Source of the DNA: an uncultured Catenibacterium sp.
GTDB taxonomy: Bacteria; Bacillota_I; Bacilli_A; Erysipelotrichales; Coprobacillaceae
DNA: 64,000 nt
Assembly: GCF_900540665.1 (NCBI RefSeq)
Contig: NZ_UQGV01000001.1
Span: 4,967 to 68,966 of the forward strand
Direction: 5' to 3'
In this document: positions 1 through 64,000 of the stretch, piece after piece
Position numbering within the stretch: the stretch's first letter is position 1
Layout of the letters: the number at the start of each line of letters is the position of its first letter
Program-made: the position numbers and the translations under genes
Notes under the pieces: generated by a model
Seen by the model: the letters and a program-made list of their open reading frames with translations, nothing else
The model's database searches: none
What the model was told of the DNA's origin: nothing

Positions 1-77
1 TTATGAATTGAGTGTAAGACAAATTCAATAACTTGTCAAATGACCCTAATCCATGTAGAATGTGAAAAGGTGATAAA

Positions 78-470
78 ATGAAAAAATTTAAAGATTTTAG
101 AGTAACAGTATTTATGATCATTATGATTCCTGCATTACTTGCATTATCTATTTATTCCAAGGTCGTATGGCATTCACAGATGCGTTTTGTTTTAGCTCTT
201 ATTATGACAATCACTATCGCATTAATCTGTTTGGCTGGCTATAATCTTCACTTATATAGCGATATTATCATGATATATACATGGAAATATGTCGCATTGC
301 TTCCAGAAATGATTGAAGTAAAAGATATTAAATCAATCAAGGCAGTAGGTAAACATAAGATCAAGATTGCTCATAAGTATATTTCTTATGCTTATGTAAG
401 TAATAGTGAAGAGTTCATGGAAAACTATCAATTATTACAGGAATCCGCGAAAGAACAAGAAAATATGTAA
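78..470 (+). CDS. hypothetical membrane protein
   Basis: 130 aa ORF whose N-terminal half is hydrophobic (two predicted TM helices). No motif I recognise. A weak RBS (aaaggtga) precedes it and a terminator hairpin follows at 485-515. Confidence 0.4.
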   Translation: MKKFKDFRVTVFMIIMIPALLALSIYSKVVWHSQMRFVLALIMTITIALICLAGYNLHLYSDIIMIYTWKYVALLPEMIEVKDIKSIKAVGKHKIKIAHKYISYAYVSNSEEFMENYQLLQESAKEQENM

Positions 471-484
471 AATCATGTGAAATA

Positions 485-515
485 CCAAATGGGCATCTAT
501 TTGGTGTTTTCTTTT
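485..515 (+). terminator. intrinsic terminator
   Basis: Stem ccaaat/atttgg with an 8-nt loop, followed by tgttttctttt. Confidence 0.5.
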
Positions 516-557
516 ACTAAAAAACCATATAGTCGTATATGTGACTATATGGTCTGA

Positions 558-821
558 TTATTTCCCTTTGAGTACAGTATACATATTAACTAAAGATAAT
601 ATGATAGATATACCGAAGAATAGTGTATCGAGAATACTGGAACTTATACCTAGTTCATCTATAAGAATAGCTGTGTTCCAGAAAGATATTGCAGCAGATA
701 TAGAAATACCTAAAGAAATCAAAACAAGTAGTACGCTATTATTATGATTACGTTTGATAAATAGGAATAAGAGTAACTGTAGAATCAATACAATTAAGAA
801 GTAAATAATAGTTGTAGTCAT
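558..821 (-). CDS. small hydrophobic membrane protein (hypothetical)
   Basis: 87 aa ORF, almost entirely hydrophobic. Convergent with the ORF at 78-470. Confidence 0.35.
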   Translation of the reverse strand: MTTTIIYFLIVLILQLLLFLFIKRNHNNSVLLVLISLGISISAAISFWNTAILIDELGISSSILDTLFFGISIILSLVNMYTVLKGK

Positions 822-1045
822 GATTCTTCTTTCTTTATGTTAAGTATTTTTACAAATATATTGTATCATAATAATAATATCAACAAGTATATATATTTGA
901 ATAAGTATTGTAGAATGAATTTTACAAACATACAATGTATTAAAGTGTTCACTATAGATTTGTGCCAATTACTTTTTTCATCTTATGCAAAAAAAAGCTT
1001 TTAGAAGATAATAAGTGTATGATGCCTTCTAGGAGGGTTAAAGAT

Positions 1046-1978
1046 ATGGATCTAGCTATTTCACTTGCTACACAAATTGGAGCTTTATTTATTATGATAG
1101 GAGTAGGATATGTACTCATTAAAACAGATATATGTACAATATCAGAATCAAAACTTTTATCACAGATTGTATTATATGTTTCTGCACCTTGTGCAATCAT
1201 CAATTCATTCCAGATTGACTTGACAGAAGAAAAGTTAAAAGGTTTCTTACTGTCTATTGGTGCAGCTATTCTTGTACATGTTATTTATTATATACTTGCT
1301 AAGATACTCACAAAGAAATGTCATTTTAATGCGATTGAATCAATGTCCATCATGTATCCTAACTGTGGAAACTTGATTCTTCCTCTTGTTTCTATCGTAT
1401 TAGGGAACGAAATGGTTTTCTATTGTTCAGGTTATATGATTGTACAGACTATATTATTGTGGACACATTGTAAGTTTATTATTAGTGAAGATACACACTT
1501 TGATTTAAAGAAGATTCTCTTGAACATCAATATGATTGCGATTGCAGCAGGTATCATTATGTTTTTTTTACAGATTAAATTACCTACGATGTTTCAGAGT
1601 GCTGTATCTGGTATGGGCAGCTTAATGGGACCATTGAGTATGTTTGTAGTTGGAATGTTACTTGCTGGTATGAATATGAAGGAAGTCTTTACCAATGTCC
1701 GTGCTTATGTCGTATGTTTCCTTCGTTTAGTTGTATTCCCAGCAATTATTTTATTAGTTTTTATTTTTACAGGTATGACAAAACTATTCCCAAGTGCATC
1801 ACAGGTATTAATGATTTCATTACTTGCAGCCAGTGGTCCAGCCGCTTCTACTGTGACTCAGTTTGCGCAATTATATGATAATCATGCTTTTGAAAGTTCA
1901 GTTATTAACGCATTATCTGTTCTTTTATGTATTATTACTATGCCAATCATCAATATCATCTATACGTTTTTGTTGTAA
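1046..1978 (+). CDS. auxin-efflux-carrier (AEC) family permease
   Basis: Polytopic membrane protein whose N-terminus (MDLAISLATQIGALFIMIGVGYVL) and overall layout resemble the malate/auxin efflux carrier family. The RBS aggaggg sits 8 nt before the ATG at 1046; the ORF-track start at 962 lacks an RBS. Confidence 0.7.
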   Translation: MDLAISLATQIGALFIMIGVGYVLIKTDICTISESKLLSQIVLYVSAPCAIINSFQIDLTEEKLKGFLLSIGAAILVHVIYYILAKILTKKCHFNAIESMSIMYPNCGNLILPLVSIVLGNEMVFYCSGYMIVQTILLWTHCKFIISEDTHFDLKKILLNINMIAIAAGIIMFFLQIKLPTMFQSAVSGMGSLMGPLSMFVVGMLLAGMNMKEVFTNVRAYVVCFLRLVVFPAIILLVFIFTGMTKLFPSASQVLMISLLAASGPAASTVTQFAQLYDNHAFESSVINALSVLLCIITMPIINIIYTFLL

Positions 1979-2023
1979 AATATAAAAACAACGTGCATAA
2001 TAGTGAATATAAGGAGGGCTAAA

Positions 2024-2581
2024 ATGTCACAAACTACGAAACGCGCTATTGAAGCGTCTTTGAAACATTTATTATTAAAGAAGCCTCTTGATAAGATCAC
2101 TATTAATGATATTGCGGAAGACTGTGGTATCAGCCGTATGACTTTCTATTATCATTTCCAGGATATTTATGATCTCGTAGAATGGTCATGTATTCAGGAT
2201 GCTGAAGAAGTATTACAGGGCCATAAAACATCTGATACATGGGAAGAAGGTCTCTATGCACTCTTTGGTGCTATCTTAGACAACAAACCATTTGTCACTA
2301 ATGTTTATCGTTCTGTTAGTCGTGAACATGTAGAAACATATCTTTATAGAATTGTATATAAGTTATTAAAGGATGTTGTAGATGAACAGGCTGTAGGAAT
2401 GAATGTCAGAGAAGATGACAAAGAGTTCCTTGCGAATTTCTATAAGTATTCTTTTGTCGGTCTTACATTAGAATGGATCAATAATGATATGCGACAGGAC
2501 CCAGAACTTATTATCCGTAAACTAGATAAAGCAATCAAAGGAAACATCAAAGCGGCCTTAAAACGCTATGAAACCTTTTAA
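2024..2581 (+). CDS. TetR/AcrR family transcriptional regulator
   Basis: N-terminal HTH reads ITINDIAEDCGISRMTFYYHFQDIYDL, matching the TetR_N signature (DhaS-like). RBS aaggaggg precedes the ATG at 2024. Confidence 0.85.
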   Translation: MSQTTKRAIEASLKHLLLKKPLDKITINDIAEDCGISRMTFYYHFQDIYDLVEWSCIQDAEEVLQGHKTSDTWEEGLYALFGAILDNKPFVTNVYRSVSREHVETYLYRIVYKLLKDVVDEQAVGMNVREDDKEFLANFYKYSFVGLTLEWINNDMRQDPELIIRKLDKAIKGNIKAALKRYETF

Positions 2582-2608
2582 ACAAAAACACTATAATGTA
2601 TAAAGAAT

Positions 2609-2638
2609 AAACATCTTGTATGGGATGTTTATTTTTTT
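2609..2638 (+). terminator. intrinsic terminator
   Basis: Hairpin aacatc...gatgtt followed by a T7 run. Confidence 0.6.
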
Positions 2639-2680
2639 ATATTTTATTTTTTCTATACTATGAGGATAGGAGGGATTGCC

Positions 2681-4129
2681 ATGGATTTATTTGTGAAGCC
2701 AAGAAAAAGAGAAAACATTGATGCACATAATGCATATATATTAGGAAGTGACTTTACTAGCTTAGTGACTGCCTGTTATTTATTGAGAGATGGTTCATTA
2801 AAGGGTGAACATATTCATATTATAGATTCAGTAGATTCATTTCACCATTATGAGTCTTATCTTTCTTTTGTAGATAATCGTAGTCTCTATTTATGGGATA
2901 TATTACGTTCTATACCTTCTATAGAAACAGAGGGACTCACTGTTTTAGATGAAATGACTTATTTAAATCATGATGCACCTATGAAGACTATTCATAATAT
3001 ACAATTAAGTGATCAATTAATATCAGAACTAGTTCATTTCTTCTTTACTTCAGATGAACAATTAGAAGGTAAACAGATTAAAGATGTATTCAGTCAGGAC
3101 TTTATGGAATCTGATTTCTATTATTATTGGCATGCTTTATTTCCAGTCAATGATGCTTATTCTTTTAAAGTGACATTACATCGCTATATGCATATATTGA
3201 CCTCGCACAGCATGATTTCTCCTAAGTACTGTATATATGAATCAGTGATTGTACCTATTATAGAATATCTAGAGGCACATCATGTAGTCTTCCATTTCAA
3301 TACTGAAGTGACTCATATAGAAACAGAAGACAATAAAGCCACTGCCTTTTCTATTAAGAGTGAAGGCATGGAAGAAACTATAGATTTGACAAATCAGGAT
3401 CTTCTATTTATTCATACTAGTCAAAGTAAAGATTCTATAGGGCATGCAGTTATTACAACTCATTATGAAAAGATCATCTATTACTTAAGAAATATACTTC
3501 AAAAAGATCCACTTTCTGGTGAAGATATTACAGGTGGTGTTATTCCAATTAATGAATCAGCCTGGGAGCTCAACTGGACAATACCAAGACAGCCTTACTA
3601 TAAGAACCAGAAAGAGAATGAATGTGTTATTTTACTTCATGGATTACATCCAGAGAAGACAGGTGATTATGTAGCAAAGTCTATGCTAGAAAGTAAAGGC
3701 TATGAGATATGTGCAGAATGGCTTTATCATTTAGGTATTCCACAAGATAAAATCAATGAATTCTCATTGATGTCTGCTTCTACCGTTCCTTACACTCATA
3801 CTAGTACTCATTGTGAAGCACACACCAATGGATTAAATTATGCTTATATAGGTGAAGGAGTTTCATTACCTTATGAATATCCAGGTAGCTTAGATTATCT
3901 TGTGCATACCGCAATGAATGCAGTGTATAGTTTATTACATATCACTAGAAGTATTCCAGCTTATCGTTATTCTATTGAAGACTATTTAAGTGTCTTCTCA
4001 TCTTTATATGGTGATGAGACATTCATGGAAACTCAGTCATTCACAAAACGTCTTGTCTTAAAAGAGTTGTTAAAAAGAATAGAGGGCTCTGATCTAGAAG
4101 CCCTATTAAAGGAATATAAGTTCTTCTAG
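2681..4129 (+). CDS. oleate hydratase (MCRA) family homolog with a degenerate dinucleotide-binding motif
   Basis: The N-terminus FVKPRKRENIDAHNAYILGSDFTSLVTACYLLRDGSLKGEHIHII aligns with the oleate hydratase N-terminus (FARPKKPENVD..AYIIGSGLAGLAAA.FLIRDG..GE.IHILEE). The GxGxxG motif is replaced by GSDFTS and the following E-E-L-P-x-A-G-G-S-L-D motif is absent. At 482 aa it is shorter than the ~590 aa typical of the family. RBS taggaggg sits 6 nt before the ATG at 2681. Confidence 0.6.
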   Translation: MDLFVKPRKRENIDAHNAYILGSDFTSLVTACYLLRDGSLKGEHIHIIDSVDSFHHYESYLSFVDNRSLYLWDILRSIPSIETEGLTVLDEMTYLNHDAPMKTIHNIQLSDQLISELVHFFFTSDEQLEGKQIKDVFSQDFMESDFYYYWHALFPVNDAYSFKVTLHRYMHILTSHSMISPKYCIYESVIVPIIEYLEAHHVVFHFNTEVTHIETEDNKATAFSIKSEGMEETIDLTNQDLLFIHTSQSKDSIGHAVITTHYEKIIYYLRNILQKDPLSGEDITGGVIPINESAWELNWTIPRQPYYKNQKENECVILLHGLHPEKTGDYVAKSMLESKGYEICAEWLYHLGIPQDKINEFSLMSASTVPYTHTSTHCEAHTNGLNYAYIGEGVSLPYEYPGSLDYLVHTAMNAVYSLLHITRSIPAYRYSIEDYLSVFSSLYGDETFMETQSFTKRLVLKELLKRIEGSDLEALLKEYKFF

Positions 4130-4152
4130 ATAATATGAAAGTACTTTCTTAT

Positions 4153-4188
4153 AAGAATCTCATTATGAGGTTCTTTTTTTTTACGACA
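4153..4188 (+). terminator. intrinsic terminator
   Basis: Hairpin agaatctcat/atgaggttct (one mismatch) followed by T9. Confidence 0.6.
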
Positions 4189-4334
4189 GGCAGTCGTTTA
4201 TATGTCATGTCAACAAGGGCATGCAAAAACTTAAAGAACTAGGTATAGCGTTCTATACAAAAGAGAAATTAAAGAAAATGGACTATTCTTTATCAAGATA
4301 GTCCAATCATAAATTAAATAAATAGTAAATTGGT

Positions 4335-4402
4335 AAGCCGTATGCATTAATAGTGCACGTACGGTTTGATAAGGGGCTAGCCTAGTGATAGGTTAGCCTA
4401 CT
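4335..4402 (+). mobile_element. group II intron 3' fragment (domain V plus domain VI with a bulged A)
   Basis: Positions 4335-4367 read AAGCCGTATGCATTAATAGTGCACGTACGGTTT, which matches the domain V consensus (RAGCCGUAUG....CACGUACGGUUY). It has the AGC triad, the G-U pair, an AC bulge and a 9-bp lower stem. Positions 4374-4402 form the hairpin GGGGCTAGCCTA-gtga-TAGGTT(A)GCCTAC with a single bulged A, as expected for domain VI. There is no room upstream for domains I-IV and no IEP ORF. Confidence 0.7.
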
Positions 4403-4577
4403 TTCTTAGGTGCTCAAGTTCATCGGAACACTTGGTCACCCTAATCGGAATGAGTGATTAATTAAAGTGGAATAATAAACACCCTATCCTATATTTAACA
4501 GAATTATAAAAGAACGGAAAACAAATTATTAGTAAAATTCTTCTAAAAATATTACTTTGAATTATTCTTAATAAATA

Positions 4578-4585
4578 CGTATAAT
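4578..4585 (+). promoter_or_regulatory. -10 element of the TA-module promoter
   Basis: A TATAAT hexamer lies 22 nt upstream of the antitoxin start. Confidence 0.4.
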
Positions 4586-4607
4586 AATGATGTAAGGAGT
4601 GATTGTT

Positions 4608-4898
4608 ATGCCAGTTATTAAACCTATTTCAGATTTAAGAAATTATAATCAAGTGCTAGAAAAAGTATCTGTTGGCTCACCTGTTTATTTGACAAAAAAT
4701 GGTCATGGTTGTTATACGATTATGGATATCAATGAACAGGAGGAAATGTATGAAAAAGCAATGAAGTACGATAAACTTGTTGCTGAGATGAAACTTATGA
4801 GCATGTTAAATGAAAGTGTTGTTTCTGCTAATGAAGAAGGGTGGATTGATGAAGACGAAATGCTAAAACATTTTGAAAAGAGATTCAACAATGATTAA
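4608..4898 (+). CDS. type II antitoxin, Phd/YefM-like (partner of ParE)
   Basis: 96 aa protein with a Phd/YefM-like N-terminus (PVIKPISDLRNYNQVLEKV...PVYLTKNG...YTIMDINE) and an acidic C-terminal tail. RBS taaggagtg lies 6 nt upstream. It overlaps the downstream toxin by 8 nt. Confidence 0.7.
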   Translation: MPVIKPISDLRNYNQVLEKVSVGSPVYLTKNGHGCYTIMDINEQEEMYEKAMKYDKLVAEMKLMSMLNESVVSANEEGWIDEDEMLKHFEKRFNND

Positions 4899-5196
4899 AG
4901 TATTTTATTCACCAAAATCAAGAAAAGATTTGGATAAAATTTATGATTATATCTATGATGATTTGAATAATCCGATTGCAGCAGAAAAAACAGTAAAAGG
5001 AATTCTCAATAAAATTGGTGAAATTAAGGAATATCCTCGACTTGGACCAGTATGGTATTTAGAAAATAATATTGATAGTGGATTTCGATTTTTAACATGT
5101 GATAATTACATTATATTTTATCAGATTACTAAAGAAACTATTTTGATTGTACGAATACTACATCGCCTGCAAGATTATGTTAAACAATTATTTTAA
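4891..5196 (+). CDS. type II toxin, RelE/ParE family
   Basis: 101 aa protein whose C-terminus (...LTCDNYIIFYQI...ILIVRILHRLQDY) is typical of ParE/RelE. Its start overlaps the antitoxin stop, as usual for TA operons. Confidence 0.75.
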   Translation: MIKVFYSPKSRKDLDKIYDYIYDDLNNPIAAEKTVKGILNKIGEIKEYPRLGPVWYLENNIDSGFRFLTCDNYIIFYQITKETILIVRILHRLQDYVKQLF

Positions 5197-5262
5197 GAAA
5201 AGATATCAATTTTTACATGGTAGATTTATATAAAAATTTAATTCCAGTTTTATTTTATAATT

Positions 5263-5290
5263 GAGAGCCTTTTTTAAGGCTCTTTTTTGT
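5263..5290 (+). terminator. intrinsic terminator
   Basis: Stem gagagcctt, loop ttttt, stem aaggctctt, then ttttgt. Confidence 0.7.
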
Positions 5291-5299
5291 ATTAAAATG

Positions 5300-5335
5300 C
5301 TTTTTTTTATGAATGAAATGTGGTAGTATATTAAA
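5300..5335 (+). promoter_or_regulatory. his operon promoter (extended -10)
   Basis: The sequence tgGTAGTAT gives a TG-n-TAnnAT extended -10 at 5321-5329, about 24 nt before the leader ORF start. Confidence 0.4.
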
Positions 5336-5352
5336 AACCGAGGTGAATATTT

Positions 5353-5409
5353 ATGAAAAATACAATTTTTGTCAACAATTTACACCATCACCATCGTGGT
5401 TCTAGTTAG
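5353..5409 (+). CDS. histidine operon leader peptide (MKNTIFVNNLHHHHRGSS)
   Basis: 18-codon ORF with four consecutive His codons (cac cat cac cat). RBS aggtga lies 6 nt upstream. It sits between the promoter and a strong terminator directly before hisZ. Confidence 0.65.
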   Translation: MKNTIFVNNLHHHHRGSS

Positions 5410-5480
5410 GGTTATATCAATTTGATACAGCCCGTTTTGACATACAACTCAAAAAAGCGGACACGAAACAATGACATAAG

Positions 5481-5510
5481 GGAACAGGTCATTGGACCTG
5501 TTCCTTTTTA
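5481..5510 (+). terminator. his attenuator terminator
   Basis: Perfect 10-bp stem ggaacaggtc / gacctgttcc with a 4-nt loop, followed by ttttta. It ends 20 nt before the hisZ TTG start. Confidence 0.75.
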
Positions 5511-5530
5511 CATATAAGGGGGACATAACT

Positions 5531-6493
5531 TTGGAAGAATTTAAATATCTGATTCCTGAAGAAAGTAATGATGCAACTAGAATGGACGCTTCTTTAATGC
5601 GTACAATTGAAGGACATTTAAGAAAAACATTCAATGCACATGAATATCAGGAGTTATTATTACCTACATTTGAATATGCAGACTTGTTAAGTGGTTTTGG
5701 GACAAATGAAGAAACAATGTTTCAGTTTATCAATCATGAAGGCAAGCGTATTACGTTAAGAACTGACTTTACTGTACCGATTGCACGTATCTATAGTAAC
5801 GCTCATACAGATGAAGTAAGACGTTATAGTTATTTTGGTAAGGTATATCGTACCCAGGCACGACATAAAGGTAGAAGTTCAGAACTGTTCCAGGGTGGTA
5901 TTGAGTTATTTGGTCTTCCTGGACGTGAGGGAGATCAGGAATGCTTATCACTTATTGAAGAAACAATGCAGAATATTGGTTTAAGTGATTTAAAACTAGA
6001 ACTTGGTTCTGCAAAGTTCTATAAGCGTTTAATGGCTCTTGTAATGGATCGTTCTCTTACTGATATCTTAAAGAAAAAGAAAAGTTCTGATATGAAACAT
6101 TTAGTAGAAGCACATGATTTTGATGAAGATTTAAATAAACTCTTATTAATTCTTCCTAGTGCTTTTGGGAATATTAAATGTTTAAGAGAAGTAAAAGAGA
6201 TTGTGAAGGATGAAGAACTTCTAGAAGCTATTGAAGAGATGGAATCATTGTATGAGTTCTCTAATCATAAAGAGAATATGATCTTTGATTTATGCATGGT
6301 GCCTGAAAGAAGCTATTATACAGGTATTATGATGAAGGGATTCTCTTATTATAGTGCTCATCCAATTCTCCAGGGAGGACGTTATGATCATTTGTTTGAT
6401 CATTTCTATAAGAACGTACCTTCTATTGGATTCTCATATCATTTGAATAATGTATTGGATGCAATAGGAAAGGAGAATGAAGCCAATGATTAA
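5531..6493 (+). CDS. hisZ: ATP phosphoribosyltransferase regulatory subunit HisZ
   Basis: HisRS-like catalytic-domain paralog carrying the class II motifs ([18 protein letters not shown]). It is followed by a short-form hisG. The probable start is TTG at 5531 after RBS aaggggga; the ORF-track start at 5492 lies inside the terminator. Confidence 0.8.
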
Positions 6494-7109
6494 GATTGCG
6501 ATTACTAAAGGAAGAATAGAAAAGCAGGTATGTAAGTTATTACAACAGCAGGGCTTTGATATAGATCCTATTTTTAATAAAGACCGTGAGTTATTAATAG
6601 AGACAAAGGATGGTATTTCAATGATCTTTGCGAAAGCAAATGATGTATTGACTTTCCTAGAACACGGTATTGTGGATGTTGGATTTGTCGGTAAGGATAC
6701 TTTGGATGAATCTGATTTTGATGATTATTATGAGTTATTAGATTTAGAGATTGGTAAATGTTATTTTGCGTTAGCGGCTTATCCAGAATATCGCACAAAG
6801 ACATTTAATCGTCGTAAACGTATTACTTCTAAATATACAAAGACCGCAAAAGAATATTTCGCATCTAAACAGGAGGATGTAGAAATTATTAAACTGGAAG
6901 GTTCTGTAGAGTTGGGACCTGTTGTTGGTTTATCTGATGCGATTGTAGATATTGTAGAAACAGGATCTACACTTAAGGCCAATGGTCTTGAAGTGATTGA
7001 AAAGATTTCAGATATTTCTACAAGAATGGTTGTGAATAAAGTGGCTTTAAAATATAAGAAGGATGAAATATTCAAACTAGTGGATGCACTAAAGAAGGGG
7101 GATCATTAA
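6477..7109 (+). CDS. hisG: ATP phosphoribosyltransferase, short form (HisGS)
   Basis: 210 aa. N-terminus [13 protein letters not shown] and the GSTL motif are typical of HisG. It overlaps the hisZ stop. An alternative start lies at 6486. Confidence 0.9.
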
Positions 7110-7110
7110 A

Positions 7111-8406
7111 GTGTTAAAAGAATTGATTTATAAAGGAAACTATGAAGAACTAGAAAATAAACTTCATACAAGAAAAACTGAAATATCTGAAGAAGTCAAT
7201 AAGGCAGTCAGTGAAATCATTAATAATGTACGTGAAAATGGGGATGATGCATTAAAGGAATACTGTGCTAAGTTTGATGGTTTCCATGTTTCTAGAAAGG
7301 ATGATTTCATCGTTTCTAAACAAGAAATCATGGATGCTATTACTAAGGTAGGACCTGAATTCATGAAGATTCTAGAACGCACAAAGGATCAGATCACTGA
7401 ATATCATAAGAACCAGATTGAAAAATCATGGACTATGTATAAGGATAATGGTGTTGTCATGGGACAGTTAGTGCGTCCAATCGCCACAGTGGCTTTATAT
7501 GTGCCAGGTGGAACGGCTACTTATCCTTCTACTGTTATGATGAATGCTGTACCTGCAAAGCTTGCAGGTGTAGAAGATCTTTATATTATTACACCAGTAA
7601 AGAAGGATGGTAAGGTCTCTGATGTTATTTTAGCTGCTGCTTATGTAGCTGGTATTACTAAGATTTATAAATGTGGTGGAGCACAGGGTGTTGCCGCTGC
7701 TGCTTATGGAACTGATACAATTACGAAGGCAGATAAGATTGTGGGTCCAGGTAATATCTTTGTCGCAACTGCAAAGAAGTTATGTTATGGAGTCGTTGAT
7801 ATTGATATGATTGCCGGACCTAGTGAAATTCTTATTGTCGCTGATGAGAACGCAAATCCTAAATATATCGCAGCTGACTTAATGAGCCAGGCTGAACATG
7901 ATAAGCTTGCCAGTGCGATTCTTATTACAACTTCAAAAGAATTAGTAAAGAATGTAGATGAAGAATTAGTTAGACAGGTAGAAGACTTACCTCGTAAAGA
8001 CATCATCAAGTCTTCATTAGATAACTATGGTGGTGCTGTTATTGTAGATAGTATCAAGGAAGGTATTAACTTATCTAATAAGATTGCACCTGAACATTTA
8101 GAAGTATTAGTAGATAACCCATTAGAACAATTACCAAATATCAAGAACGCTGGTTCTATCTTCTTAGGTGAATATACACCAGAACCATTAGGTGACTATA
8201 TGAGTGGTACAAACCATGTATTACCAACAGGTGGTACTGCTAAGTTCTATAGTGCTTTAGGTGTTTATGATTTCGTAAAACATTCTGCTTTCAGCTATTA
8301 TCCACAGGCAGTACTTGGCACATTCAAGGATGATATTATGAAGTTTGCACATCTAGAAGGTTTAGATGCACATGCTAATAGTATCAAGGTACGTTTCGAG
8401 GATTAA
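7111..8406 (+). CDS. hisD: histidinol dehydrogenase
   Basis: 431 aa with conserved HisD blocks (SEILIVADE..., EHLE, GDY.SGTNHVLPT). GTG start. Confidence 0.9.
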   Translation: MLKELIYKGNYEELENKLHTRKTEISEEVNKAVSEIINNVRENGDDALKEYCAKFDGFHVSRKDDFIVSKQEIMDAITKVGPEFMKILERTKDQITEYHKNQIEKSWTMYKDNGVVMGQLVRPIATVALYVPGGTATYPSTVMMNAVPAKLAGVEDLYIITPVKKDGKVSDVILAAAYVAGITKIYKCGGAQGVAAAAYGTDTITKADKIVGPGNIFVATAKKLCYGVVDIDMIAGPSEILIVADENANPKYIAADLMSQAEHDKLASAILITTSKELVKNVDEELVRQVEDLPRKDIIKSSLDNYGGAVIVDSIKEGINLSNKIAPEHLEVLVDNPLEQLPNIKNAGSIFLGEYTPEPLGDYMSGTNHVLPTGGTAKFYSALGVYDFVKHSAFSYYPQAVLGTFKDDIMKFAHLEGLDAHANSIKVRFED

Positions 8407-8409
8407 TTT

Positions 8410-8997
8410 ATGCGACAGGCAGAAATAGAAAGACAGACAAAAGAGACATATGTATATGTTTCTTTAAATATTGATGGTAAAGGAGAAGCAGATGTGGATA
8501 CAGGTGTAGGGTTCATGGACCATATGCTTGAGCTTCTTGCTTTCCATGGTAATTTTGATTTAAAGGTAAGATGTAAAGGTGATCTACAGGTTGATTCTCA
8601 TCATACTGTAGAAGACTTAGGGATTGTCTTAGGACAGTGCTTCAATAAAGCTTTAGGTGATAAGCGTGGTATTACCCGTTATGGTCATTTTACTATCCCT
8701 ATGGATGAAGCACTTGTGACGACTGACTTGGATTTTAGTGGACGTCCTTATTTAGTTTTTAATGTGGAACTAGATAATATTCATCTAGGTAATTATGAAG
8801 TAGAAATGACAGAAGAATTCTTCCGTGCATTTGCCTATAACTGCTTCATGACTTTACATATTAATGAACATTATGGTAAGAATACACATCATATTATAGA
8901 GGCAATATTTAAATCTATGGCACGTGCCATCAAGGAGGCTGTCACAATTGATGAAGCCCACATTGGGCAGGTAGTATCAAGTAAAGGGGTGTTATAA
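8410..8997 (+). CDS. hisB: imidazoleglycerol-phosphate dehydratase
   Basis: 195 aa. IGPD motifs are present (DHMLELLAFHG..., HHIIEA). Confidence 0.9.
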   Translation: MRQAEIERQTKETYVYVSLNIDGKGEADVDTGVGFMDHMLELLAFHGNFDLKVRCKGDLQVDSHHTVEDLGIVLGQCFNKALGDKRGITRYGHFTIPMDEALVTTDLDFSGRPYLVFNVELDNIHLGNYEVEMTEEFFRAFAYNCFMTLHINEHYGKNTHHIIEAIFKSMARAIKEAVTIDEAHIGQVVSSKGVL

Positions 8998-9606
8998 ATG
9001 ATTGCGATTGTTGATTATCATGTAGGAAATCTTGGATCAGTCACAAATGCTTGTAAAAGACAGGGGATGGATGTAGTTGTCACAAATGATCCTGAAGTTA
9101 TTCGTCAGGCGGATGGCATTATTTTTCCTGGTGTTGGCGCATTTCCTGCAGCTATGAGTAATTTAGAAGCATGTCATCTTGTACCTGTACTTAATGAAGT
9201 GAAGGATAAGGGAACACCAATACTTGGTATTTGTATTGGGATGCAGCTTTTATTTGAAGAAGGCAGTGAGAATGGACATACAAAGGGATTAGGATTCTTA
9301 AAGGGTTCTGTCGATAAGATGGAAGTCGATGCAAAGCTTCCACATATGGGATGGAATCAGTTAGTTATTAAACAGTCTCATCCTTTATTAAAGTATGTAG
9401 AAGAAGGCGATTATGTCTACTTTGTCCATTCATATAGTGCGCATTGTCCAGAAGATGAGATTGGGGCTTATGTGAATTATGGTGGTAAGAAGATTACTGC
9501 TTTTGTATATAAAGATAATGTCATGGGTACGCAGTTCCACCCTGAAAAGAGTGGAGAGATTGGTAAGAAGATCTTACGTGCCTTTAAGGAGTTGGTGTCA
9601 TGTTAG
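8998..9606 (+). CDS. hisH: imidazole glycerol phosphate synthase, glutaminase subunit
   Basis: 202 aa class I GATase (GICIGMQLL, the catalytic Cys, and H..E near the C-terminus). Confidence 0.9.
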   Translation: MIAIVDYHVGNLGSVTNACKRQGMDVVVTNDPEVIRQADGIIFPGVGAFPAAMSNLEACHLVPVLNEVKDKGTPILGICIGMQLLFEEGSENGHTKGLGFLKGSVDKMEVDAKLPHMGWNQLVIKQSHPLLKYVEEGDYVYFVHSYSAHCPEDEIGAYVNYGGKKITAFVYKDNVMGTQFHPEKSGEIGKKILRAFKELVSC

Positions 9607-10319
9607 TTATTCCAGCCATTGATTTAAAAGATGGAGAAGCAGTCCGTCTTTATAAGGGCGATTACAATAAGAAAGTTGTTTATTCATCACATCCTGAAGA
9701 ATTAGCAGCAGGATTTGAGAAGATGGGTGCAAAGTATCTCCATGTAGTAGATCTAGATGGTGCAAAAGATGCCCATGCAACTAATAAAGAAACAATTAAA
9801 AGAATACGTGCTGCTATTTCTATTCCCATGGAATTAGGAGGAGGTATTCGTGATATGGATACAGTCTCTATGTATTTAGATGAGATTGGGGTAGATCGTG
9901 TGATTCTTGGTACGGCGGCTATTAAGAATCCTGCTTTTCTTGATGAAGCATTAAAAAAGTATGGACCAGAAAGAATAGTCGTAGGAGTAGATGTAAGAGA
10001 TAGAAAGGTCAGTATTGCTGGCTGGCTTGAAACAAGTGATGTAGATTATCTGACATTTATTCATCAATTAGAAGAAAGAGGTGTGAAATACATAGTATGT
10101 ACGGACATCTCTAAAGATGGTACCCTCACAGGTCCTTCTTTCCCTCTTTATGAAGAAATACACGCTAATTCTAAGATTAACTTTGTCGTCTCTGGTGGTG
10201 TAAAAGATGATGAAGATGTCTATGAAGTTAATAAACGTGATTATTATGCCTGTATTGTAGGTAAAGCATACTATGAAGGGCGTATTAATCTAAAGGAGGT
10301 CATTGAAAATGCTGGCTAA
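9600..10319 (+). CDS. hisA: ProFAR isomerase
   Basis: 239 aa. N-terminus reads [15 protein letters not shown]. Confidence 0.9.
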
Positions 10320-11076
10320 AAGAATTATTCCCTGTCTAGATATTAAAGATGGGAAGGTTGTAAAAGGTGTTAATTTCGTTGGCCTGAAGGATGTTGGTGA
10401 CCCCATTGAACTAGCGAAAGAATATGACCGTCAAAGTGCAGATGAAGTTGTCTTTCTAGACATTACTGCTACATATGAAAATAGAGACATCATCAAGGAC
10501 CTGATCCAAAGAGGGGCTGATGAACTTTCTATTCCACTATGTGTGGGTGGCGGTATTCGTACAGTTGAAGACTTTCGTATGATTCTTGCAGCAGGTGCAG
10601 ATAAGGTATCTGTTAACTCAGCTGCCGTCAAGAATCCAAATATTATTAAGGAAGCCAGTGATGAGTTTGGTGTTCAATGTGTAGTTGTCGCAGTAGATGC
10701 CAAGGCGAGAGAAGACCATTCTGGATGGGATGTCTATGTTGCAGGTGGACGTACAAATACTGGACTCGATTTAATAGAATGGGTTAAGAAATGTGAATCT
10801 CTTGGTGCTGGTGAAATACTTCTTACAAGTATGGATGCGGATGGAACAAGAGATGGATTTGATATCGATATGTTGAAGGCAGTAGTGGCAGCAGTTAATA
10901 TTCCAGTTATCGCAAGTGGTGGCTGTGGTGGTAAAGAAGATATCGTAGATGTCTTTAAAGAAACAGACTGCGATGCTGCATTAGCTGCAAGTTTATTCCA
11001 CTTTGGTGAAGCCACAGTGGATGAAGTTAAGGAATCCTGTGCACAGGCAGGTATTCCAGTAAGGAGAAATATGTAA
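10303..11076 (+). CDS. hisF: imidazole glycerol phosphate synthase, cyclase subunit
   Basis: 257 aa. N-terminus reads [16 protein letters not shown]. Confidence 0.9.
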
Positions 11077-11717
11077 TGAAACCAGATTTTGAGAAAATGA
11101 ATGGTCTTGTACCTGCAATTGTACAGGATGTCAAGACTAAACAGGTATTAATGCTTGCTTATGTGAATGAAGAAGCCTATGAAAAGATGTTAGAAACAGG
11201 AGATACTTGGTTCTATTCACGTTCAAGAAATAAACTATGGCATAAAGGGGAAGAATCAGGACATTTCCAGCATATTAAGGGTCTTTATTTAGATTGTGAT
11301 TTAGATACAATCGTTATTTATGTAGAACAGGTCGGAGCTGCTTGTCATACAGGTTCTTATTCTTGCTTCTTTAATGAAGTGATTCCTTATGACAATAGTG
11401 ATTTTGCACATGAACTTTATGATCTTATTGAAGATAGAAAAGTACATCCAGTAGAAAAATCTTATACAAACTACTTATTAAATGAAGGTATTGATAAAAT
11501 CTGTAAGAAGGTTGGAGAAGAAGCGACTGAAACAGTTATTGCAGCTAAGAATACATCTAAAGAAGATTTAATTGGTGAAATCGGCGATTTATATTATCAT
11601 GTATTAGTCTTAATGAGTGTCTATGGTTTAACTGTAGATGATGTTTTAGATAAATTAAAGGAAAGACATAAGGTGACAGGCAACAAAAAAGTATTCCATA
11701 CAAGAGGAGAGATTTAA
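11076..11717 (+). CDS. hisI: bifunctional phosphoribosyl-AMP cyclohydrolase / phosphoribosyl-ATP pyrophosphatase
   Basis: 213 aa. N-terminal HisI domain (LVPAIVQD...WFYSRSR) and C-terminal HisE domain. Confidence 0.9.
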
Positions 11718-11736
11718 ATCTCTCCTCTTTTTTGTT
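11703..11736 (+). terminator. intrinsic terminator
   Basis: Stem gaggagagatt, loop taa, stem atctctcctc, then T6. Confidence 0.75.
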
Positions 11737-11761
11737 ATAATCGAGTAAGAGAGGTGTTTGT

Positions 11762-13231
11762 ATGAAATTAGAAAAGTTATTAAATGGTTTTGAATATGAA
11801 ATCATTGGGAATAAAGATGTCGATATTACAACATTAGTCTATGATTCACGTAAGGTAGAAGAAGGCAGCTTATTTGTCTGTATGGTTGGTGCTGCTTTTA
11901 ATGCACATGATTTTATTGATCAGGTGATTGAAAAAGGAGCCCATGCGATTGTGATTTCTCAGGATGTACCTTTAAAAGAGGGGATGACTTATATTAGGGT
12001 CAAGGATACACGTATTGCGTTGGCTTTATTATCTTGTGCTTATTTTGATTATCCTAGTAAGGAATTAAAGGTAGTTGGTATTACAGGAACAAAAGGTAAG
12101 ACAAGTTCTTCATTAATGATCAAGTCTATTCTAGAACATGCAGGTAAGAAGGTTGGTATTATTGGGACAAATGGTACTTTTATTGGAGATATCCATGAAC
12201 CTACAGCCAATACAACACCAGAATCTTATGAATTACAGCGTATCATGAGAAAGATGGTAGAACATGATTGTGAATACTGTGTGATGGAAGTATCAAGTCA
12301 AGCTTTGAAAATGAACCGTGTTGCTGGTATTGAATTTGATTATGGTGTCTTTACAAATATTTCACCTGATCATATTGGTCCAAATGAACATAAGGATTTT
12401 GCGGAATATATGGCATGTAAGAAACATTTATTTGATTTCTGTCAGGTTGGTTTATTTAATAAGGATGATGAACATTTTGAAGAGTTCACAAAGGATGTTC
12501 CTTGCAAGGTATTAACATACAGTATTGAAAAAGACAGTGATCTTAAAGCTCTCCATATTGAGTTATATAATGAGAATGGTGAATTAGGTATTACCTTTGA
12601 TACGAAGGGATTGATTAATGCCTCTTTTAAAGCTTCTATGCCAGGTAAGTTCAATGCCTATAATGCATTAGTGGCCATTATGATCTGTTATTTAATTGAT
12701 GTACCTACAAAGGATATACAAAATACATTACCACAGGTTCATGTATTAGGTAGAGGACAAGTTATGCATGTCTCACCTGATTATAGTGTATTAATTGATT
12801 ATGCTCATAATGGTGTTTCTTTTGAAAGTATTATTTCTACTGTAGAACAATATAATCCTAATAAGCTAATTGTTGTCTATGGTAGTGGAGGAAAACGTTC
12901 TAAAACAAGACGATATGAATCAGGAGAAGTAGTCGCAAAGCATGGTGGTTATTCTATCTTGACTGCAGATAACCCAAGAGGAGAAAAGATTGTAGATATC
13001 TGCAAGGATATCGTAGTCGGTATTGATAAATATCATGGTGAATATACTATTATTCCTGACCGTAAAGAAGCCATCTATCATGCATTAGATATGGCTAGTA
13101 AGGGTGATGTTGTCTTATTACTTGGTAAAGGTCATGAAACATATATGATTGGTGAAGATGAAGTGACACGCCATTTCTCTGAAACAGAAGTATTAGAGGA
13201 ATATAAGAAGGAGCGTGGACTCAATGCGTAA
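11762..13231 (+). CDS. murE: UDP-N-acetylmuramoyl-L-alanyl-D-glutamate--2,6-diaminopimelate (or L-lysine) ligase
   Basis: 489 aa Mur ligase with the GITGTKGKTS P-loop and the MurE domain order. It lies between hisIE and the histidinol phosphatase gene. Confidence 0.9.
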   Translation: MKLEKLLNGFEYEIIGNKDVDITTLVYDSRKVEEGSLFVCMVGAAFNAHDFIDQVIEKGAHAIVISQDVPLKEGMTYIRVKDTRIALALLSCAYFDYPSKELKVVGITGTKGKTSSSLMIKSILEHAGKKVGIIGTNGTFIGDIHEPTANTTPESYELQRIMRKMVEHDCEYCVMEVSSQALKMNRVAGIEFDYGVFTNISPDHIGPNEHKDFAEYMACKKHLFDFCQVGLFNKDDEHFEEFTKDVPCKVLTYSIEKDSDLKALHIELYNENGELGITFDTKGLINASFKASMPGKFNAYNALVAIMICYLIDVPTKDIQNTLPQVHVLGRGQVMHVSPDYSVLIDYAHNGVSFESIISTVEQYNPNKLIVVYGSGGKRSKTRRYESGEVVAKHGGYSILTADNPRGEKIVDICKDIVVGIDKYHGEYTIIPDRKEAIYHALDMASKGDVVLLLGKGHETYMIGEDEVTRHFSETEVLEEYKKERGLNA

Positions 13232-14012
13232 GATTGATTATCATATGCATACACATTTTAGTGGTGATAGTGAATCAAGTCCTCGTGAACATATTGAACA
13301 GGCAATTAGAATGGGATTAGATGAAATATGTTTTACGGATCATCGTGATTTTGATTATCCTATTGATACATTTGATCTAGATACAGATGCTTATTTCATG
13401 GAACTGAGTGCCTTGAAGAATGAATATGTAGACCGTATTACTATTAAGATTGGTGTAGAAGTTGGATTAGACACAGATCATATTGATGAAATCAATGAAT
13501 TTGTATCACAATGTCCTTTTGATTATGTTATTGGTTCTATTCATGTCATTCATCATACAGAATTCTATTATGGAGAATTCTTCAAGGGTAAGACTAAAGA
13601 AGAAGCACATAGAGAATTCTTTGAAGAAACATTAAAATGTGTACAGACATTTGACTGTTTTAATTGTTTAGGTCATTTAGACTATATTATGCGTTATGGC
13701 CCTTATGAGGATAAACGTGTAGAACATGAATTGTATCAGGATATTATTGATGAAATCTTAAAGACACTTATTCAAAAGGGTAAGGGTATTGAAGTCAATA
13801 CATCGGGATATGCATTAAATAAGACATGTGGGTTCCCTAATTTTGATATTGTGAAGCGTTATAAAGAATTAGGTGGTACAATTATTACTGTTGGTACTGA
13901 TTCTCATACAAGTGATCGTGTAGGAGAACATGTAGATGATGTTTTAAAACATTATCAGGAAATTGGTTTTGACGATGTAACTACATTCACAAAAAGAGTG
14001 AAAGATAATTAA
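13215..14012 (+). CDS. histidinol-phosphatase, PHP family (HisK/HisJ type)
   Basis: 265 aa. N-terminus IDYHMHTHFSGDS together with the other PHP-domain histidines. It overlaps the 3' end of murE. Confidence 0.85.
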   Translation: MDSMRKIDYHMHTHFSGDSESSPREHIEQAIRMGLDEICFTDHRDFDYPIDTFDLDTDAYFMELSALKNEYVDRITIKIGVEVGLDTDHIDEINEFVSQCPFDYVIGSIHVIHHTEFYYGEFFKGKTKEEAHREFFEETLKCVQTFDCFNCLGHLDYIMRYGPYEDKRVEHELYQDIIDEILKTLIQKGKGIEVNTSGYALNKTCGFPNFDIVKRYKELGGTIITVGTDSHTSDRVGEHVDDVLKHYQEIGFDDVTTFTKRVKDN

Positions 14013-14033
14013 GTCTATGTTATAATAGGCGAG

Positions 14034-14405
14034 ATGGGAGAGATAAAGATGATAGAAATACTTACAAAAGATGACGTAGAAGAACTAAACAGCGAAAAAA
14101 ATGATCAATACTACATTCCTGGTGAATTATTTAATGGGATGCAGTACAACCTTATAAGACTAGAAGTAAAATGGGCTTATGTGGCTGTATTAAATACATT
14201 ATTGAATAAACCACATTATGATCAGGATAATAATGCCTATGTAAAAGATGATTCTCCTGCAATTATTGAGATGTTGGTTAAGATTGCGAATAAGAAAGTC
14301 AATGCCGCAAAGATTGAAGGATATCTTGATGAGATGGATGAATTAGAACTCGTAAGACGTGATGGAAGAAACGTTTACGTTAGAAAAATTGTTTCAATTT
14401 TTTAG
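14034..14405 (+). CDS. small protein with a replication-initiator-A N-terminal-like (winged-helix) domain
   Basis: 123 aa. The pattern YYIPGELFNGMQYNLIRLEVKWAYVAVLN...ELELVRRDGRNVYVRKI resembles the RepA_N family (LP..LF......YK.LS..AK.LY..L...ELGLI.R.R.G.....YV). No replication partner genes are nearby. Confidence 0.45.
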   Translation: MGEIKMIEILTKDDVEELNSEKNDQYYIPGELFNGMQYNLIRLEVKWAYVAVLNTLLNKPHYDQDNNAYVKDDSPAIIEMLVKIANKKVNAAKIEGYLDEMDELELVRRDGRNVYVRKIVSIF

Positions 14406-14431
14406 AGAAAGGTTCCTTTCTCTTTTTTAAT
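14404..14431 (+). terminator. intrinsic terminator
   Basis: Stem agagaaagg, loop ttcc, stem tttctct, then T6. Confidence 0.65.
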
Positions 14432-14449
14432 AGATAAGGGGGAATATTT

Positions 14450-15613
14450 ATGTATCAGTTATTAATAAAGACATTTGTACGTGATTATAAGAATACTGAA
14501 AATGCACATGTAAGAGAACAATATGGAACAGTCTGTTCTATTATTTCTATAGTATGTAATATCATACTTGTAGTATTTAAACTCATTTTTGGCACATTAG
14601 TTCATTCTGTTTCTATTGTGGCAGATGGTTACAACAACTTATCTGATGCAGGAAGTAATATTGCGACATTCTTTGGCTTTAAGCTTGCGAATAAGCATCC
14701 AGATGCAGAACATCCATATGGTCATGGACGTTTTGAATATATTACCGGTCTAGGTATTTCTTTTTTAATTATTTTAGTTGGTTTAATGAGTTTAAAGGAT
14801 GCAGTCTTAAAACTCTTTAATCCAGAAGCAGTTAAGTTTAGTGTTCCTGCACTTATTGCTTTGATATTCTCAGTATTAGTTAAGATATGGATGGGTTATT
14901 TTAATCGTAAGGCAGGCAAGGAAATCAACTCAACCGCATTAGAAGCAGCTGCCCAGGATAGTATGAATGATGTTATGGCAACTTCTGCAACTATTGTGGC
15001 TCTAGTCGCTTCTTTAGTTACTGATCTACCAGTGGATAGTTTAATTGGTGCGGCAGTATCTGTTGTTGTAGTCATTTCAGGTATTTCTATCGCAAAATCA
15101 ACTATTGATCCACTTCTTGGTATTAAACCAGATCCAGAAACAATTAAAGAAATAGAAGACTATTTAATGAGTAATAACTGCGTTATGGGTATTCATGATT
15201 TAATGATGCATGATTATGGCCCAGGACGTCGTTATTTAACTGTTCATTGTGAAGTAGATGCTTCTATAGATATGATGACAACACATGATGAAATAGACAA
15301 TATTGAACGTGCAATGATGGAGAAGTTCCATATTCTTACTACTATTCATATGGATCCTATTGATATCCATGATACACTCACAAATGAGTTAAGAGATAAG
15401 ATCAGTGACCTTGTAGAATCTATTGATTCATCACTCTCTATCCATGACTTTAGAATAGTGAGAGGTCCTACACATACAAACCTTGTCTTTGATGTATTAA
15501 TGAAGGATGATAAGTATAGTAAGAAGGAACTTAATAAATTAATTACTTCTAAGGTCAAAGAAATGAATCAGACATATTATTGTGTTATTAATTTCGAATA
15601 TTCATTTGTCTAG
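14450..15613 (+). CDS. cation diffusion facilitator (CDF) family metal efflux transporter
   Basis: 387 aa. The CDF signature (HSVSIVADGYNNLSD...HPYGHGRFE) is present, with six TM helices and a C-terminal cytoplasmic domain. Confidence 0.85.
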   Translation: MYQLLIKTFVRDYKNTENAHVREQYGTVCSIISIVCNIILVVFKLIFGTLVHSVSIVADGYNNLSDAGSNIATFFGFKLANKHPDAEHPYGHGRFEYITGLGISFLIILVGLMSLKDAVLKLFNPEAVKFSVPALIALIFSVLVKIWMGYFNRKAGKEINSTALEAAAQDSMNDVMATSATIVALVASLVTDLPVDSLIGAAVSVVVVISGISIAKSTIDPLLGIKPDPETIKEIEDYLMSNNCVMGIHDLMMHDYGPGRRYLTVHCEVDASIDMMTTHDEIDNIERAMMEKFHILTTIHMDPIDIHDTLTNELRDKISDLVESIDSSLSIHDFRIVRGPTHTNLVFDVLMKDDKYSKKELNKLITSKVKEMNQTYYCVINFEYSFV

Positions 15614-15686
15614 AAGTGTACAACCATAGTAAGAAATGTTAAAATCTTAATAGATAACTAACAATAATTTCATATATAAATTCGAG

Positions 15687-16985
15687 GTGATTCAAGTGAA
15701 GAAAGCAAGTAAGATTATTACAGGATTTAATAAAGGGGAATACAAAGCACTGATTAAGGATCTTTATACTGAAGATGCTAGACTTACAAAGCAGAAAAAC
15801 CGTTATGTTGCTGCTTTGAAAAAATTCATTGATTTATATGGTGATGAAGAAGTAGAAATCTATAGTGCACCAGGACGTAGTGAAATCTGTGGTATGCATA
15901 CAGATCATCAGCATGGTAAGATGCTTGCATGTGCTGTAAATCGTGATATTATTGCGGTTGTGACACCTACAGATGACAATGTTGTAAGAATTGTGTCTGA
16001 AGGATTCCCAGATATTCGTCCTATCACAATTAGTAAAGCAGGATTAAAGTTAGCTTTTGATGAACAGGGGACAACTGAATCTTTAATTAAAGGGATTGTA
16101 TCTCAGTTTCAGAAACTAGGCTATGAAGTAGGTGGTTTTAAAGCTTATCTTACAAGTGAAGTACCACTTTATTCAGGTATGTCATCAAGTGCTGCAGTAG
16201 AAGTACTTCTTGCGACTATTTTAAATGGTTTATACAATAGTGGTTCTATTAGCCCATTAATTATTGCACAGATTGCACAGTATGCTGAAAATATCTATTT
16301 TGGTAAGCCATGTGGTTTAATGGACCAGGCAGCTTGTTCTATTGGTGGTTTAATTAAGATTGATTTCAAGGACCCTAAGAAACCACTTATCAAGAAACAG
16401 ATGATCAAGTTTGAACAGTTCAATCATTCTTTATGTATTGTAGATACTAAAGATGTACCAGTTAACTTAACTAAAGAATATCGTGCTATTATCGAAGAAA
16501 TGAGATCAGTTGCTAAATACTTCGGTAAAGAATTCTTAAGAGAAGTAGATGAAAATGAATTCTACGATCATATTATACCAATGCGTAAAGTATGTTCAGA
16601 TAGAGCTATCTTACGTGCAATGCATTTCTATAGTGAAGAAAAGCGTGTGAATAAAGAATTAAAGGCACTAAGAGATGGTAACTTCAATGAGTTCAAGATT
16701 CAGATCAGACGTTCTGGTAACAGCTCATTTGAATATTTACAGAATGTTTATTCTTCAAAAGACCCTTCTCATCAGAACATTTCTCTTGCAATCTGTATGA
16801 GTGAAAAGATTCTAAAAGATAAGGGTGTAGTAAGAGTACATGGTCCTGGTTTTGAAGGTACTATTCAAGTATTTGTTGAAAATGATTATGCAAGAAAGTA
16901 TAAGAATGAAATAGAAAAGTATATGGGTAAACATTGCTGTTATGTTACTCATATCAGACAGCAGGGCGCTATGAAAGTCATCTAA
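15687..16985 (+). CDS. GHMP kinase, galactokinase family
   Basis: 432 aa. A galactokinase-signature-like N-terminus (APGRSEICGMHTDHQHG) and the GHMP ATP-binding motif (GMSSSAA). Substrate unknown. An alternative GTG start at 15696 has a better RBS. Confidence 0.7.
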   Translation: MIQVKKASKIITGFNKGEYKALIKDLYTEDARLTKQKNRYVAALKKFIDLYGDEEVEIYSAPGRSEICGMHTDHQHGKMLACAVNRDIIAVVTPTDDNVVRIVSEGFPDIRPITISKAGLKLAFDEQGTTESLIKGIVSQFQKLGYEVGGFKAYLTSEVPLYSGMSSSAAVEVLLATILNGLYNSGSISPLIIAQIAQYAENIYFGKPCGLMDQAACSIGGLIKIDFKDPKKPLIKKQMIKFEQFNHSLCIVDTKDVPVNLTKEYRAIIEEMRSVAKYFGKEFLREVDENEFYDHIIPMRKVCSDRAILRAMHFYSEEKRVNKELKALRDGNFNEFKIQIRRSGNSSFEYLQNVYSSKDPSHQNISLAICMSEKILKDKGVVRVHGPGFEGTIQVFVENDYARKYKNEIEKYMGKHCCYVTHIRQQGAMKVI

Positions 16986-17090
16986 ACGATGACTTTTTTT
17001 GTAATAGTTTTACATCATAAGACTTTAGATTTAACATAAAAAATGATAAAATGGCAAAGGACTTTTATATATACAAGGAGGGTGAATAAC

Positions 17091-18434
17091 ATGGATAAGA
17101 TGACAAAAGAACATCTTACGAGTCTCTTAATAAATGGGACTTCAGAACAGATTCAGGAAGCGATAGATGATATTCACCCCGCGGATATTCTTGATGTATT
17201 ACAGGATCATCATAGTCAGTTAAATAATATTCTTTCTAAACTTCCAAATGATATTATTGCGGATGTTATTGAGGAAGAAGAGGATGAAGATGAACAGTAT
17301 GAGATCCTTAAAACATTCCTTAAAGATCGTCAGAGTGCTATCTTAGATGAGATGAGTGATGATGAATTAGCTGATTTGATTGGTGAACTAGATGATCCAG
17401 AAGAGCGTGCAGATGTATTATCTAAATTAGATTTAGAAGATAAGACACATATTGAAAGTCTGTTGAAGTATGATCCAAGCACTGCTGGTGGTATCATGAC
17501 AACAGAATTCATTTCTATTAAAGCGAATAATACAGTATTAAAGACATTAGAGTTCTTACAGACTCAGGTTGAAGAAGATACAACATATTATTTATATGTT
17601 TTAGATAAAGAAAAGGTATTAAAAGGTGTTATTTCATTAAGAGATATTGTGTCTTCTTCTTTCGATACACCAATCATGGATATTGTGAATCCCAATGTAA
17701 AGACAGTAGATGTCAATATGGACCAGGAAGAAGTGGCTAAGAAGTTTATGAAATATGGCTTCTATATGATGCCAGTTGTTGATTCAGAATATCATATGCT
17801 TGGTGTTATTGAAATAGATGATGTTATGGATGTCATGGAAGAAGAAACAACAGAAGATATCAACTTGATGGCTGGTATGAGTGGTGAAGAACGTGTAGAT
17901 TCTACGGTATTAGAATCCGCAAAGAGCCGTATTCCCTGGCTTATTGTAAACTTATTTACAGCTGTGATGGCGGCTGCAGTTGTTGCTAATTTTGAATCGA
18001 CTATTGCGAAAGTAGTCTCTTTATCTTCAGTTATGTCCATTGTCACTGGAATGGGTGGTAATGCAGGGACACAGTCACTTACTATTTTATGTCGTGGTTT
18101 ATCTCTTGGTGAAGTGGATAAAGACAATGCCTTCCAGATTTTCTGTAAAGAAATCACAGTTGGTTTATTATCAGGTATTGTGATTGGCATTATTGTCGCA
18201 TTTGGTGCCTGGTGGTTTGCAAGCAACCCATGGTTTGGTTTAGTGGCAGGTCTTGCTATGATCTTAAATATGCTTGCAGCTAATATTGCGGGTTATTTAG
18301 TACCAGTTATCTTAAAACGTTTAAATATCGATCCAGCACTTGCATCAGGTGTATTTGTCACAACTGTGACAGACTGTATGGGATTTTTCTTCTTTTTAGG
18401 TCTTGCCACATTGTTCCTTCCTTTGTTAATATAA
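17091..18434 (+). CDS. mgtE: magnesium transporter MgtE
   Basis: N-terminal MgtE_N domain, tandem CBS domains and a C-terminal MgtE TM domain (...GNAGTQS...). RBS aggaggg precedes the ATG at 17091. Confidence 0.85.
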   Translation: MDKMTKEHLTSLLINGTSEQIQEAIDDIHPADILDVLQDHHSQLNNILSKLPNDIIADVIEEEEDEDEQYEILKTFLKDRQSAILDEMSDDELADLIGELDDPEERADVLSKLDLEDKTHIESLLKYDPSTAGGIMTTEFISIKANNTVLKTLEFLQTQVEEDTTYYLYVLDKEKVLKGVISLRDIVSSSFDTPIMDIVNPNVKTVDVNMDQEEVAKKFMKYGFYMMPVVDSEYHMLGVIEIDDVMDVMEEETTEDINLMAGMSGEERVDSTVLESAKSRIPWLIVNLFTAVMAAAVVANFESTIAKVVSLSSVMSIVTGMGGNAGTQSLTILCRGLSLGEVDKDNAFQIFCKEITVGLLSGIVIGIIVAFGAWWFASNPWFGLVAGLAMILNMLAANIAGYLVPVILKRLNIDPALASGVFVTTVTDCMGFFFFLGLATLFLPLLI

Positions 18435-18452
18435 GGAACGGAGGATATGATT

Positions 18453-18701
18453 ATGGAACATTTTACTTATAAAACTAAAGGAACTTGTGCAACTACTATT
18501 GATTTTGACTTAGAAGGTCATACTATTCATAACGTTGTATTTACTAGAGGATGTAATGGTAACTTAAAAGCCATTAGTAAACTTGTAGAAGGTAAAGAAG
18601 CTGAAGAAATTGCAGCTATTCTAGAAGGCAATACTTGTGGTATGAGAAATACATCATGTGCAGATCAGTTTGCATGTGCATTAAAAGAAGCAATCAAGTA
18701 A
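18453..18701 (+). CDS. TSCPD-domain small protein (TIGR03905-like)
   Basis: About 82 aa with conserved Cys residues and an NTSCADQ motif matching the TSCPD signature. A terminator follows. Confidence 0.6.
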   Translation: MEHFTYKTKGTCATTIDFDLEGHTIHNVVFTRGCNGNLKAISKLVEGKEAEEIAAILEGNTCGMRNTSCADQFACALKEAIK

Positions 18702-18702
18702 T

Positions 18703-18726
18703 TAAAAAGGCAGAGAAATCTGCCTT
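18703..18726. terminator. bidirectional intrinsic terminator
   Basis: ggcagagaaatctgcc followed by tttt, sitting between convergent genes. The identical 20-mer recurs after eno at 23166. Confidence 0.7.
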
Positions 18727-19089
18727 TTAGTGTGCACAATAATCACCTAGAATGACTGCACTTAGTCCAAGCATTATACTTAAAACTATATAAAGCACTG
18801 CAAGAGTTGTATTGCCATTCTTATGTAAAGTGATAGATTCTAAAGCGAATGTAGAGAAGGTAGTAAATCCCCCACATAATCCTGTTTTAAGTAATAGAAC
18901 GTAATGAGGATTCATAGATTTCTTTAAAGCTACAGTGCTAATAAAACCTATTAAGAAAGCCCCTAGAATATTAATAAATAGAGTCAGTAATGGAAATCCA
19001 TGGGTTGTCTTTAAAGGAATTAAACCTACTAAATAACGTAACACTGAACCAATAAAACCACCCATACCGACATATATACATGCTGTCAT
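18727..19089 (-). CDS. crcB: fluoride ion channel CrcB/FluC
   Basis: About 120 aa, four TM helices, with the CrcB motifs (GGFIGSVLRY, GFPLLTLFINILGAF, GLCGGFTTFSTFALE). Start taken at MTACIYV. Confidence 0.85.
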   Translation of the reverse strand: MTACIYVGMGGFIGSVLRYLVGLIPLKTTHGFPLLTLFINILGAFLIGFISTVALKKSMNPHYVLLLKTGLCGGFTTFSTFALESITLHKNGNTTLAVLYIVLSIMLGLSAVILGDYCAH

Positions 19090-19172
19090 AATTTCATCTC
19101 CCTTTTTGGGTATTATAAAATAGATGGAAGAGAGAATCAAAGGTGTTATAATACAAAAAAAGGGGTGGTATT

Positions 19173-19853
19173 ATGTTGAAAATTACTTATATAGCACACA
19201 GCAGTTTCTTTATAGAAACAGATTGTACATGCTTGTTATTTGATTATTATACAGGGACTATTCCAAAAGTGCCTGTTGGTAAGAAATTTTATGTCTTTGC
19301 AAGTCATAGACATGGTGATCATTATTCAAAGAAAATCTTTGATTTAAAGAAAGAATACAATAATGTTCATTATTTACTATCTAGTGATATAGAGAAGATA
19401 GAAGATGATTCTATCACTTATTTAAAGGATAATATTGTTTATTTTGATTCTACTATAGAAGTCAGTACTTATTTATCGAATGATGAAGGTATTGCGTTTA
19501 TGGTACAAGTAGATGGTTATACTCTTTATCATGCAGGAGATCTCAATAACTGGGATTGGGTTGGTGAAGATAAAGAATGGCTTGACTGGCAGAAGAACCT
19601 TTATCATACAGAATTAGAAAAGATGAAGGACTTTGATATTGATGTGGCCTTTGTTCCTTTAGATCCTCGTCTAGAAGATCATTATCATGAAGGTATGACA
19701 GATTTCCTAAAGGTTTGTCATACTCGTTATATTGTCCCAATGCATTGCTGGAATAAATATGATGTCATTGAAAGATTTATAGAAGAACACGGGCATAAAG
19801 ACCAGGTTCTTGCATTTACACAAGATGGAGAAGTTATGGATGTCAAAATATAA
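19173..19853 (+). CDS. MBL-fold metallo-hydrolase
   Basis: 226 aa with the H-x-H-x-D-H motif (ASHRHGDHY) of the metallo-beta-lactamase fold. Confidence 0.75.
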   Translation: MLKITYIAHSSFFIETDCTCLLFDYYTGTIPKVPVGKKFYVFASHRHGDHYSKKIFDLKKEYNNVHYLLSSDIEKIEDDSITYLKDNIVYFDSTIEVSTYLSNDEGIAFMVQVDGYTLYHAGDLNNWDWVGEDKEWLDWQKNLYHTELEKMKDFDIDVAFVPLDPRLEDHYHEGMTDFLKVCHTRYIVPMHCWNKYDVIERFIEEHGHKDQVLAFTQDGEVMDVKI

Positions 19854-20223
19854 AATACTTTGGATTATTCCCCTCTTTTTTATGATTTCTATATGTGGTG
19901 TTCTTTATTTTCAGAAAAATATATCTCATGATATGTCTCGCTTTGAGATTGCCTATATTAATAATCATTTGATTATTCCTGATAGTCAAGAAATCGTTGA
20001 AAAGGGATATCCTAAAAACGAATCAGGAGAAACCTATGGTCCTGATTTATCAGACTATGTAGGTAGTGTTCCTGATCTCATTCTTGCAGAAAGTAAAGAA
20101 GGGATTAAAGGTTACTTAAAGAAAACAGACAAGGATTCTATTACATCATCGTCACGTACATTACCACTCTATTTACAGGATGGTAAGACAAAGATTGCAG
20201 AACTGACACTCAAAACAAAATAA
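19840..20223 (+). CDS. hypothetical secreted or membrane-anchored protein
   Basis: N-terminal signal/TM segment (MSKYKILWIIPLFFMISICGVLYF) followed by a hydrophilic domain. RBS ggagaag lies 6 nt before the ATG at 19840. Confidence 0.5.
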   Translation: MSKYKILWIIPLFFMISICGVLYFQKNISHDMSRFEIAYINNHLIIPDSQEIVEKGYPKNESGETYGPDLSDYVGSVPDLILAESKEGIKGYLKKTDKDSITSSSRTLPLYLQDGKTKIAELTLKTK

Positions 20224-20247
20224 TTTCCCAGGAAAAGGAGGAAAATC

Positions 20248-21144
20248 ATGACACTCAATCAATTACGTTATGTCGTCATGGTGGCGCAAACTGGAAGCAT
20301 TACTCAGGCTGCTAAAAGACTATTTATCTCACAGCCTTCTCTTACAAATGCGATTAAAGAATTAGAAAATGAAATGCATATCACAATCTTTAGGCGTACC
20401 AATAAAGGTGTTATTGTATCTAGGGAAGGAGAAACATTCTTAAGTTATGCTAGACAGGTATTAGATCAAGCTGATCTACTTGAAGAACGCTATATGAATG
20501 ATAAACATCAAAGTCCCCATTTTAGTGTATCCTGCCAGCATTATTCTTTTGCGGTCAATGCCTTTGTAGATGTTATTAGACAGTTTGGTGTTAACCAATA
20601 TGATTTCACATTAAGAGAAACAGAAACACATGAAATTATCGAAGATGTTTCTACTATGAAAAGTGAAATAGGTGTTCTTTATACATGTCCTAAGAATGAA
20701 GAAGTCATCATGAAGATGATCAGACAGAATAACTTGGAATTTAAAGAACTTTTTGTCGCAAAACCTCATGTTTTTATTTCGTATCACCATCCTCTAGCTT
20801 ATAAGAAGACATTAACACTTAAGGACTTAGAAGATTACCCATATCTCTCTTTTGAACAGGGAGAGTATAATTCTTTCTATTTCTCAGAAGAAGTATTAAG
20901 TACATTAGATAGAAAGAGAAACATTAAGGTAAGAGACCGTGCAACACTCTTTAACTTGTTGATAGGTTTAAATGGTTATACAGTATCTACTGGTATTATC
21001 TCTAAAGAATTGAATGGTGAAACAATCATTTCCGTTCCTTTATTAGTGGATGAAATCATGAGAGTAGGCACTATTACACAGAAGAATATGATACTTTCAC
21101 GTTATGGAGAAGCCTATATGGAGGCACTAAAAAAGCATATATAA
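20248..21144 (+). CDS. LysR family transcriptional regulator
   Basis: N-terminal LysR HTH (MTLNQLRYVVMVAQTGSITQAAKRLFISQPSLTNAIKELE) with a substrate-binding domain after it. Confidence 0.85.
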   Translation: MTLNQLRYVVMVAQTGSITQAAKRLFISQPSLTNAIKELENEMHITIFRRTNKGVIVSREGETFLSYARQVLDQADLLEERYMNDKHQSPHFSVSCQHYSFAVNAFVDVIRQFGVNQYDFTLRETETHEIIEDVSTMKSEIGVLYTCPKNEEVIMKMIRQNNLEFKELFVAKPHVFISYHHPLAYKKTLTLKDLEDYPYLSFEQGEYNSFYFSEEVLSTLDRKRNIKVRDRATLFNLLIGLNGYTVSTGIISKELNGETIISVPLLVDEIMRVGTITQKNMILSRYGEAYMEALKKHI

Positions 21145-21223
21145 TGATAATCTCTTGATTTTACCACTTAAATATTACTAGTGATATTCTTGCTTTTTGT
21201 GATTTTTGGTGTAAAATACTACC

Positions 21224-21245
21224 AACATCACAAGTGTGATGTTGA
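21224..21245. promoter_or_regulatory. 22-bp perfect palindrome (candidate operator)
   Basis: caacatcaca-ag-tgtgatgttg has perfect 10-bp arms. It lies between a TG-TAAAAT -10-like element at 21210-21218 and the RBS of the ORF at 21260. Confidence 0.5.
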
Positions 21246-21259
21246 AGGAGGTAAGACTC

Positions 21260-21658
21260 ATGTTGAAACGTTATTTAGAGAAACTGATCTCTTTTGGCTG
21301 TAGTCTTCAGGATGTCCCTCGCGTAGATGTTGTTTATGAAATGCCAGAAGGTCAGAACTATCATTTAGTGAAATATATATCAGGAAAGCAAGGATGCTTA
21401 TATGTTGATATCGATGCCTTCAAGAAGGAAAATCAAAAATCCTTATTTGCGTTATTTACAGAATTAAGACGTTATTATCAGGATTATACAAATATGAAAC
21501 AACCTCATGATCTTGAATATGCAATCGATGCCAATGCTTTTGCGGTTATGGTAATGAAAGTCTATTTTGGTGTAGATTCTCCAGTTAATCATGATCTGCC
21601 AATGACAAGAGTGATGCTTGCATCTCATCATCTCTCACAACAATTAAATATCGAATAA
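21260..21658 (+). CDS. hypothetical protein
   Basis: 132 aa soluble protein with RBS gaaggagg and no motif I recognise. A terminator follows at 21661-21689. Confidence 0.45.
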   Translation: MLKRYLEKLISFGCSLQDVPRVDVVYEMPEGQNYHLVKYISGKQGCLYVDIDAFKKENQKSLFALFTELRRYYQDYTNMKQPHDLEYAIDANAFAVMVMKVYFGVDSPVNHDLPMTRVMLASHHLSQQLNIE

Positions 21659-21660
21659 AA

Positions 21661-21689
21661 AGAGTGGCTACGGCCACTCTTTTTATAAG
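21661..21689 (+). terminator. intrinsic terminator
   Basis: Stem aaagagtggc, stem gccactcttt, then ttat. Confidence 0.7.
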
Positions 21690-21865
21690 GATTGTAAGGA
21701 TATGTTTTTTTTAGTTACTAGTTAGAAGTAACTAACTAGATAATATCATGCACATGAGATAAATGCAATAGATATATTAAATTAATTTTTCTGGTCATTT
21801 TACTTGTTTAATAACTGTGGTTATGCTAAACTAACTACAGTTAGAGATTACTAACTTGGAGGTAA

Positions 21866-23164
<1,299 letters not shown>

Positions 23165-23165
23165 G

Positions 23166-23190
23166 GCAGAGAAATCTGCCTTTTTTTCTT
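23166..23190 (+). terminator. intrinsic terminator
   Basis: ggcagagaaatctgcc followed by T7. The hairpin is identical to the one at 18705. Confidence 0.75.
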
Positions 23191-23244
23191 TTCTTTCAAA
23201 TGAATTATGTTATGATATATGAACATATTTTTGGGAGAAATATT

Positions 23245-24144
23245 ATGAAATATTTTAAAAGAGGAGTACTTCTCACTTTGATTGGTGGGACATGCTGGGG
23301 CTTTTCAGGTGCAAGCGGGCAGTTCTTATTTACTTATTATCAAGCTAATCCACTCTGGCTTACATCTATGCGTATGTGTTTTGCAGGATTGTTGATTACA
23401 TTATTTGGTGTATTTACACAAAAAGAATCTATGAAACGCTTAGTCAGTCAAAAGAAAGACTTACTTAAAACATTTGGTTTTGGTTTTGTCTTAATGTTGT
23501 GTCAGTTTACTTATTTACAGGCTATTAATACATCTAATGCGGGAACTGCTACAGTGTTGCAGTATCTTTCACCAATTTATATCATGATTGTCGTTTGTCT
23601 TACATTAAAGAGATTACCTAATAAGGTAGAATTATTATGTATTATCTTGGCTTTAGGTGGTGCTTTTGTGATTGCAACTCATGGTCATCTAAATGGTTTA
23701 TCATTAACACCTGCAGGATTATTCTGGGATATTGCCTGTGGTTTTACGAGTGCTGCTTATTCTATCTATCCTAAGCGTCTGATGGCTGTATATGGCAGTG
23801 TTCCAGTCACTGGTATAGGAATGTTATTCGGCGGTATTGCGCTATTATGTGCAGGCAAGACATGGACTCTTGCCCCTGCATTAGACTTAGCTGGAGTACT
23901 TGCAACAATAGGTATTATAGTAATAGGAACAGCAGTTGCCTTCACATTATATTTACAGGGAGTTGTAGATATTGGTCCAGTCAAGGCAAGTATGATTGCA
24001 AGTATTGAACCTGTATCAGCTATATTATTTGCGTTTGTATGGTTATCTACACCATTCAAATGTATTGATCTTGTTGGTTTTACGATGATTCTTGTGACAA
24101 TCTTCTTATTAGCTCTTCCTAGTGATCAAGTATCAAATTCATAA
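23245..24144 (+). CDS. EamA/DMT family transporter
   Basis: Ten TM helices with two EamA-like repeats. RBS gggaga precedes the ATG at 23245. Confidence 0.7.
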   Translation: MKYFKRGVLLTLIGGTCWGFSGASGQFLFTYYQANPLWLTSMRMCFAGLLITLFGVFTQKESMKRLVSQKKDLLKTFGFGFVLMLCQFTYLQAINTSNAGTATVLQYLSPIYIMIVVCLTLKRLPNKVELLCIILALGGAFVIATHGHLNGLSLTPAGLFWDIACGFTSAAYSIYPKRLMAVYGSVPVTGIGMLFGGIALLCAGKTWTLAPALDLAGVLATIGIIVIGTAVAFTLYLQGVVDIGPVKASMIASIEPVSAILFAFVWLSTPFKCIDLVGFTMILVTIFLLALPSDQVSNS

Positions 24145-24190
24145 CTATTACATATATTTTGTAATATAATAATATTAGGGAGTGGTTAAT

Positions 24191-24574
24191 ATGGAGAAGT
24201 TAAAGAAGGGGATTCCATTTCTCATTTATATGATGATTTGGTCTTTATATATTTTATTTGCCTGGTCAAGAACACATCCAGGACAGATTATTGAAGTGTC
24301 ATTATTTATATTATATTTAGTGTTGCCGACATCAGCTTTTATTATATCAGTGCTTTACGGTCAGTCAGACCATCGTGCTATTTATTTGCTTACATTATTC
24401 TTTGGTATGATGGAAATACTTGGCTGTTATTTAAGCTTTATTCATGTATCGTTGACTGATATTGAAAAGATATTGGTACCAAGTTCAGAAATAGTATTAT
24501 ATGGTGTGATCCCGTCATTACTTGGAATCATGATTGGACAATATATAAACAAACAGAACCGCTACAACATGTAG
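24191..24574 (+). CDS. hypothetical membrane protein
   Basis: 127 aa with four predicted TM helices. RBS gggagtgg. Confidence 0.45.
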   Translation: MEKLKKGIPFLIYMMIWSLYILFAWSRTHPGQIIEVSLFILYLVLPTSAFIISVLYGQSDHRAIYLLTLFFGMMEILGCYLSFIHVSLTDIEKILVPSSEIVLYGVIPSLLGIMIGQYINKQNRYNM

Positions 24575-24588
24575 CGGTTCTTTGTTAG
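24556..24588. terminator. bidirectional terminator
   Basis: Stem cagaaccgctaca / tgtagcggttct between convergent genes. Confidence 0.65.
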
Positions 24589-25190
24589 AGTTCTTTGTTG
24601 TTAAGGATGCTGATTGTACTTCTATAAGAGATGATCAAAGCAAATAGTACAATGAATGCATATATTCCAATGAGTAGGAATGCTGAAATTTGACTCATCA
24701 ACATGCCTACTGAAGTCGCACCACTTGCAACTGCAAGAAATAAAACAAGCATCAACATTAAGACAATAATAGTTGCCTTTTCACGACCGTACTTCATCAT
24801 TACAGGAATCGTGATAGAAATATATATGAATGCGGAAAAGAGCATGGCAAGCTGGACAATTGTTGTTTCTAAGTTAATATGAGTTGCGGAACTTATAAGG
24901 AAAGCAATCAGCCATGATATGAATGTAACAGTGAGTGCATAGATATATTTCTCTAAACAGTATTCTCTCTTACTAAAAGGCAGGGCAAAGAGATAAGTCA
25001 TCTCATTGTGATACATATCATAAGAAAATGAATTGAAGACAAGTCCTGTTCCCATAAATGTAAGATAACTAGAAATAGACGCAAATCCAGAATTTGCATA
25101 AGCCATAATCAGACAGATTACAACAATCGTTACAATATACTTTATTTGAGACTTGAGTAATAATAAATCTTTTTTGAGTAGTCCTTTCAT
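24585..25190 (-). CDS. ABC-2 type transporter permease
   Basis: 201 aa, six TM helices, located downstream of an ABC ATPase in a GntR-ABC operon. Confidence 0.6.
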   Translation of the reverse strand: MKGLLKKDLLLLKSQIKYIVTIVVICLIMAYANSGFASISSYLTFMGTGLVFNSFSYDMYHNEMTYLFALPFSKREYCLEKYIYALTVTFISWLIAFLISSATHINLETTIVQLAMLFSAFIYISITIPVMMKYGREKATIIVLMLMLVLFLAVASGATSVGMLMSQISAFLLIGIYAFIVLFALIISYRSTISILNNKEL

Positions 25191-26011
25191 AAGCGCTCTC
25201 CTTTTAATAGAATAGGAATCATTGTATCAATATGATTCTGTTCAATCACAATAGTAGGATAGTTTTCACTATAGAACTGTCTTTCGTTTGTAAGACATGA
25301 ATAACCAAATGGTTCTTTCATTACTTCCAGCAGATAATCTTTATCTAAGCTTTTATAATCTTCTTTAGATACCTTTAACACACCATATTGAGACAGAAGT
25401 GTATCCATTTCTTCATGCATGATGATTTGTCCATGATCGATAATATAAAGATCATCACATAATGATTCTAAATCACTAGATATATGAGAAGAAATAAGAA
25501 TAGTACAATCTTCTTTTTCCATATAATCTCTCAGTATATCTAGTATTTCATCTCTAGTAAGAACATCGAGTCCTGCAGTTAGTTCATCTAAAATCAGTAA
25601 CTGAGCATGATGTGTTAACGCAATAATGATATTCAGTTTTGCTTTCATACCTGTAGAAAATGTACGAACTTTCTTATCTAAAGGGATATCAAAACGCTGA
25701 CAATAAGATTGAAACAAATCTTCGTCAAAACGTTTATAAGTACATTTTAGAATACTGATTATATCGGATACAGTAAAGAATTCACTGAACCCTGTTTCAC
25801 TTAATACAACACCAATTTCCTGTTTATCAGGTATCTGTATGTTACCTTCATCAATAGGATTAATACCAAGAATACTCTTGAATAATGTACTCTTACCAGC
25901 ACCATTCATTCCTATAATTCCAGTAATAATACCTTTAGGGATATCTAGGCTGCATTCAAGAGTAAATGAGTCATAACTCTTTTTCAAATGATCAATGTGA
26001 ATCATAAACAT
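25187..26011 (-). CDS. ABC transporter ATP-binding protein
   Basis: Walker A (GMNGAGKST), ABC signature (FSTGMKAKL) and Walker B (LILDE). Confidence 0.9.
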   Translation of the reverse strand: MFMIHIDHLKKSYDSFTLECSLDIPKGIITGIIGMNGAGKSTLFKSILGINPIDEGNIQIPDKQEIGVVLSETGFSEFFTVSDIISILKCTYKRFDEDLFQSYCQRFDIPLDKKVRTFSTGMKAKLNIIIALTHHAQLLILDELTAGLDVLTRDEILDILRDYMEKEDCTILISSHISSDLESLCDDLYIIDHGQIIMHEEMDTLLSQYGVLKVSKEDYKSLDKDYLLEVMKEPFGYSCLTNERQFYSENYPTIVIEQNHIDTMIPILLKGERL

Positions 26012-26378
26012 CCTCCATAATAAGAGATAACATGTCCTGCATTTCCTGATAAGTAATGCCAGAACACTTTCCTTTTTCTATAGCACGAGATAATAGTTCT
26101 TCTGTTTCTCTTAAACAATTTTCTTTCACTTCATTTTGAGAAACCTCTAATACATAGCTTCCTTTTCCATGAACAGTGGTTGTATACCCTTCTTTTTCTA
26201 AGAAATCATATGCTTTCTTCACAGTTAAAGCACTGATCTTTAATTCTTTAGATAAAGCACGTACTGAAGGAAGTGCTTCATTAGGAGATAACTGATTAGA
26301 AAGTATTGCTTCTTTAATAGCTTCTACAATCTGTTCATATATAGGAACCATTGATGAATGATTAATGATAATATGCAT
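25992..26378 (-). CDS. GntR family transcriptional regulator (YtrA-like)
   Basis: 128 aa with a GntR winged HTH (LPSVRALSKELKISALTVKKAYDFLEKEGY) and a short C-terminus typical of the YtrA subfamily. It overlaps the ABC genes. Confidence 0.85.
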   Translation of the reverse strand: MHIIINHSSMVPIYEQIVEAIKEAILSNQLSPNEALPSVRALSKELKISALTVKKAYDFLEKEGYTTTVHGKGSYVLEVSQNEVKENCLRETEELLSRAIEKGKCSGITYQEMQDMLSLIMEDVYDSH

Positions 26379-26468
26379 CTCTCTTCCTCCTATAAACAGT
26401 ATATAACACCGTGCAATACAAAATTCAAATTATGAAAATAATAAGCATAATCTTTCAATGTTTGATAG

Positions 26469-27938
<1,470 letters not shown>

Positions 27939-27945
27939 TACGAAA

Positions 27946-27977
27946 AAGAAGGGCTATGAATCCATAGTCCTTCTTTA
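27946..27977. terminator. bidirectional terminator
   Basis: Stem gaagggctatg, loop aatc, stem catagtccttc, between convergent genes. Confidence 0.6.
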
Positions 27978-28328
27978 ATGTTGATGTCTTTTCTGTTTTA
28001 CAGAGTTACCTTCTTCAGGGCCTCTAAAATCTACTAAAGATCCTAAATCATAGACCTTAAATCCTGCTTTGACTAATTTTCTTGAACCTTCATGTGCAGT
28101 TCCAGCTGCAAGAGCATAAACATAATATGTTGCAGTAGGATCAAGATCTCTTTTTGCATGCTGATCAATTAGTCTTGCAGGATAACATTGTGCATCGACT
28201 GGATGTCTTACATCAAACTTTAAATCATCATCCACACATAGTAGAATAATATTCATATTATTTTGAAACTCTTCATAAGCATGATTGAATTCAAGTGTTT
28301 GTACTGCTTCTTTACGTTTAAAAAACAT
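27975..28328 (-). CDS. rhodanese-like domain protein lacking the catalytic cysteine
   Basis: 117 aa single rhodanese-fold domain. The active-site loop position reads ALAAGTA where C-x-x-G-x-R would be expected. Confidence 0.55.
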   Translation of the reverse strand: MFFKRKEAVQTLEFNHAYEEFQNNMNIILLCVDDDLKFDVRHPVDAQCYPARLIDQHAKRDLDPTATYYVYALAAGTAHEGSRKLVKAGFKVYDLGSLVDFRGPEEGNSVKQKRHQH

Positions 28329-28424
28329 AGACTCACCTCACGTATACAATAATATCATTTTCTTATGTATTTTACTATTGCTTTTTATAAATTGGTATGG
28401 TAATATAAACAAGCAGTTTAACTT

Positions 28425-28498
28425 AGGGGCTTGGTCCAATGGTAGAACATCGGTCTCCAAAACCGTTGATACGGGTTCGATTCCTGTAGCCCCTGCCA
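28425..28498 (+). tRNA. tRNA-Trp (anticodon CCA)
   Basis: AGGGGCTTGGTCCAATGGTAGAACATCGGTCTCCAAAACCG...GGTTCGATTCC...AGCCCCTGCCA. The 7-bp acceptor stem, the GGUCU-CCA-AAACC anticodon arm and the encoded 3' CCA closely match bacterial tRNA-Trp. Confidence 0.9.
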
Positions 28499-28508
28499 TC
28501 TGTAAATA

Positions 28509-28537
28509 ACGAACACTTCGGTGTTCGTTTTTTTTAT
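28509..28537 (+). terminator. intrinsic terminator after the tRNA
   Basis: Stem aacgaacac, loop ttcg, stem gtgttcgtt, then T8. Confidence 0.8.
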
Positions 28538-28608
28538 TTATTTTATGTTTATTTATTTAATACTCCTTTTGATGTGGTATAATAGAGTTATGAAAGGGGT
28601 TACAATTT

Positions 28609-28878
28609 ATGGCAAAAACTTTAGCATGTATCGTAACAGATCCAGTAGGTTTATATGCGACACCTGCAATGGATCTTATCGAAGTCGCAAAGACTTTCGA
28701 CAGTGACTTTACCTTAACTTATTCAGGTAAGACTGTGAATCTTAAATCGATGATGGGCGTTCTTTCATTAGGTATTCCAACAAAGGCAAAGATTGTGATT
28801 ACTGCCGATGGAGAAGATGAAGAAACAGGTATTAAAGCAGTGCATGAAAAAATGAAAGAATTAGGTATTATCGGATAA
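28609..28878 (+). CDS. HPr-family phosphocarrier paralog, Crh-like (Tyr replaces His15, Ser46 retained)
   Basis: 89 aa and clearly HPr-like (…DPVGLYATPA…GKTVNLKSMMGVLSLG…). The GIHARPA motif reads GLYATPA, while the regulatory Ser46 context (VNLKSMMGV) is intact. It has its own TG-TATAAT promoter at 28574-28582. Confidence 0.75.
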   Translation: MAKTLACIVTDPVGLYATPAMDLIEVAKTFDSDFTLTYSGKTVNLKSMMGVLSLGIPTKAKIVITADGEDEETGIKAVHEKMKELGIIG

Positions 28879-28937
28879 AGAATGCATGATGCATTCTTTT
28901 TCTTTTTTATGTATAATAGGCGTAAGGAGTTGATGGT

Positions 28938-29717
28938 ATGAAACCAATGATGTGTTTTGATGTAGATGGTACTATTAGAGGTACGACAGATGAACATATA
29001 GTATATGATTCAACGATTCTTGCGCTTAAGAAATTAAAGGAAGCAGGATATCCAATCGTTGTTTCAACAGGAAGAGGAAGAGATTCTTTCTTACGTACGG
29101 GTATACAGGATATTGCGGACTGGGATGGATTTGTGTTTAATAACGGTCAGTTGATTACAGATGGGAAAGGCAATGTGATCAATGCCCATCATTTTAAGAA
29201 TGAAGATGTTATTCATACAATTGCGAAAGCAGATGAATTGAATCTTGCAGTGACTTTGAAGAAGGAACATCGCATTATCACAAAAGAACCAGATGAATAT
29301 GTCTTAGAGACACAGCGTTATTTTGGAAACCAGATAGGACCGGTTGAAAAGTATAACGGGACTGATCTTGTCGATATGATGATTATCTATGGTCCTAAAG
29401 GGTGGGATTATAAACCATTTCTTGATTTAGAAGGTATTTCTGTATTACCAGGTTTATCCTGTTTTGCGGATGTTGCTATTGCAGGTGTATCTAAAGCAAC
29501 AGGTATTATGGAATTAGGTAAAGTATTAGGTAGTGATCATTATATATGTTTTGGTGATTCACAGAATGATATAGAAATGATGAAGCATGCCTCAACATCA
29601 ATTTGTATGGGTAATGGTGATGCAATGACTAAAGCGGAAGCAGATTACGTAACTGCAGATATTGATGATGATGGTATTTATAAAGCTTGTATTCATTTTG
29701 GATATATAAAGGAGTAG
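28938..29717 (+). CDS. HAD family hydrolase (Cof-like)
   Basis: N-terminus reads CFDVDGTI and a GDSQNDIEM motif is present. Confidence 0.75.
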   Translation: MKPMMCFDVDGTIRGTTDEHIVYDSTILALKKLKEAGYPIVVSTGRGRDSFLRTGIQDIADWDGFVFNNGQLITDGKGNVINAHHFKNEDVIHTIAKADELNLAVTLKKEHRIITKEPDEYVLETQRYFGNQIGPVEKYNGTDLVDMMIIYGPKGWDYKPFLDLEGISVLPGLSCFADVAIAGVSKATGIMELGKVLGSDHYICFGDSQNDIEMMKHASTSICMGNGDAMTKAEADYVTADIDDDGIYKACIHFGYIKE

Positions 29718-29723
29718 AGAAAA

Positions 29724-29972
29724 ATGACATTAAAAGAAGCATATGAAACAGGTAGAGATTTAGATGTATATGTAGATAGCGAAATGGCTGATCAGGATTC
29801 ACATAGTTTTGATGATTTATGGCAGTCTATTTATGATATTGTACAGGTAGCAGTAGGGGGTATTGTAGAAGAAGACCCTGAAGAATTAAAAAAAGCCATT
29901 GAATGGCTTAAGGAAACACAGGATAAAACAGAAGCCTATAAGACTTTAGATATCCCATTTGAGGTGAAGTAA
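29724..29972 (+). CDS. hypothetical small acidic protein
   Basis: 82 aa, highly acidic, sitting between a HAD hydrolase and a dipeptidase. Confidence 0.4.
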   Translation: MTLKEAYETGRDLDVYVDSEMADQDSHSFDDLWQSIYDIVQVAVGGIVEEDPEELKKAIEWLKETQDKTEAYKTLDIPFEVK

Positions 29973-30937
29973 TGAAAGTAGTAGATATGCATTGTGATAC
30001 ACTCTATGAGATGGAAAAGAATCACCTCTCATTAAGTGAAAATAACTTAAATATTGATTTAAAAAAGATGGAAGAAGGAGATTATCTTTTACAGAACTTC
30101 GCTATCTTCACTGAACTAAAGAAAACAGCTGATCCAGTTGATCATGTGATGAAATGTATTGATTATTTTTATCAGGAAATGAGAAAGAATAAGGATAAGA
30201 TCCACCCAGTTACAACTTATGATGAAATTATGGAAAATACACATAATGGTATCATGAGTGCACTGCTTACTATTGAAGAAGGGGCAGTCATTCATGAAGA
30301 CCTTTCTTATTTAAGAAACTATTATCGTTTAGGTGTACGTATGGTTGCATTAAGCTGGAATCATATCAATGGACTCACATATCCTAATTTTGATATGAAT
30401 GATGATACACATGGCTATCATACATATGATGATGTACATGGTCTCACTGATGCAGGGAAAGCCTATATCAAAGAGATGGAAGATCTAGGCATGATTATTG
30501 ATGTGTCTCATATGTCAGATAAATGTTTCTATGATGTGTTAGATATCGTCAAGAAACCTTTTGTGGCATCTCATTCTAATGCACGTGCTGTATGTCCTCA
30601 TGCCCGTAATATGAGTGATGATATGATTTTAAAGCTTGCGCATCGTGGTGGTGTTATGGGTCTTAACTATGCTGCAGGTTTCTTAGGTGAGAATGTGGAA
30701 AAGTCACGTATTGAAGATATGGTGAAGCATATTCTTTATATCAAGGACTTAGCAGGTATTGAATGTATTGGCTTAGGTTCTGATTTTGATGGTATTTCAC
30801 AAAATCTAGAAATGAAAAATGCGTCTTATTTACCTCAATTAGAAAAGGCACTTAGAGACGCAGGATTGACAACTGAAGAAATTGAAAAAGTCTTCTATAA
30901 AAACGTATTACGTGTTTATAGAGAAATCTTGAAATAG
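29972..30937 (+). CDS. membrane dipeptidase family (peptidase M19) protein
   Basis: 321 aa. N-terminus VVDMHCDT and conserved His/Asp/Glu metal ligands characteristic of renal-dipeptidase-like enzymes. Confidence 0.7.
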   Translation: MKVVDMHCDTLYEMEKNHLSLSENNLNIDLKKMEEGDYLLQNFAIFTELKKTADPVDHVMKCIDYFYQEMRKNKDKIHPVTTYDEIMENTHNGIMSALLTIEEGAVIHEDLSYLRNYYRLGVRMVALSWNHINGLTYPNFDMNDDTHGYHTYDDVHGLTDAGKAYIKEMEDLGMIIDVSHMSDKCFYDVLDIVKKPFVASHSNARAVCPHARNMSDDMILKLAHRGGVMGLNYAAGFLGENVEKSRIEDMVKHILYIKDLAGIECIGLGSDFDGISQNLEMKNASYLPQLEKALRDAGLTTEEIEKVFYKNVLRVYREILK

Positions 30938-30940
30938 AAA

Positions 30941-30985
30941 AAATGACAGGCCGTATATGATGGGGAAGCCTGTCATTTTTCTTTT
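30941..30985 (+). terminator. intrinsic terminator
   Basis: Stem aatgacaggc ... gcctgtcatt, then tttc. Confidence 0.6.
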
Positions 30986-31086
30986 AATAACTTTTTGGGG
31001 GAGAAGTTATGTAGTCACTTGGGAGTATCCGTGAACTACATATATCAATATAACGGAGAATTGTGAACGTAATATGAATATGGTTC

Positions 31087-31151
31087 ATATTTATGTAAAA
31101 TAGTGCCTTTTGAAGTTTTGAACAGATAGCAATTTATGTAAAATAGTGCAC
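31087..31151 (+). promoter_or_regulatory. direct repeat pair atttatgtaaaatagtgc (x2) upstream of the RpiR / Fe-S hydro-lyase cluster
   Basis: An 18-19 nt repeat sits at 31089-31107 and 31133-31151, with 44 bp centre to centre, about 70 bp upstream of rpiR. Confidence 0.5.
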
Positions 31152-31221
31152 ATGTCTTTCTTTTTTTAATTTGAAAAATATTATATAATAATATAGATAA
31201 ATAACATGAAGGAGAGAAAAT

Positions 31222-32046
31222 ATGAAAAATTTATTTTATCGCCTGATGATCTATCTAGATACAGCTAGTGAAACAGATACAAACTATTTTATTGCTTTAT
31301 TTATGGCTAATAATTTCTATCGTATCCCAGATATGCGTATTAGTGAACTTGCAGAAGAGTGCTTTGTATCTCCTGCGACCATTTCACGTTTCTGTCGTGC
31401 TTTAGGGTATGAAAACTTTGCGCATTTAAAACAGGAATGCAATAGTTTTCATTCTAATAATAAGAAATTCAATAATTTGATTAATATTGATTTGGAATGT
31501 ATGGCACATTCACCAGAAAAGGCTACCGAAGAGTTTGCTCAGCAGATTATTGAATCCACATCACAGCTCTCAAAGATACTTGATTGGAAGATACTAGACG
31601 AAGTACTTCATTTAATTCATGATCATGATGAAGTGGCTTTCTTTGGAACGCAGTTCTCGACAAGTGCGGCAATATTACTACAGACGGATTTATTGATGTT
31701 AGAGAAGTTTACTATCGCATATATGGATTCAGAAAGACAGTTAGAATGTGCAAAACAGATGAACGAAGATTCAGTGGCGATTGTGATTTCATTGAATGGT
31801 AACTTTGAACATGTGGGACATAAGGTCTTACAGTATCTTCATAAATCTAAATGTCATATTGTATGGATTACTTCTACTCATGAAGATAATCTAGGTATTC
31901 CTGTGGAATATAAGGTATTAGTCGGTGGTTCTCTTGAAAATAAGACAACAAAGCATGCTTTATTAACTGCAGTACAGTTAATGAGTTTACGTTACTATAG
32001 TTTGTTTTGTCCAGATCTCAAATCAATGAAAAAGAAATTGGTGTAG
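31222..32046 (+). CDS. RpiR/MurR family transcriptional regulator (HTH_6 + SIS)
   Basis: RpiR HTH (ISELAEECFVSPATISRFCRALGYENFAHLKQ) followed by a SIS domain. Confidence 0.8.
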   Translation: MKNLFYRLMIYLDTASETDTNYFIALFMANNFYRIPDMRISELAEECFVSPATISRFCRALGYENFAHLKQECNSFHSNNKKFNNLINIDLECMAHSPEKATEEFAQQIIESTSQLSKILDWKILDEVLHLIHDHDEVAFFGTQFSTSAAILLQTDLLMLEKFTIAYMDSERQLECAKQMNEDSVAIVISLNGNFEHVGHKVLQYLHKSKCHIVWITSTHEDNLGIPVEYKVLVGGSLENKTTKHALLTAVQLMSLRYYSLFCPDLKSMKKKLV

Positions 32047-32054
32047 GTGATTAT

Positions 32055-32897
32055 ATGAGAATAATTAAATCAGAAACAATTACAGAAACAATCAAAGAAT
32101 TATGTATTAAAGGAGCTTGTCATCTTCCTACAGATGTCTATAACCGTTTATTAGAAGCCATCTCTACAGAAGATTCTCCTGTTTCTAAACATACATTAGA
32201 AATATTAAAGGAAAATGCGGATATAGCATCTCAGAACCAGGAACCCATCTGCCAGGATACAGGAATGGCATGCATTTTTGTAGAAATAGGTCAGGAAGTC
32301 TATGTAGAAGGTAACCTTACAGAAGCAATCAATGAAGGGGTCAGACAGGGATATACTGAAGGATATTTAAGAAAGAGTGTGGTGGATGATCCTGTTTTTG
32401 ACCGTATTAATACAAAAGACAATACACCAGCGATTATTCATTATGATATTGTGCCTGGAGATAAGTTAAAGATTACGGTAGCACCTAAAGGATTTGGCAG
32501 TGAAAATATGTGCCAGGTGAAGATGCTTAAACCAAGTGATGGAATTGAGGGTGTAAAGGACTTTATCTTAAAGGTTGTAGAAGATGCAGGTCCTAACCCA
32601 TGTCCTCCTATTGTGATTGGTGTAGGTATTGGTGGTACATTTGATCATGTTACTTATCTTGCAAAGAAGGCAATGATCAAGAAGATAGAAGAACATCATC
32701 CAGATCCTCGTTATCATGCATTAGAAGAAGAAATGTTGGAAAAGGTGAATGCGACTGGTATTGGTCCTGCAGGATTTGGTGGTAAGACAACAGCGCTTGC
32801 CTTACATGTGGAAACTTGTCCTACTCATATTGCAGGTTTACCTTGTGCTGTGGCTATCTGCTGTCATGTATCACGTCATCAGGAGGTTACATTATGA
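32055..32897 (+). CDS. Fe-S hydro-lyase alpha subunit, tartrate/fumarate subfamily (class I fumarase / L(+)-tartrate dehydratase alpha)
   Basis: 280 aa with the cluster-ligand motif (PICQDTGMA) and the other Cys ligands. RBS aggtga precedes the ATG at 32055. Confidence 0.8.
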   Translation: MRIIKSETITETIKELCIKGACHLPTDVYNRLLEAISTEDSPVSKHTLEILKENADIASQNQEPICQDTGMACIFVEIGQEVYVEGNLTEAINEGVRQGYTEGYLRKSVVDDPVFDRINTKDNTPAIIHYDIVPGDKLKITVAPKGFGSENMCQVKMLKPSDGIEGVKDFILKVVEDAGPNPCPPIVIGVGIGGTFDHVTYLAKKAMIKKIEEHHPDPRYHALEEEMLEKVNATGIGPAGFGGKTTALALHVETCPTHIAGLPCAVAICCHVSRHQEVTL

Positions 32898-33448
32898 TAA
32901 AGTTAGAAACACCTCTTACTATTGAAAAGGTTGAATCACTTCATGCAGGTGATCAGGTATTATTAAGCGGTACTATTTATACAGGACGTGATGCAGCACA
33001 TAAACGTTTTGTAGAAGCATTAAAAAACAATGAAACACTTCCTTTTGATCCTTATGATCAGGTGATTTATTTTGTGGGTCCTACACCTACAAAGCCAGGT
33101 CATGTTATTGGCAGCTGCGGACCTACAACATCTTATCGTATGGATGCTTATTCTCCTACAATGTTAGCACAGGGATTAAGAGGTATGATTGGTAAAGGAA
33201 GAAGAAATAACGACGTAAAAGAAGCAATGAAAAAATACAAAGGTGTTTATTTTGGTGCTATTGGTGGTGCAGGAGCGATTATAGCTTCTTGTATTAAATC
33301 ATGTGAAGTGATTGCCTATGAAGACCTTGGTCCTGAAGCGGTACGTCGTCTAGTTGTAGAAGATCTACCACTTACTGTTGTAATTGATAGTGAAGGACAT
33401 GATCTCTATGAAATAGGCCGTCAGGATTATTTGGAAGGAAAGGAATAG
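32894..33448 (+). CDS. Fe-S hydro-lyase beta subunit, tartrate/fumarate subfamily
   Basis: 184 aa, overlapping the alpha stop with an ATGA junction. RBS ggagg. Homologous to the C-terminal domain of class I fumarase / TtdB. Confidence 0.8.
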   Translation: MIKLETPLTIEKVESLHAGDQVLLSGTIYTGRDAAHKRFVEALKNNETLPFDPYDQVIYFVGPTPTKPGHVIGSCGPTTSYRMDAYSPTMLAQGLRGMIGKGRRNNDVKEAMKKYKGVYFGAIGGAGAIIASCIKSCEVIAYEDLGPEAVRRLVVEDLPLTVVIDSEGHDLYEIGRQDYLEGKE

Positions 33449-33450
33449 TT

Positions 33451-34290
33451 ATGGATCAGCCATTTAGAGATTATAATGAGACGGATATTCTATATCTTCT
33501 CATGACATATGTAAATTTTTCATCTGGACAGGATATGTATTACAGTATTGCGAAAACAATACTTACACATCTTGAACAGATTCCTAGTATTTCAATTAAT
33601 GATCTTGCAGAGCTTTGTTATACATCTCCAGCAACAATCTCAAGATTCTGCAAGGATTTAAACTGTCGTAACTTTGCAACATTCAAAAAAGAAATGGCGA
33701 TTGCTTTAGAAATAGCACATGATGAAATTCATTTCTCTTTTGATGACGATTTTAAGATTAAAAAGAATCCTCAATATCTTGTAGATAAAGTTTATGATGA
33801 TACAAAGAAATCATTGGAATTAGGACAGCAGCAGTTAGATATCAAAGATGTTGATAAAATCTGCGAACTTATTCATGATGCTCCTCAGGTATTTATGATT
33901 GGTTATCAGTTCTCACGTATTGCCTGTCAGGATTTTCAGTTAAAGATGTTGAAACTTGAAAAGTTCCTCTATGCTTTTGCGAATAGAGGAGATGAAGTTC
34001 AAAGACTTGATTTGATTGAAGAAAATGATCTGGTTATTATTGTGACAGTACGTGCAAGAAGAGAATTGATTGATTCATTGATTACACGTGTTAAGAAACA
34101 GAAGGCTCGTATTTTGATTGTGACTATGAATAAGGATTATACAAATCCTGAAGTAGATTACTATTACCATTTAAATGGTGAAGAAAGTGATTATACACAG
34201 TCTTCTATTTCTGGCTTTATTGATACAGTTTCATTCTTAAATGTTGTATATTTGCGTTATGGTTTACTCTATAATCAATATTTGTTATAA
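33451..34290 (+). CDS. RpiR/MurR family transcriptional regulator (second paralog)
   Basis: HTH (INDLAELCYTSPATISRFCKDLNCRNFATFKKE) followed by a SIS domain. Confidence 0.8.
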   Translation: MDQPFRDYNETDILYLLMTYVNFSSGQDMYYSIAKTILTHLEQIPSISINDLAELCYTSPATISRFCKDLNCRNFATFKKEMAIALEIAHDEIHFSFDDDFKIKKNPQYLVDKVYDDTKKSLELGQQQLDIKDVDKICELIHDAPQVFMIGYQFSRIACQDFQLKMLKLEKFLYAFANRGDEVQRLDLIEENDLVIIVTVRARRELIDSLITRVKKQKARILIVTMNKDYTNPEVDYYYHLNGEESDYTQSSISGFIDTVSFLNVVYLRYGLLYNQYLL

Positions 34291-34355
34291 CTATATACGT
34301 AGTACAAACAAAATGGTATAATGGAACAAGTTGAAAAGAAAGGAAGTATCTATTC

Positions 34356-34631
34356 ATGAAGAAAAATGAATTAGTAGAAAAAGTTGCTGAAGGTGCATCT
34401 TTAACTAAAGCTGATGCAGAACGTGCTATTAATGCTTTAGTTGATGCAGTATCTGGAGCTCTTGTTGAAGGTGATAAAGTTGCTTTAAAAGGTCTTGGAA
34501 CTTTTGAAGTAAGAGAAAGAAAAGCGAGAACAGGTATTAATCCTAGAACTCGTGAAACTATCGAAATCCCAGCAAGTAAAGTTCCTGCTTTTAAAGCAAG
34601 CTCTACACTTAAGGATGCAGTGAATAAATAA
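34356..34631 (+). CDS. hup: DNA-binding protein HU
   Basis: 91 aa with the classic HU sequence (…GFGTFEVRERKARTGINPRT…). Confidence 0.95.
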   Translation: MKKNELVEKVAEGASLTKADAERAINALVDAVSGALVEGDKVALKGLGTFEVRERKARTGINPRTRETIEIPASKVPAFKASSTLKDAVNK

Positions 34632-34637
34632 TATTAA

Positions 34638-34665
34638 AAAAGTGCTTCGGCACTTTTTTATTTTA
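34638..34665 (+). terminator. intrinsic terminator
   Basis: Stem aaaaagtgc, loop ttcg, stem gcacttttt. Confidence 0.8.
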
Positions 34666-34704
34666 ATTATTTAGTTTAGAATTAAATAAAAGGGAGTGGT
34701 GAGG

Positions 34705-35229
34705 ATGATTACAATACTCTATACATCAAAGCATGGAGCAACAGCTAAAATAGCACGTGTTATTAATACATATCTTGATCATACATGCACGTTGATGAAC
34801 CTAGATGAATTAGATATGGCTGTCTTGGAGAAGACAGATACGATTGTTTTAGGTATTCCTGTGTATTATGGGGCACTTGATCCAAAGATGGTGGATTTTA
34901 TCAAGAAGAATCAGGGATTACTTATTAAGAAGCATTATTCTATTTACATTACAGCTCTTTTCCATGCTGAATTCATGAGTTATATTACTAAAGAGTTTGA
35001 TTATTCTATATTAAAGAATGTAACGACAATGGCAGGACTTGGCGGTGCAATCTATTATCCTGATTTAAGTATTCAGGAGAAGATGGTTCTTGCAGTCATG
35101 AATAAGAATCGTCCAGTCATTCCAAAAGAACATCATATCAATATCTTTGAGAACTTCGATAATCATGAAATAGAATTATTCTCACAGAAGATCAAAAGAA
35201 TTGAAGATTATGCAACAAAGGCAAGATAA
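34705..35229 (+). CDS. flavodoxin-like domain protein
   Basis: N-terminus ITILYTSKHGATAKIA is a flavodoxin-like FMN-binding start (HemG-like family). RBS agggag lies 8 nt before the ATG. Confidence 0.6.
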   Translation: MITILYTSKHGATAKIARVINTYLDHTCTLMNLDELDMAVLEKTDTIVLGIPVYYGALDPKMVDFIKKNQGLLIKKHYSIYITALFHAEFMSYITKEFDYSILKNVTTMAGLGGAIYYPDLSIQEKMVLAVMNKNRPVIPKEHHINIFENFDNHEIELFSQKIKRIEDYATKAR

Positions 35230-35230
35230 A

Positions 35231-35260
35231 AAGGAGAAGCGACCTGCTTCTCCTTTAAAA
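35231..35260. terminator. bidirectional terminator
   Basis: Stem aggagaagc, loop gacct, stem gcttctcct, between convergent genes. Confidence 0.7.
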
Positions 35261-35827
35261 TTAATCAACAATAATTGTACCTTCTTTAGGTCCACCAGCA
35301 GCATTTGATTCATCTGTATCAATATGCATGAAAGTAGCATATGTATCTTTAACACGGCACATAACATCACCAAAGATTAAAGAACGACCATTTGTTTCAA
35401 CTTCTACTTTTACAATCTGGCGGTCCTTAATACCCATTGCTTCAGCATCTTCTGGAGAGAAATGGATATGACGTTTTGCAGCAATAACGCCTTCAGTTAA
35501 TTCAACTTCACCTTTAGGGCCAACTAATTTACAAGCTCCACTACCAGCAAGGTCTCCAGATCCTCTAACAGGTGCTTCTAAACCTAATGCTCTTGCATCA
35601 GTAAGAGCTAATTCAATCTGAGTATGGTCTCTAACAGGTCCAAGAACAGACATAGCTTTTTCGCCTCTAGATCCTACAACCTTTACCTTTTCAGCACATG
35701 CAAACTGACCTGGCTGAGAAAGATCCTTTTTCTTTGTTAGTTCATAACCTTCACCAAATAATGTTTCTAAATCAGCCTGACTTAAGTGAATGTGTCTAGC
35801 TGAAGTTTCAATAATAATTTTGTTACT
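35261..35827 (-). CDS. pduL: phosphate propanoyl/acetyl-transferase, PduL family
   Basis: 188 aa with the PduL duplicated motif (ISARHIHLSQADLETLFG ... AAKRHIHFSPEDAEAMG). RBS aggagg. No BMC shell genes are nearby. Confidence 0.8.
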   Translation of the reverse strand, partial: SNKIIIETSARHIHLSQADLETLFGEGYELTKKKDLSQPGQFACAEKVKVVGSRGEKAMSVLGPVRDHTQIELALTDARALGLEAPVRGSGDLAGSGACKLVGPKGEVELTEGVIAAKRHIHFSPEDAEAMGIKDRQIVKVEVETNGRSLIFGDVMCRVKDTYATFMHIDTDESNAAGGPKEGTIIVD

Positions 35828-35974
35828 CATAATCTGCCTCCTAGTCACGTATTGTACACCCTTTTATGTGTTTTGAAAAGGCTTACTTTACAAATATCTA
35901 TAAGTGTAACCTGTCAATGTTTATTTCCATTGATTCTTAAAACTGCTATAATATTTGTAAGTGAGGTTGATGTT

Positions 35975-36775
35975 ATGATAAATGTTATTACGTCGGAATT
36001 ACCAATAATATGGAAGTTTGTAAAATCAGCTATTGATTTATTGGCAGTATGGGTTTTATTATATTATGGTATCATGATGTTCAAGACAAACATGCGTACT
36101 ATGCAGTTATTTAAAGGGGTTATTGTTGTCCTTCTTGTTAAGGCCACTACAAGTGTACTAGGTTTAGTTACTCTTGGTACAATTGTTGATGCAGTGATCA
36201 CATGGGGAGTATTGGCTATTGTTGTTATCTTCCAGCCAGAAATACGAGTTTTATTAGAGAAGATGGGACAGACTAAAAATGAAGTACAGCATCGCTTATC
36301 TGATGATGAAAGAGAACGTGCAATGGATGAACTTGTTGAATCTATTACAACAATGTCTAAGGATAAGACAGGTGCACTTATTACTTTTGAACGTCGTCAG
36401 TCTTTACAGGATTTTATTAATACTGGTGTGAAGGTATCTGCATCTATTAAAGCAGAACTTTTAACAACTATCTTTTATGAAGGAACACCTCTTCATGATG
36501 GCGCAACTATTATAAAGAATGATATGATTGTTGCTTCTGCCTGCTTTTATCCTCCTACAAATAAGGAAATTCCTTCACAGTATGGAGCAAGACATAGAGC
36601 GGCAATTGGTATTAGCGAAATCACAGATTCTTTGACAGTGGTTGTATCTGAAGAAACAGGAAATGTCAGTTTTGCAGCGAATGGAGAATTGACAAGAATC
36701 AATTTGAATGAGCTTCGCTCTAAATTAATTGCTGAATTGAACTGGTATGGAGAAGGTGGTGAATCCCATGACTGA
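35975..36775 (+). CDS. cdaA: diadenylate cyclase CdaA (DacA)
   Basis: N-terminal TM helices plus a DAC domain (TGALITFERRQ...DGATII..., YGARHRAA). An extended -10 tgcTATAAT lies at 35944-35952. Confidence 0.9.
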   Translation: MINVITSELPIIWKFVKSAIDLLAVWVLLYYGIMMFKTNMRTMQLFKGVIVVLLVKATTSVLGLVTLGTIVDAVITWGVLAIVVIFQPEIRVLLEKMGQTKNEVQHRLSDDERERAMDELVESITTMSKDKTGALITFERRQSLQDFINTGVKVSASIKAELLTTIFYEGTPLHDGATIIKNDMIVASACFYPPTNKEIPSQYGARHRAAIGISEITDSLTVVVSEETGNVSFAANGELTRINLNELRSKLIAELNWYGEGGESHD

Positions 36776-37877
36776 TCCTAAGAAAAAGAAACAAACGGAT
36801 TCTACAACGGATTTCTTCTTACAGTTTGTAAAGGAAGAAAAATCTGAAAAAGAGAAGACAGAAGCTAAAAAAGAAGAAAGAGAACAGACCTATACAAAAA
36901 CAGTAGAAAAGGTTTCTACAGGCTATAACTACTTTAATAAGCTGTTAGATAAGCTTCTTGAGAATAAGCATTCTGTGCGTATTCTTTCATTTGTGCTTGC
37001 TTTATTCTTATTTGTTTCATTCTCTGGTGGGGATGTAATGAATTCTACAACGGCTGGGGCAACTCTTAAGAAGGTGCCAGTACAGGTAGAAGGATTAAAG
37101 GATGGCTATGATGTATCAGGAATACCTCCAACTGTAGAAATAGGTTTGATTGGTCCTTCTATGGATATCTATACAACTAAGCTAACAAGTAATTATGAGG
37201 TTTATTGTGATTTATCTGAATATAATGAAGGAACACATCATGTTACATTAAAGACAAGAAATTTTGATAGTGATTTGACTGTGATGCTTATTCCTGAAAC
37301 AGTGACAATTAAGATTCTGCCTAAGGTGGATGCAAAGTTCGATTTAGGCTATAAGTTTATTAATCAAGATAAATTAAATGAAAAATATAGTGTTTCAGTC
37401 GATTCAATATCTACAAAACGTGTTACAATAACAGCGACACAGAATAATCTTGATAAGATTGATAAGGTCCAGGCGCTTATTGATGTGGAGGATAAGACAA
37501 AGGCATTTGAACAGGCATGTGAAATTAAAGCTTTTGATGCAGATGGAAATGAAGTACAATGTACAATCGCACCAGAAAAGGTGAATGTCAGCTGTCATGT
37601 TGACTCTTATTCTAAAGAAGTGCCAGTTAAACCAGAATTTGTTGGGCAGTTGCAGGAAGGCTATCAGATGACAAATTATAAGTTATCTAGTTCTACTGTA
37701 ACAATCTATGGTAAACGTACTGATATTAGTGATATTAACTATATTACATGTCAGGTCGATATTTCTAATTTATCAGGATCAACAACTTTATCTGGTATCG
37801 CATTACAGGGGAATGACAAAATCAATAAGATATCACAGAATACTATTGATGTGACTATGTTTATTGAGAAAAAATAG
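36768..37877 (+). CDS. cdaR: CdaA regulatory protein CdaR (YbbR-like domains)
   Basis: N-terminal TM segment followed by repeated YbbR-like domains. It overlaps the cdaA 3' end and follows the conserved cdaA-cdaR-glmM gene order. Confidence 0.8.
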   Translation: MTDPKKKKQTDSTTDFFLQFVKEEKSEKEKTEAKKEEREQTYTKTVEKVSTGYNYFNKLLDKLLENKHSVRILSFVLALFLFVSFSGGDVMNSTTAGATLKKVPVQVEGLKDGYDVSGIPPTVEIGLIGPSMDIYTTKLTSNYEVYCDLSEYNEGTHHVTLKTRNFDSDLTVMLIPETVTIKILPKVDAKFDLGYKFINQDKLNEKYSVSVDSISTKRVTITATQNNLDKIDKVQALIDVEDKTKAFEQACEIKAFDADGNEVQCTIAPEKVNVSCHVDSYSKEVPVKPEFVGQLQEGYQMTNYKLSSSTVTIYGKRTDISDINYITCQVDISNLSGSTTLSGIALQGNDKINKISQNTIDVTMFIEKK

Positions 37878-37892
37878 AGAGGAAAAGTAAAG

Positions 37893-39239
37893 ATGGGTAA
37901 ATATTTTGGAACAGATGGTTTTAGAGGAGAAGCAAACAAGGATTTAACAGTAGAACATGCTTTTAAAGTAGGTCGTTATTTAGGCTGGTACTATAACCGT
38001 CATCATAAAGCAAGAATCGTTATTGGGAAGGATACAAGACGTTCAAGTTATATGTTTGAATATGCACTTGTAGCTGGTTTAACTGCAAGTGGTGCAGATG
38101 CATATCTTCTTCATGTAACTACAACACCTTCAGTATCTTATATTGTAAGAACTGATGGATTTGATTGTGGTATCATGATTTCTGCATCACATAACCCTTA
38201 TTATGATAATGGTATTAAGCTTATTAATGATAAAGGTCAGAAGTTTGATGCAGATGTTGAAAAGCAGATTGAAATGTATATTGATGGTTTGACTGAAGAA
38301 CTTCCATATGCAACTAAGGATGATATCGGTCGTGCTTTTGATTACTCTATGGGTAGAAACAGATATATCGGTTACTTAATGAGTATTCCTAAGAGAGCAT
38401 TTAGAAATGTACGTGTTGGTTTAGATTGTGCTAATGGTGCGTCTTCAAATATCGCAAAGGCAGTATTTGATGCATTAGGTGCAGAAACATATGTTATCAA
38501 TGATCATCCTGATGGAGTGAATATCAATACTGACTGTGGTTCTACACATATGGGTGCATTACAGAACTTTGTCCGTGAAAAAGGTTTAGATATCGGTTTT
38601 GCATTTGATGGTGATGCAGACAGATGTTTAGCTGTAGATGAATTTGGTAGAGTTGTTGATGGTGACTTGATTCTTTATGTATGTGGTCAGGAGTTAAAGA
38701 ATAACAATGAACTCGCTAACAATACAATCGTTACTACAATTATGAGTAATATTGGTCTTTATAAGGCTTTAGATAAGATTGGTATTGGTTATGCAAAGAC
38801 TGCTGTTGGTGATAAATATGTTTATGAAAACATGGTGACTAATGGCAACGTTATTGGTGGAGAACAGTCTGGTCATATTATTTTCTCTAAGCATGCAACT
38901 ACAGGTGATGGTATCTTAACATCATTAAAGATTCTAGAAACATGTATTGAAAATAAGAAGACTTTAGCTCAGTTAACAGAACCAGTTACTATTTATCCAC
39001 AGCTATTAATCAATGTACGTGTAAAAGATAAAGCTGAAGTATTAAATGATGAAGATATCAAGAAAGCAATTGAAGAAGTGACAGAAACATTAGGAGATGA
39101 TGGTCGTATTCTAGTAAGAGAATCTGGTACAGAACCATTAATTCGTGTCATGGTTGAAGCACAGACAGATGAAATCTGTCATGAAAATGTGCTTAAGGTA
39201 GTAAATCTTATTAAAGAAAAAGGCTATGCCGTTAAATAA
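37893..39239 (+). CDS. glmM: phosphoglucosamine mutase
   Basis: 448 aa with the active-site motif SASHNPYYDNGIK and the MGKYFGTDGFRG N-terminus. Confidence 0.95.
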   Translation: MGKYFGTDGFRGEANKDLTVEHAFKVGRYLGWYYNRHHKARIVIGKDTRRSSYMFEYALVAGLTASGADAYLLHVTTTPSVSYIVRTDGFDCGIMISASHNPYYDNGIKLINDKGQKFDADVEKQIEMYIDGLTEELPYATKDDIGRAFDYSMGRNRYIGYLMSIPKRAFRNVRVGLDCANGASSNIAKAVFDALGAETYVINDHPDGVNINTDCGSTHMGALQNFVREKGLDIGFAFDGDADRCLAVDEFGRVVDGDLILYVCGQELKNNNELANNTIVTTIMSNIGLYKALDKIGIGYAKTAVGDKYVYENMVTNGNVIGGEQSGHIIFSKHATTGDGILTSLKILETCIENKKTLAQLTEPVTIYPQLLINVRVKDKAEVLNDEDIKKAIEEVTETLGDDGRILVRESGTEPLIRVMVEAQTDEICHENVLKVVNLIKEKGYAVK

Positions 39240-39315
39240 TCACATAATCTAACAAAATATTGCCACTTTGCTGGCAATATTTTCACTATAATGGTAAATA
39301 TGGGAGGTGAGTCTC

Positions 39316-39969
39316 TTGAAATACAAAATTAACATCATTGATGATGAAAAACAATTGAATGATCTAGTAAGAACTTATTTAGAAAAAGAAGGATATGAAT
39401 GTACTTCTTTCTATACATATGATGAAGCCTTAATGCATTGTGATGATGATGTTCATTTATGGCTTGTTGATATCATGCTTGATAAGAATAGTGGTTTTGA
39501 CTTATTAACTGCTATTAAATCAGCACGTCCTGATATGCCTATTGTCTTCATGTCTGCAAGAGATCAGGAATTTGATCGTATTATAGGTTTAGAAAAGGGC
39601 TGTGATGAATATATCACAAAACCATTTAATATGAAGGAAGTGATTCTTCGTATTCATAATGTCTTAAAGCGTGTTTATAAGGATACTGAAATGATTGATA
39701 TCGATGGTTATATGATTGATGAATCAAAGCGTAAAGTATTAGAGAATGGTCATGAAATTGATTTAACAACTAAAGAATATGAACTACTTCTCTATTTCAT
39801 GAAGAATAAAGGTATTGCGATTTCTCGTGAACAGGTCTTAACACGTGTCTGGGATGAAAACTATTTTGGTAGTGACCGTGTCGTAGATGATACATTAAGA
39901 CGTTTAAGAAAGAAGATGCCAAATATCAATATCAAGACAATTTATGGTTTTGGCTATAGATTAGACTAA
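39316..39969 (+). CDS. OmpR-family response regulator
   Basis: Receiver domain (IIDDE...D at the phospho-acceptor position) plus a winged-helix output domain. A probable TTG start at 39316 follows RBS gggaggtga. Confidence 0.8.
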   Translation: MKYKINIIDDEKQLNDLVRTYLEKEGYECTSFYTYDEALMHCDDDVHLWLVDIMLDKNSGFDLLTAIKSARPDMPIVFMSARDQEFDRIIGLEKGCDEYITKPFNMKEVILRIHNVLKRVYKDTEMIDIDGYMIDESKRKVLENGHEIDLTTKEYELLLYFMKNKGIAISREQVLTRVWDENYFGSDRVVDDTLRRLRKKMPNINIKTIYGFGYRLD

Positions 39970-41282
39970 TGTTTAAATCCCTTTCTTTATTGAAACAGCT
40001 TCTTGTGGTTATTCTAGGTTTAGCTATTATGCTTGTGGCTGTTGTTATGCCGGTTGTGGATTCTAATGTTCATGATATTATCGATGACCAGATGTATGAA
40101 AAGCTAGAAACATCACAAAGAGATACTGTAGAATATGATTTCATGCCTTCTAATAATAAAGAGAAGCCTATTTATACAATTGTCTATGATCCAGTAGAAA
40201 ATGCCTTCACATTTAGTAACCTGCATGGTGATGCCACTACATTGACATTACTTTATAATTACTTATTTGGACGTGATTTAGAGAAGATAGTTAACAGTAG
40301 AAGACACTATACGATAGAAAATAAAGGGACTTATGCAAGAGAAACCTATTATTATCGTATTATGAAGGTTGATGATGAGTATTTGATTTCTATTATGTCT
40401 AACTCTTATTCAGATAAGCTGATTAGGGATATTCGTAATCGTATTATTTATATTCTTTATGCAGTACTCACAATCTTTGCGTTAGTTCTTGTTTTATGGG
40501 TTATCTCTTTGATTCGTCCTTTAAAGAAAATTAAAACCTATGTAGATTCTATTGCGAATCGTGAGGATAGCACCCTTGTCATGGATAGACAGGATGAAAT
40601 AGGGGTTGTTGGTAATGCGATTGTGACAATGAAGGATGAACTCATGAAGCAGGAAAAGGTCAAAGAAGAAATGATTCATAACATTTCTCATGACTTAAAA
40701 ACACCTATTGCACTTATTAAGACCTATGGACAAAGTGTGAAAGATGATATCTACCCATATGGTGATAAAGAAAGTTCTATGGATGTTATTTTAGAAAATG
40801 CGGACCGCTTAGAACATAAAGTTAAATCATTACTCTATTTAAATAGACTAGACTACTTGAGTGCAGAAGAAAGTGAATTAAAACCTTTCCCAATCAAAGA
40901 TTTAATTGAACATATTGTTATGCAGATGGAAGCAATGCAGCACATACATATAGAAACAGATCTAGATGATGTAGCCTTTATCGGTAATGAAGAGCATTGG
41001 CGTGTTGCGATAGAGAATATTATTGATAATGCGTCACGTTATATGAAGTCTGTGATTATGATTACATTAAAGAAAGATACACTTATTATCTATAATGATG
41101 GGGATCCTATTGATGAAGATAAGAAAGAGGATCTTTTCAACCCTTATGTTAAAGGGGTGAAAGGACAGTTTGGTTTAGGTCTTTCTATTGTCGCAAAAAT
41201 TGCAGATATGTATGGCTATGATATTCATGCTGAAAATAAAGATCCAGGCGTTGCATTTATATTTACGAAAAGAGCTTCCTAG
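39969..41282 (+). CDS. sensor histidine kinase
   Basis: Two TM helices, an H-box (HNISHDLKTPIA) and a HATPase_c domain (N, G1, G2 boxes). Confidence 0.85.
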   Translation: MFKSLSLLKQLLVVILGLAIMLVAVVMPVVDSNVHDIIDDQMYEKLETSQRDTVEYDFMPSNNKEKPIYTIVYDPVENAFTFSNLHGDATTLTLLYNYLFGRDLEKIVNSRRHYTIENKGTYARETYYYRIMKVDDEYLISIMSNSYSDKLIRDIRNRIIYILYAVLTIFALVLVLWVISLIRPLKKIKTYVDSIANREDSTLVMDRQDEIGVVGNAIVTMKDELMKQEKVKEEMIHNISHDLKTPIALIKTYGQSVKDDIYPYGDKESSMDVILENADRLEHKVKSLLYLNRLDYLSAEESELKPFPIKDLIEHIVMQMEAMQHIHIETDLDDVAFIGNEEHWRVAIENIIDNASRYMKSVIMITLKKDTLIIYNDGDPIDEDKKEDLFNPYVKGVKGQFGLGLSIVAKIADMYGYDIHAENKDPGVAFIFTKRAS

Positions 41283-41326
41283 TTAGGAAGCTTTTTGTGT
41301 TAGAATAGAATAAAGGAGTTGAGAAT

Positions 41327-42442
41327 ATGACTTATTTTGGAGAACATACGCCAAAGCTTGGTTTTGGTATGATGCGCTTACCACGCACTAATGGACAGAT
41401 TGATATTGAAGAAACAAAGACGATGGTGGATGCCTTTATGGATGCTGGATTGACTTATTTTGATACAGCATATGTCTATGAAGGTTCAGAGGAAGCAACT
41501 AGAATTGCGCTTGTAGAACGTTACCCTCGTGATTCCTATACTTTGGCTTCTAAGATCAATGCAAAGATGATGTGTCATGATGAAGAAAGCTGTCAGGCAC
41601 AATTAAAGGTCAGCTTAGAAAGAACTGGTGCAGGATATTTTGATTATTATCTTCTACATGCATTATCTGATGCCAATGTTGCTTTGTATGATCAATATCA
41701 TATATGGGACTTTGTGAAGGATGCAAAAGAAAAAGGGTTGATCCAACATTATGGTTTCTCTTTCCATGGGACACCACAATTATTAGATGATTTACTCACT
41801 AAACATCCTGATGTAGAATTTGTACAGTTACAATTAAATTATGCAGACTGGGAAAATCCTGCTATTACATCTCGTGCTAATTATGAAATTGCGAGAAAGC
41901 ATAAGAAATCTATTGTTGTTATGGAACCTATTAAGGGTGGGACATTGGCTACTCCTCCCGATTCAGTAAGAGATATTCTATATAATGCGAATCCTCATAT
42001 GTCCATTGCATCATGGGCTGTACGTTATGTGGCATCACTTGATGGGATCATTACAGTATTAAGTGGTATGAGTACAATGGAACAGGTATTAGATAATATT
42101 TCTTATATGAAGGACTTTAAGCCTTTAAGTGAAGAAGAACAGAATACAATTAAAGAAGCACAAAAAGCATTGGATGCGATTGAGTCTATTCCTTGTACAG
42201 CATGTCGTTATTGTACACCAGGCTGCCCTATGGGTATTGAAATCCCTGATATCTTCAAGGCGATGAACTGGTATAAGATTTATGGCATGAAGGATAAAGC
42301 AAAGAATCGCTATGAAGGTATTATAGAAAAGAGTGCGAAAGCATCTGAGTGTATAGGATGTGGTCAATGTGAGGGTGTCTGTCCACAGCAGTTATCTATC
42401 ATCAAATATTTAAAAGAATGTGCTGATCTATTAGAGGAGTGA
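41327..42442 (+). CDS. aldo/keto reductase with C-terminal 4Fe-4S ferredoxin domain
   Basis: The N-terminal AKR fold (LGFGMMRLP...DTAYVYEGSEE) is followed by CTACRYCTPGCP and CIGCGQCEGVCP cysteine clusters. Confidence 0.8.
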   Translation: MTYFGEHTPKLGFGMMRLPRTNGQIDIEETKTMVDAFMDAGLTYFDTAYVYEGSEEATRIALVERYPRDSYTLASKINAKMMCHDEESCQAQLKVSLERTGAGYFDYYLLHALSDANVALYDQYHIWDFVKDAKEKGLIQHYGFSFHGTPQLLDDLLTKHPDVEFVQLQLNYADWENPAITSRANYEIARKHKKSIVVMEPIKGGTLATPPDSVRDILYNANPHMSIASWAVRYVASLDGIITVLSGMSTMEQVLDNISYMKDFKPLSEEEQNTIKEAQKALDAIESIPCTACRYCTPGCPMGIEIPDIFKAMNWYKIYGMKDKAKNRYEGIIEKSAKASECIGCGQCEGVCPQQLSIIKYLKECADLLEE

Positions 42443-42870
42443 TGTATTTGAAAAAATGGGTAGTATGTCTATTAAGTTTATTATTAATAACAGGATGTAC
42501 ACAAAAAAAGGTTGAATTACCTCATCCTGTCACAATTGAATTCTATTCAGTCAAGACATGTGCTGAATGTATCGCATTTAAGAAGAATGCGATTCCTTAT
42601 TTAAAGAAACGTTATAAGAATATTTCTATCAAGATGTACGATATGGATGATATGAAGACAACAGTCCATTATGACCAGGCAGTGAATTCGTTAAAGGATT
42701 TTGATGATGAATTTTATGGTTTAGGTCCATTTATCTATGTAAAGGGTTATTTCGCATTATTAGGATATGAAACAGATGATGAAGAGATATTGGCAAAAGA
42801 TATTGAACGCGTCGCTAATGGAAAGAAACCTACTCAAGATTTTAGTGATCGTAGGTTTATTGTTAAGTAG
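42442..42870 (+). CDS. lipoprotein with a CxxC motif (paralog 1)
   Basis: Lipoprotein signal with lipobox LITGC and a KTCAEC motif. The start may be TTG at 42448, since the RBS is only 2 nt from the ATG at 42442. Confidence 0.55.
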   Translation: MYLKKWVVCLLSLLLITGCTQKKVELPHPVTIEFYSVKTCAECIAFKKNAIPYLKKRYKNISIKMYDMDDMKTTVHYDQAVNSLKDFDDEFYGLGPFIYVKGYFALLGYETDDEEILAKDIERVANGKKPTQDFSDRRFIVK

Positions 42871-43183
42871 TACATCATGTAAAAAGAATGTATATTCTGT
42901 AAAAGTCTATGGACTTAAGTCTTGTGGAAATTGTAGAATATTAATAGACGATTTCAAGGATGATGAAAATATCCAGCTGCATATGATTGATATTGATACA
43001 CATATTTTAGCCTACAAGAAAGATATCGCATTATATGTTGGTTTGAGTGATAACCAGGCACCTGTCATAATGACAGATTCATTTGCGAAAGCAGGCTATT
43101 CAAGTAAAGATTATAAAGTACTCAAGGATGCAATCATATCAGGTAAGAAACCAGATCTAAAAAATTATTATAAAAGGAGATAG
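42818..43183 (+). CDS. lipoprotein with a CxxC motif (paralog 2)
   Basis: Starts MERNLLKILVIVGLLLSSTSC (lipoprotein-like signal) and carries a KSCGNC motif. It is similar to paralog 1 (YSVKTCAEC vs YGLKSCGNC). It overlaps paralog 1 by 53 nt in a different frame. Confidence 0.5.
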   Translation: MERNLLKILVIVGLLLSSTSCKKNVYSVKVYGLKSCGNCRILIDDFKDDENIQLHMIDIDTHILAYKKDIALYVGLSDNQAPVIMTDSFAKAGYSSKDYKVLKDAIISGKKPDLKNYYKRR

Positions 43184-43187
43184 AATT

Positions 43188-43892
43188 ATGGCAACACCAC
43201 ATAATGAAGCAAAAAAAGGTGATATCGCAAAAACAGTCTTAATGCCAGGAGACCCATTACGAGCAAAATATCTGGCAGAAACATATCTAGAAGATGTCGT
43301 ACAGTTTAATGCTGTAAGAAACATGTTTGGATATACAGGAACTTATAAAGGAAAGAAGATTTCTATTATGGGTTCAGGAATGGGTATGCCTTCTATCGGT
43401 ATCTATTCTTATGAATTATTTACACAATATGATGTAGAAAACATTATCCGTATTGGTAGTGCAGGTTCTATGCAGAAGGATGTTCATATTAGAGATGTCA
43501 TTATTGCACAGGGATCATGTACAGACTCTAACTTTGCACACCAATATGAATTACCAGGCACTTTCTCAGCTATTTCTTCTTATTCATTACTAGAAAAAGC
43601 TGTAACACTTGCAAAAGAAAAGAAGATCAACTATCACGTAGGTAATGTCTTAGCATCTGATATTTTCTATCATGCAGATACAACTTCTGTAGAAAAATGG
43701 TCTAGAATGGGTGTTCTTGCAGTAGAAATGGAATCTTATGCATTATTTGCGACAGCTGCTTATTTAGGTAAGAACGCTCTCACATTACTTACAATCTCTG
43801 ATTCTTTAGTAAATGATGAACCAGAAACTACTGCCGAAGAAAGAGAAAAAACATTTACTGCAATGATGGAAGTCGCATTGGAGATTGCTTAA
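43188..43892 (+). CDS. deoD: purine nucleoside phosphorylase DeoD-type
   Basis: 234 aa, hexameric PNP-I family (…GDPLRAKYLAE…GMGMPS…). Confidence 0.9.
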   Translation: MATPHNEAKKGDIAKTVLMPGDPLRAKYLAETYLEDVVQFNAVRNMFGYTGTYKGKKISIMGSGMGMPSIGIYSYELFTQYDVENIIRIGSAGSMQKDVHIRDVIIAQGSCTDSNFAHQYELPGTFSAISSYSLLEKAVTLAKEKKINYHVGNVLASDIFYHADTTSVEKWSRMGVLAVEMESYALFATAAYLGKNALTLLTISDSLVNDEPETTAEEREKTFTAMMEVALEIA

Positions 43893-44503
43893 TGAAACAG
43901 AAGTGTGCATTTTTTGATTTTGATTATACAATAGCCCATGGTGATTCTATTAAGAAGCTATTGTCATATACTTTAAAGAAATATCCTTTATCAGTGTTCC
44001 GTTTTCTTCCGCTTATTCCTTATGGAATTGGATATGTTTTACATATCTGTTCAATGGAAGCGATGAAATCATGGGTTCATTTTCCTTTAGATCTTCTTAC
44101 TGAAGAAGAAATCAAGGAGTGTTATGAAAAGGATATCGTTCCAAGTTATTATCCTCATATGGTTGAAGAAATGAAGAAAAGACAGGAAGAAGGATGTCTT
44201 GTATTTCTGGTCACTGCAAGTGCAGAAGCGTATATGCGTTTTAATACACTTCCTTGTGACGAGTTAATGGGAACAAAAACTAGAATGAAGGATGGACACT
44301 ATACATCTCATATTATTGGCGAGAACTGCAAGGGCAAGGCCAAGGTTGCTAGAATTAATCAGTATATGAAGGAACATGGTCTAGAAATAGATTATGATCA
44401 TTCTTATGGTTATTCTGATTCTAATTCAGATCTGCCAATGTTGGAATTATGCCGTTATCGTTATCGCGTTGATAGAAAAGATGGTCATTTAACAGACTTT
44501 TAA
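43892..44503 (+). CDS. HAD-IB family hydrolase
   Basis: N-terminus FFDFDYTI shows the DxD motif and the HAD-IB domain architecture. Confidence 0.65.
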   Translation: MKQKCAFFDFDYTIAHGDSIKKLLSYTLKKYPLSVFRFLPLIPYGIGYVLHICSMEAMKSWVHFPLDLLTEEEIKECYEKDIVPSYYPHMVEEMKKRQEEGCLVFLVTASAEAYMRFNTLPCDELMGTKTRMKDGHYTSHIIGENCKGKAKVARINQYMKEHGLEIDYDHSYGYSDSNSDLPMLELCRYRYRVDRKDGHLTDF

Positions 44504-44592
44504 GCAGCACATAAGTGCTGCTTTTTCAAACAGTTCTTGAAAAGTATAAATGTCTAGTTTATACTTTTTATTTAAGAAAAGAGGAATATAAA

Positions 44593-45669
44593 ATGACACG
44601 TTATCGTGATACGTATGCTAAAGTGCGTTTAGATTATATTAAAGAAAATGTAGAAACATTATATGCTAAAACAAAAAAGCCTATGGTAGCCATCATTAAA
44701 GCAAATGCTTATGGACATGGTTATAAGGAAGTTGCTTCTATTTTAAAGGATGAACCAATTATTCAGATGTTTGCAGTGGCTACCTTAAAAGAAGCAGTAG
44801 ACTTAAGAAATTTAGGTGTAAAACAGGATATTTTAGTACTAGGTGCAGTGCCATTAGAAGACTTAGATATTGCGATTGAGAAGAATATCAGTCTTGCTTT
44901 ATTCTCATTTGATTACTTAAATAAGATTAATGAAATGCATCATTATGATGCACCTGTTAAAGTTCATTTAAGTATCGATTCAGGCATGAATAGAATTGGT
45001 TTTAAAACAGAAAAAGAATTTGAACAGGCTATGGAAATGATTGATCCTGCAAAGATTGATGTAGAAGGTATTTTCACTCATTTTGCGACAGCAGATGATT
45101 TCTCACAGGATGATGAATATGAAAAGCAGCTGGCTTTATTTAAGTCTATTGTAGGTAATAAACGTTTTAAGTATGTTCATTGTGATAACTCTGCCGCTAT
45201 GATGTTCCATCATTCTGACTTTGGTAACTTAACACGTATCGGTATTGCCATGTATGGTGTAGATCCACGTGGTGAAGAAAATAAAGATTTAAAACAAGTA
45301 ATGAGTCTTTATACTAAAGTTGCAATGGTTAAAGTTGTACCTAAAGGTGAAAAGATTGGTTATGGTATGACTTATACAGCTGATGAAGATCAATATATCG
45401 CGACTTTACCAATAGGTTATGCTGATGGATTTACACGTGCAAATCAGGGTAGAGAAGTTTATATCAATGGCCACTACTATCCTGTTGTAGGAAGAGTATG
45501 CATGGATCAGTGTATGGTGAAGGTAGATGGGAATGTAAAACCTGGCGATGATGTAGAAATCTTTGGAGAACATATCTCACTCGCAAAGATGGCTAAGGAA
45601 ATTAATACAATCCCTTATGAAATCATTTGCCTCATTTCACCAAGAGTGGAGAGAATATATGAAAAGTAG
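44593..45669 (+). CDS. alr: alanine racemase
   Basis: PLP-binding motif (AIIKANAYGHGY) and the two-domain Alr architecture. RBS agagga precedes the ATG at 44593. Confidence 0.9.
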   Translation: MTRYRDTYAKVRLDYIKENVETLYAKTKKPMVAIIKANAYGHGYKEVASILKDEPIIQMFAVATLKEAVDLRNLGVKQDILVLGAVPLEDLDIAIEKNISLALFSFDYLNKINEMHHYDAPVKVHLSIDSGMNRIGFKTEKEFEQAMEMIDPAKIDVEGIFTHFATADDFSQDDEYEKQLALFKSIVGNKRFKYVHCDNSAAMMFHHSDFGNLTRIGIAMYGVDPRGEENKDLKQVMSLYTKVAMVKVVPKGEKIGYGMTYTADEDQYIATLPIGYADGFTRANQGREVYINGHYYPVVGRVCMDQCMVKVDGNVKPGDDVEIFGEHISLAKMAKEINTIPYEIICLISPRVERIYEK

Positions 45670-45976
45670 AAATCAATATGCAAAAACAATTAGAAGAATA
45701 GAAATTGGTTCTAACTTCTTACTTATTATTGGTATATTAGTCAGCTTCTTTATGTCATGGGGTTTACTTGGAACTATTGGGACTGTTATGCTTTATATCT
45801 TACTTATGGCTTATAACTTTAAATTGATGAAAAGATGTCGCTGTGATTCATGTGGACATGTAGATGTCTTTACAAAGTCTAGAAGCTTTGTGACAGGTGT
45901 AGAAAAGAGATGTCCTCATTGTAACCATAAGTTAAAAAGTGATGTACCAGTTGATGAAATAGAGTTCAAGAAGTAA
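45659..45976 (+). CDS. small membrane protein with C-terminal zinc-ribbon (CxxC...CxxC)
   Basis: 105 aa with two TM helices followed by CDSCGH...CPHCNH. RBS ggagagaa. Its start overlaps the alr stop. Confidence 0.45.
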   Translation: MKSRNQYAKTIRRIEIGSNFLLIIGILVSFFMSWGLLGTIGTVMLYILLMAYNFKLMKRCRCDSCGHVDVFTKSRSFVTGVEKRCPHCNHKLKSDVPVDEIEFKK

Positions 45977-45977
45977 A

Positions 45978-46012
45978 AAGATGTCAGCTTTAACGGCTGA
46001 CATCTTTATTAT
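45978..46012. terminator. bidirectional terminator
   Basis: Stem gatgtcagc, loop tttaac, stem ggctgacatc, then tttatt. Confidence 0.7.
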
Positions 46013-46595
46013 ATCTTTTTGCAAGTCTCTGAAATGTGGTATGACTTATTTCCAGCATTCTTCCTGCTTCTCTTAAACTAATTAAATTATTTTCCCAAAG
46101 CTGATAAATGGAATCAAAATTCTCTGGAATATCCATAACTGGTCTACCAAACTTAACACCTTTTTCTTTTGCGATTCTAATGCCTTCGGCTTGTCTTTGT
46201 CTAATGTTTTCTCTTTCTATCTGGGCAACATAGGACAATATCTGTAATACAAGATCTGCAATAAACTTTCCTGTCAAGCCATTGATCTTATTTCTTGTAT
46301 CAAGAAGTGGTAGATCTAATACACTCACATCCACATCCTTATCTTTTGTGAGTATTCTCCATTGTTCGATAATCTCTTCATAATTTCTACCAAGTCGATC
46401 AATAGACTTAATATACACTTCATCACCGGCTTTCAGCTTTCTTAACATCTTCTTATAATTCTTACGTTCAAAATCCTTACCTGACTGCTTATCAATAAAC
46501 ATCTTACTCTTATCAATACCAGCCTCTTTCATTGCTTCTACCTGTCTATCAATATTCTGGTCTTTAGTAGAAACTCTAATATAAGCATATTTCAT
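45990..46595 (-). CDS. small serine recombinase (resolvase/invertase family)
   Basis: 201 aa with the catalytic N-terminus YAYIRVSTKDQNIDRQ (Ser nucleophile), the resolvase core and a C-terminal HTH (ISHTTFQRLAKRY). It has its own extended -10 promoter and RBS aatggagg. Confidence 0.85.
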   Translation of the reverse strand: MKYAYIRVSTKDQNIDRQVEAMKEAGIDKSKMFIDKQSGKDFERKNYKKMLRKLKAGDEVYIKSIDRLGRNYEEIIEQWRILTKDKDVDVSVLDLPLLDTRNKINGLTGKFIADLVLQILSYVAQIERENIRQRQAEGIRIAKEKGVKFGRPVMDIPENFDSIYQLWENNLISLREAGRMLEISHTTFQRLAKRYNKDVSR

Positions 46596-46699
46596 ATCCG
46601 TACCTCCATTAATTATGGAGATTATACAAAATATAAAGTTCTTATATATATTAACAAAAAACTTTACAAGTAAAAAGATTGCCTTTTGGGCAATCTCTT

Positions 46700-47122
46700 T
46701 TATAGGTTTGCATTAATAAAATCTTTGAAATAATAGTACTGTAGAGCACCAGGATACTTAGCAGTTACTTTACCATCTTTTATAATGAATGTGCAAGGTG
46801 TAGAGACATTGACGTTCAATTTCTTAGTTAGGTAATCACTAGACTTTCCTTTTGTATCAACATAATAAAGCTTATTTTTTCTATTCTTTGTCTGGTAAGT
46901 TGTCATAACTTCCTGGAAAGATTTCATTGTATTATCAGAACTATCACCTGCAACAAGAATAAAGCTATCTTTATTTTCAATCTTCTGTTCAAACTTTGTG
47001 CTTGATAAAGTTGTATAAGTTGCATATGTTGCCTGACGATAAATGAATAAGCCAAGGAAAACAACAAGTACTAATCCAAAAACACTGATTTCACGTGCAA
47101 ATTTTTTGATAAAATCTTTCAT
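46700..47122 (-). CDS. membrane-anchored thioredoxin-fold protein lacking CxxC (bacteriocin-transport-accessory-like)
   Basis: N-terminal TM anchor, then a domain resembling the thioredoxin fold (FILVAGDSSDNTMKSFQEV in place of the CxxC). Terminator at 46663-46697. Confidence 0.4.
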   Translation of the reverse strand: MKDFIKKFAREISVFGLVLVVFLGLFIYRQATYATYTTLSSTKFEQKIENKDSFILVAGDSSDNTMKSFQEVMTTYQTKNRKNKLYYVDTKGKSSDYLTKKLNVNVSTPCTFIIKDGKVTAKYPGALQYYYFKDFINANL

Positions 47123-47216
47123 CGTTCTTGTACGCCTCCGTTTAAATATTGTATCAAATTCTACCTTCTATGACAATATCTTATTGTTTCACTTTGGTAT
47201 ATAAGAATGTTATAAA

Positions 47217-47262
47217 TTAGTGGCGAAAAACCCATAGGCTTGACTATGGGATGAAAGCCACA
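47217..47262 (+). repeat. hairpin repeat A (GGCTTG loop) in the non-coding island
   Basis: gtggc-gaaaaac-ccatag-GCTTGA-ctatgg-gatgaaa-gccac forms nested stems. It is a diverged copy of the element at 47850-47890; both are followed by cacataa. Confidence 0.4.
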
Positions 47263-47402
47263 TAATTTTTACTTGAGTTAAGCATAAGGGTAAGTTTAAT
47301 AAGAAAAAACGTTTTGGCAGGTCTATAAAGAATAGATGCCCTTCTGGGTTTCAGGCTACTGTAGAAGAAAAGTTCAAGACCACAGGTGGTACATATATAG
47401 AA

Positions 47403-47684
47403 GTGCCTAATGATTATAGAGCATCACAATATGACCATACAGCAGATGAATACATAAAGAAAAAATTATCTGACAGGATGTATCATCTATCAGATGGAAC
47501 TCTAGTACAAAGAGACTGGTATTCATCATTTCTGCTGTACTGCTATGATTACAGGACTAAGAATATAGATAGAGACAGATGTATTTCAGAATTTGAAAAG
47601 TGTTACAGTAAGGAAGAAGCCTTAATTAAAAGAATTAAGATTAATAGAATCAAAGTATTGAATAGTGGAATCAAAATAGTATAA
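47403..47684 (+). CDS. orphan ORF, doubtful
   Basis: 93 aa with a weak RBS and no recognisable domain, lying inside an ~850 bp otherwise non-coding stretch. Confidence 0.2.
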   Translation: MPNDYRASQYDHTADEYIKKKLSDRMYHLSDGTLVQRDWYSSFLLYCYDYRTKNIDRDRCISEFEKCYSKEEALIKRIKINRIKVLNSGIKIV

Positions 47685-47849
47685 AATAAACATCAGGGAG
47701 ATTGATTATACTTCCATATCGTAAGATAGAAATTTACCGTTAATGTGGTCGTTGGACTGCTTGGTAATAAAAGTTCTTACTTAAATAGATTTACACTTGT
47801 ATTCCAAAGTCTGAAAATGATGTACGATTATAAGCTAAACTTGACAGTA

Positions 47850-47890
47850 AGAACCCCACGGGCTTGCCCGTGGGAGTAGTCAGTACACAT
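47850..47890 (+). repeat. hairpin repeat B (GGCTTG loop)
   Basis: ccccacgg-GCTTG-cccgtggg-agtagtcagta-cacataa. Confidence 0.4.
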
Positions 47891-47897
47891 AAGTAAT

Positions 47898-47945
47898 AAA
47901 AATACGGTTCACTTCAAAAGAAGTGTGAACCGTATTTTTTTTGTT
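47898..47945 (-). terminator. intrinsic terminator of yebC
   Basis: 14-bp stem aaatacggttcac ... gtgaaccgtattt followed by T8 on the minus strand. Confidence 0.8.
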
Positions 47946-47972
47946 ATCATAAGAAAAAAAGAATAGCTCTCG

Positions 47973-48713
47973 CTATTCTTCTTCACCATCATCATAGTTT
48001 GAAACGTTGTGATAAACCTGGTCAACATCATCACAGTCATTAAGAAGATTCATTAATCTTTCGAATAATACCATATCTTCACCTTCAAGTTCAACTGTTT
48101 CCTGTGGTTTAGTCTGGATTTCATCAACATCAAATTCAACATCAGGAAGCTTGTTTTCAATAGCTGTCTTGATTGCATTGTAATCAGTTGGTTCACCAGT
48201 AATCTTTAAGCTGCCATCTTCTAAAGTAACGATATCTTTAGGATCAACTTCGCCTTCGATTAATGCATCAATTGCAGTTTCTTCATCCATTCCTTTGAAC
48301 TGAACAACAGATTCTACATCATATAAATAAGATACTGAACCTTCAGCACCAAGCTTAGCTTTTGATTTAGTGAATGCAGGACGTACCTGTGAAATAGTAC
48401 GGTTGATGTTATCTGTTAAACATTTAACGATAACAGTTGATCCTGAAGGACCAAAACCTTCAAACTGTACACTTTCATAATCTTCTACAGCACCGTTCTT
48501 AACTTTATCAATCGCACGCTTGATAACGTCTCCAGGAACCTGATCTTTCTTTGCTTTTTCAATTAATCTTCTAAGGCTTAGATTACCGTCCGGTTCAGGG
48601 CCGCCTGCCTTCGCTGCTAAATAGATTTCTTTACCATAGTAAGAATAAAGTTTAGTTTTCTTAGCAGCAGTCTTTGCCATTGCGGCTTTACGTACTTCAT
48701 GAGCTCTACCCAT
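47973..48713 (-). CDS. yebC: YebC/PmpR family DNA-binding transcriptional regulator
   Basis: 246 aa conserved across its whole length with the YebC family (MGRAHEVRKAAMAKTAAKK..). Confidence 0.9.
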   Translation of the reverse strand: MGRAHEVRKAAMAKTAAKKTKLYSYYGKEIYLAAKAGGPEPDGNLSLRRLIEKAKKDQVPGDVIKRAIDKVKNGAVEDYESVQFEGFGPSGSTVIVKCLTDNINRTISQVRPAFTKSKAKLGAEGSVSYLYDVESVVQFKGMDEETAIDALIEGEVDPKDIVTLEDGSLKITGEPTDYNAIKTAIENKLPDVEFDVDEIQTKPQETVELEGEDMVLFERLMNLLNDCDDVDQVYHNVSNYDDGEEE

Positions 48714-48830
48714 AATCTAATTCCTCCTTGTAAATTTCCTTACACATTATAAACACAAAGGCTAATTATTTCAATAAAGAATTGGAAAATACACTGGAAA
48801 TGCATTACTATTGTATCGAGGTGTATAAAA

Positions 48831-49943
48831 ATGAAAAAGAAAATGATTATTATTGGGGGAGGTATATCAGGTATATATCTTTCTATTTTATTAAAAAAAT
48901 ATCTAGATATCGATGTTGTTGTACTAGAAGCTAATGACAAGCCATTAAAGAAGCTTCTTGCGACAGGGAATGGTCGCTGTAATCTTTCTAACAAGGATCT
49001 AGATAAGTCACATTATGATGGAGAAGCCAAACCATGGGTGAGTGATATTATTCATCACTTTGATATTGTGGAAGCTTTAAAAGATATTGGACTTTATACA
49101 AAATATATGGGCAATCTCTTATATCCTTATAGTGAATCAGCCAAAGCTGTTCAAACGTTATTCTTAAATAGAGCAGAAGAATATGGTGTGAAAATAATCT
49201 GTGAGGAAGAAGTCTTGTCTATTAAAAAGAATAAGCATGGTTATTTAATACATGCCATCAATAAGGATTATCAAGCAGATTATGTCACTATCTCTTGTGG
49301 AACACCTGCTGGCAAGTTATCTGGCATGAAAGATAGAAGAACACTTTTTAACTCTCTAGAAGTGGATTATCGTCCTATGAGACCTACTATTACTCAGTTG
49401 ATAACTGAACCTGCTTATAAGAAATTAAAGGGTGTCAGAATGAAAGGAGAATTTACTTTAAAAGGGCATAAAGAAAAAGGTGAACTTCTTTTTACGGATT
49501 ATGGCATCAGTGGGATTGCAGTAATGGTCTTAAGCCGTTATGCATGTCCTGGGGATAAAATTGTATGTGATTTCTATCCTGAATTTACTGATCAGGAACT
49601 ACATTCAATTATTCGTACATTAAAAACAATGAATGGTCCTTATGATGGTCTGGTTCATCCTAAATTAGTGCCAATAGTAGAAAATCAGAAGAACCCGGTC
49701 TCTTTCCTTAAACATCTAGAATTCACTGTTAAAGCTTTAAGAGGGGAAGAATTTGCCCAGGCAGATTGTGGAGGACTGATGATTTCCAATTTTGATAAAT
49801 CCTTTGAATTTATTAACTACCCTCATCTTTATGCGACAGGTGAAATATTAGATATCACTGGGGATTGTGGTGGTTATAACATTCATTTTGCATTAGCAAG
49901 TGCTTATTCTGTATTTGAGGAAGTTTCAAAAACAATACAATAA
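48831..49943 (+). CDS. NAD(P)/FAD-dependent oxidoreductase, HI0933/BaiN-like flavoprotein family
   Basis: Rossmann motif IIGGGISG and the family motif LLATGNGRCNLSN. Confidence 0.75.
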   Translation: MKKKMIIIGGGISGIYLSILLKKYLDIDVVVLEANDKPLKKLLATGNGRCNLSNKDLDKSHYDGEAKPWVSDIIHHFDIVEALKDIGLYTKYMGNLLYPYSESAKAVQTLFLNRAEEYGVKIICEEEVLSIKKNKHGYLIHAINKDYQADYVTISCGTPAGKLSGMKDRRTLFNSLEVDYRPMRPTITQLITEPAYKKLKGVRMKGEFTLKGHKEKGELLFTDYGISGIAVMVLSRYACPGDKIVCDFYPEFTDQELHSIIRTLKTMNGPYDGLVHPKLVPIVENQKNPVSFLKHLEFTVKALRGEEFAQADCGGLMISNFDKSFEFINYPHLYATGEILDITGDCGGYNIHFALASAYSVFEEVSKTIQ

Positions 49944-50008
49944 ATTAGGAAAAAGGTAAATAAAATCAAATATATTTGTTTTGGTATAAAAAAGGTGACG
50001 AAATTATA

Positions 50009-50036
50009 TTGACAAACCCAAATGAGATTGTATAAT
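50009..50036 (+). promoter_or_regulatory. sigma-A promoter of the liv operon
   Basis: TTGACA, a 16-nt spacer, then TATAAT. It lies 32 nt upstream of the livJ start. Confidence 0.65.
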
Positions 50037-50067
50037 AAGGGACATATACAAATTGGAGGGATAATGT

Positions 50068-51210
50068 ATGAAATTCAAAACAATCGTGACAGCTGGTGCA
50101 GTCGCAGCAATGTTAGTAGGTTGTAGTAATGGGAATTCTACTACAACAGATATCAAAGCACCTAAATTTGGTTTTATCGGTCCATTAAGTGGCGAAGCGT
50201 CTCAGTATGGTACTGCTGTAAAGAATGCTATGAAGATGGCTATTAATGACTATAACAAGAAGCATGGCACAAAGATTACAGGTGTTTATTATGATGATAA
50301 GGCTGATCCAACTACTGCCGTTAACGACTATAACAAACTATATAATGATGATAAGGTCACTGCAGTTCTTTCACCAGTAACAACTGGTTCAGCACTTTCT
50401 GTAGCAAGCGCTGCAAGCAAGAACAATACACCTATTCTTTCACCATCTGCAACAGGTGATAAATTCACTATGAATGGTAAGACAGCTTATAAGAATGTAT
50501 TTAGAATCTGTACAAATGACTCTTATGCAGGTACTTTCTTAGGTAAAGAAACAAAGACTAAATATAACTTCAAGAATGTAGCAGTTCTATATAATAAGGA
50601 ATCTGATTATTCTACTGGTGTAGCATCTGCTTATAAAGCTGAAGCGAAGAAGCAGGGTGTCAATGTTTCATTCTATGAAGCATACAATGCGAATACTAAA
50701 GATTTCTCAACATTCATTTCTAAGATCAAGCAGACTAATCCAGATGCTGTCTTCTTACCAGACTATTATGAATCAGTTGTATCTATTACTAAACAGTTAA
50801 GAGATTCTGGTGTTAAGACTACAGTCTTCGGTGCTGACGGCTGGGATGGTGTTCTTGGTGTTAAGGGTGTTAATACTGCAGACTTTGAAAACTGCTTCTT
50901 CACAAGTGGTTACAATAAAGATGCAACAAGCGGTCCAGCATATGAATTCGTAAAAGCTTACGAAAAAGAATATGGAACAACTCCAAGTATGTTCGCTGGT
51001 ATGGCTTATGATACAGTAACAGTTATGATGAAAGCTATCAACAAGGCTAAATCTACAGATCCTGAAAAGGTTAATGCAGCATTAGAAAAGATTAAGATTT
51101 CTGATGATGAAGCAGTTTGTGGTGGATTCACTTATGATAAGAACCACAATCCTGTTAAGGAATTAAATATCGTTACTGTTAAGAACGGTCAGTATGTAAC
51201 TGCAAAATAA
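50068..51210 (+). CDS. livJ: branched-chain amino acid ABC transporter substrate-binding lipoprotein
   Basis: Lipoprotein signal (LVGCSNG) plus a type I periplasmic binding fold typical of the LivJ/LivK family. Confidence 0.85.
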   Translation: MKFKTIVTAGAVAAMLVGCSNGNSTTTDIKAPKFGFIGPLSGEASQYGTAVKNAMKMAINDYNKKHGTKITGVYYDDKADPTTAVNDYNKLYNDDKVTAVLSPVTTGSALSVASAASKNNTPILSPSATGDKFTMNGKTAYKNVFRICTNDSYAGTFLGKETKTKYNFKNVAVLYNKESDYSTGVASAYKAEAKKQGVNVSFYEAYNANTKDFSTFISKIKQTNPDAVFLPDYYESVVSITKQLRDSGVKTTVFGADGWDGVLGVKGVNTADFENCFFTSGYNKDATSGPAYEFVKAYEKEYGTTPSMFAGMAYDTVTVMMKAINKAKSTDPEKVNAALEKIKISDDEAVCGGFTYDKNHNPVKELNIVTVKNGQYVTAK

Positions 51211-51220
51211 CGATGAATAA

Positions 51221-51249
51221 AGGAGAGTTCATCTCTCCTTATTTTTTTA
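51221..51249 (+). terminator. intercistronic hairpin / partial terminator between livJ and livH
   Basis: Stem aggagag, loop ttcat, stem ctctcct, then tatttttttat. Confidence 0.55.
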
Positions 51250-51270
51250 TTATAGAGGGGAGAAGTAATT

Positions 51271-52143
51271 ATGATTAACTTTATCAACCAGATCATCAAC
51301 GGACTCTCGACTGGGAGTATGTATGCTTTAGTTGCAATTGGTTATACAATGGTTTATGGTATTGCGAAAATGATCAACTTCGCACATGGTGATATCATCA
51401 TGGCAGGTGCTTATTTTGCATTAATCGCCATGGGTTTTGTTGGACCTATTCCAGCTATTATATTTTCTATAGTTGCGACTGCAGCTTTAGGTGTTTTAAC
51501 AGAAAAAGTCGCTTATAAACCTTTAAGAGGTAAAGGTTCACTTGAAGTATTGATCACTGCCATTGGTGTCAGCTATTTATTAGAAAATGTATTCTTATTA
51601 ATCTTTGGTAGTGCAGCTCGTACATTCCCACAGATCATGCCAAAGGGTACAATCAATCTTGGGGGTATATCTATCAAATATATTACTTTAATTACATTGA
51701 TTGTCACTGCGGTATGTACTGCTATTCTTTTATTCTTTATTAATAAGACAAAACTTGGTAAAGCAATGCGTGCTGTATCAGAAGACCAGGGTGCAGCTCA
51801 ATTGATGGGTATTAACGTGGATACAACAGTATCACTTACATTTGCGATTGGTTCAGGTCTTGGTGCTATTGCAGGTGTTATTTATGGATGTGCTTATTCA
51901 TTAATCACTCCATATATCGGTTTGATGTTAGGTATTAAAGCATTTATTGCAGCAGTACTTGGTGGAATTGGTAGTGTACCTGGAGCTATGGTTGGTGGTT
52001 TGATGCTTGGTGTTGCTGAATCACTTACTATTGCCTATATCTCTTCAGATTTCTCTGATGCAGTTGTATTTGGTATTCTTATTATTGTCTTATTAGTTAA
52101 GCCAGCAGGCTTATTTGGTAAGAATGTAAGAGAGAAGGTGTAG
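51271..52143 (+). CDS. livH: branched-chain amino acid ABC transporter permease LivH
   Basis: 290 aa polytopic membrane protein in the LivH family. Confidence 0.85.
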   Translation: MINFINQIINGLSTGSMYALVAIGYTMVYGIAKMINFAHGDIIMAGAYFALIAMGFVGPIPAIIFSIVATAALGVLTEKVAYKPLRGKGSLEVLITAIGVSYLLENVFLLIFGSAARTFPQIMPKGTINLGGISIKYITLITLIVTAVCTAILLFFINKTKLGKAMRAVSEDQGAAQLMGINVDTTVSLTFAIGSGLGAIAGVIYGCAYSLITPYIGLMLGIKAFIAAVLGGIGSVPGAMVGGLMLGVAESLTIAYISSDFSDAVVFGILIIVLLVKPAGLFGKNVREKV

Positions 52144-52146
52144 TCT

Positions 52147-53094
52147 ATGAAAAAATTATTAAAAAACGAACTATTCAGATCATTGATACTATCAATTGCG
52201 ATCTTTGCAGTATTGATGATAGGTACAGCTACATCTTTTATTAACTCTTATAGACAGGGAATATTAATTCTTTGTGGTATTAATATTATCCTTGCTGTAT
52301 CACTTAACTTAGCAGCTGGTTATTTAGGACAGCTTACTCTAGGACATGCTGGTTTCATGTCAGTAGGTGCTTATACATCTGCTTTAATTAGTATTTATTT
52401 AAATCTTCCATTTATCGTATCACTACTTATTGGTGCGATTGCAGCTGGTATTATTGGTTTAATTATTGGTATTCCAGTATTAAGATTAAAAGGTGACTAT
52501 CTTTGTATTATCACTCTTGCTTTCAATGAAATCATCCGTGTTATTATGAATAACCTTGAAATCACTAATGGCGCAAAAGGTTTAATTGGTATTCCTATGA
52601 ATACAAATCTTGTTTATGTCTATATCGCAATGATTATCACAATCTTTGTCGTATATTCAATTGTGAAATCTAGACATGGACGTGCAATCATCTCAATTCG
52701 TGAAGATGAAACAGCATCAGAATTATCAGGTATTGATGTTGGTTATTATAAAGTATTTGCCTTTGCAGTGAGTGCTGTTTTTGCTGGACTTGCAGGAGGC
52801 TTATATGCTCACTATTATACAGTTATCCTTCCTAAAGGATTTGACTTCAACAAATCAGTTGAAATTCTAGTTATGGTAGTACTAGGTGGTATGGGTAACT
52901 TAAAGGGCTCTATTATTGCAGCTATTGTTCTTACTGTCATTCCAGAATTATTGATCTCATTCTCACAGTACAGAATGTTGTTATACGCAATTGTATTAAT
53001 TGTCGCTATGATTTTAAAGGCAACAGGTAAAGGCGAACAGATCATAGAACGTCTTCCGTTCTTTAAAAAGAAAGATGAGGTGAAGCCAGAATGA
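52147..53094 (+). CDS. livM: branched-chain amino acid ABC transporter permease LivM
   Basis: 315 aa polytopic membrane protein in the LivM family. Confidence 0.85.
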   Translation: MKKLLKNELFRSLILSIAIFAVLMIGTATSFINSYRQGILILCGINIILAVSLNLAAGYLGQLTLGHAGFMSVGAYTSALISIYLNLPFIVSLLIGAIAAGIIGLIIGIPVLRLKGDYLCIITLAFNEIIRVIMNNLEITNGAKGLIGIPMNTNLVYVYIAMIITIFVVYSIVKSRHGRAIISIREDETASELSGIDVGYYKVFAFAVSAVFAGLAGGLYAHYYTVILPKGFDFNKSVEILVMVVLGGMGNLKGSIIAAIVLTVIPELLISFSQYRMLLYAIVLIVAMILKATGKGEQIIERLPFFKKKDEVKPE

Positions 53095-53867
53095 GTACAC
53101 CATTATTAAAAGCAGAAGGTCTTGGCATACAGTTTGGTGGATTAAAGGCCGTAGATGAATTTAACTTTGAAATCGATAAGAACCAGTTATTTGGTTTAAT
53201 TGGTCCAAATGGTGCAGGTAAAACAACTGTCTTCAACCTATTAACAGGTGTTTATCAGCCTACAAGTGGTCGTATCCTTTTTGAGGGACATCCAATTAAA
53301 AAAGCAAACACTATTAAGATTACTAAAGCAGGTATCGCAAGAACTTTCCAGAATATCCGTTTATTCAAGGAAATGACCGTTATTGATAACGTAAAGGTAG
53401 GATTACATTACTCTCATCCATATACAGTATTTGATGCTTTATTACATACACCTAAATACAAGAAGGCTGAAGCAGCTATGCAGGAAGAGGCTTTATCTCT
53501 ATTACGAGTTTTCCATCTAGAAGAATTTGCGGAGTCTAAGGCAAAGAACTTACCTTATGGTAAACAGAGAAAACTTGAAATTGCGAGAGCACTTGCAACT
53601 GCTCCTAAACTATTGCTTCTTGATGAACCTGCTGCAGGAATGAACCCTACAGAAACAGCTGAATTAATGGAAACTATTAAAATAGTAAGAGAAAAGTTCT
53701 CAGTCGCTATTCTTCTTATTGAACATGATATGAAGCTTGTTATGGGAATCTGTGAAAAGATTGCTGTATTAAACTTTGGTACAGTACTTGCTTTTGGTAC
53801 ACCTGAAGAAATTAGAAACAACCCTGATGTTGTAGCTGCCTACTTAGGCAATGAAGAGGAGGGCTAA
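53091..53867 (+). CDS. livG: branched-chain amino acid ABC transporter ATP-binding protein LivG
   Basis: Walker A (GPNGAGKTT), ABC signature and Walker B (LLLDEPAAG). Confidence 0.9.
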   Translation: MSTPLLKAEGLGIQFGGLKAVDEFNFEIDKNQLFGLIGPNGAGKTTVFNLLTGVYQPTSGRILFEGHPIKKANTIKITKAGIARTFQNIRLFKEMTVIDNVKVGLHYSHPYTVFDALLHTPKYKKAEAAMQEEALSLLRVFHLEEFAESKAKNLPYGKQRKLEIARALATAPKLLLLDEPAAGMNPTETAELMETIKIVREKFSVAILLIEHDMKLVMGICEKIAVLNFGTVLAFGTPEEIRNNPDVVAAYLGNEEEG

Positions 53868-53869
53868 AG

Positions 53870-54577
53870 ATGTTATTAGAAGTTAAGGATCTTGAAGTAC
53901 ACTACGGTGTCATTAATGCGATTAAGAAGATTTCATTTAATGTTGAAGAAGGTGAAATCGTTGCACTTATCGGTGCCAATGGTGCGGGTAAAACAAGTAC
54001 AATGCATGCTATTTCTGGCTTATTAAATGGCAAGAGTGGTGAAATCATCTTTAATGGTGAAAACATCATGAAGACTCCTGCACATAAAATTGTTTCTAAA
54101 GGTCTTGCACAGGTTCCTGAAGGACGTCGTATCTTTGCTCAGTTGAGTGTTGAAGATAACCTAGAAATGGGTGCTTATCTTCGTAATGATGCAGATGGTA
54201 TCAAGAATGATATTGAACATATTTATACATTATTCCCACGTTTAAGAGAAAGAAAGAAACAGTTAGCCGGTACATTATCTGGTGGTGAGCAGCAGATGCT
54301 TGCTATGGGCCGTGCTTTGATGTCTAAACCAAAACTATTATTACTAGATGAACCATCAATGGGTCTTTCTCCGATCCTTGTTAATGAAATCTTTGATATC
54401 ATTAAAGAAGTAAATGAAAAAGAAGGTATGACTATTCTACTTGTAGAACAGAATGCCAATAAAGCACTCTCTATCGCAAATCATGCTTATGTACTTGAAA
54501 CAGGTAACATTACTGTATCAGGTAAAGCTGAAGATGTCGCAAATAATCCACGTGTTAGAGAAGCATATCTTGGATAA
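53870..54577 (+). CDS. livF: branched-chain amino acid ABC transporter ATP-binding protein LivF
   Basis: Walker A (GANGAGKTS), LSGGEQQ signature and Walker B (LLLDEPS). Confidence 0.9.
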   Translation: MLLEVKDLEVHYGVINAIKKISFNVEEGEIVALIGANGAGKTSTMHAISGLLNGKSGEIIFNGENIMKTPAHKIVSKGLAQVPEGRRIFAQLSVEDNLEMGAYLRNDADGIKNDIEHIYTLFPRLRERKKQLAGTLSGGEQQMLAMGRALMSKPKLLLLDEPSMGLSPILVNEIFDIIKEVNEKEGMTILLVEQNANKALSIANHAYVLETGNITVSGKAEDVANNPRVREAYLG

Positions 54578-54582
54578 TAAGT

Positions 54583-54608
54583 TCTCCCTTGGGGAGGACT
54601 TTTTTTGT
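54583..54608 (+). terminator. intrinsic terminator (copy 1 of a duplicated hairpin)
   Basis: Stem gttctccc, loop ttg, stem gggaggac, then T6. A near-identical hairpin occurs at 56087-56110. Confidence 0.75.
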
Positions 54609-54619
54609 TTTATTTTATG

Positions 54620-54698
54620 TAATTTACCTTACAGGTTAATTTTAAATATTGCATTTTGGTGCTTTATAGGTTATAATGTATTTACCTCAAAGGTAAAT
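54620..54698 (+). promoter_or_regulatory. higBA promoter with two inverted-repeat operators
   Basis: -35 TTGCAT (54648-54653), 18 nt spacer, -10 TATAAT (54672-54677). Inverted repeats aatttacc...ggttaatt (54620-54643) and atttacc-tcaaa-ggtaaat (54680-54698) flank or overlap the promoter. Confidence 0.55.
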
Positions 54699-54717
54699 CA
54701 AAGAGAGGAGTGTTTGC

Positions 54718-54984
54718 TTGAAGATCACATATAAAAATAAAAGGATTGAGAAGGTTTGCACAATTGCAGACGAAGCAGAGAGAAGATATGGGCCAAGAAT
54801 GGCAGAGAAGATTCATCAACGCATAGATGAAATTGATGCATCTGATACGGTTGAAGAGATGGTACAATCCCGTATTGGAAGATGTCATCCTTTAAAAGGT
54901 GATCGAAAGGGTCAATATGCAATGGAATTAGCACAACCCTATCGTTTGATTTTTACAAAAGAGGTAATGAAATTCAAATTGTAA
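54718..54984 (+). CDS. higB: type II toxin HigB (RelE/ParE superfamily)
   Basis: 88 aa whose C-terminal HPLKGDRKGQYAMELAQPYRLIF matches the HigB signature (HPLKG.RKG.WS.R....RI.F). TTG start after RBS agaggag. The toxin gene comes first, as in higBA. Confidence 0.75.
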   Translation: MKITYKNKRIEKVCTIADEAERRYGPRMAEKIHQRIDEIDASDTVEEMVQSRIGRCHPLKGDRKGQYAMELAQPYRLIFTKEVMKFKL

Positions 54985-55026
54985 ATGTAATCGAAATAGT
55001 AGATTATCATTAATTAGGAGGAAAAA

Positions 55027-56082
55027 ATGATGGTGAAGAGTCGCACATTTATTGCAACACCGCCAGGCACAACTATTAAAGAACAACTGCTAGACAAAGG
55101 TATGAGTCAAAAAGAATTTGCGACACGAATGGATTTATCACAAAAACATGTGAGTAAACTAATCAATGGTGAAGTTCAGCTGACTCCGGATGTTGCGGTA
55201 CGTTTAGAAATGGTATTAGGTATTCCAGCTAAGTTTTGGAATAAATTAGAAGCTACTTATCGCGAAAAGTTAATTAAGGCAAATGCGGAAAATGAAATGG
55301 ATGCGGATATAGAAATTGCCAGAAAGATGCCATATAATGAAATGGTTAAATATGGATGGGTACCAGTTGCCAAAAAGATTGAAGAAAAAGTGGTAAATTT
55401 AAAAAAGTTTTTTGGAGTAGTAAGTTTAGTATTGCTTAAAGATATGCGTTTATCTAAGATTGCTTGTCGTAGACTTGCTGATACAGAAAAAAGTAACTAT
55501 GCTTTGATGGCTTGGGCACAACAGGCAAGAATATTAGCACGTGATATTAAAGTATCATCAATAGATTTAAAAACACTAGAGCACAAATTATCTGAAATAA
55601 GGAGTATGACTACTCTAGATCCAGATGTTTTTTGTATAGAGCTAGAAAATCTGCTTGCAGGATGTGGTATTGCTCTTATTTTTCTTCCTCATATTGGAGG
55701 TTCGTTCTTACATGGTGCAACTTTTGTTGATGGAAATAAAATAGTTATAGGTCTCACTGTTAGAGGTAAGGATGCAGATAGATTTTGGTTTAGCTTGTTT
55801 CATGAATTGGGTCATATTTTACTTGGTCATATTAATAATATTGATGGTACCACTGAAGAGGATGAAAACTCAGCAGACCAGTTTGCGCAGGAGATATTAA
55901 TTCCTACGGCTGATTTGGGTGAGTTTGTATCTCAAAATGATTTTTCTCGATCATCTATCTGTGATTTTGCGGAAAAAGAAAATATTCAAAGTGGTATTGT
56001 AGTAGGTCGTCTACAAAAAGAACATTTCATAAATTATAATCAGTATAATGATTTGAAAACTAAATATGAGATAACATCTTGA
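55027..56082 (+). CDS. higA: HigA-type XRE antitoxin fused to an ImmA/IrrE-family zinc metallopeptidase domain
   Basis: The N-terminal ~95 aa is a HigA-like HTH (GTTIKEQLLDKGMSQKEFATRMDLSQKHVSKLINGEVQLTPDVAVRLEMVLGIPAKFW). The C-terminal ~250 aa carries HELGH (HEXXH) in an ImmA/IrrE (COG2856/DUF955)-like context. RBS aggagg. Confidence 0.75.
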   Translation: MMVKSRTFIATPPGTTIKEQLLDKGMSQKEFATRMDLSQKHVSKLINGEVQLTPDVAVRLEMVLGIPAKFWNKLEATYREKLIKANAENEMDADIEIARKMPYNEMVKYGWVPVAKKIEEKVVNLKKFFGVVSLVLLKDMRLSKIACRRLADTEKSNYALMAWAQQARILARDIKVSSIDLKTLEHKLSEIRSMTTLDPDVFCIELENLLAGCGIALIFLPHIGGSFLHGATFVDGNKIVIGLTVRGKDADRFWFSLFHELGHILLGHINNIDGTTEEDENSADQFAQEILIPTADLGEFVSQNDFSRSSICDFAEKENIQSGIVVGRLQKEHFINYNQYNDLKTKYEITS

Positions 56083-56086
56083 GTTC

Positions 56087-56110
56087 TCCTTTTTGGGAGG
56101 ACTTTTTTTA
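56087..56110 (+). terminator. intrinsic terminator (copy 2 of a duplicated hairpin)
   Basis: Stem gttctcc, loop tttttg, stem ggaggac, then T7. Confidence 0.75.
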
Positions 56111-56273
56111 TATATACATCACTATTTTTAAAATATTAAAAAATTCTTAATTAAAAAAATAGCGATATATGCAATATAAAATACAAATACTTAAGAAAAT
56201 CTTAAGAAAATAGTAGACAGATATAAGCCATGGTGTTATAATCGCATTTGTTGACAAGCAAAGGAGAATAACT

Positions 56274-57713
56274 ATGACTCAAAATGCCCCCACAACTTTT
56301 AATGCAATTGTAGAGAGAATCAGAACTTCAAAAACAATGTTGTTGCCAGCAGTTGCAATCTCAGCATTTGCCCTTGTAGGTTATGCTGCGGCTGACCGTC
56401 AGGCACCTGTTATTCATTCAAATAAGATTGTTGTTCCTTATGGTACAAAGCTTAATGCATCTGATTTTGAAATTACAGATAACCGTGATAATTTAGATAT
56501 CATGGATGTTTCTATTAAATCAGGATCATATGAAGCAAAACAGTTGGGTACTTATTCAGTGACAGTTTCTGTCACTGATACATTCAAGAATACAACTAAT
56601 AAAGAAGTTGAAGTACAGGTTATTGATAATGAAGCACCTGTTATTGCATCACGCGTTGATGGTGGTTATATCATAGATGTAGAAGCAAATGGTTCAAATA
56701 ACTTATTAGACTATGTGAAAGCAACAGATAATGTAGATGGTGACGTCAGTGATTTCATTACTTTCAATGGCGATATTGATACAACTGTTATTGGGGAACA
56801 GAAGGTTGTTGCTCATGTAGAAGATAATGCAGGTAATAAAGCTGAAAAAACACTTTCGTTTAATGTAAAGGACGCTGTTGCACCAGTACTTACTCAAAAG
56901 ACACAGTCATTTGATGTGAACTATGGTGAACCTTTCAATCCTGCTGATTATTTTAATGTATCAGATAATTTTGATCCATCTCCAGTATTAACTGTTAAAG
57001 GTGATATTGATACTAAGAAATTAAATAGTGAACAGAAAGCAACTATTATCGCAACTGATAATAGTGGTAATGAAACAAAACAGACATGTACTTTCAATAT
57101 TAAGGATATCAAAGGTCCTGAAATTAAGTTAAATACAAATAAAGTTTCTATTACTGAAGGAACATCTGTAAACTGGCGTTCACTTATTGTTTCAGCTATT
57201 GATAATTTAGATGGTGATTTAACTCAATATGTTGGAATCAGTGGTAATGTAGATGTCAATAATGAAGGACGCTATACAGCAACTTATACTGCAACTGATA
57301 AGACTGGTAACACAACAGTTGTTAATATTCCTGTAGAAGTAAAATCTAGAAATGCAGCCCTTATTCAGACTGCTTTAGGTAAGATTGGATGCCGTTATAG
57401 AATGGGTGCTGTAGGGCCTAATGTCTTTGACTGTTCAAGCTTTACTAGATGGGTATATAGACAAAATGGACGTTCTTTAAGTGGTACAGCTGCTGTACAG
57501 TATAATACAACTCAGAGAGTAGATAGAAATGCATTAAAGCCTGGTGATCTTGTATTCTTTAAGAATACATATAAGAGAGGTATTTCTCATGTAGGTATTT
57601 ATCTAGGTGGAGGCAGATTCGTACATGCTGCCAATGAAAAGAAGGGTGTTATCACTTCTTCTCTAGGTGAATCTTATTATGCTGCTCATTATGCAGGCGG
57701 AGGAAGAGTTTAA
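56274..57713 (+). CDS. secreted NlpC/P60 (C40) peptidoglycan endopeptidase with four Ig-like (DUF5011-type) repeats
   Basis: N-terminal TM/signal segment, four ~85-aa repeats each starting (A/G)P(V/E)I, and a C-terminal NlpC/P60 domain with a Cys (FDCSSFTRWVY) and a His (ISHVGIYLG) catalytic pair. Confidence 0.8.
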   Translation: MTQNAPTTFNAIVERIRTSKTMLLPAVAISAFALVGYAAADRQAPVIHSNKIVVPYGTKLNASDFEITDNRDNLDIMDVSIKSGSYEAKQLGTYSVTVSVTDTFKNTTNKEVEVQVIDNEAPVIASRVDGGYIIDVEANGSNNLLDYVKATDNVDGDVSDFITFNGDIDTTVIGEQKVVAHVEDNAGNKAEKTLSFNVKDAVAPVLTQKTQSFDVNYGEPFNPADYFNVSDNFDPSPVLTVKGDIDTKKLNSEQKATIIATDNSGNETKQTCTFNIKDIKGPEIKLNTNKVSITEGTSVNWRSLIVSAIDNLDGDLTQYVGISGNVDVNNEGRYTATYTATDKTGNTTVVNIPVEVKSRNAALIQTALGKIGCRYRMGAVGPNVFDCSSFTRWVYRQNGRSLSGTAAVQYNTTQRVDRNALKPGDLVFFKNTYKRGISHVGIYLGGGRFVHAANEKKGVITSSLGESYYAAHYAGGGRV

Positions 57714-57718
57714 TCTTT

Positions 57719-57750
57719 AAGGAAATCGGTTTCGATTTCCTCTTTTTTTT
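57719..57750 (+). terminator. intrinsic terminator
   Basis: Stem aggaaatcg, loop gtt, stem tcgatttcct, then T8. Confidence 0.8.
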
Positions 57751-57774
57751 GATAAAATAAAAAAAGCGAAGGGA

Positions 57775-59253
57775 GTGTTTATCATGTATATAGGAACACA
57801 GGATTTACTTAAGCAGTATGATGCTTATTTATTAGAACATGGTTATCAAATAGAGGAACTTGTTAATCTTGCAAGTGATGCTTTATTAAACCATTTCACA
57901 AAATATAATCAACTGGCTATTCTAATAGGACCAGGTAATAATGGGGCGGATGGCTATTCTTTAGGATTAAAACTAGAGAAACTAGGAAAACAAGTCAGCT
58001 ATTATTACAGTGGGGATATAGGAAAGGTATCACAGGCTAATCGTTATTATCGTGATCATTGTGTTGATAATCATCTTATTTATGTAGATGAAGATAATAT
58101 TAATACAATTAACTGGAATGACTATGATTGTATAGTAGATGGATTATTTGGGTTTGGATTAAATAGCGCCCCTAGAGGCATGTACAAGATCATGATAGAG
58201 TCTATTAACGATACTTATATTGGTATTGTCGGGGCTATTGATATCCCTACAGGACTTGACTGTAATACAGGAAAAGCGTATGAAACAGCATTAAAGGCAG
58301 ATTTCACAGTTACTTTAACTGCTTTAAAACAAGGTTTCTTAGATCCCCGTTCATTAGAATATACAGGTGAAGTGATTTTAGAAACATTGGCTGTAAAGGA
58401 CTGTTTCAAGGAAGCAGGCTTATTTGAATATGTAGGGCAGGAATATGCTAAAGCACATTTAAGAAAGAGAGTCTATAATGGTTATAAGAATATCTATGGA
58501 GTAGATGGTTTAATTGTAGGAAGTGACCAATATACAGGTGCACCATTACTTGCGACTAAAGCAGCTTATTATACAGGTGCAGGTATTGTGAAGACAATTA
58601 CTTCAGAAAAAGTGACTTCACTATTACCTCTTTATATTCCTGAAGCTATTCCAGTTACGAGACCACAGATTTTCCATTATGATGATTTTGATGGTTATGA
58701 TGCATTATTAGTCGGATGTGGTTTAGGGCTTGAAGAGGGTGCTTTTAGAGCCGTTATTGATATTATGACAGCTTCTATCTGCCCACTTGTCCTTGATGCA
58801 GATGCACTTACAATTCTATCTAGAAATATGCATTTATTAGAAAAACAGGATCGTAGTGTTATTCTTACGCCTCATATTGGTGAATTCAAACGTTTATGTC
58901 ATGTAGAAGATTATCCTGATTTAATGATTGCAGCACAGAGTTTTGCTTCAAAGTATCATTGTATTCTTGTCTTAAAAGGTCCTCATACTATAGTGACTGA
59001 TGGTAAGACATCTTATCGTATTGCGTCTGGTAATAAAGCCATGGCAGTAGGTGGCATGGGTGATACACTCGCTGGAATCATTACATCACTTCTAGGACAG
59101 GGTTATGAAGCGTTAGAAGCGGCAGTACTTGGTGTTTATATTCATGGATGTGCTGGAGATGAAGTTGCAAAACAGGCCTATACAGTTATTCCTGAAAAAC
59201 TTATCGAAGAAATACCACATACAATGGCTGTACTTGCTGGTGAAATAGAATAA
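57775..59253 (+). CDS. nnr: bifunctional NAD(P)H-hydrate repair enzyme Nnr (epimerase + ADP-dependent dehydratase)
   Basis: N-terminal YjeF_N domain (GPGNNGADG) plus a C-terminal carbohydrate-kinase-like YjeF_C domain (GCGLG...GMGDTLAG). The start may be at 57784. Confidence 0.85.
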   Translation: MFIMYIGTQDLLKQYDAYLLEHGYQIEELVNLASDALLNHFTKYNQLAILIGPGNNGADGYSLGLKLEKLGKQVSYYYSGDIGKVSQANRYYRDHCVDNHLIYVDEDNINTINWNDYDCIVDGLFGFGLNSAPRGMYKIMIESINDTYIGIVGAIDIPTGLDCNTGKAYETALKADFTVTLTALKQGFLDPRSLEYTGEVILETLAVKDCFKEAGLFEYVGQEYAKAHLRKRVYNGYKNIYGVDGLIVGSDQYTGAPLLATKAAYYTGAGIVKTITSEKVTSLLPLYIPEAIPVTRPQIFHYDDFDGYDALLVGCGLGLEEGAFRAVIDIMTASICPLVLDADALTILSRNMHLLEKQDRSVILTPHIGEFKRLCHVEDYPDLMIAAQSFASKYHCILVLKGPHTIVTDGKTSYRIASGNKAMAVGGMGDTLAGIITSLLGQGYEALEAAVLGVYIHGCAGDEVAKQAYTVIPEKLIEEIPHTMAVLAGEIE

Positions 59254-59286
59254 GAAAAAAGCTGGAAAGCAAAAATTGCTTGCCAG

Positions 59287-60048
59287 CTATTTTTTTAGTC
59301 TGATAATAGAAATATTACGATTTTTAGTATGTGTCTTACGATAACTAAAGAATAAATCATCATTTTCCATTGTACAATAAGGGCTGACTTCAATATGTTC
59401 CTCTAAAACACCACAGTTAAGTAACTGCTGTTTAATAAGTCCCTTAGAATTTAGAAGATAATGTGTTTTATCTTTTTTTGTATAGAAAGAAGAAGTATCA
59501 AAACTCATACTCTTAACACGATCAATAATATCATCCATCGCTTCAAAGTTGCGTGCCTCAATAGAAGGTCCTACATAAGCATAAATCTGATCTGGGTTAC
59601 ATCCCTCGTCTTCTATTAAATGACGTGTCACTTTGCCTACAATTTCAGTGACCGTACCTTTCCATCCTGAATGAATCGCAGCTACTAGATGCTGATTCTC
59701 ACAATATAAAAGAACAGGACAGCAATCTGCATGGAAGGTAAATAAAGTCAAGTCTGTATCTCTTGTATATAATGCATCAAAACCTAAATAGGCATCCTTC
59801 TGGCTATAAATCCCTTTTCCACCATCATTTCTATTTACACTTAAATAATGTGTTGTATGACGCTGTAAAGGTGCAACCATATGATCAAGCTCAGTATGAA
59901 GCATTTGTGCGAGTTCTTTACGGTTTTCTAGCACCTGCTTGTCATCTAAGCCATTATAGCTCATATTAAACAGCTTACCATCAATATGTGCTGGTACTGT
60001 ATAGCCTTCTACCATATCATTATTAAATTTCCAAGGTATTAATTTCAT
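59287..60048 (-). CDS. pgeF: peptidoglycan editing factor PgeF (YfiH/DUF152 laccase-domain protein)
   Basis: 253 aa with the conserved His/Cys residues and the HSGWKG motif. Confidence 0.8.
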   Translation of the reverse strand: MKLIPWKFNNDMVEGYTVPAHIDGKLFNMSYNGLDDKQVLENRKELAQMLHTELDHMVAPLQRHTTHYLSVNRNDGGKGIYSQKDAYLGFDALYTRDTDLTLFTFHADCCPVLLYCENQHLVAAIHSGWKGTVTEIVGKVTRHLIEDEGCNPDQIYAYVGPSIEARNFEAMDDIIDRVKSMSFDTSSFYTKKDKTHYLLNSKGLIKQQLLNCGVLEEHIEVSPYCTMENDDLFFSYRKTHTKNRNISIIRLKK

Positions 60049-61685
60049 CTAGAATCCTCCACTTTCTCTAGTTCATCATAGAAAGAATCATCAGGATCAA
60101 TATAAATTGTCTTATAATGCCCTAAAAGAACTAAACCTGGCTTATTTGTATGAGGTTTTTTCAAGTTCTTCACTAAACAATAATTCACAGGAACACTTGA
60201 ACTATATTTCCCCTTAGAGAAATATGCCGCAATATTTGCCGCAAGTCTCATAGTATACTCATCAAGATTTTCTGCATGCACAATAATATGAGAACCAGGC
60301 ATATCTTTTACATGGAACCACATATCATTACGTGATGCCATCTTGAATGTTAGATAATCATTCTGCAGGTTATTCTTACCAACATAGATAATAATACCAT
60401 CACGAGTACGATAGACATCATAATGAGGATGTGTTTTCTTTTTTAACTTCTTCACATTCTTCTTACGGATATAGCCCATGTTTTCAAGCTCTTCCTTGAT
60501 TTCCATGGCATCATAATAATCCGCATTATCCATCAAGGTATTCAAAGTATCAAAATAATTGATTTCTTCTTTCGTCTTTTCAATCTGTTCCTCTAGAACC
60601 TTTAAGGAATTCTTTGCTTTCTGATACTTATTATAATAATGGTTGGCGTTTGTTTTTCCATCAAAACGCTCATCAAGTTCAATAGTCATCTTTGTCCCAT
60701 CATAATAATTATCTACAGTCACTTCCTTCATCCCTTTTTGAATAAGATGTAAAGAAGCATATAAGAGGTCACCTTTAATGCGATATTCATCACTATTATG
60801 AGAATCAAATAATGTCTTTTCTAGTTTATCAAGCTTATTCACATTCTTTGTATATTCTTTCTGAATAAAATGAAGAATATCAGAGGTCTGCTGTTTAATA
60901 CGATCCTTCTGATCAATAAACTGATAATAAGCATCTAATCCATCAAAAAGAGAATAGTGATCAATTCTTTTTCCAAAACAGTTTAAAGGAATTACATGAT
61001 ACTTCTCTTTATCACCTCGTGTGATATAGAGTTCTTTACTATTTCGAATTTCATTCATAATAGTTTTAAAATCAGTACCTTGTTCCATTCTCACAGCTAC
61101 TTCTTCAGCTAAGTCCTTGGAGAATCCTTCAAACTCTTTTACAAGCTGAGTTGTCTCTGGGGTATTCTCGAATGGATTCTTCTTATCAAGAAGTGGAGGG
61201 TAGGTATAAGTAATCCCTGGCTGCATAATACGTATACTATCACTTGGAGAAACACGCTTTAAACATTCAAGAATCTTATCTTCTTTATTTGTAAGAATAA
61301 AGTTAGAATGCTTACCCATGATTTCTATATAGAGATGATACTCTACAAGATCTTTAAATTCATTTCTTCCTCTTAAAGTTATCTTTAATATACGATCAAG
61401 TCCCACCTGTTCAATACGCTCAATAAAAGAACCTTCAATATGTTTTCTTAGAAACATAGTTAAAGCGTTAGGAAAATCAGGTGTAGGATAATTCAACTGT
61501 GTTAACTGAACACGTGCATACATTGGATGAATAGAAACAAGAAGTTTTTTATTTTCATTCTGCGCACGTACAGTCATTAATAATTCGTATTTCGATATCT
61601 GATATAATTTTGAAATACGTCCTGTCACGATTGTTTCATTTAATAATTCTGTAACACGTGACAATACAATTCCATCAAATGCCAT
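60045..61685 (-). CDS. rqcH: ribosome quality control protein RqcH (NFACT/FbpA family)
   Basis: NFACT-N N-terminus (FDGIVLSRVTELLNE...), a coiled-coil middle region and a C-terminal NFACT-R domain. RBS gggtga precedes MAFDG. Confidence 0.8.
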   Translation of the reverse strand: MAFDGIVLSRVTELLNETIVTGRISKLYQISKYELLMTVRAQNENKKLLVSIHPMYARVQLTQLNYPTPDFPNALTMFLRKHIEGSFIERIEQVGLDRILKITLRGRNEFKDLVEYHLYIEIMGKHSNFILTNKEDKILECLKRVSPSDSIRIMQPGITYTYPPLLDKKNPFENTPETTQLVKEFEGFSKDLAEEVAVRMEQGTDFKTIMNEIRNSKELYITRGDKEKYHVIPLNCFGKRIDHYSLFDGLDAYYQFIDQKDRIKQQTSDILHFIQKEYTKNVNKLDKLEKTLFDSHNSDEYRIKGDLLYASLHLIQKGMKEVTVDNYYDGTKMTIELDERFDGKTNANHYYNKYQKAKNSLKVLEEQIEKTKEEINYFDTLNTLMDNADYYDAMEIKEELENMGYIRKKNVKKLKKKTHPHYDVYRTRDGIIIYVGKNNLQNDYLTFKMASRNDMWFHVKDMPGSHIIVHAENLDEYTMRLAANIAAYFSKGKYSSSVPVNYCLVKNLKKPHTNKPGLVLLGHYKTIYIDPDDSFYDELEKVEDSR

Positions 61686-61776
61686 ATTCATCACCCGACT
61701 TAGTATAACACATTTAAAAGTGTTTGACATCACTGTTTTATTCATGTAGGATTACTTAAAAAGGGGATGTAGATAA

Positions 61777-62340
61777 GTGAAAAGAGGCCTTCTAATTATC
61801 CTGAGTGGACCTAGCGGCGTAGGCAAAGGAACAGTCAGAGAACAACTATTTAAAGAAGAATCATTAAACCTTGCATATTCAATTTCAATGACTACACGAT
61901 ATAAGAGACCTGGCGAAAGAGAAGGAATCGATTATTTCTTTGTAGATGTTGATACATTCAAACAAAAGATTGAGCAGGGTGAATTACTGGAATACGCACA
62001 GTTTGTAGGTAATTACTATGGAACACCTAAAGCCTATGTAGATCAGCTACTAGATGAAGGTAAGAATGTTGTGCTAGAAATCGAAGTACAGGGTGCACTT
62101 CAGGTTATGAAGAAAGTACCAGATGCACTTACAATTTTCTTAGTACCACCTTCAATGGAAGAATTAGAAAAACGTATTCGTGGACGTAGAACAGAAGCTG
62201 AAGATGTTATTAAAGAACGTCTTGATAAAGCAAGAAGAGAAATTGCGACAAAAGATCAGTATAAGCATGTAGTGGTGAATGATGATGTTATGCGTGCTAA
62301 AGATGATATTGTCAAGATTATCGAAGAGAACATGAAGTAG
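61777..62340 (+). CDS. gmk: guanylate kinase
   Basis: P-loop GPSGVGKGT and the GMP-binding motifs. GTG start. Confidence 0.9.
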   Translation: MKRGLLIILSGPSGVGKGTVREQLFKEESLNLAYSISMTTRYKRPGEREGIDYFFVDVDTFKQKIEQGELLEYAQFVGNYYGTPKAYVDQLLDEGKNVVLEIEVQGALQVMKKVPDALTIFLVPPSMEELEKRIRGRRTEAEDVIKERLDKARREIATKDQYKHVVVNDDVMRAKDDIVKIIEENMK

Positions 62341-62378
62341 CCATCTGGCTGCTTTTTCTTTTTTACGGAGGTGATTTT

Positions 62379-64000
62379 ATGTTCAAGGTAGAAGTATTAG
62401 TAGAACATCCTGTTCAGGCATTAGATCGTGGCTTTTCTTATTTATCTAAGAAGCCGATTCTTACAGGAATCCGTGTACAGGTTCCATTTAATCATCGTCA
62501 GGTGGTTGGTTATGTCTTATCAGTTGAAGAAGTTCAACTAACGCAAAAAGAACTAGAAGAAAGAGATGGCTTTAAATACTCTTATATTCATTCTGTCATA
62601 GATGAAGCACCACTTTTAAATAATGAATTAATTACACTAGCCCATCGTATGTCCAAGATGACACTTTGCCCACTGATTGCCTGCTTTCAGGCAATGCTGC
62701 CAGGTACTTTAAAACCCTCTACACATAAAATGGTCGGTATTAAGACGAGACAATGTGTAAGAGTAATCAATACAGGAACACCTAAAACAGTGAAACAGAA
62801 GGAATGTTTCCGTATGCTTTTAGATCACGGAGAAATGTTTCTTAAGGATATCCCTTATTCTAGAAGTGTCATCTCATCTCTTGAGAATCAAGGATTAATA
62901 GAGATTTATAATAAAGAAGTACAGCGTAATCCTTATACAGGAAATGATTTAAAAGTCAATAATGAAATTACTTTAACTCCACTTCAAAAAAGTGTTGTGA
63001 GTGGAATTCTTCATACCTCTCAGACTATTTCTCTTATTCATGGAGTTACAGGATCAGGTAAGACAGAAGTCTATATTGCGCTGACTAAAAAGATGTTAGA
63101 AAAGAATAAAACAGTACTTATGCTTGTGCCAGAAATATCCTTGACACCGATGATGGAACGTATTTTTAAAGAACGTTTTCATGACGAAGTGGCAATCATT
63201 CATTCTCGTTTATCACAAGGAGAAAAATATGATGAATATCGTCGTATAAAAAAGGGTGAAGCCCGTATTGTAGTAGGAGCGCGTTCTGCAATCTTTGCGC
63301 CAGTTGAGAATCTAGGACTCATCATTATGGATGAAGAACACGATATGAGCTATAAGCAGGACAATACACCACGCTATCATACATTATCTATTGCGAAGAT
63401 GCGTGCAGAGAAAAATAATGCGAAGATTATCCTAGGTAGTGCGACACCATCTGTAGAAACATATGCGAGAGCACAAATTGGAATCTATGGCTTATTTGAG
63501 ATGAAAGAAAGAATTAATGGTAAACCATTACCTTATTGCGAAGTGGTTGATATGGGCAATGAAGCACGTCAGGGGAACTATTCACTTTTATCTCAAAGAA
63601 TGCAGCAGCGACTAAAAGAGACTCTGAATAAGGGAGAACAGGCGATGATTCTTTTAAATAAGAGAGGCTATGCGTCTTTTATTAAATGTGAATCGTGTGG
63701 TGAACCGATCCGCTGTCCACATTGTGATGTGACACTTACTTATCATAAAGCAGAAAACAGATTAAAATGTCATTTATGTGAATATTTCACTTCTGTACCT
63801 CAAGTCTGTCCTGAATGTGGTAGTACACATCTTAAAAAGATAGGGTATGGTACACAGAAAATAGAAGAAGAATTAGAAAAGAAATATCCAGACGCACGTA
63901 TTATTCGCTTTGACTTTGATACAACCCGTAATAAGAATACACATTTAAAATTACTTAAAGATTTTGAAGAACATAAAGCAGATATTATGCTTGGTACACA
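62379..64000 (+). CDS. priA: primosomal protein N' (PriA helicase), 5'-partial within the window
   Basis: N-terminal 3'-DNA-binding domain, helicase motifs (GVTGSGKTEVY, DEEHD) and a Cys-rich zinc-binding region (CESCGEPIRCPHCD...C..C). The ORF runs off the end of the window. Confidence 0.9.
   Translation, partial: MFKVEVLVEHPVQALDRGFSYLSKKPILTGIRVQVPFNHRQVVGYVLSVEEVQLTQKELEERDGFKYSYIHSVIDEAPLLNNELITLAHRMSKMTLCPLIACFQAMLPGTLKPSTHKMVGIKTRQCVRVINTGTPKTVKQKECFRMLLDHGEMFLKDIPYSRSVISSLENQGLIEIYNKEVQRNPYTGNDLKVNNEITLTPLQKSVVSGILHTSQTISLIHGVTGSGKTEVYIALTKKMLEKNKTVLMLVPEISLTPMMERIFKERFHDEVAIIHSRLSQGEKYDEYRRIKKGEARIVVGARSAIFAPVENLGLIIMDEEHDMSYKQDNTPRYHTLSIAKMRAEKNNAKIILGSATPSVETYARAQIGIYGLFEMKERINGKPLPYCEVVDMGNEARQGNYSLLSQRMQQRLKETLNKGEQAMILLNKRGYASFIKCESCGEPIRCPHCDVTLTYHKAENRLKCHLCEYFTSVPQVCPECGSTHLKKIGYGTQKIEEELEKKYPDARIIRFDFDTTRNKNTHLKLLKDFEEHKADIMLGT

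Follow-up and report, generated by a model that had tools for sequence, protein, structure and literature searches.

The histidine operon in the 64,000-nucleotide stretch of Catenibacterium DNA analysed here (the window) is very probably controlled by a ribosome-mediated leader-peptide transcription attenuator, with read-through into hisZGDBHAF(IE) depending on charged tRNA-His; the basis of this reading is comparative or thermodynamic. The feature itself is real and conserved, and its predicted role, to let Catenibacterium switch on the histidine-synthesis operon when histidine is short, is almost certainly correct. For amino-acid operons of enteric bacteria, leader-peptide attenuation is the textbook mechanism; Firmicutes rarely use it and rely mostly on T-boxes, HisR or RNA-binding proteins. 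The element is no new discovery, as it was explicitly predicted for C. mitsuokai in 2022 (Ashniev et al., 2022); the window confirms it, widens its species range and makes the helix model more explicit.

The leader upstream of hisZ

ORFs and NCBIfam assignments give an eight-gene his operon on the forward strand, followed on the 3' side by murE and then by a gene for a HisJ-family histidinol phosphatase (Table 1). The NCBIfam match of HisZ lies below the curated cut-off; its family identity is unambiguous, and the N-terminus read from the TTG codon agrees with that of its homologues. All HisZ homologues were from Erysipelotrichales and the best matches (98%, one genome per species) were from Catenibacterium, including C. 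mitsuokai DSM 15897. The contig of the latter shares 97.98% DNA identity with the window across 4.9 kb from about window position 4598 onwards, and the leader peptide is identical to that of locus L003 of the comparative set. On the 5' side, a Phd/ParE toxin-antitoxin pair lies on the same strand as the leader, and the upstream gene is provided with a terminator of its own (5263-5284).

All leader elements described in the first-pass annotation are real and present in the sequence. It had claimed an 18-codon ORF with four consecutive His codons and a good ribosome-binding site, and these were found as an ORF running from ATG 5353 to TAG 5409 behind a GAGGTG Shine-Dalgarno (SD) sequence. The GC-rich 10-bp hairpin with a T-run, which it had put about 70 nt past the ORF, begins 71 nt after the stop codon. 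Only the coordinates were overall a few bases off: the extended -10 element is there, but its distance to the SD sequence is 20 nt instead of about 17, and the hairpin lies upstream of hisZ with 21 nt, not 20, between the end of the T-run and the TTG codon. Transcription would start a few bases past the extended -10 element, at about 5326-5328. This element is absent from the output of a simple sigma-70 scan; the scan requires a -35.

The 10-bp terminator stem has a predicted energy of -16.7 kcal/mol, or -19.9 kcal/mol with its A/U extension. The hairpin is contained in the minimum free energy (MFE) structure that RNAfold gives for the leader (-46 kcal/mol, z = -4.4 versus shuffled sequence). 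A simple consensus terminator scan listed only the terminator of the preceding gene and missed this hairpin; the likely cause is that the stem can continue into the T-run. Runs of four CAY codons (CAYCAYCAYCAY) occur three times on both strands of the window, against 0.25 expected. The other two (39440 and 47984) fall within long ORFs of the opposite strand and were rejected as leaders. The rarity of the run, together with the recurrence of the arrangement in 51 of 52 related species, excludes a chance origin.

Table 1. Elements of the hisZ leader and operon in the window, and conserved segments of the family alignment A2
Feature	Position	Strand	Sequence or remark
Extended -10 element	5311-5319	+	TGG-TAGTAT (TGn plus -10 hexamer 5314-5319); sequence reading
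SD of leader ORF	5340-5345	+	GAGGTG; 7 nt before ATG
Leader ORF	5353-5409	+	ATG 5353-5355 to TAG 5407-5409; 18 sense codons; MKNTIFVNNLHHHHRGSS
Four tandem His codons	5383-5394	+	CAC CAT CAC CAT
P0, 5' strand	5394-5402	+	UCGUGGUUC; last base of His4 plus Arg-Gly-Ser codons
Hairpin P1	5409-5433	+	S1 GGGUUAUAUC (overlaps stop-codon G) and S2 GAUACAGCCC; -8.4 kcal/mol
U-rich tract	5434-5439 (region 5434-5454)	+	GUUUUG directly after P1; conserved (CCCAUUUUG in family)
Small hairpin	5435-5440 / 5449-5454	+	UUUUGA/UCAAAA
P0', 3' strand	5459-5466	+	GGACACGA; also in 5' strand of extended antiterminator
Antiterminator, 5' strand	5469-5475	+	CAAUGAC
Antiterminator, 3' strand	5488-5494	+	GUCAUUG; last 3 nt of terminator 5' arm plus whole terminator loop
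Terminator (attenuator) hairpin	5481-5509	+	GGAACAGGTC / ATTG / GACCTGTTCC (5481-5504), then T5 (5505-5509); as RNA GGAACAGGUC-AUUG-GACCUGUUCC plus U5
SD of hisZ	5516-5523	+	AAGGGGGA; sequence reading
hisZ	5531-6493	+	TTG start
his operon	5531-11717	+	hisZ-hisG-hisD-hisB-hisH-hisA-hisF-hisIE; ORFs, NCBIfam assignments
S0			CAUCAUUGGA; last two His codons plus UGG; conserved segment in A2
S1			AGGGUUAUAUC; conserved segment in A2
S2			GAUACAGCCCAUUUUG; conserved segment in A2
S3			UGGGUGUAUC; conserved segment in A2
S3'			CUAAUGAC; conserved segment in A2
S4/S5			terminator, ..GAGUCAUUAG/GACUC.. plus U-run; conserved segments in A2

Conservation and alternative helices in Erysipelotrichales

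The comparative set consisted of 52 species-level Erysipelotrichales loci anchored on HisZ. A short in-frame ORF with a His run precedes hisZ in 51 of them; in the remaining one (L024) the upstream region is unrelated. The distance from the leader stop to the hisZ start is 107-132 nt in 50 loci and 233 nt in L037, which has an extra spacer. The run comprises 3-5 His codons and occurs in 17 sequence variants, mostly synonymous exchanges of CAT (155) and CAC (61), with one His replaced by Arg (CGY or AGA) in the runs of a few species. The ATG, SD sequence, frame, His run and stop position are kept while the N-terminal half drifts, and the ORF length varies from 11 to 28 codons as called. Nearly all 51 loci have the SD sequence (GAGGTG or close variants such as GGGGTG, GAAGGTG and GAGGTA) 6-8 nt before the ATG and an extended -10 element of the form TRTGnTAnnAT at a constant distance upstream of it. 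Typical leader peptides read MKKTILNQQFHHHH(H)WNT, with MKNTRNYSKLHRHHHRT in Sharpea and the peptide of Table 1 in Catenibacterium, and the leader stop codon overlaps a conserved AGGGTTATATC. The retention of His among drifting neighbouring codons supports a coding signature of the short ORF. The first-pass annotation had proposed aligning the leader across related genomes to see whether the His run outlasts its neighbouring codons, and had named orthologous regions lacking the run as evidence against its reading; the run is conserved, and adjoining codons drift, in 51 of the 52 loci.

Alignment A2 contained 43 leaders, and pairs were counted over its 42 distinct sequences. RNAalifold, applied to the raw alignment, found P1 and the terminator only in part, so helices were specified by hand and their pairs counted. 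Single-sequence folds with and without a ribosome mask suggested a terminating set, consisting of S0:S3' (P0), S1:S2 (P1) and S4:S5 (T), and an antiterminating set, consisting of S2:S3 and S3':S4 (AT). In P0, P1 and T together, 91.3% of the cells are standard pairs, compared with 31-48% when the partners are slid by 1-3 columns. Both partners have changed in ten of these pairs, and none of 500 shuffles equalled the alignment in percentage paired, in cell count or in covariation score. The T helix has double (compensatory) changes in 7 of 9 counted pairs; at least four T residues follow it in all 43 leaders, and at least five in all but one. P0 in the family register is 86% paired over the 42 distinct sequences, with three pairs showing double changes, and its UUGG:CUAA pairing, with one G·U pair, accounts for the near-universal Trp codon after the His run. 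P1 is paired in 98.9% of the cells, but its sequence is almost invariant and, with so little covariation, is uninformative for or against structure.

The AT helix (CUAAUGAC:GUCAUUAG) is 98% paired over the 42 distinct sequences and has two compensatory positions. Firstly, pair 98-133 is U-A in 34 sequences, whereas the four from Catenibacterium have C-G. Secondly, pair 102-129, G-C in 39 sequences, is A-U in Eggerthia and the two Sharpea species. The terminator stem of Thomasclavelia-type leaders includes GUCAUUA:UAAUGAC, and the upstream CUAAUGAC is a literal copy of the terminator 3' arm, which is the classic antiterminator design. The S2:S3 helix is 80.7% paired, but much of its sequence is conserved and covariation is scarce, so that it is hardly informative on structure in either direction; it makes no contact with the terminator and is degenerate in Catenibacterium, and was rejected as the main antiterminator. 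Over the aligned sequences, covariation is thus evident for the terminator, the antiterminator and P0. The antiterminator pairing, which the first-pass annotation could not resolve by eye and for which it had suggested a search by folding, has now been located and compensatory changes support it: terminator and antiterminator are mutually exclusive pairings, with such changes in both.

In the Catenibacterium leader, UCGUGGUUC can pair in two registers. With GGACACGA (5459-5466) it forms P0' at -7.9 kcal/mol, the register found in the MFE structure, and with AACAAUGA (5467-5474) it forms the family register at -3.3 kcal/mol, in which 7 of 8 pairs are retained despite changes on both strands, two of them double changes. 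The S1/S2 motif occurs once in the window (0 expected), with no second copy. In other genera, the interval corresponding to 5434-5454 holds S3 (UGGGUGUAUC), which pairs with S2 as an alternative to P1. The antiterminator of the window has 7 bp (5469-5475:5488-5494) and -5.5 kcal/mol. With the terminator disallowed, the most stable structure is an extended antiterminator that reaches from 5452 to 5509 (-14.7 kcal/mol), in which the inner helix is flanked by G5465-C5497, by GGACA:UGUUC (5459-5463 with 5499-5503) and by AAAAAG:CUUUUU, and which sequesters the terminator 3' arm and the U-run. In the unstalled fold its two outer strands are taken, GGACA by P0' and UCAAAA by the hairpin with UUUUGA (5435-5440). 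In Catenibacterium, P0' may therefore sequester the outer strand of the extended antiterminator, as modelled from four nearly identical sequences.

The effect of a stalled ribosome was modelled with a footprint mask from -15 to +12 relative to the A-site and with the transcript cut just before the terminator 3' arm. The median antiterminator probability of the family was 0.49 for the free leader and 0.83-0.90 for a ribosome stalled at the first or last His codon, and in about four species the probability went from about 0 to about 0.9 on stalling; this family-wide trend of the masked folds is suggestive. A ribosome parked at the stop codon behaves in the model as a stalled one. In Sharpea the modelled antiterminator probability falls on stalling, the reverse direction. 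Folding of the window's leader, which gave the exclusive pairings, did not make the antiterminator depend on the stall at equilibrium, as the inner antiterminator in Catenibacterium has P = 1.0 with or without the ribosome. At full length, the terminator of the window is 7-10 kcal/mol more stable in every state, and the median gap in its favour over the family is 7.2 kcal/mol in free leaders versus 5.3-5.5 kcal/mol in stalled ones. Since the terminator wins at equilibrium in every case, the switch has to be kinetic, as it is in other attenuators, and with states alike in Catenibacterium and a reversed direction in Sharpea, thermodynamics was rejected as a demonstration of it.

A predicted histidine-responsive switch and its rivals

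The following course of events is proposed for the attenuator. Transcription would start at about 5326 and the 18-codon leader would be translated while it is being made. The His codons at 5383-5394 would be the regulatory codons, at which the ribosome stalls when His-tRNA is scarce. With ample histidine, the ribosome would pass all four, end at the UAG (5407-5409) and depart. Segment 5394-5402 would then pair with 5459-5474 as an anti-antiterminator (P0/P0') and S1:S2 would form P1, so that the strand able to block the terminator is tied up wholly or partly. The terminator (5481-5504 plus U5) would form and RNA polymerase would stop 21 nt short of hisZ. If histidine is scarce, the ribosome would stall with a His codon in the A-site and cover 5394-5402, which would prevent P0 and let CAAUGAC (5469-5475) pair with GUCAUUG (5488-5494). 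The terminator hairpin would thereby be delayed, and polymerase could read into hisZ.

In Catenibacterium, the antiterminator could zip outward over the terminator 3' arm (GGACA:UGUUC and A-run:U-run, 5452-5509). A ribosome on the His codons would free 5459-5466 for this purpose, and the antiterminator would have to zip faster than the terminator displaces it; the extended antiterminator is here a modelled structure. The U-rich tract after P1 may act as a hairpin-dependent pause that synchronises ribosome and polymerase. We infer the ribosome stall, its timing, including the possible pause at P1 and the U-rich tract, and the histidine response. Johnson et al. reportedly described in Nature in 2020 that transcription and translation are uncoupled in Bacillus subtilis, and a dedicated pause would be needed if uncoupling of this type holds in the Catenibacterium lineage.

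The reading as a leader-peptide His attenuator, which the first-pass annotation had put forward, is supported by the conservation of the His run and by the exclusive, compensated pairings of terminator and antiterminator. For annotation, this would mean that the short ORF should not be listed as a hypothetical protein and that hisZ expression should be read as histidine-dependent. The element is conserved in common human-gut Erysipelotrichales and could serve as a test bed for ribosome-polymerase coupling or pausing in Firmicutes.

It seems very unlikely that the hairpin is instead a constitutive or leaky terminator or an insulator, for instance against read-through from the toxin-antitoxin genes, with an untranslated His-rich ORF conserved as RNA structure. 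The last His codons do lie in helix P0, so pairing alone constrains some of them, but the first two lie outside P0 and yet stay CAY in all species. Although the upstream genes share the strand, the nearest has its own terminator and is followed by a conserved promoter element, and the upstream neighbours differ among the 51 loci in which SD, ATG and frame are kept. The constant preference for the terminator at equilibrium would fit such a role, whereas the conserved, covarying antiterminator would be left without one.

We give equally little credence to control of hisZ translation by the stalled ribosome, through SD sequestration or mRNA stability, in place of transcription termination. The hisZ SD sequence lies outside the terminator hairpin and is unpaired in the predicted folds, even though the pyrimidine-rich 3' arm and U-run (CCUGUUCCUUUUU) are near it. 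The hairpin is moreover an intrinsic terminator of the canonical type, in which a run of at least five U comes directly after the GC-rich stem in nearly all 43 leaders, notwithstanding that the title of a supplement to the 2022 study speaks of 'translational attenuators' (PMC9413887).

Slimmer still is the chance that a HisR-type DNA-binding repressor acts at the promoter, with a secondary or vestigial part left to the leader elements: among Firmicutes, his operons are most often regulated by HisR, but the family Erysipelotrichaceae is without a HisR regulon (PMC9413887).

The least probable alternative, almost to be dismissed, is a T-box or another tRNA-His-binding riboswitch, in which uncharged tRNA-His would bind the leader with a His codon as specifier and stabilise the antiterminator without translation; among RNA-based controls of his genes, T-boxes are the common one in Lactobacillales and some Erysipelotrichales (PMC9413887), and the conserved His codons could in principle be specifiers, but the part of the leader past the short ORF amounts to only about 100 nt, which leaves no room for both Stem I and an antiterminator, and the conserved SD, ATG, frame and stop indicate translation. 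A search of the leader (5150-5650) with Rfam 15 at E<=10 returned no T-box (RF00230), no His_leader (RF00514) and no other relevant family, only snoRNA and miRNA models at chance level. At the gathering score nothing relevant, T-box included, was matched in the whole window or in five related loci, in agreement with the first-pass annotation, which had noted the lack of a T-box consensus.

Earlier predictions and related systems

Reading the element as a ribosome-mediated attenuator is in line with computational predictions from two studies (PMC9413887, PMC2965389). In bacilli, a His leader peptide in front of hisZ was predicted by Naville and Gautheret in 2010 (PMC2965389). Ashniev et al. (2022, BMC Genomics; PMC9413887) screened those Firmicute his operons that lack HisR and T-box control. 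They found RF00514 unmatched in the Firmicutes searched, and proposed new candidate attenuators whose leader peptides contain three to five His codons in a row. Their candidates fall into the B. cereus group, Peptostreptococcaceae/Lutispora and six Erysipelotrichales (PMC9413887). For the latter, the prediction comprised a leader peptide, an attenuator hairpin, a terminator and a potential antiterminator, with a published alignment of six species (PMC9413887). Additional file 6C of that study lists hisZ of C. mitsuokai DSM 15897 (peg.1377) and Additional file 2 marks the operon as 'Attenuator' (PMC9413887). This is the same element, upstream of hisZ and with 3-5 His codons, and nothing essential differs. 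The novelty that the first-pass annotation had implied for such an attenuator in a Firmicute does not hold, in view of the predictions of 2010 (PMC2965389) and 2022 (PMC9413887) and the approximately 98% identity of the window to DSM 15897. What is added here are 51 species-level genomes, pair-by-pair covariation and the helix that joins the region of the His codons to the strand of the antiterminator.

The B. cereus group resembles the window in having a His-codon ORF and a premature terminator before hisZ, likewise as a computational prediction, but belongs to another lineage; its His leader peptides precede hisZ and a hisS paralogue (PMC2965389, PMC9413887). Experimentally studied leader-peptide attenuators of Firmicutes are those with the Leu-rich peptide of the S. 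aureus ilv-leu operon (PMC5794164) and of B. subtilis bmrCD (PMC4191407). These two show that ribosome-mediated transcription attenuation does operate in Firmicutes; they differ from the His leader in that they sense Leu codons or antibiotic-stalled ribosomes, belong to other operons and have no sequence relationship to it.

The likeness to enterobacterial hisL (RF00514) lies in the short ORF with tandem His codons, the chained alternative helices, with a terminating set opposed to an antiterminating one, and the intrinsic terminator just before the first his gene; termination is also expected in both if the leader is untranslated. There is no detectable homology in sequence or structure, RF00514 being unmatched at E<=10, and the window further differs in its low-GC Gram-positive host, in hisZ rather than hisG as first gene, and in having 4 His codons (3-5 in the family). 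The E. coli his leader has 7.

The candidate His attenuators of Peptostreptococcaceae/Lutispora (Ashniev et al., 2022, Additional file 6B) have the same architecture and align with those of Erysipelotrichales from the His codons through S3', which hints that the two groups form a single wider family. It is possible, if rather doubtful, that they represent one homologous RNA family, absent from Rfam, with a three-layer switch in which the His codons provide the anti-antiterminator strand, and that in Catenibacterium the switch has been rewired, so that its His-proximal strand sequesters not the inner but the outer strand of the extended antiterminator (5452-5509). Should this prove true and histidine-responsive in vivo, ribosome-coupled attenuation could be studied on a tractable example from the Firmicutes, a phylum in which the coupling of transcription to translation is disputed. 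The differences are other terminator stems, a longer peptide tail after the His run and the operon order hisZGCBHAFIE. In the single MAFFT alignment from which the likeness is taken, with three published sequences, S1 reads AGGGTT.GTAT, S2 ..GATACA.CCC, and S3/S3' GGGTTGTAGCTATGATG versus GGGTGTATCTAATGAC. The His codons can pair with the strand after S3 in both groups, as CAUCAUAG:CUAUGAUG in Peptostreptococcaceae/Lutispora and as CAUUGGAU:AUCUAAUG in the Erysipelotrichales family.

Codon changes within and after the His run

In the 51 of 52 species-level Erysipelotrichales loci anchored on HisZ that carry a His-rich leader ORF, the His run is not invariant. In several species (loci L012, L023, L029, L031, L051, L005 and L006) an Arg codon takes the place of one His codon, as in CAT CGC CAT CAT and similar runs, a change that is one transition away from CAC/CAT and that leaves some leaders with only three His codons. 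Two of these loci, L029 and L051, also differ in their antiterminator loop partner (GTCAGAG / GTCAAAG).

Most species have a TGG (Trp) codon immediately 3' of the His run (columns 19-21 of A2, the alignment of 43 leaders), which is absent from the window. RNA pairing accounts for this codon better than the peptide does, with UUGG paired to CUAA in P0, the helix between the end of the His run with the codons that follow it and the downstream antiterminator strand. In Catenibacterium and Sharpea, where the Trp codon is missing, P0 is in a shifted register or an alternative one; Catenibacterium retains the family register as well.

Relation to published attenuators and exceptional loci

Window positions 5383-5512 were aligned with the published leaders of Lutispora, Terrisporobacter and Acetoanaerobium (alignment A3). 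The Erysipelotrichales family and the Peptostreptococcaceae/Lutispora His attenuators predicted in the supplement of Ashniev et al. (2022; PMC9413887) have recognisable S1, S2 and S3 motifs (conserved leader segments) in common, and the helix between the His codons and a downstream strand is present in both. Judged from the alignment, the two groups may be a single RNA family.

Only one of the 52 loci, L024 from an uncultured Coprobacillus sp., has neither a His-rich sORF nor the conserved leader 5' of hisZ (positions 1-838). Its sequence there is unrelated and gave no match to any Rfam family, T-box included. In Thomasclavelia spiroformis An567 (L037, 2714-3001) terminator and leader are both intact, but about 110 nt of additional sequence separates the terminator from hisZ, and the stop-to-hisZ distance is 233 nt versus 107-132 in the other loci.

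Surroundings of the operon

Features of the window around the his leader
Feature	Position	Strand	Remarks
MCRA-family ORF, 489 aa	2660-4129		profile positions 3-276 of 495 matched
Group II intron model match, RF00029	4333-4406	+	41.7 bits; gathering score 40
Phd/YefM-like antitoxin and ParE toxin pair	4599-5196	+	antitoxin below Pfam cut-off
murE (489 aa), then HisJ-family histidinol phosphatase	11762-14012	+	
Single tRNA gene	28425-28495	+	Rfam tRNA, 60.9 bits

The RF00029 match lies a short way 3' of the MCRA-family ORF, and no reverse-transcriptase ORF was seen near it. The contig of C. mitsuokai DSM 15897 aligns with the window only from about 4598 onward, and therefore this upstream block may be strain-specific. 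The toxin-antitoxin genes share the strand of the his leader, lie immediately 5' of it and have their own terminator (5263-5284). Downstream, murE is situated between hisIE and the phosphatase gene, whose ORF overlaps it. This cell-wall gene, flanked by histidine genes, is possibly co-transcribed with the attenuator-controlled operon.

Follow-up and report, generated by a model that had tools for sequence, protein, structure and literature searches.

IS608 of Helicobacter pylori and ISDra2 of Deinococcus radiodurans have TTAC and TTGAT, respectively, as their target sites, and the corresponding sequence for the element studied here is TTAT. Besides full-length elements of this kind, PATEs (palindrome-associated transposable elements) and PATE-like IS605 derivatives have been described in haloarchaea and in Geobacillus stearothermophilus, and the PATE-like IS605 derivatives frequently retain an omega RNA, which would have to act in trans (Meers et al., PMC10055086). 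We analysed a stretch of 64 kb from an uncultured Catenibacterium sp., referred to as the window throughout, in which positions 47214-47883 are, in origin and anatomy, very probably an internally deleted, non-autonomous IS200/IS605 derivative of the PATE-like or MITE-like type.

The locus lies in the intergenic interval 47123-47972, which is bordered by two minus-strand genes, with the start of a gene for a 140-aa protein (46700-47122) on its left and the yebC stop (47973-48713) on its right. A sequence-only reading of the window had described this interval as a non-coding island with two related hairpin repeats. The interval is indeed intergenic and the sole listed ORF of any size within it is one of 93 aa (47403-47684), but it is not truly non-coding, as frame +1 from 47277 to 47684 encodes the C-terminal ~135 residues of a TnpB-like protein.

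The two repeats are real, though their positions had been given about 3 nt off and a 'CA' had been doubled in the first. Element A (GTGGCGAAAAACCCATAGGCTTGACTATGGGATGAAAGCCACATAA, 47220-47265) is laid out as GTGGC GAAAAA CCCATAG GCTTGA CTATGGG ATGAAA GCCAC ATAA, and element B (CCCCACGGGCTTGCCCGTGGGAGTAGTCAGTACACATAA, 47854-47892) as C CCCACGGG CTTG CCCGTGGG AGTAGTCAG TACACATAA. Hairpin A occupies 47231-47250 and hairpin B 47855-47874, both on the plus strand. Over 24 nt their cores repeat each other in direct orientation with 75% identity and a spacing of 624 nt, and the degenerate core CCCAYRGGCTYGMCYRTGGG has just these two sites in the 64 kb, against 0.01 expected. When folded as single-stranded DNA, hairpin A reaches -12.1 kcal/mol (z -5.2) and hairpin B -9.8 kcal/mol (z -4.2), values that were equalled by none of 200 shuffles in either case, and the stem differences between them are compensated (CCCATAG/CTATGGG in A versus CCCACGG/CCGTGGG in B). 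That A and B are related and both fold had been claimed, and the relation is far beyond chance.

Relatives were sought by scanning one genome per species. In total, 111 were recovered from Catenibacterium, Kandleria, Sharpea, Solobacterium, Holdemania, many Lachnospiraceae and Oscillospiraceae, Bullifex, Treponema and others, with more than one copy in several of the genomes scanned. Full-length relatives measure ~2.5-2.9 kb and consist of a left end (LE), a small ORF of 52-72 aa, a Y1 tnpA gene downstream of it, a gene for a TnpB-like protein of 537 aa, a structured RNA of ~180 nt and a right end (RE); Catenibacterium, Sharpea, Lachnospiraceae and Bullifex are among the groups that have them. 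Ten loci contain an uninterrupted frame of 541-545 codons following a frame of ~140-150 codons and a small ORF, and in all ten a type-A hairpin stands on the left and a type-B hairpin on the right with 2460-2865 nt between them; over the intact relatives, the length of the large ORF ranges from 537 to 545 aa. The tnpA product of ~150 aa is an IS200/IS605 transposase (NF033573, E 4.7e-41; PF01797, E 5.9e-37). This gene is broken in many full-length Catenibacterium copies and was seen intact only in copies of other genera, such as L053 and L061; genes for intact 537-aa TnpB are abundant in the same lineage (for example, in L110). Going by this homology, hairpins A and B are the left-end and right-end subterminal hairpins of an IS200/IS605 element. 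The suggestion of the sequence-only reading that they could be direct repeats flanking a decayed mini-element was therefore essentially right. That reading had also regarded ORFs filling the region in relatives, together with arms lacking covariation, as grounds for giving up the hairpins; ORFs do lie between the hairpins in the relatives, but the arms covary strongly. The features of the locus are the following.

47148-47176, minus strand: promoter-like site of the 140-aa gene (TTGTCA-17-TACAAT, extended -10 TG, 10 of 12 matches), in host DNA to the left of the TTAT boundary.
47210-47213, plus strand: TTAT target site and presumed TAM, in host DNA; it precedes the left end in ~30 full-length insertions and in 17 mini-element contigs.
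47214-47285, plus strand: left end, homologous to the left ends of full-length elements from many genera.
47220-47224 and 47257-47261, plus strand: the two arms of the LE outer stem.
47231-47250, plus strand: putative TnpA-type subterminal hairpin in LE (hairpin A), with stem covariation across loci.
47286-47684, plus strand: 3' remnant of a tnpB-like gene, a pseudogene, recognised by its translation, 296 homologues and its identity to the intact Catenibacterium protein.
47702-47883, plus strand: structured RNA scaffold, a candidate omega RNA (reRNA), from a 68-sequence alignment and its covariation.
47855-47874, plus strand: RE subterminal hairpin (hairpin B), compared over 69 right ends, with covariation at two stem positions.
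47884-47903, plus strand: host flank that would supply the guide of the omega RNA, delimited by the comparison of L109 with the malic-enzyme gene of L018.
47895-47942, no strand assigned: terminator hairpin with T-runs on both sides, in host DNA (inverted repeat I3, 18-nt arms, 94% complementary).

Both boundaries are exact. In ~30 independent full-length insertions, (G/A)TTAT abuts the left end and the sequence farther to the left is unrelated between sites, giving the consensus GTTAT followed by AAATT(T/A)G(Y)GGC GAAAA(A), the hairpin, ATGAAA and GCC. The 5' arm of the LE hairpin varies between CCCATAG, CCCACAG, CCCACAC and CCTATAG, each of which is accompanied by a matching 3' arm. On the right, AGTAGTCAG comes after hairpin B and 47883 is the last position of the element; 69 distinct copies terminate in AG(T/C)AGTCAG and diverge directly past that point. 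There are no terminal inverted repeats, and the subterminal hairpins have the same-strand arrangement in the ~30 left ends and the 69 right ends.

The insertion itself can be read from a filled and an empty site. Contig L109, from the same strain and with 99.75% identity to positions 47209-52000 of the window, carries a malic-enzyme ORF that runs AAA GAA GAC GTT AT, is interrupted by the 670-bp element and resumes as T ACA CAT AAG TAA. In L018, another Catenibacterium contig, the element is absent: the gene ends AAA GAA GAT GTA ATT GCT CAT AAA TAA, with the same terminator and then yebC downstream. Aligning the two gives GTTAT, the element and TACACATAAGTAA with zero duplication, the boundary being placed after TTAT; the insertion is therefore precise, lies 3' of TTAT and duplicated nothing, which is the signature of IS200/IS605. 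Judged from these alignments, the element is the 670 bp from 47214 to 47883, sitting 3' of TTAT without a target duplication. Positions 47884-47896 (TACACATAAGTAA) are the severed end of the malic-enzyme gene. The terminator at 47895-47942, a diverged copy of which is found at the empty site of the relatives, lies outside the element and is common to yebC and the former malic-enzyme gene.

A heptamer, CACATAA, had been noted after each hairpin. It is present at both places, but begins 8 nt past the foot of A and 10 nt past the foot of B. The copy past A belongs to the conserved left end (GCCACATA...), whereas the one past B lies within the severed gene end as the host codons Thr-His-Lys-stop and is not conserved at other insertions. 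As a shared motif it was rejected and is regarded as a coincidence.

Compared with full-length elements, the window copy keeps LE, the last ~133 tnpB codons, the RNA scaffold and RE, and it lacks the small ORF, tnpA and the initial ~400 codons of tnpB. The deletion junction is located at ~47280-47287, where LE is fused to tnpB at the codons for GKFNKKK; from 47285/47286 onward the sequence aligns again with L001, L003 and L028. In LE a remnant of an outward promoter is retained, with a -35-like TTGAGT at 47273-47278 that is followed in full-length elements by CATAGAAT; its -10 was removed by the deletion. The same junction (ACTTGAGTTAAGCATAAGGGTAAGTTTAATA) is found in L109 and also in L108, which has another gene neighbourhood and shows 93% identity over the whole element. 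The element is present as a single copy within the 64-kb window.

An exact search with the 31-nt junction retrieved 25 metagenome contigs, and the element measured 670 bp in most of them. Together, the junction-bearing contigs display no fewer than 10 distinct left flanks, each of which ends in (G/A)TTAT, and no fewer than 8 distinct right flanks, although the pairings of left and right flanks vary among metagenome assemblies and some of these 'sites' may be assembly joins rather than insertions. Since an identical deletion junction occurs at at least 10 other sites in gut metagenomes, the element is dispersed and non-autonomous. The 670-bp form is not the only derivative: a 380-bp form in which LE is joined to 47564-47883 is found in L011-L014, part of the small ORF is kept in L107, and further forms contain the fusion ORFs P0001 and P0002. 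Stops or frameshifts interrupt the tnpB remnant in 7 of 14 distinct 670-bp copies, so its coding capacity is decaying. The element thus has what characterises a PATE-like derivative, i.e., no functional gene, two intact ends and several copies at different sites.

The pseudogene reads in frame +1 between 47277 and its stop codon at 47682-47684 (VKHKGKFNKKKRFGRS...VQRDWYSSFLL...NSGIKIV) and has no start codon. It corresponds to about codons 405-537 of 537, includes the RuvC-III motif QRDWYSSF and is 93.9% identical to residues 423-537 of the intact Catenibacterium protein (tblastn). Its homologues in the protein collection, 296 in number, are mostly annotated as ORFs of 143 or 221 aa, and on their contigs a Y1_Tnp gene (IS200-type transposase) immediately precedes these ORFs; the one of 221 aa continues an upstream ORF of 272 aa in frame, with one stop between them. 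An exact-protein look-up showed the 93-aa ORF of the window to be absent from the records. Pfam and NCBIfam gave no match for either the 135-aa remnant or the intact 537-aa protein, and the identity of the remnant was therefore taken from profiles and fold.

The family of the 537-aa protein is very large, counting 2076 clusters at 90% identity and, at the 50% level, 1809 representatives. In an alignment of 46 members reaching down to ~30% identity, no variation is seen at D277 and E387 and very little at D482, and the motifs G-x-DIGTQT, ITE and QRD-YSAFL stand out. A phmmer search of PDB with the single protein returned only noise, but the profile built from the 46 members matched PDB 9j09 with an E-value of 4.7e-10, an entry that corresponds to RdCas12n (PMC12216341), and a designed TnpB-like nuclease with an E-value of 2e-7. 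The AlphaFold model of the 537-aa protein (pLDDT 94.2, pTM 0.84) had as its top match in Foldseek TnpB of ISFba1 (8iaz; E 6e-13, TM 0.69 on the target), followed by several Cas12f structures and ISDra2 TnpB. The curated TnpB models (PF01385, PF07282 and TnpB of NCBIfam) do not match the 537-aa protein, PF01385 (OrfB_IS605) being reached by only 8 of the 46 distant members, and the four cysteines of the CCCC zinc finger (TNB domain) are missing throughout the clade. The profile and fold matches, despite the absence of curated-model matches and of the zinc finger, identify the protein as a divergent TnpB clade that is recognised via profile and fold only. As modelled, the intact protein has the RuvC fold, the D-E-D triad and the TnpB/Cas12f architecture, and the remnant in the window represents just its RuvC-III part.

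Downstream of the pseudogene, the last 260 nt of 68 distinct copies were aligned and folded with RNAalifold. The scaffold comprises 55 consensus pairs in 11 helices, and 19 of the pairs show compensatory changes. Paired cells amounted to 98.7%, compared with 30-50% when the partners were slid by 1-3 columns, and doubly changed cells to 196, compared with 3-8 in the slid controls; no observed measure was reached in any of 500 shuffles. Helix 1 joins TTGATTAT (47702-47709) to GTAGTCAG at the extreme end of the element (47876-47883) and covaries between G-C and A-U at one position, and hairpin B forms the final internal helix. Of the 55 pairs, 54 are retained in the window copy and 53-55 in all mini copies. 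Upstream of the RNA there is a single weak match to a promoter consensus (47658-47687, 9 of 12), and its conservation is uninformative because it lies inside coding sequence. Neither the scaffold nor either hairpin matched an Rfam family over 46500-48500; the best match, sau-5971, with 33.9 bits against a gathering score of 90, is generic and covers the host terminator hairpins at 47898-47984. The position of the scaffold, its end at the transposon boundary and its partner with a predicted TnpB fold match those of an omega RNA (reRNA), to which we assign it by these similarities.

The left join of the window has a history of its own. The left flank, with the 140-aa gene, the resolvase, alr and so on, is 99.9% identical to L011-L016, and at this site L011-L014 carry the 380-bp derivative next to ridA and continue as ridA-bacA-trpS. 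The element and the right flank of the window, in contrast, match those of L109, in which the malic-enzyme gene adjoins the element on the left. Yet another left flank is found in L110, together with a full-length element, intact 537-aa TnpB and the same yebC flank. Since the window and L109 share the hairpin variant GCTTGAC and L011 has GCTTGCC, the flanks must switch between 47209 and 47245. The combination of flanks in the window was found in no other sampled contig. These alignments indicate that the left and right flanks derive from two different insertion sites, joined either by recombination between copies within or at the left end or by an assembly join through the repeat.

By homology to IS608 and ISDra2, we propose that the element would work as follows. 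An intact copy elsewhere would provide a Y1/HUH TnpA, which would bind hairpins A and B on the single-stranded plus strand and cut after TTAT on the left and after AGTCAG on the right. A single-stranded circle would thereby be excised, the donor resealed and the circle pasted 3' of another TTAT. The AAAA on the 5' side of the foot of hairpin A presumably takes the position of the tetranucleotide that reads the target in IS608, which we offer as a lead only. If transcribed, the scaffold with ~16-20 nt of flank (TACACATAAGTAATAAAAAT...) could load TnpB from an intact copy, and the loaded TnpB could cleave the emptied site (TTAT plus flank), so that repair from the sister copy would restore the element and favour its retention. 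Mobilisation in trans by a cognate TnpA is suggested by the dispersal of the identical derivative. The 64-kb window holds neither tnpA nor an intact tnpB, which makes mobilisation in the source genome presumptive. Current mobility, transcription and an action of the RNA in trans are likewise presumed.

The sequence-only reading had also considered paired small RNAs and riboswitch-like leaders, and had noted that element A loosely resembles half of a GEMM-I c-di-GMP aptamer; on this view, hairpins A and B would be RNA elements regulating the genes next to them. Both fold stably, B is contained in a conserved structured RNA and, read on the minus strand, both look like terminators. However, hairpin A is found only as an IS left end beside TTAT, in unrelated gene neighbourhoods, and matches no Rfam family at E <= 10; a cmscan of 46500-48500 at this threshold listed no GEMM family (RF01051) either. 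B belongs to an RNA that is a candidate guide-RNA scaffold rather than a leader; the end of this RNA coincides with the transposon boundary, and it accompanies tnpB. We consider a regulatory role of this kind very improbable. Even less credit can be given to the idea that A and B are att- or res-type sites of the serine recombinase whose gene lies ~600 bp leftward, at 45990-46595, and that the segment between them can be inverted or excised. It is true that a gene of the resolvase type is nearby (PF00239, E 7.5e-30) and that the repeats are directly oriented, but in over 100 loci spanning many genera these hairpins are associated with Y1 tnpA and tnpB, and in none of them with this resolvase. 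The mini-element occurs at at least 10 sites without the resolvase, and the pairing of resolvase and 140-aa gene is conserved in relatives whose copy of the element is another derivative. When the hairpins were called recombinase target sites, this was correct only in a loose sense, as single-stranded hairpins that a Y1 (HUH) TnpA would recognise by analogy with its characterised counterparts, and not in that of att or res sites linked to a serine recombinase.

Another question, concerning not the origin of the IS200/IS605 derivative but its working, is whether it is a dead fossil, immobile, with an RNA neither made nor used and subject to drift only, whose main present effect would be that of a dispersed repeat promoting homologous recombination or confusing assemblers. 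There is no tnpA in the window, the nearest full-length copies have a broken tnpA, and the -10 of the left-end promoter is lost. Among the 14 mini copies, conservation of the scaffold does not exceed that of the pseudogene (0.053 versus 0.046 differences per site), and the two flanks of the window come from separate insertions, the 380-bp/ridA site of L011-L014 and the malic-enzyme/yebC site of L109. On the other hand, the identical derivative lies at at least 10 sites, each with a proper TTAT, and the element must therefore have moved after the deletion took place. In addition, the left end is very conserved in the same 14 copies (0.016 differences per site), the RNA pairing is maintained in all of them, and intact TnpB genes are at hand in the lineage. 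Weighing both sides, we regard the fossil as a possibility of some substance, short of an even chance; that the RNA is still used has a comparable probability. A more ambitious proposal would be that the zinc-finger-less 537-aa TnpB is an active RNA-guided nuclease with a TTAT TAM and that the many gene-less 670-bp elements of Catenibacterium-type genomes are orphan guide-RNA genes served by it in trans, each policing its own site, with recombination reshuffling the flanks as at the join between the 140-aa gene and yebC. We find this rather unlikely, and put it forward as a speculation.

Regarded as an internally deleted IS200/IS605 derivative, the feature in the window is an ordinary mobile-element remnant, and neither a riboswitch nor a new regulatory RNA. 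This removes a false lead, as a transposon remnant takes the place of a riboswitch, an sRNA pair or an att site. It also brings to light a very common IS200/IS605 lineage of gut Firmicutes that is unannotated: its TnpB escapes current family models, and Rfam has no entry for its putative guide RNA. This very abundant clade of zinc-finger-less TnpB, with an RNA equally missed by the family libraries, is a mildly notable by-product. With a presumed TAM (TTAT), a right-end boundary and a scaffold supported by covariation, the clade of compact nucleases becomes directly testable. Users of the assembly should be cautious about the join at ~47209-47245.

In comparison with known systems, the element resembles IS608 and ISDra2 in that its full-length relatives have a Y1/HUH TnpA and subterminal hairpins on one strand and are devoid of terminal inverted repeats. 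As in IS200/IS605 elements generally, insertion takes place 3' of a short target without duplication, tnpB is an accessory gene, and the putative guide RNA overlaps the right end. It differs from them in that the window copy lacks tnpA and most of tnpB, in that the TnpB of the family is large (537 aa), devoid of the CCCC zinc finger and missed by Pfam and NCBIfam, and in the additional ORF of 52-72 aa upstream of tnpA in full-length elements. With TnpB omega RNAs such as those of ISDra2 and ISFba1, the scaffold shares a start near the end of tnpB, a highly structured body a 3' end that coincides with the right end and a closing long-range helix, and its guide would likewise come from the flank, although it shows no sequence or Rfam match to the omega RNAs described. 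In overall design the element resembles PATEs, which are likewise short, without a working gene, equipped with both IS200/IS605 ends, present in many copies, presumably mobilised in trans and often provided with an omega RNA. Compared with typical PATEs, the element is longer, with 670 bp, because it carries a tnpB pseudogene of 400 nt, and its origin can be traced to one deletion, since every copy has the same junction.

When the element and its flanks were compared with other contigs, the two flanks of the window were found to correspond to two different insertion sites in near-identical contigs (L011-L016 for the left side, L109 and L110 for the yebC side). The order 140-aa gene, element, yebC was found in no other contig sampled. 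The join reflects either recombination between copies of the element or a chimera made when two sites were assembled together through the repeat. The features concerned, with those of related elements, are:

Window 47209-47245: join of the flanks, as compared with L011-L016, L109 and L110
Window 45990-46595, minus strand: serine recombinase, resolvase/invertase type, 201 aa (PF00239, E 7.5e-30)
L109:718-1890: malic-enzyme gene with the insertion, last four codons replaced
L003:3261-3419, L061:2475-2669 and equivalents: conserved ORF of 52-72 aa between left end and tnpA of full-length elements
L028:3053-4663: intact 537-aa TnpB-like gene, of which window 47286-47684 is a remnant
Alignment A2, about columns 162-188: scaffold insertion point (L041, L045, L046, L050, L073)
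Alignment A2, columns 104-142: scaffold insertion point (L007, L098)

The serine recombinase gene is found some 600 bp to the left of the element, a position conserved in relatives, and is without relation to the IS ends. At the site in L109, the insertion changes the C-terminus of the malic enzyme from ..KEDVI THK* to ..KEDVIN*, giving a product of 390 aa versus 392 aa, so that the host gene is probably still functional.

In some copies, the guide-RNA scaffold has an additional hairpin of about 27 nt, or an expanded loop, inserted at fixed points; the scaffold thus varies at these points and tolerates insertions there. On the minus strand of 47231-47250 and 47854-47875, T-rich runs follow each of the two end hairpins, which score as similar to intrinsic terminators and might block transcription coming into the element from the right.

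The 52-72 aa ORF (MGTPKSNNVQVNISIP..WK..LENLARIYS...) matched no family and may encode a small regulator. Several ORFs of 598-606 aa, among them P0138, P0164 and P0204 (the last alone representing 4671 member sequences), consist of a Y1_Tnp fragment and an entire TnpB-like protein, and may be frameshift fusions of tnpA and tnpB, which overlap.

The 537-aa TnpB-like clade, with 1809 representatives at 50% identity, had no match in Pfam or NCBIfam. Between ASQ and QRD, none of the four zinc-finger cysteines is kept in 46 clade members with identities down to about 30%. The predicted AlphaFold structure of the 537-aa protein matches both TnpB and Cas12f.

Follow-up and report, generated by a model that had tools for sequence, protein, structure and literature searches.

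A two-gene cassette in a 64-kb stretch of Catenibacterium DNA (C. mitsuokai group; the whole stretch analysed is called the window here) pairs a HigB-like toxin gene with a gene for a HigA-type antitoxin fused to a peptidase. This raises the questions of whether the pair still works, how it came to lie at this site, and which of the two partners is the harmful one. The architecture has been described before and the cassette is a new instance of it, in a copy whose toxin is broken by a one-base deletion, so that an ordinary module has been caught while decaying. In our view the cassette belongs to the "RelE/HigB toxin plus Xre-COG2856 fusion" class of type II toxin-antitoxin operons, was acquired at the livF terminator and has had its toxin disarmed here, a reading to which we give a probability of about 0.8. 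Its discovery value is small, since the prediction of the architecture dates from 2009, a homologous system was reported in 2022 to defend E. coli, and RefSeq already holds both cassette proteins under the names RelE/ParE toxin and HigA antitoxin. The locus does offer a clean natural example of toxin-first decay in a peptidase-gated toxin-antitoxin module, and its allele series provides independent, non-experimental evidence on the identity of the harmful partner, a point left puzzling by the sole experimental study.

The toxin gene and its HigA-peptidase partner

The two genes are encoded on the same strand with a 13-nt gap and a single promoter upstream (Table 1), and the toxin gene lies 5' of the antitoxin gene, as a sequence-only reading of this DNA had already stated. 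A -1 frameshift cuts the higB frame short; it lies in the A run at 54957-54960, which is A4 in the window vs. A5 in intact alleles. Past this run, frame 0 reads EVMKFKL up to a stop codon at 54982-54984, and the conserved HigB C-terminus, GNEIQIVNVIEIVDYH followed by its stop, lies in another frame (54963-55013) together with the catalytic D-Y-H. The A5 to A4 deletion shifts the HigB frame after residue 81, and the 17 residues that are lost include the D-Y-H matching Asp90-Tyr91-His92 of P. vulgaris HigB. These three residues and His54 are critical in that toxin (PMC5027501); an alignment to it places the terminal DYH of the window HigB out of frame and shows that the His54 equivalent (H57) is kept.

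Putting one A back yields a 98-aa HigB that matches PF05015 from end to end (32.4 bits, compared with 28.4 bits for the frame as found; cut-off 27), PHROG 3066 ("toxin of TA system", E = 8.6e-17) and P. vulgaris HigB (E = 4e-5), and the identification as HigB is therefore sound at the family level. The sequence-only reading had overlooked the frameshift. With higB reduced to a frameshifted pseudogene, toxin and antitoxin do not form a working pair in the window, and it is the A5 to A4 deletion that has disarmed the cassette. An intact toxin ORF with the catalytic C-terminus is lacking here and present in the conspecific WP_006505114.1.

Table 1 Features of the cassette and its flanks, in positions of the window.
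Feature	Position	Strand	Description and basis
Left direct-repeat copy	54578..54606	+	livF intrinsic terminator hairpin, TAAGTTCTCC-CTTG-GGGAGGAC-T7; terminator scan
Operator-like palindrome O1	54622..54640	.	ATTTACC TTACA GGTTAAT, 8 nt upstream of -35
Promoter	54649..54677	+	-35 TTGCAT (54649-54654), 17-nt spacer, -10 TATAAT (54672-54677); read from sequence
Operator-like perfect palindrome O2	54680..54698	.	ATTTACC TCAAA GGTAAAT, starts 2 nt after -10
higB pseudogene	54718..55013	+	TTG start behind GAGAGGAG ribosome-binding site; A5-allele alignment
higB ORF as found	54718..54984	+	TTG start, 88 aa; Pfam HigB-like_toxin PF05015
higA-M78 gene	55027..56082	+	351 aa, identical to RefSeq WP_295088489.1
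HigA-type Xre HTH domain, residues 6-83	55042..55275	+	phmmer, TIGR02607, Foldseek
ImmA/IrrE (Peptidase_M78, COG2856) domain, ~residues 205-341	55639..56049	+	profiles, Foldseek
Right direct-repeat copy	56080..56109	+	ends the cassette, TGAGTTCTCC-TTTTTG-GGAGGAC-T7; terminator scan, fold

The N-terminus of the 351-aa partner is of the HigA type. Pfam HTH_3 covers residues 17-68, NCBIfam TIGR02607 (antidote_HigA) scores 50.4 bits (cut-off 47.7), phmmer against the PDB returns P. vulgaris HigA (4mcx_A, E = 1.2e-8), and an AlphaFold2 model of the protein (pLDDT 81.8) matches HigA structures in Foldseek with an rmsd of 1.6-1.8 Å. As for the C-terminal part, the claim of a fused ImmA/IrrE-like peptidase is borne out by several lines of evidence. 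Pfam PF06114 (Peptidase_M78) matches residues 230-300 (36 bits, cut-off 22, E = 7e-9), a span of only ~70 residues, and the CapP profile of PADLOC (E = 6e-10) and PHROG 87 (metallo-protease) match as well. The HELGH motif occupies residues 259-263 (55801-55815), and H259-E260-L-G-H263 is invariant across 32 homologues, as is E280 within an E-x3-D-x-FA motif. A search for the COG2856/DUF955 fold, suggested in the sequence-only reading, finds it: the best PDB matches of the C-terminal part are CapP (7t5t, E = 3.9e-4) and PprI/IrrE (8sln and 3dti), each with a Foldseek probability of 1.00. The 250 aa previously assigned to the peptidase are too many, with full-length profiles and the fold search confining the ImmA/IrrE-like domain to about residues 205-340, preceded by a helical linker.

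The livF terminator site, the promoter and the operators

The cassette lies between two housekeeping genes, livF and P60; the latter, 3' of the cassette, encodes an NlpC/P60 cell-wall hydrolase. Terminator-like hairpins at 54579-54601 (fold -15.1 kcal/mol, z -3.05) and 56081-56104 (z -4.2) bracket the cassette, and AGTTCTCC-N(3-8)-GGAGGAC occurs at only these two sites in the 64 kb, vs. 0 expected. Terminator scan, folds and motif count thus all agree with the two near-identical flanking hairpins recognised earlier. The antitoxin stop codon supplies the first three bases of the right repeat copy, in sister lineages TAA opens both copies, and two hairpin copies are present at every occupied site.

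Exact-sequence look-ups located an empty site in a third Catenibacterium species, in which livF is followed directly by the same P60 gene, with a single hairpin, AGTTCTCCTTAGGGAGGACTTTTTT, in between (L111-L118). Such a relative had been named in the sequence-only reading as the one to look for, and its livF-P60 arrangement with one hairpin supports the idea that the cassette was inserted with duplication of the livF terminator. A LivF query against genome contigs gave, among the matches listed, hits of at most 69% identity in other families, on conserved ABC motifs, and none in Catenibacterium. By the divergence of the flanking genes the three lineages are equidistant (dS ~0.32, a trichotomy), and the empty site is either ancestral or a product of deletion between the repeats. 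Occupied, toxin-null, toxin-deleted and empty states of the livF-P60 site all exist within one genus.

The promoter-higB-higA(M78) module also turns up, without the hairpins and in unrelated surroundings, in Dorea and gut phages. The Dorea copy has two unrelated terminators, so the module as such does not come with a hairpin duplication; the hairpins are part of the livF terminator of Catenibacterium. The notion of a cassette that moves as a unit, hairpins included, consequently survives only for the stretch from promoter to stop codon, and no mobility gene is present with the cassette. In 39 of 43 IMG/VR viral loci the antitoxin homologue is preceded, at a distance of 13-55 nt, by an intact 98-aa HigB ORF, and the same pair occurs in Dorea, in phage NatCom_34192 and on a Deinococcus plasmid, which on sequence grounds makes higB and higA(M78) a conserved unit. 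A foreign-DNA signature in composition was sought and not seen, with a GC content of 0.34-0.35 inside vs. 0.34-0.37 outside the cassette, and Rfam gave no RNA element within it.

The promoter had been described as a consensus one. This is correct for the -10 (TATAAT) and incorrect for the -35 (TTGCAT), which matches at only 3 of 6 positions and for this reason escaped a consensus scan; five loci all keep the -10 and, in the -35, the TTG. O1 and O2 are the only occurrences of ATTTACC-N5-GGTWAAT in the window, vs. 0.7 expected, and O2 overlaps the expected transcription start. The sister lineage, the lineage without higB and phage NatCom_34192 all retain O1; the O2 of Dorea is identical, and those of the phage and the sister lineages are nearly so. 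Over the five loci compared, the pair is conserved in sister lineages and phage and partly in Dorea, and this conservation argues for the two inverted-repeat operators proposed before. Together with the phage-borne copies, the conserved two-operator promoter provides reagents for testing M78 gating of a HigBA pair.

We propose that an ancestor of some Catenibacterium lineages acquired the cassette horizontally, exactly at the livF terminator, where ~27 nt (stop codon, hairpin and T-run) is duplicated on both flanks. Going by homologues, the HigA-type HTH of the 351-aa protein in the intact module would bind the two promoter-flanking ATTTACC-N5-GGTAAAT operators, resulting in autorepression, and the same protein would bind and neutralise HigB, a ribosome-dependent mRNA endonuclease. 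The ImmA/IrrE-type zinc peptidase would most likely serve as a switch that responds to a signal, as judged from ImmA/ImmR, IrrE/DdrO and CapP/CapH, for which the triggers are single-stranded DNA, DNA damage or infection. Once activated, it would cleave the HTH/antitoxin part, either in cis or in trans, so that the operon would be derepressed and the toxin freed, leading to abortive infection or addiction. What is left in the window is probably an autorepressed orphan antitoxin/regulator gene that is intact in sequence.

Loss of higB and retention of the antitoxin gene

In most conspecific contigs the same site holds an intact 98-aa higB (WP_006505114.1), an allele that exact look-ups found on 822 contigs; over the cassette, the A5 allele is 98.7% identical to the window. 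At least six different inactivating higB lesions segregate in the population, among them the A4 frameshift, loss of the start codon (TTG to TTT), an R63 nonsense mutation, a ~25-nt internal deletion, a Q73 stop and a frameshift near codon 61. A sister lineage has a nonsense mutation in higB, and in the L119 lineage higB is wholly deleted, the operator-bearing promoter driving the HTH-peptidase gene directly. The 71-aa start-loss allele was counted on 288 contigs, a number that may be inflated by start choice in gene calling, since the same caller chose a downstream ATG for an intact sister-lineage gene (L024 and L025), and the disrupted fraction among listed members is ~31% with this allele and ~9% without it. 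In contrast to higB, no truncated antitoxin gene occurs in any locus examined or among the 15 listed members of its 90%-identity cluster, all of which are full length. Thus, the toxin gene decays first and the antitoxin gene is retained. A sample of 20 contigs had given a picture of a higB that is dead species-wide; this was rejected given the number of contigs with the intact allele, and is an artefact of how the sample was drawn, namely by exact LivF or antitoxin identity.

The retention of the antitoxin gene raises the possibility that the orphan HTH-peptidase is kept for a job of its own, either in anti-addiction or immunity against phage higB modules or as a stress-responsive repressor. 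It is full length in every lineage that has lost higB, including the one with the clean deletion, its dN/dS between lineages is 0.12-0.15, and homologous modules with the same operator sequence reside on gut phages. Persistence of the antitoxin after toxin loss is, however, also predicted by neutral decay, one congeneric species lacks the gene entirely, and the window contains no further copy of the operator motif. Moreover, within the toxin-null sub-lineage the polymorphic codons of the antitoxin gene (8 nonsynonymous, 2 synonymous; pN/pS ~1) compare with 11 nonsynonymous and 15 synonymous ones in the flanking genes (two-sided Fisher p = 0.065), which, for 10 codons in a sample chosen by exact LivF or antitoxin identity, gives signs of relaxed constraint. 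We consider a separate job unlikely on balance. That Catenibacterium, having lost HigB repeatedly and independently, keeps an autoregulated HigA-M78 that is useful alone, be it for anti-phage-module immunity and anti-addiction or as a damage- or infection-sensing repressor-protease, is likewise doubtful. If true, the allele series would settle which partner is the toxin for the family, with an answer opposite to that from overexpression of PD-lambda-2.

Related systems and the polarity of the pair

The link to three-component and anti-phage modules made in the sequence-only reading is well founded. Makarova, Wolf and Koonin predicted in 2009 a "three-component" class of toxin-antitoxin systems with RelE or PIN toxins adjoining an Xre-COG2856 fusion; they reported such fusions from phages, prophages and plasmids alike and suggested that a proteolytic switch in the manner of LexA or ImmA operates (PMC2701414). 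With a RelE-superfamily toxin in an operon with an Xre HTH-COG2856 zinc protease, the cassette has exactly this architecture. Whereas that work was purely computational and at class level, the instance in the window contributes an insertion site, operators that are conserved, and a toxin-null allele series.

Of the systems with this A-B architecture, only the E. coli anti-phage system PD-lambda-2 has been put to the test, and a literature search for HigB combined with ImmA or M78 found no other experimental study. Like the cassette, PD-lambda-2 has a HigB-like first gene followed by a HigA-type Xre HTH with a C-terminal ImmA/IrrE peptidase, and the PD-Lambda-2_B profile (PDLC03982) matches the window protein nearly end to end (E = 5.6e-38, residues 13-348, profile positions 60-391 of 402). 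The PADLOC profile for component A, on the other hand, has no match at E values up to 10 to the repaired, Dorea or Deinococcus-plasmid HigB, which only Pfam or PHROG identify as HigB-like. PD-lambda-2 requires a third component, the P4-antitoxin-like C, for defence (PMC9519451). The cassette differs in lacking a third gene, with the terminator directly after the antitoxin stop and then the hydrolase gene, and in having a pseudogene for a toxin.

In PD-lambda-2 it is the HigA-peptidase protein alone that is toxic, and the HigB-like protein rescues (Vassallo et al. 2022, PMC9519451). The same reversed polarity could apply here, with the HTH-peptidase protein as toxic effector and the HigB-like protein as its neutraliser. 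It fits poorly with the natural genotypes: many Catenibacterium contigs have lost higB through a frameshift, a missing start, truncation or outright deletion, and in them the HTH-peptidase gene keeps its full length with HELGH and E280 intact. Cells should not be able to tolerate, time and again, the loss of a protein that neutralises a toxic partner. In addition, the toxicity of B in E. coli was seen upon overexpression from an inducible promoter, whereas B is here behind its own operators. Reversed polarity is therefore quite improbable for the cassette, despite the strong profile match, and the natural toxin-null alleles suggest the canonical polarity instead.

Among the other relatives, HigBA of P. 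vulgaris Rts1 (4mct, 4mcx) shares the toxin-first order and the promoter palindromes, and the toxin match includes the HPLKGDR loop and the terminal DYH; the window antitoxin is much longer (351 aa vs. ~100 aa), adding the helical linker and the M78 peptidase, and the window toxin is frameshifted. RosmerTA (RmrT/RmrA; NetFlax ImmA/Rosmer hub D25) also has an antitoxin with an N-terminal HTH and an ImmA-type protease (Ernits et al. 2023, PMC10440598). RmrA profiles match the window protein only partially, in sub-regions and with E = 5e-11 or weaker, and its partner belongs instead to the HigB/RelE RNase family, with no match to RmrT or any other PADLOC profile. The two-protein switches ImmR/ImmA, DdrO/IrrE(PprI) and CapH/CapP have the M78 fold in common with the window protein, and by analogy an Xre-type repressor is the likely substrate; switches of this type are triggered by DNA damage or single-stranded DNA (10.1101/2022.04.27.489752; PMC6868357). 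In the cassette, repressor and protease form a single polypeptide, and the cargo under its control is the toxin gene that precedes it in the operon.

Returning to the broken toxin, the cassette could still work here if slippage at the A run bypassed the frameshift or if the 88-aa product were active. The shift does fall within a homopolymer, no lesion affects the promoter, the ribosome-binding site or the TTG start, and HigB is kept up to residue 81, including the His54 equivalent. An A4 run is, however, too short for efficient slippage, and the majority species allele is in frame, which makes the shift a mutation rather than a programmed signal. The missing segment comprises the last strands and the critical D-Y-H (PMC5027501), and other alleles in the population are unambiguous nulls, so that we regard a functional cassette in the window as very improbable. 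There is next to no chance that higB is really intact and that the frameshift arose in sequencing or assembly: homopolymer length is a classic source of such errors, but the identical A4 allele is present in more than 15 independent metagenome assemblies from different studies, and its 88-aa product (WP_295088486.1) is recorded on 30 contigs and in RefSeq.

Layout of the cassette and its antitoxin-peptidase

The cassette comprises a promoter, higB and the gene for a 351-aa antitoxin-peptidase, and lies between livF and an NlpC/P60 hydrolase gene. Its two hairpins have RNA folding energies of -15.1 kcal/mol (hairpin 1, z -3.1) and -13.6 kcal/mol (hairpin 2, z -4.2), and the pattern AGTTCTCC-N(3-8)-GGAGGAC is found at these two sites only in the 64 kb, against an expectation of none. 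The operator motif is likewise confined within the window to the two sites flanking the promoter, O1 and O2. Composition shows no anomaly relative to the surroundings, and no recombinase or transposase is present at the cassette.

Features of the livF-P60 interval (window positions)
Feature	Position	Remarks
livF	53870-54577	One of the livHMGF genes for a branched-chain amino-acid ABC transporter; upstream of the cassette
Hairpin 1, terminator-like	54579-54601	Downstream of livF
Palindromes ATTTACC-N5-GGTWAAT (O1, O2)	54622-54640, 54680-54698	One on each side of the promoter
Promoter -35, TTGCAT	54649-54654	17-nt spacer to -10
Promoter -10, TATAAT	54672-54677	
HigB-like ORF, 88 aa	54718-54984	TTG start behind a strong ribosome-binding site
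Antitoxin-peptidase ORF, 351 aa	55027-56082	Follows the 88-aa ORF
Hairpin 2	56081-56104	Directly joined to the stop codon of the 351-aa ORF; a T-run follows
NlpC/P60 hydrolase gene	starts 56274	Downstream of hairpin 2

Exact look-up identifies the 351-aa protein as WP_295088489.1, named 'HigA family addiction module antitoxin' in RefSeq. Pfam places HTH_3 at residues 17-68 and Peptidase_M78 at residues 230-300 (36 bits vs a cut-off of 22), with a helical linker at about residues 85-200. The N-terminus passes NCBIfam TIGR02607 ('HigA family addiction module antitoxin'), residues 6-83 align with Proteus vulgaris HigA (E=1.2e-8), and HELGH (residues 259-263) and the downstream E280 are invariant across 32 homologues. 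In an AlphaFold2 model (pLDDT 81.8), the N-terminal part best matches HigA structures and the C-terminal part CapP (7t5t) and PprI/IrrE (8sln, 3dti). Because profile, motif and model matches agree, the earlier assignment of a HigA helix-turn-helix fused to an ImmA/IrrE peptidase is correct.

Elsewhere in the window, positions 4333-4406 (+) match Rfam RF00029, group II catalytic intron (41.7 bits, gathering score 40), and on one conspecific contig (L001), P60 and nnr are followed ~2 kb downstream by a gene for a group II intron reverse transcriptase. For nnr in the window (YjeF_N plus carbohydrate kinase, 57775-59253), the listed start is the GTG at 57775, which gives 492 aa; this start codon is uncertain, the gene calls of related contigs being 489 aa and, in one case, 520 aa.

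Loss of the toxin gene

The 88-aa ORF (WP_295088486.1 by exact look-up; RefSeq 'RelE/ParE family toxin') scores barely above the Pfam HigB-like_toxin cut-off (28.4 bits vs 27). The conserved C-terminus of the HigB family, ...GNEIQIVNVIEIVDYH*, is encoded at 54963-55013 but out of frame, one A being missing from the run at 54957-54960 (A4, not A5). With this A restored, a 98-aa protein results that matches PF05015 end to end, PHROG 3066 'toxin of TA system' at E=8.6e-17 and P. vulgaris HigB at E=4e-5. The sequence-only reading had called this gene a HigB toxin; the family identity holds, whereas the frameshift was overlooked. Relative to the critical residues of P. vulgaris HigB (His54, Asp90, Tyr91 and His92; PMC5027501), the window gene keeps the His54 equivalent (H57 in RCHPLKGDRKGQ), and the frameshift costs it the last 17 residues, including the terminal D-Y-H. 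A sequencing error can be dismissed, as the A4 allele is seen in >15 independent assemblies and the 88-aa product occurs on 30 contigs and in RefSeq. With its RNase gene disabled, the locus in the window cannot serve for addiction or abortive infection, and it probably survives as an orphan, autorepressed antitoxin gene.

The host is a Catenibacterium of the C. mitsuokai group. An intact 98-aa higB allele (WP_006505114.1, C. mitsuokai) is present on 822 contigs; its cassette occupies the same livF-P60 position and shares 98.7% identity with that of the window. Many different higB lesions segregate beside it, and besides the truncating ones, missense changes around the catalytic His57 may be attenuating. 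A second lineage has higB intact in most contigs, with a nonsense allele in one, and a haplotype with near-identical flanks has a clean higB deletion that leaves the antitoxin gene directly behind the operator-bearing promoter. The antitoxin gene is full length at all loci examined. That higB has been lost in nature several times while the HTH-peptidase gene was kept argues for HigB as the harmful member of the pair in this family, and for the fusion protein as the protective one.

Further higB alleles in Catenibacterium (L, contigs compared; P, proteins compared)
Change	Seen in	Remarks
Start loss, TTG to TTT	L001, L004, L005, L010 (DNA-verified)	71-aa call on 288 contigs
R63 nonsense, CGA to TGA	L005, L010	
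Internal deletion, ~25 nt	38 contigs	77-aa product
Q73 stop	9 contigs	72-aa product
Frameshift near codon 61	6 contigs	
Single missense change beside H57 (R55K, C56Y, P58S, P58L)	Listed cluster members P0316, P0321, P0322, P0323	Full-length alleles

Between lineages the antitoxin gene has a dN/dS of 0.12-0.15. Within the toxin-null sub-lineage of the window, its polymorphic codons are 8 nonsynonymous and 2 synonymous, compared with 11 and 15 in the flanking genes (Fisher p=0.065), which suggests, but does not prove, that constraint on the antitoxin was relaxed once the toxin was lost. Contigs L021/L022 and L119 are near-identical in the flanking genes (dS 0.06), while their antitoxin genes differ by a dS of 0.63, as large as between species; this suggests either that recombination swapped one cassette allele for another or that a balanced polymorphism has long been maintained.

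The insertion site

In a third Catenibacterium species (GCA_046978825.1, GCA_046981965.1 and metagenome contigs), livF is followed directly by P60, with one hairpin (TAAGTTCTCCTTAGGGAGGACTTTTTT) in 307 nt of intergenic DNA. All occupied sites have a hairpin on both sides. The earlier suggestion that the livF terminator had been duplicated, with livF-P60 relatives carrying a single terminator as the empty site, is thereby supported. The direct repeat (~27 nt) starts with a stop codon, on the left the second TAA after livF and on the right the antitoxin gene's own stop, so that the inserted segment runs from ~15 nt upstream of O1 to the exact end of the antitoxin ORF. The three Catenibacterium lineages are equidistant in the flanking genes (dS ~0.32), which is compatible with either direction of the event, an insertion accompanied by duplication or a later loss through deletion between the repeats. 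The range of alleles, together with sites that are filled and sites that are empty, provides a tidy natural picture of the arrival and decay of such modules.

On two contigs of a sister lineage (L024:1-350, L025:1-340), something other than livF lies to the left of the cassette: homology is lost within the left hairpin (…ataccattgCCTTAGGGAGGGCTTTTTTT), ~340 nt before the contigs end. This DNA, with a minus-strand ORF starting MKQSKHNIYYSPKKVRTILNRSIDTALDGLKCY, probably represents a multicopy mobile element that went into the same terminator hairpin; the hairpin would then be a hotspot for insertions. The interval between livF and P60 varies in content (L119:3872-6449, L021:6080-6635, window 56110-56273). 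In one higB-less haplotype, hairpin 2 and P60 are separated by an Acyl_transf_3 gene (367 aa), of which a ~385-nt remnant persists in the sister lineage and nothing in the window lineage.

Known systems, proposed mechanism and distribution

This kind of system is already known and annotated. The association is exactly that described by Makarova et al. 2009 (PMC2701414), who found RelE or PIN toxin genes sharing operons with Xre-COG2856 fusions and proposed a three-component system under protease control. The 351-aa protein also matches PADLOC PD-Lambda-2_B over almost its whole length (E=5.6e-38), with weaker, partial matches to Rosmer RmrA and CapP. PD-lambda-2 from E. coli consists of a HigB-like A, a HigA-peptidase B and a P4-antitoxin-like C; overexpressed B alone is toxic, A rescues, and defence requires C (Vassallo et al. 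2022, PMC9519451). In contrast, the cassette lacks a third gene and no PADLOC profile recognises the Catenibacterium HigB; it is therefore a two-gene core, not PD-lambda-2 as defined.

In intact copies, the HigA domain would repress the operon at the putative operators O1 and O2, and the 351-aa protein would sequester HigB. By analogy with ImmA/ImmR, IrrE/DdrO and CapP/CapH (10.1101/2022.04.27.489752; PMC6868357), the M78 domain, once triggered, may cut the repressor/antitoxin part, and this cleavage would set free HigB, a ribosome-dependent RNase. The observation behind the sequence-only reading is real apart from the overlooked frameshift, an important gap, and its interpretation stands in part.

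The 351-aa architecture recurs in 1105 representative clusters at E <=1e-30, nearly all of 340-375 aa and aligned end to end. A Dorea copy (72% identical) has an intact 98-aa HigB and an O2 identical to the window's, lies between V-ATPase and ABC-transporter genes, and has unrelated terminators. In the copy of the human-gut phage NatCom_34192 (64% identical), both operators are present and higB, with a TTG start, is intact. In IMG/VR, a full-length HigB ORF lies 13-55 nt upstream of the relative in 39 of 43 loci, and full-length relatives are encoded on 52 plasmids from many phyla; on a Deinococcus plasmid, a RelE/ParE toxin lies upstream and a Fic gene downstream. Given these copies in Dorea, phages and plasmids, promoter-higB-higA(M78) is a horizontally mobile module. 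The proposal that the cassette moves as a unit is borne out to this extent, but the hairpins are not part of the module, the Dorea terminators being unrelated.

The NatCom_34192 module resembles a moron, with the gene for the terminase large subunit on one side and the portal gene on the other; the GenBank record splits its 98-aa higB (L120:2674-2970; PV036448.1, ~29251-29547) into two short hypothetical CDS. Plasmid pRadio3 of Deinococcus radiophilus (NZ_CP086384.1, L121) encodes a RelE/ParE toxin, a 373-aa HigA-M78 and then an overlapping Fic-family gene, adjoining a DUF262 protein and a restriction S subunit; the surroundings of this three-gene variant resemble a defence island.
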